A DNA stretch of 50,304 bases, the filler included, from Basidiobolus ranarum (lineage: Eukaryota), in the NCBI GenBank assembly GCA_040143965.1. It is 2 parts of 2 records of this genome, joined end to end, with 100 filler letters (N's around TTAATTAATTAA, not from the genome) between each part and the next. Parts side by side here need not be neighbours in the genome. Positions count along the whole stretch, not along the records: positions 25,280 to 50,304 come from JASJQH010000145.1; 1 more part is not named here. The stretch is one strand, 5' to 3'. Below are positions 1 through 50,304 of this stretch, one piece after another. The notes beneath the pieces were generated by a model, which did not search any database, had not been told where the DNA came from, and saw only the letters and a list, made by a program, of their open reading frames with translations. Numbering within the stretch: position 1 is the first letter of the stretch; each line of letters starts with the position of its first letter. Made by a program: the position numbers and the translations under genes.

Positions 1-2
1 GT

Positions 3-153
3 GTAATCAAGCTGTACCGCACTGAACAACATGGTAAGTTTCATCTTCATATTTCTATCACCCATCATAATTGTAGTATACAATGATGATTGCTTTGCCG
101 CCCCAGTCGATTGTAGTACCCAATGTGGCAAGAATTTTTCTTCTCTGCAGTAG
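3..153 (+). CDS. Possible 3' end of an upstream gene (partial, unknown product)
   Basis: Frame from position 3 is open (VIKLYRTEQH). A GTAAGT donor at 34 and a TTGTAG acceptor ending at 76 join it to YNDDCFAAPVDCSTQCGKNFSSLQ* ending at 153. No recognisable motif, and the intron would be only 43 nt. Confidence 0.25.
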
Positions 154-258
154 GTTCGAGGCCTATATAAGCAGATGTTCCGTCTTGTAAGCAACACCCA
201 TACCCTTCTTTATAACTTCGCTAACATAAAAAAATTCTAACCACTTTACTAATTAAAC

Positions 259-1257
259 ATGGGTGTTAAACTGTTGGATGAGCATTATTTGGTTATCTCT
301 GCTTTCGTCGTAGCGGCGTATCAACTTATCTATTTCTTCACAGCGTTGGTGTTTAGGCTTGAAAGAATGAAGATAGCTGTTGGCAGCATCAATTTTATAT
401 TGCTTGCTTTGTTGACTTTTGTCATTTCACAAACCTATTACACCAGACAGATAATTGCTTTTGCATTGGTGACTTTATGGGGACTTCGAGCTGCTGGTGA
501 TCAGATATTCCGTGTGATTCATAGCCTTCAAGTTGAAGATGAGTCAACCGTGAAGTGCTTTTCACTTTTTTCTTATACCTGCCTACAAATCATCTGGGTT
601 TGGGCTGTTTCTCTACCATCCACTATCTTGAATTCCCCCGCCGTGAGTAAGAGTAACCCTACTTTTGGTAGTGTTACTGATATCCTTGGACTAACTTTCT
701 GGATTCTCGGCTTTACCATAAGAGCTAGTATGTAGTTTAAATTTTATATTAACTGTTCTGTATATTTAACTATTGAGCTGTTTTTAGTCGCTGATTATCA
801 GAGAAACCGGCATTGCAGCCAACGCTTTAGCCAGCTTGATATACTCAAGTCTGGACTTTGGTCCTATTCCCGACATCCTAATTATTTTGGGGAAATCTTA
901 ACTTGGTGGGGCATGTTCCTTCTTTGCCTACAACCTACCCTTAGTACTGGATTAACTATTAGTTGGATCTCAGTACTGAGCCCTATAACTGTTCTTGTTG
1001 TACTTTTCTTTGTGACTGGCTTGTTGCATAGAGAGAAACCCACTCAACAGAAGTTTTACGAGAGCCCTGAGTTCTCTGCTTACAAAGACTATCTTGATAG
1101 AACATCTCTAATCGTCCCTATTCCTGGCTACATATACATCAAATTTCCACTATGGGTCAAGTCAGTGTTCTTCTTTGAATGGCCTATCTTCCGTTACGCT
1201 CCTGCCTGGAAGACTTCTTACGTCGGTCATAAAATTGGTTCTATGGAAGAGTTATAA
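259..1257 (+). CDS. DUF1295 / steroid 5-alpha-reductase-like polytopic membrane protein (2 exons)
   Basis: Intron 728-787 (GTATGT..TTTAG) joins ORFs 259 and 913. The spliced product reads AIADYQ...SGLWSYSRHPNYFGEILTWWG, the DUF1295 signature, and has several hydrophobic helices. Confidence 0.85.
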
Positions 1258-1928
1258 ATCATCTGTTATTGGAAAGCTCTGCTCGCAGAATCTCTCTATA
1301 TACTTGCGGACTCCCGGTACTGGAATCAGGTCTTTTCGTATCCATCATAAACTCTTAACATCCCGACTTCTGACCTTCTCTTCCAAGAGTGGATGTACAT
1401 GTATGCGTGTGACTTCACTGTTGGGTAGCTATATGAGGTTGTCACACTTCGTATATTTAAATTAACTTGGTGCGAGCATATCTTTATATATTCAGCTTTG
1501 TGCCGAAGAATTACAAACTTCTAGAGTGTTTATATCCTCTACTCTGTTTATAATTTGTTTATCATTGTTTAAATTCTGGTTCAGCTATTTGTAAATTTTT
1601 CTGAACCTCTCAAAAGCTCTTTAAAATATTTTTGTTACATTTCGTATAGGTTAGCTTTATCACGTAAATATGAACTTTCTTTGTTGCCTCATAACTATTG
1701 TAGTTTTTGAGCGAAAATTCCCTCCCTTTCAAAGGACGATTATCCATTATCCACATGACTTAAATCCATTTTTTCTTCATATTATAATATCCTGATTTTG
1801 AATCAAGATTGAAATTAAAGACTTGGTGATTACAAAATCATATTCGGACTTGTCTATTAAGAGGGTTCTCAATCGTAAATGAGTACAGAGTAGAGTGAGC
1901 GAAGGTTATCGCTGCATTGAAATCGAAT

Positions 1929-5594
<3,666 letters not shown>

Positions 5595-6463
5595 CCTAAT
5601 TATGAGCATCAAGATTAGCTGCTCGTTAGTTTAAAGTAACCCTGGGAAAGGTTTACCTCTGTATGGCACCTCAAGTGACGTTAGATTTAGTATCGGGATA
5701 GTAAGGGAAATAAAAGATCTCTAAGTATTGGACACAGCAAAGCAGGTTGTTGCACAAACAAGATATTAGTATAAATAAATGAGGGTTTGACTGAGCGAAG
5801 GATGGCTTTAAAACGAATGACGGCCTGTATAGCCATCCTAGTCTATCAAATTGAAATCTGCGCTTCTTGATGACTCTATTTACTAACTGCAGAGGTGTTC
5901 ATTAAATGTTTATATCAACAAATTTCCACAGAACTCAATTCATGGATGAAACTCTCGAGCCTGAAAATCGATTTTGCATTCCTTCTTGTATTGATGCTTT
6001 TGCAGAAGAAATGGACATATCATGTGTCGGCTTTTTATCATTTCGGCATATTTTGATCACGCAAGGGATGATCCTTGATCACTGAATACCCGTTATTGGT
6101 AAAAGGTAAAGTACTCGGTAATCAAAGCATAGATACCACCAGCATTAGTCAATCGACACTTGAAACCTCATTACCGTTTCTCTCTATTCTCACAAAGAAG
6201 CGTGGTTGGAAGGATATTCATGGCGAGGAGTGAACGACAAAAGCACAAGAGCCCTTTAAAGATTTCATCCAGGAACCACCCACTATCTATGAGATATTTA
6301 AGATACCATGGATAGTCATATACTAGGATTGCCTAATCTTAATGAGGCTATGTGCATACTAAAAATATGGAAACTATTCAAATCTTTTATTCAGTTCGAA
6401 TATACATGTGTGTGGGAGAAGCAACTTAAGAAGATAAGAATAGAGTGCCAGTGAAGTTATACA

Positions 6464-7237
6464 TCATAACTCTATATTTTGCTTCCAACTCTGAGCGATT
6501 AAATCTGAGTGCTGTTGAAGCATGGCTTTGTACTCTGCTTTGTTATCTAGTTCAACCTGTTGTCGTTTGAGTTCAAGCTCATGCAAGAGAGCAGCTTTTT
6601 GTTCAGCTCGATTGCTATTACCGAGACGTGTATTCTGCGAGGTGTAGAAATTAAGTAAAACATAGATAGACAGTGTGCTAGATTTTCTATCACTTTCTAT
6701 TCAAACATAGAACTTTCTTACCTCTGCAGTGTCGATTGTTGATTTGAGTGTAAATATATTTTCAGCAACCTCTTTTACTAATTATATTTTGCTTAGGCCA
6801 AATGATTTGACAAATATAACTAAACAAAAGTTACCATTCTTTTGGTGCTCCTTTAACATAACATCGGCGTCCTCTTCGAGACTATTTAGCTCGGTTTGTG
6901 CAGCTTTCAAATACTCTAAAGATCTCTTTAAATTTTCTGGTTCCCGATCTTGGCGAACAATCTTAAAAATACAAGAATGAAGAATAAGTTTTTGAGTACC
7001 AGGCTGACGATTAGCAAACTTAATCTAACCTCAAATTCATTTAAGACGAAGGAGGTTTCACGTTCGAGATTTTCCTTTGGATGATGAAATATGGTATCAA
7101 ATACACCAACAACATCTTAGTAAAGTAGATTGACCAAATTCAGACTAGCTTAAGTTAGAAGTAATAAGAGGGGTCGAAGTGGGTATACAGATAATACCTT
7201 CAAACACAGCCTCGTAGTTTGGTTTGTACTCAGTCAT
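6464..7237 (-). CDS. BLOC-1 subunit 5 (Muted)-like coiled-coil protein, about 159 aa, 5 exons; not in ORF track
   Basis: Exons 7237-7198, 7115-7030, 6961-6835, 6777-6722 and 6634-6464 splice in frame to MTEYKPNYEAVFEDVVGVFDTIFHHPKENLERETSFVLNEFEIVRQDREPENL... This matches my recollection of Muted (DLGEIHSRLLDH..IQGETRYFVKEFEEKRGLRE). The C-terminus is coiled-coil-like. Confidence 0.7.
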
Positions 7238-7439
7238 TCTATCTTTCAAATAAAAAAGTTGAAATAGTGCACTAAATACGTGGCTGTATTAAAATTAATG
7301 AGTTACCTTACAATTATGAATACAAATAAATTGTGGCCTTGGATTGATTAACCTCACGTGTTATCAGGAAATCCAACCGATATAATAATGTTACGAGAAC
7401 ACTGATACATAGTGGACAAGTCAAATACTACAGTAGCAG

Positions 7440-9112
7440 ATGTCAAGTAACAAGTCCACTTCTAAACCAGTTTTACGGGTCGCATTTGTTCATCCTGACT
7501 TGGGAATAGGTATATACTTTTATAATCAGCAATATTTACCCGGGTGGAAACTTACTAAGAGGAAACTACTTTGTAGGTGGAGCTGAAAGGCTGGTAGTGG
7601 ATTCTGCTGTTGGCCTTCAAAAACGCGGACATAAAGTAGTTATGTACACTTCGCATCACGATCCCAAGCATTGTTTTTCAGAAACGTCAGATGGTAGGAT
7701 ATCATTTTACAAACATTTGGTTTAACCATAGTTTAATTTCTTCTTTTTTCACATAGGGACCTTGGAAGTACGTGTACGAGGAAATACCATTGTTCCACGT
7801 TCTTTCTTTGGCTTATTTTACATCGTATGCGCCATCTTGCGTAATCTACACTTAACTCTGACTTTATTGAGAGACAAAGATGAGTACGACGTAATATTTT
7901 GCGACCAGTTATCAATATCGATCCCTTTGTTAAGATTCTCTGGCGCTAAGGTATTCATATGAAACTCACTTTAATACCTAACAAATGCGGAAGCTTACTA
8001 TTTTCTAGATATTATTTTACTGCCACTTCCCCGATAAACTATTATCTGAACGAAAATCGTTGTTGAAAAAACTCTACCGTTACCCAATTGATTATCTAGA
8101 AGAAGTTACTACTGGTTAGTTCACCTGAACAAAGCTCCAAGGTTGAAAAAATTGCTAATTATCCTGTACTCCTTAGGAATGGCCGACAAGATAGTAGTCA
8201 ATAGCCAATTTACGGCTTCTATATTTAAGAAATCTTTCAAGACCATCCAGGAAACTCCTGGAGTTTTGTATCCAAGTATTCATTTAGAGTCCTACGAACT
8301 ACAACCAGATCTTTCTAATCCTTCACTAAAGCCTCTTGTCTCGTAAGTATGATCTGACAATCCTTTACCTACCTCACAGTTTGACTTATTCTTATGATTT
8401 TAGCGACAAGAAAACCATCATTTCTATAAATAGATTTGAACGTAAGAAAAATATCGAATTAGGGGTTCATTCTTTTGCTCGTCTCCAAAACCTCATGAGT
8501 CCCGAGCAGTTCTCTCAACTTCGTTTGGTTGTTGCTGGTGGATATGATTTACGAGTATTGGAGAATGTGGAGTATTTGGAAGAGCTTAAAAACCTTGCTG
8601 AAAAACACGGATTAAGCACCTTTGTTATTGATCAGAAGTCTTTAGCCGTACCTCCAGAAAATACCAATGTTATCTTTTTACCTTCTTTTGATGAAGCGCA
8701 AAGAAGCTATCTCTTTTCTATCGCTTTGTGTCTATTATACACACCCAGTAATGAGCACTTTGGAATTGTCCCAGTTGAGTCCATGTACTCTCAAGTTCCA
8801 GTCATTGCTGTCAACAGTGGAGGCCCCAGAGAATCGGTAAAGCATGGTGTGACAGGATTTTTATGTGAGCCAACAACGGAAGCTTTTTCAACAGCAATCA
8901 ACAGAATATTTACCGGCGAAGTTGATGGTAAAGCCATGGGTGAAGTAGGAAAGAGACATGTACAAGAGGTATTTTCTCTCAATACCTTTATAGATTCACT
9001 TGAGCAGATTCTATTGAACATTCGTAAAAAATCCATTGCTTTCTTTTATCTTTCTGTATTGACGGTAGTCTTGACTGGTATTATCATGATGGGTTTAGTA
9101 TCAAATAATTGA
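7440..9112 (+). CDS. ALG2: Alpha-1,3/1,6-mannosyltransferase ALG2 (GT4), multi-exon
   Basis: Motifs [54 protein letters not shown] and [15 protein letters not shown], plus a C-terminal TM segment. Confidence 0.95.
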
Positions 9113-9315
9113 TGGTCAATAAGTATTTAGAATAAATGGACCTGTTCAGTTCTACTGTCGAGATACACATTAAAATTTTTCTACATTTCATTCATATAGA
9201 TTCTGCATTTCACGACAACTGTTCTATATAATTTGTAATGTTAGGATGGATCTCAAGTGTAGTGTTTATTTTATGGATATATATAAATCCATTTACTATA
9301 TTCAATTTAGTCATG

Positions 9316-12300
9316 TTATATCTCATCATCATGTTTATGAATCTCTTGTTCAAAGAACACATCTAGTTCATCTAAAGTTTCAATCATAGCTTGATATTGA
9401 CGTTCATACTCCTCATCTCCAATTACCTCTTCCTCCATACTATTCTGATTAGCGACTGAAGATTCGCTATTTTCTAGCTGGGTCGAAGAGGTTGTAAAGT
9501 TTGTTGAGTGATCCTGAATTGAAAACTGAAAATGCGAGAAATAGGGAACTTTATCAACACATTCTAAGGCACAGCCATGAACTACTGCCATCACGTTAGC
9601 CCGGGGCAATTTAGCAGTGTGTGATGGGTACCGAATCCACCATCCGGAGGCATGATCCACTGCGAATGTGAAGCGCTCTTGGCCGTTGGAGGTGAAAGGT
9701 AAAGAGGGAATAATATGCTCAGTAGTATGTTCTCTGTTACTCTGATTATTTTTGGTGAAGTTCGAGGTGGTTGAAGTGTTCATTGCTTCTTCCAAGACAG
9801 CAAAGGCATCTTCGGCAAATTCCGTTTGAAGTAAGCGAAGTAAGGGTGCTAAAAGAACAAAGCTATCTTCTTCCGCACACCCAACAGGATCTAGAAAGTC
9901 TACATATGGAAAGGCGACTTTAAGAATCTTGAGAGTATTACGTTTGATCGAATCATTTTGATTAGGGAGCAATTCCAACAGGAATTTCATTGCATCAGAG
10001 GCATATTTCGGAAAATAAGTATCCTTTAATGCGCTAAACAATTGTCGTAAATAATCCTCCTTAGCGCGATAACGTTTTCGACCATACATCAACAGCACTC
10101 TCCCGATATTATCAAGTCCACAAGCGTTGGCTTTTGTTGCAAGTAAATCAGTTATATCAAGATAAGGATTATTAACATGTTGATCTAACGCATCCATGAT
10201 AATAGGCAAGTTTGCTAGGATGGCGAAAAGCATTCTACCTTCTGAAGGATCGATCAACCAACAATCCTCAAATGTAACAAGCCTATTTATCAGTGATAAA
10301 GCTCGGGGTTGAACCTTGGAAGAGACTAAACCTTTGAGGAGTAATGTTTGAAATCCTGGGAACTGGCCATCCCATTCTTCCGGAAAACTGTCCTCTAAAG
10401 AAAGCATCCAGCTTCCATTATCCTCGCCAATGTATTCGATCATCTGGTCAAACATACCTAATGCTTCGGAGTATTCATCCTCGTTGATTGTGCATAGACA
10501 CGCCATAGCTGCCCAAAAAATGTGTGGGAACAGTGGCGAAGTATAAACTTCTACATCGTCTACGATTTTCCTCAGAGTATAGAGAATTTCAAGGCAAAAG
10601 CTTTGGATTTCATCCGAAGTATCTGAAATCGTATTGCTTAGACGAGCAAGTATGTCAGCCAACATAGTCATATCCATGGAGGGCATTAAATGCCTGAATA
10701 TTTGAAAAGAAATGCACGCAATATTGCGCACTGGACAACAGGTAGCCCAGTTGAGAGATATCATCCCCCACTTCTGGCGAATCTGCAAATCCTCATCGAT
10801 CAAAATATCAACCAACTCATTCACAACCTCCGAAATATCCACAGGATTCAGCTCTTGTCTCTCCTGGAGCGGCGATATTTTCAATTTCTGGCAAAAGCTT
10901 CCGGCTTTATCTACGGTAGCTTGATTGTTCGACTTGTCGATGATGATTGAATGGATAAGATTAATCATGAGCTGTCGAGTCTGTTCGCTCACAAGTGTAA
11001 TAAAATGATTGAGATGAACAGAAGCGGCATGAAGTAAAATCGGCAAGTGAGGCTTAAGTAAACCTTCAGCTTCAATGGCAAGATCAGTCAATAAGATGAT
11101 TGCCAGCTGACCTTTAGAAAAAGCAGGGCGCTTGGGATAAAGAACCAAGACGTCATCAATGTTCGCTACAAATAAATATGAAGATTTCTGTCGAGTTTGG
11201 TGATTAGGCGATGAAATGATGTGCGGAATTAGTGTCTCTGGAACAATGGTTGCAACAAATTCGTTGATCATGTTGGTGGCAGCTGGTGTTCGACCAATAA
11301 AGATTATGATTTTTTTAGCATGTACAACGAAGCCTGGATTTCGTTTTTCCAACCCGAGATCTAATAAATATGTAAGAATGACTTTCATATTTTGAGTGTT
11401 ACTACCCACTACAAGTTCAGCCCAGATTGTCTCTATTTCTTTAAAATACACATCTCCATGCTTAATGGTAATATAGAACAAATTAGTCAATACCATAATT
11501 GATAATCCAGAAATAGATCCATCAGTGAAAAACTCTAGCGTCACGTTTCGAATCCAAGGGATCAAAAGGAGTAATGTATCTCTCTTCACGTTCGCGTTCA
11601 CCGATTCGAACCGCATGACTAACTCGGAAAGAAGCTCGTAAGTTAATTCTGGATGATCTCGTGCCAGTTTCCCAGATAAAGCCGCTTGTGCCTGCTTATA
11701 TATGGTTGGTAAATGGCTTTCAATTGTATTCTCGAAATCACGCGCACACCGTACGAGGGTAAACCGGGTTTCAACAGAGCAAAGAAGTTTGATTGCGTGC
11801 AATCTTATTTCAACATTTGGATCCGCGATTTTAAAAAGTGCAAGACAAATTATCTTGTAAGGATAGTATGGGTAGTTCTCTGTTTGCGCTAATACATCGG
11901 CAAGGACTGAAAAACATCCTTGCGTTGACTTTAAATTTGGATTTCCAATATAGCATTCGTGCACAACGTCCTCAAGAAGAAGTGGATGCTTTTGATTGTG
12001 AACAAGCAAAGACTCTAAAGCCGACCTATGAAAGGTTGAACATTAATAAGATGATTAAATTTGATCCAAAAACGAACATTAGGTAATACTTCGCAATATG
12101 GTGAACGCCACCATCGGGACTATTGAAAACAGAATTCATCCACCGAAACAGAGCAACAACATCAAATGAAGCCACACCTTTTTTTGACCTAGAGCGACCG
12201 ACAGTTGTAGTAATAGGACCTTTCTAAATTACATTCCAAGAATAAGAATAACGCGCAAACTAAAAAAATAAGGTGCTTATTACTGACACATAGGGCCGCC

Positions 12301-15300
12301 ATTGCTTTTAGTGCAGCACTTTCCAATCCCTTTCGTTCTTCTTCCATAATTGTAGTCATCGCGCCACGTTCCCGAATATCTTTATATTGGTCTAATACAG
12401 TTAACATCATCCTTGCCTCACGATCTCGAGTGGAAGAGCCGAATTGTCCATGACCACACCAATCTTCAAGCATTTTGAATAAAGATATTCGCAGTTCGAA
12501 CGATATATATCTGGTGGATTCACTGAGTAAAATGATACTATTATAAACTTTCTCCACTAAACCACAAAAATATTTTCGCAATTTTTGAAACTCCCAATCA
12601 GTTTGAACTTCGGGGTCGTAAAGAAAAGATTTACATTCCTTGACGAAACCGACAATGGCATCCATGACAAACTCGTCATGTAAGTGGTTATTATCTTGCA
12701 AATAGTGAGAAGTCGATTGATAAACATGAGCTATTTCTGTGCGCAATCGATCATTCCTCTTGTTACGTTTGTTTTGACTCGGTTTTTGACTATTTTTACT
12801 TTTCGGATCTTCAAAAACACTCTTTGCGAATTGTTCGAGATCTTCTATCAAAACGCGATAAGCGTTGCTGTTAATGTGACCCAAAGCGGTAACAACTGCA
12901 TCTCGAATCGAGGTTTGATCAGATGAAAGAAAAGGCAGTACCATTCTAAAAAGGTCGCGTGCAGAGGAGATTTTCTCAATACTAGCGAAAGCGGAACGTT
13001 TTCGTCGAACGATGGTATTTATTTGTGTGTAGTCGTCAGCCATGGCGATAGTTAAACATGTAAATACCAAGTATATTTTCCACTGCTCTATATATTTGTC
13101 ATTCACTCGTACAACTTTAGAGGCCCATCGATTAGGGAGACTAGGTAAACTCGGTCTACCAGAATTTGTAACATTAGCTGGCTTAGAATAAGTCTCTGCA
13201 GTATGAATTACCAGTGATTGCATGGACAATAGTCTAGAACAGATAATGTTTTGAGTGAGTGCTACGATAATAGGACATTTGTCATAGCATATTTTAATCA
13301 ACACAGGAAAGCATCGAGCCCAGGCAGCCAGGTCTTCAGGCTCACTCTTTGAAGCGATGGAAATCAAAATGGACGTTGTAGATTCCCGCTGACGTTGCTT
13401 ACGAACTTGTTCGGTGACTTGAAGCGCACTAGAAAGTTTACTTCCTCGGCCATAAGTTTTTACGATATTGTTCCCCTCTTGCTCAAGAATATCAATAATA
13501 TGAATTTGCGGTTGTTGGTTTTGAGGTAAATAGCCTTGATCACTGTTAGTGGAAGTCCTTTTTCTTAAGCTCATCGTTTTGTCAAATGTTGCTGAAAGAC
13601 TTAGAATTTCAATTGCGTATTTTCGGATTAAAGGAGATTGATTACATAAGAAAAATATCCCATTAGACTCGGTTTCAGTTATTAAATTCCAAACTTGATT
13701 GTATTTGTTATGGTCTTCTTCTTTATCCAGAGTAAAGTGTAACTCTATATCGCTTTGCCAAACATGAAGTAGCTGCACATATAGGTTTAATAACACAGCA
13801 TCAGATTTCGTATTGCTATCAGAAAATCCGCATGTTAGCAATTCAGCGAAGCGATCTTCGATCTTAATAATAAATCTGGAGAACGTAGACACAACTTTTA
13901 ACGCATCACATTGTTTGGCGATACGAATCAAAGCCTCGGTGGATGCTCGACCTAAATTTGGATCCACATGGATTGTATAGCGACAAAGCATTTCAATAAA
14001 TGTTTGAAGTGGAATGCCAGTAGGCATACATCTGGGAGCAGCCTCAATACACGCTCTCATTAGATCGAAGTAAGGTTGCTTATCTTTCATATAAGACACT
14101 GTTAAACTAGACATATGTACATATGTTTGTTGAACCTCGTAAGTCAACTCTTTAGCAGCATTTGCTATAGCATTGGTGGCCGAGGTGTTTCGATTATTGA
14201 GATATCGTTCGTCACATAAGAGCATTCCACCAAACGATTGATCTAAGATCGTAGTTATTATGCCCAAAATGCCATTCATTTTTTTAAGTGAATCTCTCTG
14301 ACCTATCCGATTCAGAACTTGCCCAGAGAGTACATCGGTATTCGGTTGCGATACAATTGAGAAGTCAGAAGTATATCCACTTTCTCCTCTAGGGAATGGG
14401 GGACGATATTCAGATCGCTCCAGGCTGGATAGAAAAAGTAAATATGCTTTAATAGCAATAACGGTACGTTCTGGGTAAATGTTTTCAATTGTAGGATCCA
14501 AAGTAGAAATATCATCGTAACCTATGAGTGTAGAAGAAACGTACTTCATGACATTGTTTGAATCCCACAAACATATGAAATGAATGGTTTGAATGAAGTC
14601 GTCAAGAGGCGTGTCAGGAGGATTGATCTGTCGTCGTCCGGGTGGGAAAATGGTTTTCAAGATTGTTTCTAACTTTTTGTATATATTGCTGGCGCTTTCG
14701 GTACACCGATTTAAATACACCCATATCAAACGAGTGATACAAGTTAATGCCATCTGCCGAGATCCTTTATCCTGTATAAACGAGATTCAGCTAACAAGAT
14801 CTATAGCACCATCAAATGCAAATAATACCTTGAATCGTTGAATGCACGAATCCATAAAGGCCCACCATTTGGACAAAAAGAACTCTTTGCGACTGACACA
14901 TAAAAGAATTGACATTAAAGGATAAGCCACCTGATGAGATGAGCGTAAGTAAGCTAAATAATAGACAACATTCAAAATCAATTGGCTTACATCCCAATGG
15001 CGCAATTTTGTACACATTTTAAAGGCCTTTGGATAAATACTGTCTATTGTTTCGATCCAAGCCTGAATATTTACCTCTGCCAAGGCAACCTGATGCAAAT
15101 ACAACACTTTTAGTAAAAGATAAAATGATATATCGTTAACAAATTACTGAGCTTACTGCAGCTATAGGAGCCAGCATTTCTACAAATACTTGTGCGTAAG
15201 CATGCTTTATTTTCATACTGCGAGTCGTTTTGAAAAATTTTCCACAGCTCTGGAGAAAATCGGCAGTCTCTTCTAGAGCGTCAGCGGGATATATCTATTT

Positions 15301-16681
15301 TTTCAAAGTTTACACATCAGGATATATATCTAACAAAGAGAGCCATCCATTTACTGACCTTGAGTTTTAAGCATCTCATACCTCTAATGATTAACTCGTA
15401 TGAGCTTTCCCTCCCGCCCTGTGGTTCTTTTTCAAGCTCGGCAATAAACCGATCACTCATAGAAGTGAATCTAAAGAAAAAGTTATGTTAAATTGGCCAA
15501 TATATCCATATTATGAGTTTAAGCTTTTACCGAATGTTAGAAAGCCAGCCAATTAACTCGGCATATAAATTGACAATCGCTCGGTAAGCAGGCGACCTTA
15601 ACAAAGCTTCACTATATAGGTAACAAGGTAAGCTAGATTTTTGAGAGATGATTACACGAAGAAACATACGGGTCAGCCGACTTTAGTTGATGAAATACGA
15701 CTTCCTCAAGTTTGATTCCAAGGTCATTTGGGAGAGAGCCAGATTTCAATTGTTTAATGACCTCTATTAAAGCTCGACATAGGATAAACTTGGTGATAAG
15801 CTTTCTCAAATTTGATTGTGTTATTGTGATGGAATTTTGCAGTAAGATATGGAATTTCAAGACTTCACAATACCAACCATTTTTCGACGCTTTAGCATGT
15901 TTGCTGTAGCCATTATAGAAGCTTCTCTTCTGAAAATCATTATAATAAATTTTAATAAGTTACCTAAGATGTGCTCCTTGTATAAATAAAATAAAACATA
16001 CAAAGATCGCTTTCCGCTGGGAGTTTCCATAGTTTCGTTGACCTTGCGCTCCCACGACATCAGCGACTCTATCACGGGGCTCGGCTGGTATCGAGCAACT
16101 AATCCCAAGGAAAGTAAAATTTTGTCGAAAGCTTGGTCAGCACCACTACTTAATTGGCGAACAAATTCTGATTCAATCTGCTAGAGAAACGTTTTAATAA
16201 CAAAGAAATAATCTCCAGTACGAATGGTATCAAGAATTTTGATCCATGAAGAACATACCTGTTCACTCCTTAAGAACTCGCTAACTTTACGCTCTGCTGT
16301 TTTTCCGAACTCTGTAAAAATCGCCTCCAGGACAAATTCAGCTGGAGTTCGTGGCTGTTGATTCTCAGGTAATAATTTTGTATGTACAGATTCATTATTG
16401 GGGCAGCTACTGGCTTCGAAAGTGGAAGAAAAACTGTGAATGTAAAGGTTTGCGTTGCTGTTGCTGTTGTTAGTTTGTTCAGGTATCAATCCATTTTGGT
16501 GGAAATTATCTTGTATGGGAGAGGAAGCTAAAATTAAGGTAGAATCGTAGTCTGAATTTAGCTCTGAAGTAGTCGAAATCTGTGAAGCCGGTGAATCAGG
16601 CACATATTGAAAATTGGATGTCTGCTTTGGTGAATTTATCAGGTCAGCATCTGTCAAAATCTTCAAGTCAGCTGGCTCCAT
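9316..16681 (-). CDS. TAO3: RAM/MOR network scaffold Tao3/Pag1/Mor2 (Furry family), more than 2000 aa, multi-exon
   Basis: Exons (ORFs 16181-16681, 15857-16108, 15633-15860, 14787-15107, 12189-14753, 9316-12009) carry MOR2-PAG1 features: LLCVSRKEFFLSKW, RLIWVYLNRCTES, WATCCPVRNIACISFQIFR, ILARLSNTISD and HIFWAAMACL. Confidence 0.9.
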
Positions 16682-17225
16682 TTATTTGGGGATGAGAAGA
16701 GCTAAACACAAGGAATTATTGTGAACTTGAATGGTCACGCTCTACTAAGAATATCGTACAAAAATTAATCTATTTTATACAAATAAATTGGAACAGTGAA
16801 TTTTATTATAAACATTCATTTTATACAATTCAATTAAACAATGTCTCTAAATGCACTATCCATTACGTTCGTTGTAGTTCGTTCTTGATACCATTTAAAG
16901 CCAAAATAACACATATCTTCCTGAATTCAGCTTATTTGCAAATATTCAACGTTCTGTTACGAATATCAATTATGGAGAGTTTTATACCTATATATAACGC
17001 TTATGGCGGTGTGTAAGTCAAAAACCAAATTTCTGGAAACCAAGTGCGAAAAAAGAATGTGTTTATTTCTGGGTATGGACGATTCTAGTGAGACCGTGAG
17101 CATGAGGCTCGATGATCGGTTTTAGTAAAGTAATATCCAGAATCCTCAAACTATTGCCATGTTCTAAGCAGTCGCTCAACGGGTGTTCGCTACCTAAGAA
17201 AGCATGGACAGCCAAGAGATCTAAC

Positions 17226-17532
17226 TTAGAGACCCAACTTAGTACGACGCCAGTGTCTACGCTTAGCGTTATATCTGATCTTGTTGTCAGTTCTCAAACG
17301 GATCCAGTGAGGAATGGGTCTGTTTTGCTTTTGCTTCTTGCCAAGAATGCGCTTGATCTTGAAAGACTTTTGGGAAGGCTAAACACAATGGAATTAGATA
17401 TAGTCAATTCCGATGATATATAACAGTGTGCAATGTCCTGTTAACGATAAAATAAACCTATCCACCATTGCTGCCATACACCAGCAAACTAAGAATTGAT
17501 GGATGGATGTTTGAAAATAGATTTCTTACCAT
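17226..17532 (-). CDS. RPL39: 60S ribosomal protein L39 (eL39), 51 aa; not in ORF track
   Basis: Exon 1 coding part is the ATG alone (17532-17530). Intron 17529-17379 is GTAAGA..TTTAG. Exon 2 (17378-17226) reads [50 protein letters not shown]. Confidence 0.97.
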
Positions 17533-17834
17533 GGTAACTAGAAACGTACAGCCAAAGAGGAAGAACCTTTTTCGTAGAAAATTCTTGAGTGATAAATCAG
17601 TATTCAAATTTTTGGGGGACTATTATTTAGACCCCACTTTAGATTTAAATCGAAAAAAGTTAAATATTATAAATGTATTATGAATGTTCTACACATAGTT
17701 CCTCACTAGTATGAAGAACAGAATGATACCAATAATTGATTCATATAATATGTTTAATATAATATAATAAAAACAAGCATCATTATTTTTGGACACCTTG
17801 TTCAAATTATCTTCGTAGAAATATTACCCAACTG

Positions 17835-19470
17835 TATGTTCAAATGTTAGGAACGTTAATCATAGAGGTTGCATCATCAGTGTATTTTGATTCCCAGTGT
17901 TATTTGTTTAATTTTAGTGAATGGACATAGTTCGTGTATAGAATAGTAAACACACTTAACCGAATTGCAGAACAAGGTTTCCTTTGGCCGATGCAGGAGT
18001 CACTAAACTTGCCCTACATTATAGACTTGATCTGGCTCTTAGCACTGCGATTCGTCCTCAAATTCCAATGTAGAGAACCATTTTTTAACTTGAAACCACA
18101 AGTATCTAAACGCTGTATTTCTAGGTTTTCATTCAGCTTCATTTAAGTAAGACAATGATATTATACAAAGTTGAAAATGGCCATCATTCAGCTTAAGTTT
18201 GATGATAAGTATACTCAGGCTTCAGCCTCTCTATGGGGAAACGCCTGGATGAGACAGTCAACAGTACCATGGCAAGAGATGTATATTAGAGAGACCGCAC
18301 CTATCTGCAGCCATACGAGTGAGAGAAAAATATACGATTTCCCTGTGTTCCATATGTTAAGGCCTCATAGTTAAAGAATGATCCTACGCTAAACGTGTAC
18401 GAAGAAACCTAGATCTTGGCATAGAAATAAGTCATTATAACTTCAAACGTCGACCATGTTGTTTACATAATAGGTAAGAAATATCAAAAATAGACGAATA
18501 AGTTGGGTTCCTAAACTCTGATATTTTTACTTACTAACGTTATGTATTTAACATGTTTATTTAATGGACTTATATCAAATAGCATCTCATCCTAAGCTTC
18601 ACTACCAAATCATCGCATTCACCGGTATTGCTAAAACTCAATAGAAACTATTGATAATGAAACATTTACAATTCTACAACAGCTTTGGGCAAATTACTTT
18701 TGTCAATTCCAAATATGCTTGATAATATTGTAGAGGCCATGAATTTACTATACTGAACCTGTACAGAAGATAGATAAGCCTGAAATTTCAATAATTTTTA
18801 ATCCCGAAGATAAAGATTCCATACCCTTCCTTCACAGATCTAAAGATTATCTCGGAGCAACTGTCAAACTAAGATGAAGCTATTCAAAATCAGATTATAC
18901 AGATATTTCCAACTAGGATGCGTTGGCGGTAACCTTAGCATTGGCTCTTCTCTTCCTTCCAAAGATCACAACGTAAGTTTACTGTGATTACTATCCCCAA
19001 CCTCGAGACCATTATTTTAGAGGAAGGTGAGGGAACTTGGGTAAAAAGATGTGACGTTCACTTGGAGTTGCGAGTTGCATAATCAGATGATCACCCAATG
19101 TTAATGACTTAAATTTCTGAGATTTATTTTTGTATCACATCTACACGCCGACCATCTTGGTGCTATACGTGCTTCAATGTAGCATGCAAAATCAACCATA
19201 GAAATCTCAATACTAAAATTATACTCCAAGCCATTTGCAACGACTGATTGTACCTCAGGGAAGGTAGACCCACCAGTGCTATTTATTGCCTGTGATCGTC
19301 TCGTATTTAGATCATATCGATGAGTGAGGCTAGTGCAATTTGCTTAACAAACATTTACTGTCAACTATTCTGAAGATGTCCGTTCATGTGCCTAGTTAGT
19401 TCAAATGGAAAAGCCGTCACATTGCTTGTTCATGAGACTGTTTGACAAAGAGAAGAAACAAGATTGAAAA
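17835..19470 (+). pseudogene. Decayed long-form RNase Z (tRNase Z; TRZ1/ELAC2-like) pseudogene
   Basis: Colinear motif remnants across shifting frames and stops: YVQMLG..VYFDSQCYLFNFSEWT* (cf. RYLFNCGEGTQR, about 17835-17930), LADAGVTKLALH, GSSLPSKDHNVS (about 18943), ILEEGEGTW (about 19020), LRFIFVSHLHADHLG (HxHxDH at 19135-19155), YSEDVRSC (cf. YSGDTRPC, about 19366) and GKAVTLLVHE (cf. ATLLIHEAT, about 19410-19436). Confidence 0.85.
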
Positions 19471-19967
19471 GGATTGTGAAGCCATCCAAATAGTCTAGAT
19501 TCATTCAACTGTTGAGGGTTTGGTACTTGTATAAGGATAGAAGTGCTATCTGCCTTCTTCAAACTCTGGCTTTTGATAAATAAATGGCTCCAAACCCACT
19601 GACATATTTAACCAGAATTTACTCAGTAACAGTCCCGCATATTTATGGTTCGCAATCGCTATAAACTATTCGGATCTTGAATAAATGCTATGTTTTCGGT
19701 TGGTTTCACAAAGTGTGACATGCTTGTTGGATAATTTTAGGAGTAGGCTACTTTGATTGGTTGAAATCATTCACGTAGCTTCACTTTTATCCTGCATAGA
19801 TAGTGGTGATTTTTTTCATTGGCATCCACTGCTTATTTTTTTTCCTTTCGCGTCAGTACACCCTAGGAATGTTTTTTTTTCTTTCTGTCGTAATAAATAT
19901 TCAACAGTCTATGAAATGGCTTGTTTGATAGTATCCTGTTACTCCATACCAAACAAAACTTTATAAC

Positions 19968-21169
19968 ATGGCTACTGCATTTTGGGGTAAGGACCAAAGA
20001 CATGAATGTCATTTATACTATGTCCCGATCTTAACAAAATATCAATAGGTCTTCAAATCCTTCCCAACAAGACTTATTCTCAAGTCATTGAGGGTTCTTT
20101 CCGTGTCTCTATGGTAAGTCAACTATATTATACTTTCACTATTTCAAATATTGAACTTTCTTTCAACTCCAAGGCTTCTTTCGGAGAAGAAGTCAAAGGA
20201 AAGCAACGTTCTTGCTTGAAAGTAGTCGTTGATGAACAAACCTATATTTTGTGTTCCTTGACACCAAATAAGGTTGAGCAACAACCCTTGGATATTATCT
20301 TCACTGAGGGTGAAGAGATTACTTTCTCCGTTAATGGCGAGAAGTGTGTATATTTTTAGTATTCGTAAACGTATCTTTGTGTCTATACTAACTTAATTTA
20401 GTGCTATTCACCTCACCGGTAACTATCTTCCCGATGACGAGGAGCTCGACTTCGATGAGGAAGATTTTGACAGCGAAGAAGAGTATGTATTAAAAAATTG
20501 TGTTCAATAGCTGTGTCACAATCTGATCTATTTTGGTCATGTAGAGATGATATTAACGCCATGATGGAGGAATCAGAGGAGGAGTCGGAAGAAGAGGAAG
20601 AAGAAGAGATTCCCGTTCCAGCTAAGAAGCGTAAGCAGCCAAATGGCGTTGCTAAAGAGGAAGCACCCAAAAAGAAATCCAAGGAGGAGAAGGTCGAAGT
20701 CAAGCAGACTAAGAAGACTGAAGCTCCCAAACCTAAAGCCGAGGCCAAGAAGGCTGAAGCTGCTAAACCCAAGGTCGAGGAAAAGAAGGCTGAGAAGAAG
20801 AAGCAAGAGAAGCCCGTAAAGGATGAACCTTCTACTAGAACTCTACCCGGTGGACTTGTTATCGAGGACAAAACTGTTGGTAGCGGTGTTGCTGCCAAGA
20901 GAGGAAACAGAATCGGTATGCGTTATATTGGTCGCCTTACCAATGGTAAGATCTTCGATCAAAACACTAGCGGTAAGCCTTTCTGGTTCCGTCTTGGTGC
21001 TGGTGAAGTTATTTCTGGTTGGGACAAGGGTATCGCCGGTATGAAAGCTGGTGGTGAACGTAAATTAACTATCCCTGCTGCTCTTGCCTATGGTAGCCGT
21101 GGTGCTCCTCCTGATATTCCTGGAAATGCTACTTTAGTTTTCGAGGTCAAACTTGTCCAAATTAAATAG
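19968..21169 (+). CDS. FPR4: Nucleoplasmin-like domain + acidic/basic linker + FKBP PPIase (Fpr3/Fpr4/FKBP39-type histone chaperone)
   Basis: Spliced N-terminus [50 protein letters not shown], then an acidic tract and a Lys-rich tract. The C-terminal FKBP domain has canonical [27 protein letters not shown]. Confidence 0.92.
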
Positions 21170-21447
21170 CTCTTATGAATAGTGTTAGATTTATTCAGAT
21201 ATTTTAGATTTTTGGTGCAAAGCATCTTTTAATTGTCATTTTCAGTTATATATATATCTATGTACCAATTAGTTTTATTTGATTAATTAAATTTTCGTCA
21301 AAACAAATCTTGTCCCATATCGCGTATGTACCCAGATCGAAGTCACGTTCAGCATGAATATATATTCATTTAAATCTTGATCAAATAGCATTCGAGTTGT
21401 TACGCGTTGAACTAGACAAGCAGTTTGTCTTTAAAATAATCCACGCA

Positions 21448-23114
21448 ATGCTAGCAGGCGTCTGGGGTAATAGTAATCTATAAGTAACGAATCAGTAAAC
21501 TGGGATTAATTTCTTTACGATGAAATGTTATTGTGAACTGTCGCGAACATTTAGGACTAGAAGTGCTACCAAATAAATGTTATTCTCAAATAATTGAGAC
21601 GACCTTCAAGCTTACTATGGTGCCTTAATAATTCACTAAACTGTCTTTACTGAGGAGAAAAAAGTACTTACATGCTATTCTCATATTATTCAACATTTGT
21701 AGGCTTCTTTGGGAGAACGTTTAAGAACAGATTCACGAACGTGTCTCAAAGTAACTGTAGATGGAACGAAGTTGATTTTGTGTTCTCTAAGACCTGGTCA
21801 GGTAATTTTTCGTGTATACTTCACAATTGGGTTTTGTAACAATACTAATAACCGTTTCACTGATTGCAACCAACAAAGTTAGAGCAGCAACTTTTAAACT
21901 TAGTTTTTACGGAAGGAGAAAACGTGAGCTTTTCTATCAGTGGTAACAGGTCAATAATAGAGAAGAATTAGTTGCCACATACTGTCACTTACTTTTTTTT
22001 AGTCCCGTGTACTTAAGTGGTAACTTTTTGATAAACGAAGGGGCGGGGTTGAGCACTGAGGAGTATTTAAAAACAGTTGGTGGAGTGGAGAATACAAAGT
22101 AAGTCTTCTTATATATGTATACGACAGGTCGTATTATTAACTACCATTTTTACCAGTCCAATTCTTAGTGGTATTTTCAAGCTATTTTATTTTATTCTGC
22201 ATAGTATGTTGCGTTTAACATCTCTTTAAACCTGTTTTTCAACTTCTAGAAAATGTTAATGGAGTGCATTCATACCAGGAAAGTCTAAACATTGCAAAGG
22301 GAACACCGGAGCACGATGATGTAAGTGACGTTGAAGAGCTAGTGTCCAAATCCGAAGAAGGCAGTGATGACCAGGTGGTTTTTGAAATCAGCGATGATGA
22401 GACTGGTAGTAGTGAGGATGAGAGTGAGCATGAGCTTGAGACAGACATTTCGAAAATCGAAGGGGATGGAGTAATTGTAGAAACAAAAGCCCCACCGGTA
22501 ATATCGGAATGGATGTTGAAATACAAGCCTTGAGTCTAATTGTAATCTTGTTATAGGCTAAAAGAAAGATGAATGAAACTGATGACACTAAGTGCTCCAA
22601 GTCCTATAAGTTCGACCGGAACCATACCATTGCTCCCGATGAAGAATGCGTTGAATATCCAATTGAGGAGGCCGAGATCCCCAAGGAAATCGAAGTAAAC
22701 CGATCATCAGGAAACGTGAACAAAACAGCGAAAGCCAAAAAGAAAACACGTAAAATTCGATCTGATAATGAAGCCGCTCGTTCCACCGCAGAAGGTTTAA
22801 TCATCGAAGACCTTAGTGTTGGCCACGGTAAAGCTGTAAAAAAAGGTTCACAAGTGTGGTTAAATTATACCGCACATCTCACTAGCGGAAAGATTGTCGA
22901 TAAAACCCACAGTGGAAAGCCGTTCAAATGCCGTCTTAACTTCAGAGAGGTAATCCAGGGGTTAGAGAAGGGAATGATAGGAATGAAAGTTGGAGGTAAG
23001 CGGAAGCTAACAATTCCATCCAATCTTGCTTATGGCAGACGCGGTAATCCCCCACATATTTCACCAAATGAGGATTTGGTTTACATAATCAACCTTGTGA
23101 AGATCCGAGCTTAG
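21448..23114 (+). CDS. Tandem, divergent paralog of the Fpr4-like nucleoplasmin-FKBP
   Basis: MLAGVWG|LEVLPNKCYSQIIETTFKLTM|ASLG..ILCSLRPGQ|LEQQLLNLVFTEGENVSFSISGN|PVYLSGNF shares intron positions with the upstream copy and has extra introns. A 14-nt exon at 22157-22170 keeps the frame. The FKBP domain lies in ORF 22569-23114. Confidence 0.85.
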
Positions 23115-23434
23115 CTCGTCGAAGCACAAAAATCGATATTCATATATTGCTACCGTATTTTACTTCGAACGAAGAGATGGTATATTAATTCCTTTTTCTT
23201 CAATTAATGAGTGCAAATGGAGACAGGTATATATAAATAAACTCAATTTGTTCGAATATTTTAGACAGATAAGGCAGTTCAATCTTTTTTAATAAAATTA
23301 ACCATTATTTTAGTGGATACTTTTTTTTTGTCCCCCTCTCCAAAAAACAATCACCTCCCCTGCTTAGAAAATTATTAATACCTTAGTTTCTGCATAGTTG
23401 CCGTTAGCCTACACTTCTTTTTTTCTTTAAAGTC

Positions 23435-24574
23435 ATGGATCAAATCAGCCCTGAATTGCTTGCCCAACTTCAAGGTAGCTTCGGCTCCCTTGTCGGCCAA
23501 CAATCTGGTTACATCAAGTCTCTTCCCGAGCCAGTCAAGCGCCGCATTTTTGCCTTGAAACAACTTCAAGTAAGTTACTGCTTTTCGACCCTAATTCGTA
23601 GTATATCCCTACTCTGCGTATACTAACATTACTGCAATTTTTAGGCTGAACATTCCGAGTTGGAAGCTCAATTCCACAAGGATATCCTTGAGTTAGAAAA
23701 GAAGTACCTTGGTCTTTATAGCCCACTTTATGAGAAGAGAAATGAGATCGTTGTCGGAAAAACTGAGCCTACTGATGATCAAGTAGAAGCTGGTAAAAAG
23801 GTCGATGAAGAATTCACCGAGGAAATCAAAGAGTCTTCTAAGGAAGAAACTGACGATGAGAGCCAGAATGCTAAGGGTGTTCCTGAGTTTTGGTTGTCTG
23901 CTATGAAGAACCACGCTCAAATTGCTGACATGATTACCGAGCAAGATCAAGAAGTTCTCAAATCTCTTTCTAACATCCGTTTGGTCTACCTCGAAGAAAA
24001 CCCAGGATTCAAGTTGGAATTCGATTTCGAGGAGAATGAATATTTTACCAATACTACTTTGACCAAGGCGTACTACTATCAACAATCTGCTGCTAGTGGA
24101 GATCTTGTCTTTGATCGCGCTGAAGGTACTGAGATTCAATGGAATGAAGGCAAGAATCTATCCTTCACCGTTGAAACCAAGAAACAGAGACACAAGAGCA
24201 CCAACAAGACCAGAGTTGTCAAGAGAACTGTTCCTGCCGAAACTTTCTTCAACTTCTTCACTCCCATTGAAGTCCCTGATGCTGAAGATCTTGATGAAAA
24301 TGAAGAGAATGACATCGGTGAGCAATTGGAGGCCGATTATGAACTTGGTGAGGAGTTCAAGGAGAAGCTTATTCCTCATGCCGTTGATTGGTTCACTGGC
24401 AAGGCACTTGAGTATGAAGGCTTTGGTATGGATGACTATGATGAAGAAGATGATTATTATGAAGAGAACAGTGACGAACAAGATGAAGATGATGATGACG
24501 ATGACGATGATGATGAAGAGGAGCATTCCTCCGCTCCTGCTAACCAACAAGCTCCTGAATGTAAACAACAATAA
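23435..24574 (+). CDS. NAP1: Nucleosome assembly protein 1 (2 exons)
   Basis: SGYIKSLPEPVKRRIFALKQLQ|AEHSELEAQF..LEKKY, KGVPEFWLSAMKN, NEYFTNTTLTK, ETFFNFF, IPHAVDWFTG, an acidic tail and the C-terminal ECKQQ. Confidence 0.96.
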
Positions 24575-24857
24575 TTTTAAACAAAACTTGCTGATGTTTG
24601 TATATTAAAGAGCTAGTTGAAGTAATTATCCATTTCTACCATCTCTTCGCTAGACTTGTTCACTAGAATAAATATTTTCATATTTTTCAAATGCACCAAA
24701 AGAATGCTTATGTTGGATGGTTATTTATATGATATTAATATCTAACTTATCAGAACATTGTACAATGCAGCGCCCAGCAATTGTTGAGGCTATCCGTTGA
24801 CTAAAACAGCAACGACAATGCCGTTGAATAGCATGTGTTTTCTTGGTAGCAAGTGGA

Positions 24858-25179
24858 TTAATTGTGAATCCCCAAGATCTTACTGAACTGTGTGGACGTA
24901 AATTGACAGATATCTTCTAGTTGCTTGAAGTAAGTGACGTTAAAGAAGGAAGGGTAGTCAGTGCTCCATTTCTGGTATGTATTGAACAGTGATTGATTAC
25001 ATTCAGTGCACAGTTCATCATAAGCGAAATCCAAAGGGTTGCTATTGTAGGTATCGTGGTATTCTAAGAGACAGTTACCGCCAAATGAATCCTCAACACA
25101 ACTCATCTCTTTGAACGCCTCATAGTTCTCCAATAAAAACAAGGCGGTTACTAGGACCGGCTTTTGTAAATCTTCTTTG
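24858..25179 (-). CDS. Partial Cys-rich, probably secreted protein (5' part lost in gap)
   Basis: Frame is open from the gap edge: ..KPVLVTALFLLENYEAFKEMSCVEDSFGGNCLLEY..LCTECNQSLFNTY..LEDIC. The 3' end is uncertain because of a possible GTAAG intron near 24883. Confidence 0.5.
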
Positions 25180-25279
25180 NNNNNNNNNNNNNNNNNNNNN
25201 NNNNNNNNNNNNNNNNNNNNNNNTTAATTAATTAANNNNNNNNNNNNNNNNNNNNNNNNNNNNNNNNNNNNNNNNNNNN
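25180..25279. other. Scaffold gap with artificial TTAATTAATTAA linker
   Basis: 44 N, then TTAATTAATTAA (25224-25235, stop codons in all six frames), then 44 N, totalling exactly 100 nt. Confidence 0.97.
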
Positions 25280-25281
25280 GC

Positions 25282-25428
25282 TTTGGTCGTGGCGGGTTTG
25301 GCGGACGTGGAAGATTTGGTCGTTTCGGTGGTCGCGGTTTTGGTAGATTCGGCAGATTTGGGAGATTTGGCTATGGTGGATACGGATGGAATGATGATTG
25401 TGGTGGGGATGATTGTGGAAGCTGTTAA
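25282..25428 (+). CDS. C-terminal part of a Gly/Arg/Phe-rich low-complexity protein (5' part in gap)
   Basis: Frame from 25282 reads FGRGGFGGRGRFGRFGGRGFGRFGRFGRFGYGGYGWNDDCGGDDCGSC*. Synonymous codon variation between repeats supports this frame over the ORF-track frame. AATAAA follows at about 25512. Confidence 0.7.
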   Translation, partial: FGRGGFGGRGRFGRFGGRGFGRFGRFGRFGYGGYGWNDDCGGDDCGSC

Positions 25429-27066
25429 TCAAAGCGTATCTTCAATTTCCTTTGGCATCGCCTTATACCAAACTCCCACGCACTTAGTATACTATTCCTC
25501 TTAGCTAATTGAATAAAACGATGCTACATATTCTTGCAGTTTTTCCAAAATCATTTATTGTCCTGAGGTAAGATTTCACATTTTCATCGAGCGTAAGTAC
25601 TAAAACATAAATTGACTTTTAATATAACTGTTTCTATGTCTTTGGGGAGATATTAGTTCTAAGCTATATTATATCAAGAATGCCTATAGTATATTTAGTA
25701 TATTACTTTTTTAACGGAACATGTGCCAAGTTGGCAACATTGCTGTACAAATTAGTTAAAGTTGTCTAAAAATCTAGGTAATAGAAAAGATTATTTGGCA
25801 TGCAAATGAGCTTGAATATAGAGTTATTGCGATAAAAGAGTTTCTAGGTGATCAGACCTATAAAGGACATATTTGTCACTTCAAACTGATTTCAATAGTT
25901 TTAGCATTGAGTGTGGTTTATTGGATAAAAGTAGACTCCGAGGTTGCTATCCGTCAGCTAATAGCCTTGGGACAATGATCTAGGTTTTCATTACCAAGGT
26001 AGATGAATGAAGAAATAACAAAGTATTCAACTAAAACTGGATAACCAAATAGTTCATAGCTACAAATATACAACTCAATTTCATATATACTTGAGACAGT
26101 AGGGCTTGTATTTTGAGGTTTCTGAAATGCATATCAAATTAGCTATTATTCGGATTTTCAGCAATAAAGTATAATGGTAATTAAAGTTATGGGTTGACAT
26201 CCACTGTATTGATTTAATCTTTATGGCAATGAATCACGTGTCGTCAAGAACCATTATAACAAAGGGTAACAAGCGTCACAGAGGACACAATACTGAAGTA
26301 AAACTGCTCATGCTAAGTTGAGATACAGAGAAGAGTATCAAAGCACATACGCATTTATAGAAGCTGCAACTACAATTGTTGAAACAGAGCGAAAGACGTT
26401 AGCCAACATGATTGGAGGGAATAGACCTTGTACCTGCAAATAATATCACTTTATTACTGAGATACTCAATATGAACTACGCAACGCAGTAGCTATGATTT
26501 CTGGCTATTTCTAATTTACTGAGTATGATTGGTAGAGATAAGGTGGGCTATTCCATTATTGGCATGTTTAGGAATATTTCCGCAGGCGAATCACTGGTGG
26601 AAGTACGACAGTAAATATTGTTACTACCCATGTTATACAATGATGAATCTTTAGTGGATATCTTATGCACCCAAAACGCGTCAGCCATCAATAAATGGTG
26701 AGAGTAATATTGCTATCCATGGGAATAAGATAGTTATTAACGAATCATAACGAGGACACTCACTTATCGATATTTATTTGGGTGACAACTTAATCGATTC
26801 AGAGCTATCCATTGGTTGACATATCCAGGGCATGTTCTGGAAAACACTGATTAAAAGTTTAGGATTATTATTGTGGTAGCTTGAGTGTCAACTAAACTAG
26901 GATAATTGTTGCGAATATTGAGCAAAATCACACGTTGTTATTAGAAATAGGCGATTTAAGATGAAAATGCCAACTATTTTACCTCTCCATTGCCAACTCA
27001 TCAGCAGACCTCGTTCTTTATATCTGTTTAAAACAACTCTCTTGGACGCAGGCCCGTCCGTCCAAA

Positions 27067-28556
27067 ATGTCCACTCCCAACATTATTTCCATCAGAGTAG
27101 GTCCGTAAGGCTTCATAAAAGTTCCTTTTCCTCTTTATTGTTTATTTAACCATATATTTCTATTTTAGACAAGAGTCAAAAGCGCTTTACCCCTAAAATC
27201 AAACAACGAACCTCAAGAAAGGTAACTGCTACCAGTCCCATACCTGACAGTCAACCTGATGGTGAAAACAAAAACCATGGGGATTATTTGGAAATAGGAA
27301 CTCCTACCCGATGCGGTCCAACCAATTCCTTTCAATCTCAAGCAACATTAACTAGTAAGTGGAGTCTTGATTCACCCATATCTACACCCCCAACTACTTT
27401 CAACTGAAGTGACATATTTAATATATCGACAAGACTAACCAATATATTTTAGTCGAAATAACTCCAGATGGTCATCACACCTCGTACTTTTCCGAAAATT
27501 CAATTCTATCTTCCATCTCCAATACAACCTCCGCCGCATTTTCTCCTTTGCCTTCGCCCACACCTCTGCATATAGTAACCCCTACACATGTACACACACC
27601 TTCAAAGGGCACTCTTATTTCTGTCCCCAGTGTTTCTCAATCCTCTATTTCCGACAAATATGAACCTTCTAAAAAGCAATTGAACTTGGGAGAACGGGAA
27701 CACTCTCCTGAGACACCTACAAAGAAAAGGAGAAAGTCCAAAACCCTTGATGATATCAAAGAGTTGGAAGATTATGATAAAGAAGAGCAACCCGATTTCT
27801 CACACGTTCCTCTCTATGTATTTTGTAAGGACATGAAGCGTGGTAAACCTACAAAGGCATTTATTGAAAAAGAGAAGGCAAAGGTAGAGAAACGAAAGAA
27901 GGTTCAACAAGCAACACCTCCAGCCACACCTGAATCTACCCACGATCGAGACATGAAAGAATCACTTCTTGAAACACCCAACTCACAAGAGAAGTAAGAA
28001 ATCCCTATCTAAGAATGCAGTGAATCCTTTCAAGTAAGATCAGTCATTAACTTTATGAAATTTTTAGTTCTTTTGCTCCTCAGATGCGGGTTGTTGGTGG
28101 CAAACTAGTCCTCGATGATACGTCTCTTTTTGTGGAACATTGCGAGTTAAACAATACCCAAAGCCAAAACCTAGATGTGGTTGAGGAGTCTGCTGCTGAC
28201 CGCTATGTAAACAGCGGTACATATCTGAAGCGGATCAAATCTCAACGCTGGACTCCAGAAGAAACAGAAATGTTTTACCAGGTAGATATCATTGTGTGTG
28301 ATGTTTCGATCTGTCAGTGATGCTAATACATTTATTCTCTTACTAGGGATTGGCCAAGTGGGGTTCAGATTTCAGTCTTGTCGCCTCTATGATTCCTGGT
28401 CGTACACAAAAGCACGTTAAATACAAATTCAAGAGGGAAGAACTTCACAACCTTCAACGTATTAATGAAGCTTTGCTCCGACGCAATCCAGGTGTATCCA
28501 TGGTAAAGGAAAAACCACCAACTGGGCGGAAGAAGAGCAATTCTGTAGAAAGCTAG
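27067..28556 (+). CDS. BDP1: TFIIIB subunit B'' (Bdp1), SANT/Myb-like domain, multi-exon
   Basis: N-terminal RV|DKSQKRFTPKIK, then FAPQMRVVGGKLVLDDTSL, VVEE..RYVNSGTY and the SANT-like RWTPEETEMFYQ|GLAKWGSDFSLVASMIPGRTQKHVKYKFKREE. Confidence 0.88.
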
Positions 28557-29229
28557 CGGAGATCATACTTCACCTATTTCACAAGTTTATTTTTATTTTT
28601 ACTGCACAACTTTGTTTTATTAGTTTTCTTATATTGGCCCTATGTTTGCATTTTCAGATCGTAAAAGTCTTCGTACAATCAAAAAAAGTCTCCTCATCCC
28701 CTTCCCCACACACATCCACCTAAAATATATATATATATACTATTCAGAATTTTGTATCTTGCTTATTGGTTTCTCAACACGAAATCCCACATAATAAGCG
28801 GAAAGCCAAACCAACTAATTTGGTGCGTTCCCTATTCCCCATTCTTGGCCATTCCCTCAAGGAATAAATACCCCATCAAACCATAACCCCCTAAACTCCT
28901 GCATCGAAGCTTATCGTATCGTTGCAATCAACAACAATCATCGTCACCCAAATGCTTGGATAAATGCTTGGATCTAAGGGATATTCACCATCTAATATAC
29001 TAACCCGAAGCCTAGATGTTTATGAGAATAGTTCAACTCTAGCCCCTAACTATCTATGACATTAGGCGCAGACCATTGCCACGAAATGAATCATTCAATG
29101 GAAATTGGGAAACCATCCACTAGTTTGCTTATTTATTTACATAATTCTTCAGAATAGTGTTCAAAAATCAATATATTCATGAATGTGTGTGCGCGGCTCT
29201 GGATACTCTGGAGGGGTAGCACACCCAGA

Positions 29230-29573
29230 CTAAACTGGGCTATCAAAAGCACCGATATTTTCCAAGTTAAAGGCTACGTTACGGTCAAAGTTGGACCAGA
29301 TATTTGATAGCATGGTGATGTCGTTGTTTAGATTGTTAAGTTCCTTGAAAAGAATTGAAGCAAGTCAGTTGAGAGGAATTGGTTGGAGGTGAAGTGGTGG
29401 TAATTACCTCCATACGATCGTTGACTTCCTCTAATACTTCGTTTAGTTTTTCCTTCAAAGGGTGATTATTAGACAGGAAAAAGGTCGAATATAGGGCAAA
29501 TAAACAGACATACTACGTTGACGATGATTCTAGATAACAGGTTCTTCTGTTGCACTTCGTGTGGACTTTCCAT
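29230..29573 (-). CDS. DAD4: DASH/Dam1 kinetochore complex subunit Dad4, 72 aa, 3 exons; not in ORF track
   Basis: Exons 29573-29514, 29452-29408 and 29343-29230 give MESPHEVQQKNLLSRIIVNV|EKLNEVLEEVNDRME|ELNNLNNDITMLSNIWSNFDRNVAFNLENIGAFDSPV*. This matches the Dad4 pattern MENPHE..Q..LSRII.NV..LNE...VQFNLE. Confidence 0.92.
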
Positions 29574-29840
29574 TATTGTGGTGGTTTGTAAAGTTATTCG
29601 AAGGGAAAATAACTGACCTCTATATCTGTATATGAAGTATTTGTTTACATGCCAAAGGTTTATTTACATTTAATCATGTGGTCAGATGGCAATGTTGGTG
29701 GATTAGGGGGTTAGTTCAACTGAATTTCATCCCAATGAAAATCTTTTTTCCCTGTACTTTTATCCTTGATGAGTTAATTTTTTTTCGTTAACATACTTGT
29801 ATGGTCAAAGCAACCCTAGCGGAGGTTTCCTGTTAAACTT

Positions 29841-30803
29841 ATGTCAGAGGATATTAGAGTTTCTGTAGAAAAATGGTTGAATAGTATTGGTAGAGATAGA
29901 GTATTGGATTTACGAACTAGAGAAGAATTCGCTGAAATTCATATCAAAGACTCTACTTGCATCCCATTCGGAGAGTTGAAAAAGCGTTGGTTCGAGTTGC
30001 CTCATCGACTTAGTCCATTCACTGCTATACTCCCAAAAGATACTGAGGGGGTTCTCTACAAATTAAGGGAATGGACCATCTCTGACACATTTACTGATAG
30101 TCCAGAGTTTTGGCAAGTCGCGAAAGAGTTGGATTTAACTACCGAAGATGAGAAAACCTCAACCAAATTGCTCTTTAAACCTTGTCCTTTCTTAGAAGAG
30201 ATGATCGAAGAGGTAGAAACAAAACTAGTGAAAAGGAAGCTCGCCGAGAGCGATCATGTTCCTACATTGAGTTGCTGTGATGTTGGGTGTGGAAGTGGTC
30301 GCGATGTAGCTTGGCTCTGTTCTCGTCCAAATGCTAATTGGGAGGCTCATGCTGTTGATTCTTGGCGAGGCTCTCTGGATCGAACCCGACAGTTAGCAAT
30401 CAGCTTGAATATCTCGGAAAAGATCACTACTTGTGGGGCCAAATTTAACTCTAGTGGTGCTGTTAAGCCCATCAGTTCCAACAATACCGAGTATACCCAC
30501 CAAGAGACAGAGTTCCTATCCAATCAGTTTGATCTTGTGATATGCATTCGCTTCCTTGAGCGAAGTAGTTTTGACATTTTAGATAGCTTAGTCGCCCCTG
30601 GTGGCTTTCTACTGTACAGTACATTTGTAGATGGGGTTATAGAGTTTGAGAAGCCTTTTGGAGAAAACCATCGATTGGTGCTTGGAGAGCTAAAGGCCAG
30701 GTTCGGTGAAAGCCAGGGCTACAATGTCCTGTGTGATAAAATTGAATATATTGAAGATGGAAGGCCGGTCAATTCTTTCCTTGCACAAAAATTAATAAAC
30801 TAA
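29841..30803 (+). CDS. Rhodanese-like domain fused to class I SAM-dependent methyltransferase (TehB-like), intronless
   Basis: N-terminal VLDLRTREEFAEIHIKDSTCIP is a rhodanese-fold start. Methyltransferase motifs are DVGCGSGRD (motif I), AVDSW, FDLVICIRFLER and VAPGGFLLYSTF. Confidence 0.8.
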   Translation: MSEDIRVSVEKWLNSIGRDRVLDLRTREEFAEIHIKDSTCIPFGELKKRWFELPHRLSPFTAILPKDTEGVLYKLREWTISDTFTDSPEFWQVAKELDLTTEDEKTSTKLLFKPCPFLEEMIEEVETKLVKRKLAESDHVPTLSCCDVGCGSGRDVAWLCSRPNANWEAHAVDSWRGSLDRTRQLAISLNISEKITTCGAKFNSSGAVKPISSNNTEYTHQETEFLSNQFDLVICIRFLERSSFDILDSLVAPGGFLLYSTFVDGVIEFEKPFGENHRLVLGELKARFGESQGYNVLCDKIEYIEDGRPVNSFLAQKLIN

Positions 30804-31281
30804 ACTTGAGCGGTATAGAGCAAATCTAGATACACCCTAGATTGTCAATAAACCTGATCTACGATGTTCATTCACTTTCACTGCCCTTTACATCCACAAG
30901 CCTGGTCGCTCATATATACTGACCATTTCTTTTGGACCACCCTAAGCCAAGTGCAGTGCTTAAATTCCATTCATTGCTAATCCACTTTGGTGAGTTACTA
31001 ATCAATGAAAAGGAGTCAAGTGACCAATCATGTTAGATTCATTTGAAATACCCTTTTTTCTTTTTCATCAAGTTTTTGATCAATGCTTACTCAAGACTCC
31101 GATATTCCCTTTCTTTCTCTAGTGTGTATTTCATCTTAACCATTATATTTGGTTGAATTGTTATTTTTATTGGACTTGTTTAATTTTTCCTCTTTATATT
31201 TTTTTATTCCTTACTATTGCTTCATATTGTAGCCTCCATCAATCCCTAGATATTTCCCAAATTACTTGAACTTATTTGCAA

Positions 31282-32900
31282 ATGGAGACTGCTCTTGCCC
31301 ATCGAGACCATGATGATGAACGTTATCGTTCACGAGAAAGAGAGCATCGTCCTCGAGATGATCGTCGTGAACGGGAAAAGGACAGAGATAGAGAGAGAGA
31401 TCGTCGTAGCAGCAGAAGAGAGCGAGATTCTGAGCGCTCAAGCGGTAGATCTCGAGAACGTGACAGAAGAAGAAGACCTGAAGAAAGAGAGGCTCGTAAA
31501 TCTCGTCGTAGTAGATCTCGTTCTAGACACAGAAGTCCTTCAGTCACGCCACTTCACATGAGAACACGTAAACTACACAATTGGGATGTGCCACCACCAG
31601 GCTATGAAGGTATGTCTGCACAAGAAGTGAAAGCTACTGGACATTTCCCACTCCCTGGTCATGCAACAGGACTTGGAGGTCCAAGTGCTCATCCTTTCGG
31701 ATTGGCCGCTCAACAAGCAATTATTAGCTCCCTAGATCCCTCCAAATTAAGTCAAGGCGCAACTGGCCCAGCTGCACAAAACGCTAGTTTGGCTCGTCAA
31801 TCCCGTAGATTATACGTTGGTAATATTCCATACGGTATTAATGAGGAGAGCATTGCAGATTTCTTCAATGCTACTATGCTTGAACTCAATATTACTACTG
31901 GTACTGGTAAGCCCGTAGTTGCTGTACAGATCAATCATGACAAAAACTATGCTTTTGTAGAATTCAAAGCAGCCGAAGAAGCTACAGCTGCTATGGCTTT
32001 TGATGGGATCAATTTCCAGAGCCAGTCACTCAAAATACGTAGACCTAAAGACTATCAGCCACCAACAGGCTATAGTGGTGAGCCACTTCCAATCCATGTA
32101 CCAGGTGTTATCTCCACTAATGTTCCCGATAGCCCTAATAAGATCTTCATCGGTGGTTTGCCTGCCTATTTAAATGAAGAGCAAGTGATGGAGCTGTTGA
32201 AATCGTTTGGTGAATTGAGAGCATTCAATTTGGTAAAGGATACCGCCACTGGATTGTCCAAAGGATTTGCTTTCTGCGAATATGTAGATCCTAATGTCAC
32301 TGACATTGCTTGCCAAGGTCTTAACAATATGGAGCTCGGTGATAAGCGATTGGTTGTTCAAAGAGCAAGCATCGGTGCCAAAATGATAACACCCATCGTT
32401 GGGACACTTGGAAGTCTCCCTATTCCAGCCGACCTTATTCCTATCAATACTCACGATTCTGAGCCCACAACAGTGCTTCAACTCTTGAATATGGTTACCC
32501 CCGAGGAGCTTCAAGACGACGACGAATATCAAGGTAACTTTATATGAACATGTGTCGTTCTCAACACCAACTAACATAGAAATATTATCCAATGTAGATA
32601 TCTTGGAGGATGTAGGTGAGGAGTGCAGTAAATTTGGAAGAATTGTTGAACTTCGAATTCCACAGCCAGTTGAGGGACAAGATGTTCCGGGAGTTGGCAA
32701 GGTAGGGCTTCCAGATATCCATGTAATCATCCATTCTCGCCTACTCACTTGTTTACTATTTATTCTAGGTCTTTATTCAATATGAGACAAAGGAGGAATG
32801 CGGCGTAGCACTTCGAGCCCTGGCCGGACGTAGATTTGCTGATCGTATTGTTATTGCTTCATATATCTCAGAAGAGAGACTTCAAGCACAGGACTACTAA
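31282..32900 (+). CDS. U2AF2: Splicing factor U2AF large subunit (U2AF65), 3 exons
   Basis: RS domain, the NWDVPPPGYE ULM region, RRM1 (RQSRRLYVGNIP..KNYAFVEF), RRM2 (NKIFIGGLP..SKGFAFCEY) and a UHM (VLQLLNMV..EECSKFG..GVGK|VFIQY..LAGRRFADR). Stop TAA at 32898-32900. Confidence 0.96.
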
Positions 32901-33779
32901 CTCTCATGATATATTATTTTTTTCTCGTTTACACAATTCAATGTTTGACGTTTTCAATTTCTAATACATATTCAGTATATAAAAAGAATCCTTAAAAGAA
33001 TCGGTTATAAAATTCCCAAAACCAACGAATAAATATATAGGAGATCGGATAATTGAGCACAACTTGCTATCAAGCACTCGAAACGTTGGTATCTCACCTT
33101 TCATTGAATTGTGTTATGTATGGCCTTCTTCTACTTTACCATAGTTATACTAATCTCCTTTAGTAAAGAGTTTTAGTAGCTACCTGTTGAGAGGTTTCTC
33201 GGAATTAGTCATGTCACTACCATTGGAAGGTGGAAATTGTTAGTACAACCAACAGTTGTCATGTTAGGCCAACGAAAGTCAAGGCTAGGGATTGCTCTAT
33301 TAATAAACTACAAACAATCGGCTGACGGTGCTAGATTGTAAACCAAATATTTCAAATAATGATCTCTTGTTAGCTAGTAAAGGTGGTTAGTTGCTAAGGT
33401 AGTACGGTAACTCATGATCATAATTAGCCAGAGCAAAAGCACATGATTCCAGCGAGATCTTATCAATTTGTATTCAGTACCACTTGACTGAATTATATGA
33501 TCATGATAGGCGATATAAAGTTTGCCCGGAGATGTGCTATCATCAAATACAATTTGCCGAAATAGTGAAAAATCGTACCATGTTTTTAGGAGCATATAGA
33601 GTGGTCTATTTGCCAAGCATTCTTGATCTAAACCTCTATGCTAGTTACTGCTAAGATACTTTGAGCGGTATTATTGTAGCGAGTAAATTCCTTTATCTGT
33701 AAAAATATTAGCTTAACTTAACCCTTTAAACACTCCAGTAACTTTACATAATTTGAACCGTGGCTTGCTGTTCCAAAGT

Positions 33780-34585
33780 ATGACTTTAGAAACTATTCTC
33801 GATGTTGGTATGAAACTAGCTATGATCTTTGGACCGATTGCAGGTTATGTCGATCAGTATTTTGCGATCAGACGTACCAAAACAAGCGCTGGTTTTAGTC
33901 TTACTACGTGTGGTATTCTGTTGATATCAAGGTATGTATACCGATTGTCTTTTAACTTTTCAACTTTTTAATGTATCGATTATGAATTTTATCATAGTAT
34001 TCTTCGAGTTTTCTTCTGGCTTGGCGACCGCTTCGATACAACTTTACTATATCAGAGTTTGGTAATGATCATTTCACAAGTTATCTTGCTGGAGATCTGT
34101 CTACGCTATAAAGCCGACTCTCAGTGGCCTGTTCAATCCGGGTTTTGGAACTGGCCTACCTTTGGGCATTATGTTAGATTTTTGGCACTATTTACCGGTG
34201 GAGTGGTTGCAGCATACATACTCTTTGGCTCGTTCCCAAGCTTTATCGGCATCCTAGGTTATTTATCGATGGGAATTGAGGCCACCGTCCCTATGCCTCA
34301 GGCCTATTTTAACTACACCCGGAAATCAGTGTCTGGATTCAGGTAAAATTCAGAAAGTCGCATATTGAGTCGAGCAATTACTAACTCTCATTACTCTCAC
34401 CTGTTGACAGTATCGTCATTATTGGAACTTGGTTCTTGGGAGATGTATTCAAAACTCAATATTACTACTTCCATGATGTCCCATTTCAATTTCTTCTGTG
34501 TGGAATGATTCAACTCTCGATGGATTGTATCATATGCTTCCAATTATGGAAATACTCCGACAGTACTAAGGTCCGTACATTTTAA
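33780..34585 (+). CDS. PQ-loop membrane protein (Any1/PQLC1/SLC66A2-like), 3 exons
   Basis: GYVDQYFAIRRTKTSAGFS..ILRVFFWLGDRFDTTLLYQS, EATVPMPQAYFNY.RKSVSGF and WFLGDVFKT.YY..PFQFLLCG.IQ. Confidence 0.85.
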
Positions 34586-34736
34586 CATGATTTTAGCAAT
34601 TTTTACGCTCAAAGTTGCTACACCCCACACCTGCATCTATATTGATCGGCAATGGCTCTTTCAAGTGTTAATTGATTCGTTTTATTTACATCCCATGCCT
34701 TTCGATTTTATGTAACAAAGAATTATATCCCGATAC

Positions 34737-34770
34737 CCTGAAACTGTATCCTGAAACTGTATCCTGAAAC
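34737..34770. repeat. 13-bp tandem repeat CCTGAAACTGTAT, about 2.6 copies
   Basis: cctgaaactgtat cctgaaactgtat cctgaaac, in the 3' flank of the PQ-loop gene. Confidence 0.9.
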
Positions 34771-35335
34771 CATACCCCCATCTTTATCCGTTCTGTTATA
34801 GTAATCTCACCTCATAATCCAAGGCGTAGCACATATTCCTTCTTTACCCTCTCTTACTTATGTTCGTTGTCTTTTCCGCAGGCATATAACTCCAACGACA
34901 AAGATCCACTCCTAGACCTACCTATGCATCAACTAAGAAACAATCGTTCACGTTAGATTGTTAATTAGACAGTATACAACCATTCCTTGGCACGTGACTC
35001 CTTCAATAAATATTTATTTTTACTGAACATTTACATCTATGCTCATGATCCTGATTCTAGTCCGCAGCCAATGGTTTATGTATCAAGAGTATAAATAAAC
35101 CAAGAAATCCCACTAGGCCAATGACATTTCCACCAATAAACCAAGATCTCTGCGAGCAAAACCCAGTCATTCCAAGGATATTTTTGTATACCATCAAGAA
35201 GGGTAATTGAAGTGTGAGGTTTTCTTCGAAATTTTGTTTACTCATTTAAACCAGCACTCTATTTCGATTCCACGTGTTTGATTATTTTCTATTTTCACCA
35301 CATTTGTTCGTGGAAGTGTTCGTGATAAAACAAAG

Positions 35336-37339
35336 ATGAATAGAAAACTTGGGGAAGATAGAAATTCTACACAGGAACAATACCATGTCAACTCACATAA
35401 CTCACAAACTCAAGCAAGTTTTGGTCGGATCCCATTCACTTCGGAAGAATTCAGGTCCACCAAACGAACACTTTCTATGCAACTAGGACCAGAGTATGTT
35501 AGTACTAGAGCAGCTTTTGGTGGAAGTAAGTGAATATATTTAGAAACGTATACTATCACCTTCCCACTGCGACAAGATTTCTTTATCTGAAATACCCACA
35601 ATTGCTTACATTCCAAGTGTTACTTTTACTAATCCAATGAGTGTTCTTTTATTAGCTAGAGTTGCTTATTTGGAGGGTTGGAAGTCCATAAATTTGGCTA
35701 ACGATATGTTTGGTTTTAACGGGTGGTCTTCTACGATTATAGACTATACTGTAGATTATGTATGCAACATTTCTTTCTGTACATCTGCAATAATTGAATA
35801 TTCTCTCGACTGACTCTATGCACTCTTTTTTAGCTTGATGTTACGGATACCGGAAGGGTATCTCTTGGCATGTCTTGTATTATGAGGGTGACTTTGAAGG
35901 ATGGCACGTATCACGAGGTAAACTCTAACCGTAGAGCAACATAAATGAAGTCGACTTATTTACGTAGATAACGCATCTTGACAGGATATTGGATACGGTA
36001 ATATCGATAATGCCAAAAGTAAATCACAAGCTTTCGAAAAAGTGAAAAAAGAAGCAGCTACAGACGCGTTAAAAAGAGCATTAAGAACATTCGGAAATAG
36101 TCTGGGCAATTGCTTATATGATAAAAACTTCTTGAAACAAATCGCTCGGTTTAAACCCCCAGTTGTAGGTATTATCTGGTTTCAATGGAATCATTCATAT
36201 CTAAATTTAATTCACTTTTAAAACTGTCCTTTAGGTTAAACCATTGGAATTGGAGAATTTGTTTCATCATGATTCGGTTGACTCGGTTAAACGTGAAGAG
36301 GCTAGCATGCATTTGGCTAGTAAACCAAACTTACAATCTAATGCTACACCATCTAGTAGTGTAAACGAAGAGATCCTCATAAAGCAAGAACCTTTACAAA
36401 GTGAGAATTTCGGATTCGAAGGTAACGGAGATTCATTACATTCTCTTCATCATGATCATCCAATATGAACCTACATCCATATTCCAGATAGTGATGAACT
36501 CTTCGCTCAAATGGCTGATACCTATGAGTTTTTCGCAAATCGATCTAATGAAGTAGAAACACCTGGGTATACAAATTCACTTTTATTTTGATTACTGAGC
36601 GTAAATCTAATCGAAAATCCCCTGTAACAGCCGAATGGAAAGAGATGCGGTAACTACCGAGGTGATTCCCGCTAACATACTTCCCTCTGACCCTACGAGT
36701 ACTCACACCCCAGGAGGTATTCGAAAGCGGCCAAAGCCTTGTCCAAATGAGAACGAAACCCCTGTGGCCGTCAATGAAAGATTAAACTCAGCGGCAATGG
36801 TAACTCCTATTCAAAATAGAGTTCAATCTGTTAAGAGCCTTGGAGAGCCTGGAGGTCATAAGCAATATCCTACTCCACCATCAACGCTGATGAGCATATC
36901 TGATATGTCTAAATCCAAATCTGCCGTTGAAAACACCCCCGTCCCTTCAATTAATAATAACCCTCGAAGAGTTGGCAATATGTTCTCTACCTCAAGTGCC
37001 ATCAAAGATGGATCTGGAACCGATGGAGAATCATCAAGTGGAGATTCCTCCCATGCTCACACACCTTCGATGAAAGGATTGAAAAGACAAAATGGAACTG
37101 GAGTTCCACTCTTTCGTCCACCCTTACAGTAAGTCTTAATAATCATCGAAATGATTCAAATCCTGGGCATTTTTTAATACGGAAATGTTGATAGTCCACC
37201 CACCTCCGCACCCGTACCCGCATCCACTTCTACTTACACCTCCACACCAGCCCCCATCTACACTGATCGTCGGGAAATTGAAATGCCCTCAGGATCGAAA
37301 GTAGTGAAAAAGACAAGAACAGATATTCATAATTCCTAA
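35336..37339 (+). CDS. RAD52: DNA repair/recombination protein Rad52/Rad22, multi-exon
   Basis: [12 protein letters not shown]|..[39 protein letters not shown] and [32 protein letters not shown], followed by a disordered C-terminus. The last exon (to TAA 37337-37339) is inferred via a GTAAGT donor at 37129; otherwise the stop is at 37132. Confidence 0.93.
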
Positions 37340-37541
37340 GATTTAGTTGTACATTTAAACCATAGAGTTTAGGATTTCTCTTTATTTCTACCCTTTTCAA
37401 GGCTCATCCCCAATTATCCAGTTGTAATCCAGTTAAAATCATCCAGTTTCTCAAAGTCAAACGATTGAAGAAAAATTCTACATTTAATGAAATAATTCAC
37501 ATGAAAATTGGATCTATTAATTGAATTGAAAAAGAAGTATC

Positions 37542-37559
37542 CCCTAACCCTAACCCTAA
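37542..37559. repeat. Interstitial telomere-type repeat (CCCTAA)3
   Basis: CCCTAACCCTAACCCTAA between the convergent 3' ends of RAD52 and RLM1. Confidence 0.75.
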
Positions 37560-37785
37560 AATCCAAAATGGATCGGATAGGGTAGTGACAAAAAAGTAAG
37601 AAAATTCAATATCAATGAATTTATCTCTCAAGACCAAAGCTTGATTGAATAAAGAAAACGTAAAACCACAAGAAATCAATGGGAAATGATGAGTAAAGAG
37701 AAAGTCGATCATTCTCTATATATAGAATAACCATCTCACACTGATCAATTAGATGATCCACTAGCTAAAATCTAGTAAGGGATTT

Positions 37786-39728
37786 TCATCCACTTTCGGT
37801 TTTCATCTTTTTGGTACCCGGTACCTCCTCAGGGTGTTCTCCATTTTCTCCGGTCCCTTCACTCCCAGGGTCACTAGTTGGTTACAAAGTTAAGTATATG
37901 GTGGTTACAGTTTTCACACTAAATGATTCACTCACCTTTCTCGTTTGGATAACGGTGATGGTTGCAAAACTCTAGGTGGTAGAGGCCATAAGAAGGTACC
38001 ACCGCTAGTTGGAGTTGCATTTACAGTGAGTGGACTTGGAAGTTCATTCGATTGATTATAAAATTCCGGATAGAAAGTGGAAGGAGATGGAAGATTTTGT
38101 GCGAATTGTGACATAGTAGCAGAAGCAGGTCTAGATGCATCTTGTGTACGAATAGCTGGAAGCTAAATTATAGAAAATTGATACCCGAGGTAAGTAAATA
38201 TTTCAATGAATCTTCTCGAAATTACTTACTATTTGTCCACTGGTAATGGGTTGTGGTTCTCGTTTGCTAACTGGACTATGGGCTGAGGTTGGTTGCGGTG
38301 AATGAAGATTTGTCTGGGGTGAGGTCAAATTGGTGGGTGTGGAGTTCATATTGGTCACTTGAGGGGAGTTTTGACTTTCACTATTGGCTGAGAATTGAGA
38401 AGGAGTGTGTTGAGGCTTCTGATCTGGGATTTGCACACGTAATCTAGGTCGACCTTTCCCAGTAGCCTGCTGACTTTCCTGGTGATTTTCATTCGAATCA
38501 GGCGCGGGTTCGGCGGGTTGAGGCTGGGGTGACGGTTGTGGAGAAGGTTGCTAAAAAAATTGAAAATAATGAATAAATACACCAACTTTGATGCTATTTG
38601 ATGGTGAATATCAACCTGTACTGCTTGACTAGATTGTGGTGATTGTGCTGCATAATACGACTGGTTTACTTGGGATGTTTGTTGTTGAGGTGGAGGAGTC
38701 TCACCATTCGATTGAAACTGAGATGGTTGCTGTTGTTGTTGTTGGTGCGGACGTTGATGTTGCATATGTTGAAGTTGAGGTTGAGGCTGAGGAACAGGTT
38801 GATAAAATTTCTGTTGAGAGACTTGACTTATGCTCTGCATTTGGTGAGACTGCTGAATACCCATTACTGGCATGGGCTGCATTTGTTGATGAACTTGATT
38901 CATATTGGAAGCGAAATTATATGCGTTCATATTAATAGTTTGAGGATGTGTTTGAGGTGGGTTGATAAATCTGGGATTAAGTTGGTTTCCCGTATTTTGC
39001 ACTTGGTGATGTTGAGGTTGGATTTGTTGTGGCATCAAGTGTTGTTGTTGCTGTTGCCCTTGGGATGGATGGTTGTGACTTGATAATGTTGGCTGGGTTT
39101 GGAATTGAGCCTTGGATGTATACTTCATCAAGGAAGTTAGTGACCAGTGCAAATATAATGGAAGACATAATAGAGCATGGTCCATACTTGTTTCGTATCC
39201 ATAGAATCACCAAAATCAGGTGGTGGATTATCATCATCCATATGACCATTATTCTTAAGAAGATTGTCAAACTAAAACACGAAAAATACGGTCAGAACGT
39301 TCATTTGCGTAACAATACACACCAGTTATAACAATACTTACATCTTCATTTCTACGACTTTCATGTGGCTCGTTATACTATGATCATAGAGAAATTAGAT
39401 AGATCCAAAAAGAAGACAATATTATACTTTAGTCCAACCAACCTCGGTGTATTTCATTAATATCTTGTCCATATCAGAACTAGCATATTGAACTAATTTG
39501 TTTTGTGAATTGAAAATGATCAAACCGATTTCACATTCGCATAACACGCTCAGTTCGTACGCCTTTTTCATCAAGCCAAACTTTCTCTTGAGAAAAGTAA
39601 CCTTTTCGAAAAATAGAGAGGAAGTTTAGCAGGGAAAGAAAGGTTTGGGTTTGTCACAACTATGTCCAGTTTACCTGTTTGTTGCGTTCATCTAAGATGG
39701 GCTTAATCTCAATTTTCTTACGACCCAT
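37786..39728 (-). CDS. RLM1: MEF2-type MADS-box transcription factor (Rlm1/RlmA-like), multi-exon
   Basis: [72 protein letters not shown], a Gln/Pro-rich activation region, the MAPK-docking-like RPRLRVQIP and C-terminal [16 protein letters not shown]. Stop TGA at 37786-37788. Confidence 0.92.
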
Positions 39729-40640
39729 ATTTGTTGTTAGGTATATTTAGTAGTACAGATACAGAACCGTGGTAGGAAGTGGGATATGTATTGAAATGCT
39801 AAACTACAGATGATGCAGATAAACGAATGATAACATCAAGTTAGGATATTATAGTTAGGTCAAATAATAAAGGGTTTTGGTTTCGAAAGTTCACGTTAAG
39901 AAATATTATTATCGCGAAAGCTTACCAACGTGAGGGATAGGATATTCTTGGATTCGAAGTAAAACGGTGCAAGTTGGTGTATAAGGTTTGTTCTTTTTTT
40001 AGGACCAAATTATGAAAGGGGTGTTGCTATACTTATCTGACATGCTTAAAATAACTCTTGGTCTTTTGAGGAAAAAAAAATGGATTGGTGCTGGTGATTA
40101 ATTGGGCTGCTCTGCAAACGATTCCTACTTAATTGGCACCCTCACCAAGATGCTCCCTATATATTTGCATTCTATTAAAACATCTCGCTGATTGGCTCTA
40201 CTGTGTATATAAATATATATATGTCTCCCACCACTCCTTGACTTTTGGTCCCTTGGATTCACTCTGTAACCATAAAAATAGCCCTTAGCGAGGTAGAGAA
40301 CAATGTATTCTGGTATAAGCTGGTGGGTATTCCGGCATACACATCGATTTTGAGTATGTTTCTATTGAGCAAGTGAATATTCATGCTCGCTCTGCTCCTA
40401 CTTGTATATAATCAGTCAAAACCCACTTGCCAACCATGAACTTTGTACATACAACGGCCATAGTTACGAGATAGCTAATAGCATGTCGTTGCTTATTCTA
40501 CTACTCATTTGGTAAACATATATAATGTAAATGGTGTACTTTATTGTTACGATGGTTTCTCTCGTATTCAGATAATGTATAATAGGTAGTGATTTTTAAC
40601 TTGGGAATGAATGAAAACTGAGTTTACATTGATAACATCC

Positions 40641-41056
40641 TTACTCTTCGGTAGGGGGGTCAAGGTTAATCTTGGGGTTATGGAACAAAGAGTGGTCGCT
40701 ATCAGCCCAAGGGAAAGGCTTGTTACGAATACGAATGTAGGGATATCCGACAAACTTGGGTGGGTGATGTTCGAGATGCTCGGAGTGCTCGACAGCCAAG
40801 TTGTATGCGTTATAACCGGCAACACCTATGAGAGGAACACAAACAAAAATGGAAACCTTGCGCCAAAGCTCAGCACTCTCTACGAAGAAGTAAAAATAAA
40901 CCCGGTTAGAAAAGAAAACCACTATGATGGATCACTAATGTACGTACTCTTAGCATGATCTCTAACGTGAGAGATGTACTCAGCGTAGGAGGAAGAGCTG
41001 GCAGGGGCAGCAGTGGAATAGAGACGGGAAGCTTGTTTGGCGTAACGGAATACCAT
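40641..41056 (-). CDS. COX13: Cytochrome c oxidase subunit 6A, 2 exons
   Basis: Mitochondrial presequence MVFRYAKQASRLYST, then HAK|.SAELWRKVSIFV..EHSEH..YPYIRIRNKPFPWADSDHSLFHNP. Confidence 0.95.
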
Positions 41057-42150
41057 TGTGAAAAGAGAAAGAGAAGCGGAGAAGTAACAAAGTAATCCTA
41101 ACCGCTATATTGCTTTAATCTTTCCCCTCCGTCGAACAACTTTGGGGTCTACAATCACGTGGGAAATTGAACTTACCCCACTTTCTGTGAAATAAAATGG
41201 CAGAGATGTTCTAGACTTGGTGAATAAAAGTTTGGCCCCCACACTATTCCACATATTGTGATTAAAACGTGGTACCTTGTTTAAACAGCATCGCAAACAA
41301 GATTTGGTGAGAATGGGTTATGAACATGCATGAGAGTGCATAAATATTTCTCTAGTGTATGATGGAAAGGTGTCGATATCAAAAAAGCCGATTCATACAA
41401 AACATCAAACCATACCATTTCAAATAATAGTATAAAATAATGGAAACATTGATGGGATCTGCATAGCTGGTTACAATCGGTTTCCATGGCAGCAGGAAAG
41501 CGCGATTCGCGATTACAGTTGGAACAGTAACTAGTTCTGGTACAATATGCGGCACAGTTACATTTCTAATCGATACTTATCCGAGTTCATTTGAAATCCG
41601 AGTTACATTAAGTAATCTATGCTGTCCGTAGAAATAATTCCTTTTGAAACCCTGACTGCAAGCGTACAGTTATATGATGAAACATAGAGTATTATCAACA
41701 GAGGAGAAGCATCAGGTTACTCCATTCTAACTTGCCCTTGATCGGTGTTTAACAGACATCTTGCAGTCTTTACGAACGACAGAGACGAAGTTGCTTGTTT
41801 TCTCTTAGGAAAAAGGTTTGTTGAGCTGCAGTATATGTTGAGCCCGTGAGTACCCCCAACAACATCATGCATCCCTCGCAAAACGCGTTCCTAGATAAAA
41901 ATTGCTCTCTTCTCTTTTCTAAGACTGCTCTTTCCCAGAATATAACCAGAGACAGTTTAGAAGATCTTTCGTAGAAATAATATCATACCTAATCCTCATA
42001 ACCTAACTTTTTAAATAATAACTACACTACATTTGTACCGTGAGAACTTCTTTCTCGTTACCTAACCCTGGCCCAATTTTTTGTATTAGGGCTTGTTGAA
42101 TACCGAATATTGCACCATACCTCTGGAAATCTATACACAGAATCTCTTCA

Positions 42151-45100
42151 ATGAAGCTGATATCTGTATCTTCTGTTAACGGTTGTATCTATGGTGTGCT
42201 TCTAAATCTCTTCTTTCACTCTTTAACTTGCTCAGCGGCTTCCTCTCAACCAACACTTGCCACCAGTTTAATTACATCCTTGAATGCTCGCGCGACACCT
42301 TCTAACTCTCTGATAGGCTTGAGTAGCCATACTCCCACACCCACAGTCTCTCCTTTATCACAAGGATTGGATTTTACTCAGCTCACCAGTACTGATATTA
42401 CGACGGTTGAACAATGCCCTGGCACTTCGGTAAAGCGTTACTTCATAGAATAGCTTAGATTGTGAGTTTACTTACACCGGCATTTCTATAAATCATCTTT
42501 GTAGCCTGAATATAACGATAGATGTATCTGCGCACGAACAAAGCACTGGACTTGTCCAGCAGGGTAATATTCCTCGAGATTTGGCCTATTTCGAGATGAT
42601 CATTCCCTTTCCTCTAATTTATTCCATTGAACTTTAGATACTTTTGTCAAAAGCCTGGGGAAAAGATCAAGTGTACCGATGGATTCTATTGTCCAGAGAA
42701 TACATTTCAGCCATCCTTTTGTTGTCCAGGATACTACTGTTCAACCAATACAACGGTAATCAAATTGTGCGAGGAGGGAATGTTTTGTCTTGCTGGTAAG
42801 TATCTTCGATATTCCACATCTTATCTGGGATAAAGTTTATTGGGGCCAAGTTGCACTTTCATGAATGTTCGCTTAACTATCTTTATGTTAGGCTCGACCA
42901 AGCCATTATCGTGTATTCTGGGATACTGTCCTGCTGGATCGTTTACAATCCGAAAATATAATATATTCTTGATCTTTCTTATCCTTTTGCTAGTGGCAGC
43001 GATGTTCTTTGCCTTTAGAGCTAGAAGGATACGTTACAGGCAATTAAAATACGCTATAAGAATCGAAGGGATTCAGAAAACCAAGAAACCATTTATGGAA
43101 AGATCTTCCACTTTGTCGAGAGTTAAAAAAAGGTTCGAAATTCAATTTGAAGATATCGGACTTCGTCTACCTAATGGCGTGGAGATTATGAAGGTATCTC
43201 TTCTTTTGCTCCCAATCCTTGTGTGATTTCTACGAGCTCTTTCCTAACTGAAATCCATATCACCTAGGGAGTGTCTGGAGAGTTGCGTCCAGGTAGAACT
43301 TGTGCCATCATGGGTCCATCTGGTGCAGGAAAAACAACCTTCATTTCTCTTCTAACTGGAAAAGTACGAAAGACTAATGGCGAGATAAAAATCAATGGCA
43401 AGATTGAGGATCTGTCGAAATATCGAAGGCTCACCGGCTTCGTACCTCAGGAAGATGTGATGTTACGGAAACTAACTGTACAAAGTATTCTCATGCACTC
43501 GGCGAGAATGCGACTTCCCACTGAATGGACCACCGCTACGAAGAAAAATAAGGTACTTGAGGTAATAGATTACCTCGGATTGAGTCATATTATGAATTCT
43601 ATCATTGGTGATGAAGAAGAACGGGGAGTTTCGGGTGGACAACGAAAAAGAGTTAACATTGGAACAGAGGTAAGGAGGTGGCATCACGGTCCGTTCGAAA
43701 AGAATCGCAGTCACTAAATGGACCCATTTTCACTTTCAGTTGGTAGCCGAGCCTTCGATCCTGTTTTTGGATGAACCAACATCAGGTAGGATATTTTCAA
43801 GATACGTTGCGAATGCCATAAATTTACACCTCATATTTTAGGTCTAGATTCTTCCACATCCATGGAAATATGCACTCTTCTTTCTAGAATTGCGCATTAC
43901 CAAGGGCTTACCGTTGCTGCCATTATTCACTCACCCTCTCCTGTGGCCTTTGCTAAGTTTGATGATCTAATGCTGTTAGGAAAGGGGGGCAGATTAATCT
44001 ACTTGGGGCCCAGGGAGGAAGCTGGAGGATACTTTTCTAGTATTGGTTTTGAGTGCCCTCAAGACGCCTCACCTGCCGATTACTACATGGATGTGGCGTC
44101 GGGTAAAATCCCGTGTAAACTTAATCCAGATTTTCATCCATCCGATCTTTTCGAGATGTGGGAGAAGAAGAAAGAAGGAAAGCTCCCAGGATACCGACTG
44201 AGCATCGGCTGCCAAGACTCCAAGTTAGATCCCACATCATTGTCAAGCCCAAGTAAAGGGTCAAGGTTTACGCAGGCCCTCAATGGTATCAAGCTTGCCA
44301 CAATAAGCTTATTTAATGATACATATTACTGGTTTCATTCTGTCTTCGTGGAACTATTAATGACTTTCGTATCTATATATCGATACATTACATGCCATTC
44401 AGATGCGATTCGAAATACTCCTGGTCCATTTCAGGTATTTTGGCTTTGTCTTCGAAGAGCCTGTCATCAAGTGATACGAAGCAAAAGTGAATTCTTTATA
44501 GATCAGCTGCTACATCTTGGCGCAGGTATGCAATATTCAAAACATGCTGTTGCTCTTCACATTACTAATGCCACTACTCTCAGGGCTATTCATCTCTATT
44601 GCTGCTCAGAAGGCAGTTTATCTCGGACCTCTACCAGAAGAAGTGTGCTCCTACGCTCCACTGCCTTTACAACAGCGATGTGCGTTACCGTATTCAGATA
44701 TGGTGCGGAATATTGGCAGTTTTGTGGCTTGGGGGATAGGCTTCGCAGGTATCGCTTCAGGGGCTGGGACCTTTGGTAATGAAAGAGTAGTATTCTGGAG
44801 AGAAACTGCTTCAGGAATGCCTACTCTTCCATACTTCTTAGCCAAAGCTATATCAGACATTCCACGTATAGTATTGGCCTCTTTAATGTTCACGTTGGCA
44901 TTTATCATAAATTATGCAAATAATACTTCGATATGGAGACTTTATGTAATAACTCTTTCCCTATATTTTGTGGGATTTAGTACTGGTAATTTATCCATCT
45001 CTTCCAATAATCCAACTGTTCATTCCTGACATTTCAGTCCCGGTTAAACAGGATATTTCATCTCTGCCTTGGTGAAGAAAGAGCAGGCTGCTCTTGTGGG

Positions 45101-45599
45101 GGTTGTTATTGCGTTGGTCTGGGCTATTGGTAGATATACATTCTAGCTTACTAGTGAGCTTTGAGAATCTTATTAACACTTGATATTATAGCATTTAGTG
45201 GTGTAGAGCCATCCCTCAACAAGGTTTACGAAGATTATCCACCTAGTATAAGATGGATCTGGGACGTAAGTGTATCATAGTTGACTTTTTACAAGAAATG
45301 TAGGCTCAATTGTTCCAAATATGCTTATAGATATCTGCTCCAAGATGGGCAATTAGTGCTTTCTACATAGCGGAAACGGATGCTAGAAAGTAAGGAACAT
45401 ATATTTAACAGAATATGAAGAGTTATTGTTGAGCTTATTTTATTTCAGTTACTTCCGTATTGAAAGTGGGCGAAACTTCTATGGCTATGTAAATGATGCT
45501 TATTGGTCAGATATACGGAATGTATTCATCATCGCAGCTGGATACCAAGTTCTAGCATTTTTCGCTCTGAAACTATCCCATCGTGATCGTCAAACCTAA
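42151..45599 (+). CDS. ABCG (White-type) half-transporter with signal peptide and Cys-rich extracellular N-terminal domain, multi-exon
   Basis: Hydrophobic leader, a Ser/Thr-rich stretch, Cys repeats (CTDGFYCP, CCPGYYC, CEEGMFC, YCPAG) and a TM helix. The NBD has Walker A GPSGAGKT, Q-loop GFVPQEDV, signature VSGGQRKRV, Walker B LFLDEPTSGLD and IIHSP. The C-terminal TMD contains ERVVFWRETASG. Stop TAA at 45597-45599. Confidence 0.9.
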
Positions 45600-45694
45600 C
45601 CCTATTTGGTAATAAAGGTTATTTTATACCAACAGTGTTTTAATCTAAAATGAGAGGAATTAAAAAAATCAATTAGACATTTAATAAAATAAAT

Positions 45695-47567
45695 CGGATG
45701 ATCGCAAAAAATTGGAGATAAGTGAAGACACATGGCAAAAGAAACTTACTCTGTATCAAATGTTTAGTGTAGCACCAACCACACAGGATTGTTTGATTTT
45801 TTCGTTGGTCGACCGCTGCTAGCTGATGAGATAACCTTTCTTTTATATCCGGTAGAGAGAGGTTCCTTCAATCTGCAAAAACGTTCTGGTCTTTCCCCAG
45901 TTGAGCGCAAGTTAAAAAGGATATGTCAAAGTAGCAGCCAGTTTACGATTCCAAAGACGATGGTGAGAATCTTCAGTAGTATTGGCCACGACTTTTAAAC
46001 ACTATTGGTTTTTGCACCTGAATAGAAATTAGGTTTGAATTTTTTACTCGCATATAAAAAGCGTTTACCTTAAAAAGACGTGACGATATACAATAGGATA
46101 CTTTTCTCCTTTGTATGGTCTAGGATTTTGGACTTTTTGAAACTTTTCAAGTATACCGTTCTGGCAAGTAGGGCACAGACTTGAAGTTTTAAATTCGTCC
46201 AGGAGGTATAGCTGGAAGCCTTCTTTGGCTAACATTTTTCTCATTCTGACGCCTCTATTGGGCTCATGATACTTTACATTTCCAGTCGATTAGTTACCAA
46301 GTATTAATATAGTATCATTCCCAAACTTCTCTTGAAGGTTCTTGGCAAGCCGTTTGTCTGATTGTAGTTGGTTAATGAAACTTGAGAGTTTAATTTTTCT
46401 AAAAGGTAACAAACCGCTGGTACGCTGGTCTTCTCCTGCAGGGCAATCTTCATTTCAGTAATACGCTCTCATGACCGGAGTAACTTTGGCTTTTTCTTGA
46501 AGATACTTGACAAACTTGTCTTTGTTGGCAGTTGAAGATTTCAGATGTGATAGGGAAAGCTCAGCTGCGATGACTTGGTCTGTCTTTAAGTTCTCTCTGA
46601 GCTTCCTGAATTTTCTGTATTTTGTTTCAATTGCTTTTTGGTGGCTTGTATATCGGTAAACCATTTTGTTTTCAGCAGTACTTTCTTCGTGCATACAGTA
46701 CAGCAAATCGCGACATCCAGGATCAATTAGCACACATTTGCCAACACCGGCCTTCAACTCTTCTCTTCCCAACTTCTCCACATACTGAAACTCCTCTTCT
46801 GAAGCAAGAGACTTTGACTTTGCACCACTGCCACCGCCATCCTTCTTCGTATCGTGGTTTTGCTTTAACACCGACACACCTACACCATTTGTGTACATCA
46901 TACCTCTAAACTTCGTGGACTTCCTTTTTCCTAGTGGTTTCATTGCCTTTGCTTGACCTTCTTTATATGCTCTGTTATAGTCTTTATGGCTGCCCTAAGC
47001 TCTTTCTCGCTTCCCCCATTCTTCTTCATTTCGCTTTCCAGTGCCTTGATTCTCTCATTCTTCTTCAAGAGCAAGTTAAGAAACATTCTAACTTTGTTTC
47101 CGAATTGAAGTTTGGCCCCGTTCGGATAAGCAGTGACAATTTTTGCCACTTCATAAGAAGCTATCTGATGAGCATACTTCATGTTGACTGGTTCGTCAGA
47201 GCAGCACTGACGATACTTGAGTATTAGAACTTTTTAGGATCTTGAGTCTGTCGAAGCTTTCTGTTTGTCTGACTTGTAGTTATTGAGGAGTGACGAAAAG
47301 ACTTCTTTAAAAAAGCTAACATTAATGTAATCCTCCAAAAGAAATGCAGAATTATATTCCAGTTCATGAGTAAAGATGTACTTCAAAAAGGAAAATGTCT
47401 GTGACACAAAGGTATGAACGTTAGCTACAAGTGACATGAGTTGTGGAACATATTGTGGCTTCTACCTAATACCAGCGATTGAGCTTTTGACTGCTATAAT
47501 CTTTAGAGGTGGTTCCATAAAGAGAAGAAGAGAAAAAGCGAATTGACCTCTTTTTTAGTTTACGGAT
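45695..47567 (-). mobile_element. Non-autonomous, decayed Fanzor (TnpB-derived) element, about 1.87 kb
   Basis: Contains a broken Fanzor ORF. The putative boundaries are the same 5-mer ATCCG on the minus strand at 47567-47563 and 45699-45695. No transposase ORF or terminal inverted repeat is visible, so the ends are tentative. Confidence 0.7.
45764..47518 (-). pseudogene. Fanzor (probably Fanzor1-type) RuvC/Zn-finger RNA-guided nuclease pseudogene with one spliceosomal intron
   Basis: N-terminus MEPPLKIIAVKSSIAGIR*KP..LVANVHTFVSQTFSFLKYIF..FFKEVF, QIASYE..KIVTAY..FGN and FRGMMYTNGVGVSV (cf. TDGV). RuvC-I is VLIDPGCRDL (D at 46722-46724). ILGN*S..HEPNRG leads to RuvC-II LDEFKTSSLCPTC (E at 46194-46196). 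Intron 46068-46018 precedes R|CKNQ*C. The RuvC-III region reads RLWNRKLAA (D replaced by K at 45942-45944), then HILFNLRSTGERPERFCR. Stops at 47462, 46455, 46290 and 46002, plus frameshifts and an internal deletion near 46940. Confidence 0.85.
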
Positions 47568-48159
47568 AGAAAAGTTTGTTAAACATATACTCTCAATTTT
47601 GTTGGTTCACTTTTCTCATAGCAGGTGCAAGATTGGTGGCTTAGGCACCAGAATGAATGCTAACATGAGAGTGTGGTGGGTATATAATTAATAATCATAA
47701 ATGATGGCGCTCTGTCTATATGCATACGATTGACAAATAATGCTATATATTTTCACATTCCTCTTCATGTTCCCATCGCTGGTTGGCTAATAATATACAG
47801 TCACTCCAAGTTCATGCTTGAACCGTAACCCGAATTTGAACCATATTGGGATTTTATCTCAAGCAGTTGGTCAAGGTGGGGAAAGGCGGGGAATACTCTT
47901 ACTTATTAGGAACTCCAAATCATTTACATTGGTTCAGCAAATAAGAACCTTGAACTCGACACGTGAGTCAAATGCCAAGTCTATAAAAATTTACACCAGT
48001 ATTTATTCTCCATTTGAGCTAACAGTATCTTAGAACCTACTTCACCACTAAAGTCTTATAATCATGAATAATGTTGTCTCTAATCACCATTTCACTATAC
48101 CTATTAATCTTATATCTCTCGAGGAAACTTTTTTCGTTACTTTATGCTGATTTAATTGG

Positions 48160-49129
48160 ACATTTACTTGTTGAAATCGTTTTGGTAGCTGGGAAAAATA
48201 TGCGGCCTACTTTCTCGTAGAGGCTTTTACCTTGATAGGAAAGCTTGAAATGCTTTTGTTAGTATTCGAAGGTGACATGAGTATTGGACTTTCTCATGTC
48301 AAAGGAGCTTTTTCTCAAGCATTGCTTATCGCATTGACTGGAACCTTGTTACCTTTCGGAGTAGGTACTTTGGTGTGCCACTTTCTCTTTAAATTTGGCT
48401 TACTCGAAGCGGTCATATCTTCTGCTTCATTGGCAAGTACCTCTATTGGAATCATAATAATAATTTCAAGTCAGCAAGGTATAACGAAGACTACTTTTGG
48501 CGTACTCATCATGATTGCTGCGTTATTAGACGATGTCTTTAGTTTAATAATTCTTGCGGTTATGAAAGAGATTGGTCCTATTATGAATGGTACTCATGAT
48601 ACAGTACAGCCTTGGCTAATAGCTCGTCCATTTGTGGTTTCAGTGGGATTCATTCTACTAGCTTTCGGGTGTTTCTTTGATTTAAAACTCGCTGCAAGTT
48701 CCTTCAGTAGAAACTTTCTCGACCTTTCCACTTTAGAGAAGGATACGTTGCCTAATGCATATTCCAGCAGTCCAAGGAAAGCTTCCAATTAGGCCGATGA
48801 TAAACAGCATTGCTATACATATCAGCTTAAAATATTTCTACTATCAAATGGGTTCCTTAATCGCGCTATCCTACTCTTGATTCTTGTAGTTGATTGTGTT
48901 TTCTGTTCTTGTTGAAATACTGGGCAGCTCAGAACTTCTTGGAGCTTTCGTAGCAGGGTTCATATTTGCCCCATATTCACTTCCAATTGACCTTTTTCAT
49001 AGTCATGTTCACCCAATCATAACTTTGACAACACCAATTTTCTTCTCATCTATTGGATTCATCGTACCCGTTTCATCCCTTTTCAATGCAGAAAATCTTT
49101 GTTGTCACTGTTTCTTGGTTATATTATAA
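48160..49129 (+). pseudogene. Cation/H+ antiporter (CPA2/Kef-like, Na_H_Exchanger family) remnant
   Basis: IGKLEMLLLVFEG, TGTLLPFGVG, ASLASTSIG, AALLDDVFSLIILA, GSSELLGAFVAG and PIFFSSIGF.VP are recognisable. There is an in-frame TAG at 48790-48792, a frameshift before 48890, a broken 5' part and no C-terminal helices after 49129. Confidence 0.75.
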
Positions 49130-49784
49130 CTCTTTTACATCTAACATTTATGGAGAAAGAGCACCAAGCGATATGTTATCCAAAAATGCCATGTACATAG
49201 CGTTGTTTTAGAGGTCTACAAAGAATCAATGATAGACCTCATGACCAGGATCTCCATAGTTGAGAAGAAGCATTATAAGGTAGTAACCTCTTATGTCCCA
49301 GCGTTATACATCTGCAGCTTTGTAGTTTTTTCTTTCTATCCATTGCAGCACTAATGGGGTCTGACACTCGTTAGGTCTGAGATGAAGTATTTTTGTGACA
49401 TAAAATATTGATCTGATATGTCAGACATCCAATGGCAGCATTACTAGCTATGGTAACGGAGAGCAAATTAGAAAAAGATGCAAGGAGCTACTTGTGAACC
49501 CACCAGCAAAGAGTATGCTACAGATCTAAGTGCTAGATTAGTATATAAGCCCGCGACCAGTTACTATGTAGCACAAGTGATGGTGAACTTCAGAGACTTG
49601 GCCTCGATAAATTATCGAAAAATATGGATAGAAAAAATATTTAAGGGTAGATTGAATCTTTAATTTAATATCTTTAACGAATAATCTATTGTCAAGGAAT
49701 GTATGGAAATTATTCCCAGAATCTTGTTCATATGTTAGAATATATTTGTGGGTTGGAATCAGTTTTATGGTAGTATGAATACAC

Positions 49785-50303
49785 TCAGTATTTATAAGCT
49801 GAACCGCCTCCATTGCCACCGTAATCACCGCCAGATCCACCACCACCATATTCACCACCTTCACCGCCTCCATCACCTCCATAGCTATTGCCAGATCCAC
49901 CACCACCACCGTATTTGCCACCTTCACCTCCTCCGTTGCCTCCATAATCACCTCCACCACTATATTTGCCGCCTTCGCCTCCTCCATTACCACCGTAGTC
50001 ACCGCCGGATCCACCACCACCGTATTTATCACTTTCCCCTCCTCCGTGACCGCCGTATTCAACGCCTGATCCGCCACCACCACCATATTTGTCACCTTCA
50101 CCACTTCCTTTGCCCCCGTAATCACCGCTTGATCTACCACCACCACCGCCATAATTACCGCCTGATCCACCACCACCACTATATTTGCCACCTTCACCAC
50201 CTCCATTGCCTCCGTAGTCACCGCCGGATCCACCACCACAACATCCGGCATATATGCCGCCTGCACATACTACGGGGCCTCCATAAACTCCGCCAGAACA
50301 AGC
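49785..50303 (-). CDS. 3' part of a Gly/Tyr-rich repetitive structural protein with a Cys-containing segment (runs off window)
   Basis: The likely true frame (not the ORF-track frame) is ACSGGVYGGPVVCAGGIYAGCC followed by about 7 repeats of GGGSGGDYGGNGGGEGGKY and ending GGSAYKY*. Stop TGA at 49785-49787. Repeats vary mainly at third codon positions in this frame. Confidence 0.8.
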   Translation of the reverse strand, partial: ACSGGVYGGPVVCAGGIYAGCCGGGSGGDYGGNGGGEGGKYSGGGGSGGNYGGGGGRSSGDYGGKGSGEGDKYGGGGGSGVEYGGHGGGESDKYGGGGSGGDYGGNGGGEGGKYSGGGDYGGNGGGEGGKYGGGGGSGNSYGGDGGGEGGEYGGGGSGGDYGGNGGGSAYKY

Positions 50304-50304
50304 G

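Follow-up and report, generated by a model that had tools for sequence, protein, structure and literature searches.

The window analysed here, a 50,304-nucleotide stretch of DNA from Basidiobolus ranarum, carries on its minus strand the remnant of a Fanzor1 gene (45782-47518), hereafter the fossil, which is known to us from the assembled sequence alone. The fossil lies in one continuous sequence between two plus-strand genes. On one side is an ABC-2/ABCG-type transporter gene (42639-45599; Pfam ABC2_membrane_7 and ABC2_membrane), 77.6% identical to B. meristosporus P0028 across all of its exons, whose stop codon is 35 nt from the terminus of the element. On the other, ~550 nt away, is a Na+/H+ exchanger gene (48071-49099; Pfam Na_H_Exchanger), 86.5% identical to B. 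ranarum P0046, again across all exons. No Mucorales protein is among the 18 and 3 matches listed for these two genes. Judged by its two flanking genes, which resemble those of Basidiobolus at 81-86%, the host of the fossil is thus Basidiobolus-like, while the relatives of the element are Mucorales.

Structure and decay of the Fanzor1 remnant

Throughout, we compared the fossil with L001, a metagenome contig that we infer to be of Rhizopus origin; the protein it encodes matches Rhizopus arrhizus P0001 at 488 of 490 residues in the first exon and 90 of 90 in the second. The coding remnant begins with the N-terminal region, the proximal part of exon 1 (46952-47518, frame -3), which runs from the family start codon: the ATG at 47518 aligns with residue 1 of relative P0009, and P0009 residues 1-193 are 56% identical (tblastn). 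This part has matches among solved proteins and contains two in-frame stops (47462-47464 and 47234-47236). It ends at a deletion junction (46951/46952), recognized by comparison with L001 and other relatives, where 358 bp are missing. L001 positions 2800-3157 have no counterpart in the fossil (blastn and pairwise alignment), and 85-120 residues of the relatives are left unmatched there by tblastn; ~119 codons and 1 nt are gone and the frame shifts.

The distal part of exon 1 (46069-46951, frame -2), supported by PDB matches and tblastn, holds the TDGV-like strand, read as YTNGVGVSV where relatives have YTDGVGVSV, followed by RuvC-I (IDPG) and the RuvC-II Glu with the first Cys pair (DEFKTSSLCPTC); two further stops fall within it (46455-46457 and 46290-46292). 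After an intron (46018-46068), the start of exon 2 (45921-46017, frame -2) aligns to PpFz1 chain residues 1207-1234 and includes the second Cys pair with the fifth stop (46002-46004), WNRK, and an 8-nt frameshifting deletion near 45931. The C-terminal piece (45782-45925, frame -3) reads ...ILFNLRSTGERPERF...KRK...TKK, a basic tail (...STGYKRKVISSASSGRPTKKSNNPV), and matches P0001 residues 528-577 with 66% identity (tblastn). DNA homology to the L001 element extends past the coding remnant in both directions, covering 45634-47526 (blastn and pairwise alignment). At the 5' side, the last 8 nt of detectable homology (47519-47526) precede the start codon, with the L001 blastn homology beginning at 47526. 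Downstream, a degenerate 3' untranslated remnant (45727-45781) connects the last homologous codon to the terminal inverted repeat (TIR); against L001 it is identical at 33 of 48 positions, with gaps of 36 and 34 nt.

A search of PDB chains shows that the fossil is collinear with two solved Fanzor1 proteins, PpFz1 and SpuFz1. Five of the six frame pieces match PpFz1 chain 9cf0_P in order (E=5.8e-5, 1.6e-14, 1e-31, 6.6e-8 and 2e-18), far beyond chance, and two match SpuFz1 (E=1.2e-11 and 4e-4); the C-terminal tail piece has no PDB match on its own. The sequence-only reading had called this locus a Fanzor fossil, and these matches, together with 76% identity to Rhizopus proteins, bear it out. The elements it listed, from the N-terminal region to the basic tail, are all present on the minus strand, and its coordinates describe the coding remnant well, the DNA homology being somewhat longer.

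The layout follows the published TnpB/Fanzor motif, D...[TS][TS]xx[C4]...RD (PMC3627910), in all but its last residue. SpuFz1 chain numbers minus a tag offset of 394 give the published residue numbers, with D383, E541 and D606 reported as catalytic (PMC11423790). Counted on the alignment, the Asp of CVLIDPG in the fossil aligns with chain residue 777 (vvidp), which is D383, and the Glu of LLDEFKTSSLCPTC, next to the [TS][TS]xxC motif, with chain residue 935, which is E541. Both Cys pairs of the C4 zinc finger (TNB domain) are found, CPTC and C-x4-C, the latter reading CKNQ*C with a stop between its two Cys. The RuvC-III Asp of the RD motif is replaced by Lys: the fossil reads WNRK at a site that is WNRD in the relatives and in both solved proteins, and the NRD Asp of P0001 pairs with chain residue 1000 of SpuFz1, D606 in the published numbering. 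This loss of the third catalytic residue is consistent with the decay of a former Fanzor1 member. Since the copy carries five stops, the 358-bp and 8-nt deletions and a Lys at the RuvC-III Asp, with stops and deletions leaving no open reading frame for a Fanzor1 protein, it is dead and its protein is no longer made. That the copy is dead had been read from the stops, the change of D to K and a large deletion within the copy, each of which we confirm.

PpFz1, from Parasitella parasitica, is a close relative that has been characterized, and its structure (PDB 9cf0-9cf3), 5'-ATN TAM and 75-nt omegaRNA have been published (PMC11423790). It is collinear with the fossil across the N-terminal region, RuvC-I, RuvC-II, the TNB zinc finger and RuvC-III, at ~42-52% identity in aligned pieces by a hand count of two alignment midlines, and the intact relative P0001 matches it at E=1.6e-140. 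Of two apparent gaps in the fossil against PpFz1, the one at chain residues 981-1093 was considered as a deletion and rejected: the Rhizopus relatives run collinear with the fossil through this stretch, so the gap reflects an insertion in PpFz1 itself, its ~100-aa FRI (chain ~987-1091), which neither the fossil nor the aligned Rhizopus relatives have. SpuFz1 (Spizellomyces punctatus, PDB 8gkh) is much more distant from the fossil than PpFz1. Bacterial TnpB proteins (IS200/IS605, IS607) and Cas12f share the RuvC and zinc-ribbon layout; the fossil differs from bacterial TnpB in its spliceosomal intron, its eukaryotic host and its place in a TIR element rather than between IS200/605 ends.

Curated profiles of TnpB and Cas12f did not recognize the fossil. 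Pfam Cas12f1-like_TNB (PF07282) stayed below threshold on the fossil pieces, scoring 16.5 bits where 26.3 are required (E=0.0095), NCBIfam returned no TnpB match for the six pieces, and all Pfam and NCBIfam matches to these pieces were sub-threshold or spurious. WD40 matches were discarded as repeat artefacts, each single stretch having an i-Evalue >500. Pfam also matched nothing in four full-length relatives, for which PF26935 is listed in the protein collection. A full-length profile search could have moved the pieces to a different family, and it did not. The fossil is Fanzor1, a TnpB-derived RuvC nuclease, and represents a fossil of the family rather than a working member.

An intron within the zinc finger

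The two Cys pairs are separated by a 51-nt GT-AG intron in phase 2, which reads from 46068 down to 46018 as GTAAAC...TATTCAG and contains CCTAAT. When aligned with P0001 it shows up as a gap of 17 codons, and across the splice junction the match to PpFz1 is continuous, exon 1 ending at chain residue 1206 and exon 2 resuming at 1207. In L001 a 59-nt GT-AG intron occupies this site, with the exons in frames +1 and +3, and because that intron is needed to keep the L001 frame, the one in the fossil is real. The gene models P0009, P0020, P0008 and P0021 all stop or derail just past HGLLR. The spliceosomal intron of the sequence-only reading therefore stands: it is of true spliceosomal type, and its position is conserved in the family. 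Introns and nuclear localization signals in Fanzors have already been published (PMC10530073); the 51-59-nt zinc-finger intron is an old, conserved trait of this particular Fanzor1 lineage.

Transposon ends

In L001 the Fanzor1 gene lies within a 2,860-bp element, between TIR arms (1721-1855 and 4446-4580) of 135 nt that are 89% complementary. Both L001 termini (1724-1775 and 4533-4577, an inverted pair) match the fossil at 45634-45684 by blastn, and a sensitive blastn widens this match to 45634-45726 at ~74%; together with a three-way alignment that includes the two L001 termini, this defines the 3'-side TIR remnant (45634-45726, minus strand). In its outermost ~28 nt it matches either L001 terminus almost exactly. 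The fossil thus keeps the 3' terminus of a transposon and is 5'-truncated, its 5' untranslated region and 5' TIR gone and the 3' TIR alone left (45634-~45726). A pattern search for the 5' TIR gave two matches, the 3' terminus itself and a site with 3 mismatches at 20951 (0.2 expected by chance), and sensitive blastn found none. Searches for inverted and direct repeats across 45400-48300 gave no terminal repeat pair, and for the fossil neither a target-site duplication nor a partner transposase was found. The ends of L001, the one complete copy, allow two readings, a TA and a 9-bp duplication that is imperfect (6/9).

Folding of the fossil terminus gave z scores of -1.2 and -2.1, no support for an omegaRNA structure, and a consensus fold of three sequences reached -1.6 kcal/mol with 6 invariant pairs and no covariation. 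Rfam returned 0 matches. A bacterial promoter/terminator scan, irrelevant here, was not enriched (8 found, 7.2 expected).

Relatives of the element

The family is large: 2,735 representatives fall at E<=1e-3, of which 323 reach E<=1e-30, and the best relative of the fossil is 76% identical to it. Of the longer relatives, 26 of 27 are from Mucorales, the other being a JGI protein. Four Fanzor1 families of Rhizopus oryzae, ROr-1 to ROr-4, were listed from strain RA 99-880 in 2013 (Bao & Jurka, PMC3627910). The copies of R. arrhizus and R. delemar (P0001, L001) are 76% identical in protein to the fossil over the RuvC core and share with it the intron site, the TIR terminus, the C-terminal basic tail and 79-85% exon DNA identity. 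The fossil differs from them in its Basidiobolus-like host, its many stops, and its lack of the 358 bp, the 5' untranslated region and the 5' TIR. The sequence-only reading had also raised the possibility of an uncharacterised programmable nuclease family. Given the 76% identity to Rhizopus proteins, the characterized PpFz1 and the Rhizopus families listed in 2013, that proposal falls, and the fossil is a member of the Mucorales Fanzor1 lineage.

Compared with L001, exon DNA identity is 85.5% (485/567), 83.5% (735/880) and 79.1% (189/239), intron identity 80.4% (41/51) and TIR identity 75.0% (72/96), whereas in the flanks identity is lower (54.5% and 57.1%). Third codon positions differ at 24.1% (75.9% identical) and the other positions at 14.1% and 11.4%; from this excess at third positions we conclude that part of the divergence arose under selection and that the time since transfer is not small.

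Protein identity of the fossil falls from R. arrhizus (76.0%) through Helicostylum (58.3%) and Pilaira (53.3%) to Coemansia (38.9%). Three further B. ranarum loci encode hypothetical proteins, P0119, P0122 and P0178, that are 78.6%, 71.3% and 71.6% identical to the fossil and carry the same lineage-specific residues. All three relatives recovered from B. ranarum are short fragments (195, 181 and 158 aa, respectively), and P0122 has changes of its own in the RuvC-II and Cys motifs. In our tree, where these three rows fill 39% to <60% of the kept columns, the fragments and the fossil form one clade (support 98/96) that is sister to R. arrhizus/delemar (91/82). Copies of R. microsporus, Helicostylum and Pilaira fall outside this group, as does a cluster that includes the Parasitella member P0059, and Coemansia is distant. 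AU tests on groups named only after the tree had been seen rejected both a single clade of Basidiobolus and Coemansia (p=0.00019) and a topology in which the inner Mucorales, P0009 among them, group together to the exclusion of Basidiobolus (p=9e-5). Nesting within Rhizopus was non-significant (p=0.057; p=0.019 in a looser test), so the transfer may have run in either direction. One 90% cluster contains both Parasitella and R. delemar members, so that Fanzor elements seem to be mobile among Mucorales and the element tree need not mirror species trees.

Discussion

Taken together, the locus is very probably what remains of a non-autonomous TIR transposon with a Fanzor1 cargo, a dead copy truncated at its 5' end, of the Mucorales lineage and likely horizontally acquired. 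The combination of Basidiobolus genes on both flanks, a clade nested among Mucorales copies and ~80% DNA identity that extends to the intron points to horizontal transfer. The element tree conflicts with the host tree, and identity in the intron and at third codon positions is probably too high for the divergence of the hosts, since neutral sites saturate between phyla. We consider it likely that a Fanzor1 TIR transposon crossed between Mucorales (the Rhizopus lineage) and Basidiobolus, multiplied there and died out. The order of events would be that horizontal transfer brought a Rhizopus-type transposon into the Basidiobolus lineage, where it increased in copy number, after which all sampled Basidiobolus copies would have decayed. 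A search for a viral vector, by a scan that reaches close relatives only, gave 27 pattern matches in viral contigs and 0 confirmed relatives.

Vertical inheritance, in which the family predates the split between Basidiobolus and Mucorales and persisted on both sides, appears improbable to us. Fanzor1 is described as old and widespread in fungi (PMC3627910, PMC10530073), Coemansia, another Zoopagomycota fungus, has it, and Basidiobolus has no stable position among fungi, a study cited in PMC10079182 making it sister to Mucoromycota. However, a pseudogene cannot hold 80% intron, 75% TIR and 76% third-position identity across a phylum-deep split. The fossil is also closer to R. arrhizus than R. 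arrhizus-type copies are to those of Helicostylum and Pilaira, and far closer to R. arrhizus than to Coemansia, and the AU tests reject the topologies that common descent would predict.

An assembly chimera, in which a misjoin placed Rhizopus DNA in a Basidiobolus contig, is still harder to credit. Rhizopus is commonly met as a contaminant, but here Basidiobolus-like genes stand 35 nt and ~550 nt away on the two sides of one continuous sequence, the fossil is 15-25% different from the Rhizopus-type element and has private lesions, and three other B. ranarum loci hold fragments with its lineage-specific residues. We give equally little weight to the idea that the locus still functions, for instance as a gene that has been domesticated or is read through its stops, or by supplying a guide RNA. 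The codons of the RuvC-I Asp and RuvC-II Glu are retained and the TIR has hardly changed in its outer ~28 nt; against this, five stops, two frameshifting deletions, the loss of ~119 codons and of the third catalytic residue, and the absence of an RNA structure signal all speak for a dead copy.

The Fanzor1 cargo gene is the eukaryotic descendant of TnpB. In live relatives, its protein binds an omegaRNA transcribed from the element and cuts DNA beside a short TAM at a single RuvC site (D-E-D), with the C4 zinc-finger TNB domain assisting. This mechanism has been shown for PpFz1 and SpuFz1, and by analogy the fossil's family may share the omegaRNA-guided, TAM-dependent dsDNA cleavage of PpFz1. 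The discovery of genome-editing tools gains nothing from the locus: its family was already known, one close relative has been characterized in structure and biochemistry, and the copy itself is dead.

What is new here is a Fanzor1 fossil in a Basidiobolus genome with its nearest relatives in Rhizopus, which suggests a transposon jump between distant fungi. No indexed paper pairs Fanzor with Basidiobolus, and supplementary lists of Fanzor surveys may include such copies. The value of the locus is evolutionary, as a clean, physically anchored example suggesting horizontal spread of Fanzor1 between deep fungal lineages, and it bears on the mixed gene content that is described as making Basidiobolus hard to place (PMC10079182). 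If true, this would be a datable case of an element with an RNA-guided nuclease spreading across phyla, between fungi that live in the same soil, dung and gut habitats, and such a case is relevant to how these nucleases came to be distributed so widely among eukaryotes.

A dead Fanzor1 gene interrupted by an intron

On the minus strand of the window, from 47518 to 45782, lies a run of frame pieces divided by stops. When six of these pieces were searched against solved-structure sequences, five matched a single chain collinearly, the MBP-tagged Parasitella parasitica Fanzor 1 (PpFz1, 9cf0_P): 47234-47461 (-) matched residues 531-592 (E = 5.8e-5), 46940-47233 (-) residues 619-692 (E = 1.6e-14), 46455-46994 (-) residues 820-981 (E = 1e-31), 46290-46454 (-) residues 1093-1132 (E = 6.6e-8) and 46065-46289 (-) residues 1135-1206 (E = 2e-18); the C-terminal tail piece was without a match in this set. 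Two pieces also matched Spizellomyces punctatus Fanzor 1 (SpuFz1, 8gkh_P; 1.2e-11 and 4e-4). Searched with the pieces, Pfam returned only a sub-threshold Cas12f1-like_TNB and NCBIfam no relevant match. The motifs from which the sequence-only reading had recognised a Fanzor fossil were all found in the window as described, and the collinear matches confirm that identity.

Judged against protein relatives and L001, a metagenome contig that serves as our reference for the Rhizopus-type element, the fossil carries minus-strand in-frame stops at 47462-47464, 47234-47236, 46455-46457, 46290-46292 and 46002-46004. It has also lost 358 bp (~119 codons) in a clean deletion between 46951 and 46952, with a change of frame, and 8 nt near 45931, with a second change of frame; other indels, of 12, 3, 12 and 6 nt, keep the frame. 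The catalytic residues of SpuFz1 are D383, E541 and D606 (PMC11423790). By hand count along HMMER alignments, with a SpuFz1 tag offset of 394, the Asp of the fossil's IDPG falls on chain residue 777 (D383), the Glu of its DEFKTS on 935 (E541), and the Asp of WNRD in P0001, a near-intact Rhizopus arrhizus protein, on 1000 (D606). The fossil reads WNRK there and has lost the third catalytic residue, which, together with the five stops and the 358-bp and 8-nt deletions, bears out the proposal that this copy is dead. The gap opposite PpFz1 chain residues 981-1093 was rejected as a lesion because the Rhizopus relatives and the window align without a break through this region; the gap matches the FRI insertion of PpFz1 (PMC11423790). 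L001 itself carries a single 1-nt frameshift at about position 2424 (within L001 2220-2490); there the window keeps the frame of the fuller relative P0009. A frameshift of this type accounts for the annotation of P0001 from an internal Met, without the N-terminal ~115 residues of P0009.

The 51 nt at 46068-46018 (-) run from GT to AG with CCTAAT in between, and four lines of sequence comparison support the earlier suggestion of an intron, such that we regard it as real. Exon 1 stops at PpFz1 chain residue 1206 and exon 2 resumes at 1207, so that the protein is unbroken over the junction; tblastn with P0001 shows 17 extra codons in the window at the intron; L001 has a 59-nt GT-AG intron at the identical site, with exons in frames +1 and +3, so that the frame is kept only by splicing, and its product is identical to P0001 at 488/490 and 90/90 positions over the two exons; and four gene models (P0009, P0020, P0008 and P0021) stop or derail right after 'HGLLR', as expected if predictors run into an intron there. 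Fanzor genes with introns and NLSs have already been published (PMC10530073).

Relatives of the fossil in Mucorales

A 179-aa core piece used as query found 27 longer relatives, all named ones from Mucorales (R. arrhizus, R. delemar, R. microsporus, Helicostylum, Pilaira and Mucor) and the remaining one a JGI protein. With P0001 as query, 2,735 representative proteins were found at E<=1e-3, 1,530 at E<=1e-10 and 323 at E<=1e-30. Four Fanzor1 families of R. oryzae RA 99-880 were listed by Bao & Jurka in 2013 (PMC3627910), and the 5'-ATN TAM, 75-nt omegaRNA and solved structures of PpFz1 are all published (PMC11423790). Given these relatives, the 2013 listing and the characterised PpFz1, the idea of an uncharacterised nuclease family fails.

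In the protein collection, PF26935.1 is assigned to 25 of the 27 core-piece relatives; a Pfam search on four of these returned no family, PF26935 being probably newer than the release searched. One 90%-identity Fanzor1 cluster (P0059/P0220/P0221) holds Parasitella parasitica and R. delemar members together, which suggests very recent sharing of a Fanzor element between the mycoparasite Parasitella and a host genus, Rhizopus, in accord with speculation in PMC11423790.

The element and its genomic setting

In L001 the Fanzor gene lies within a 2,860-bp unit ending in 135-nt inverted repeats (89% complementary). Both arms match window 45634-45684, with the match extending to ~45726, and hence the 3' terminus is kept in the window, 35 nt past the stop codon of the adjacent ABC transporter gene. 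On the 5' side, similarity to L001 at the DNA level reaches only 8 nt beyond the start codon, to 47526, and no 5' repeat was found at the fossil by repeat scan, pattern search or sensitive blastn. The L001 ends allow two readings, TA or an imperfect 9-bp duplication; the Rhizopus Fanzor1 family ROr-4 is described in MuDR-like elements with 9-bp duplications (PMC3627910). Evidence at the window's 3' terminus spoke neither for nor against an omegaRNA. The outermost ~28 nt of the terminal inverted repeat (TIR; window 45634-45661) are almost invariant among the window terminus and both L001 ends, unlike the inner TIR with its 34-36-nt indels, and are most likely the part bound by transposase or ending the omegaRNA scaffold. 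Upstream of the L001 element, a perfect 43-nt inverted repeat (975-1017 / 1192-1234) and a related third arm (908-940) form a cluster (908-1234) that may be a small MITE-like insert. A second metagenome contig, L002, carries at 440-1351 part of a Fanzor gene, with 83% identity to window 46050-46507; this truncated copy sits beside unrelated sequence, and its homology stops inside the intron.

The upstream flank of the fossil is an ABC-2/ABCG-type transporter that shares 77.6% identity, counted over all exons, with a protein of Basidiobolus meristosporus, and the downstream flank a Na+/H+ exchanger with 86.5% identity to one of B. ranarum; no Mucorales protein was among the matches listed for either (18 and 3). 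The remainder of the window holds ordinary eukaryotic housekeeping genes. A MOR2/PAG1 (Furry-like) cell-morphogenesis protein in two very long exons (9316-14786, -), together with NAP, FKBP, RRM and glycosyltransferase genes, shows that housekeeping genes are densely packed here and have short introns. No Pfam match at E<=1e-4 was obtained for three ORFs of 191-283 aa (38358-39206 (-), 49541-50269 (-) and 27422-27994 (+)), and 38001-40000 has a strong GC-skew peak (0.274).

Probable horizontal transfer

Of the 150 representatives listed, P0119 is nearest to the fossil (81.8% over 165 aa); like P0122 and P0178 it is a short hypothetical protein, the three coming from three B. ranarum loci. A tree (36 rows, 294 columns, LG+G4) was built from the single continuous frame 46071-46955, both of its stops being written as X. 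In it the window forms a clade with these three proteins (98/96), and this clade has the R. arrhizus/delemar clade (100/99) as its sister (91/82). Next outward are a Phycomyces fragment, the R. microsporus clade and P0009; Helicostylum falls outside a starred branch (95/95), and beyond it lie Pilaira and a Mucor/Parasitella pair, with the Fanzor of Coemansia (Zoopagomycota) far off. A quick tree that lacked the B. ranarum rows also put the window beside R. arrhizus/delemar. Window identity is 78.6% to P0119, 76.0% to R. arrhizus, 65.1% to R. microsporus, 58.3% to Helicostylum, 53.3% to Pilaira, 45.3% to the Parasitella-containing cluster and 38.9% to Coemansia. In AU topology tests, whose constraint groups were chosen after the tree was known, three arrangements were rejected, namely Basidiobolus with Coemansia (p-AU 0.00019), the inner Mucorales rows plus P0009 as a clade excluding Basidiobolus (9e-5) and an inner Mucorales clade excluding both Basidiobolus and P0009 (2.6e-8). 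The rejection of a single clade of all 16 Rhizopus rows was weak (0.019), and a clade of the Rhizopus rows, the Phycomyces fragment and P0009 was not rejected (0.057).

Aligned with L001, the fossil is identical at 41/51 intron sites (80.4%) and 72/96 TIR sites (75.0%), and its third codon positions, with 134 differences over 555, are 75.9% identical; just outside the element identity falls to 54.5% and 57.1%. Codon positions 1 and 2 differ by 14.1% and 11.4%, so that the divergence arose partly under selection and partly by decay. That this identity is too high for a pseudogene across a phylum-depth split was judged by established knowledge of saturation. These data suggest that the Fanzor1 element probably moved horizontally between Mucorales and Basidiobolus, in one direction or the other.

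Basidiobolus has been described as a rogue taxon with genes common to Mucoromycota (PMC10079182) and its genomes as TE-rich (PMC5751038, where this element is not mentioned). No indexed literature pairs 'Fanzor' with 'Basidiobolus', and supplementary Fanzor catalogues may already list Basidiobolus copies. The earlier interpretation thus stands as to identity, intron and death, and gives way as to novelty, the Mucorales Fanzor1 relatives being known; the remaining interest of the locus lies in a Fanzor1 element that probably crossed horizontally between Mucorales and Basidiobolus, not in a new nuclease family.
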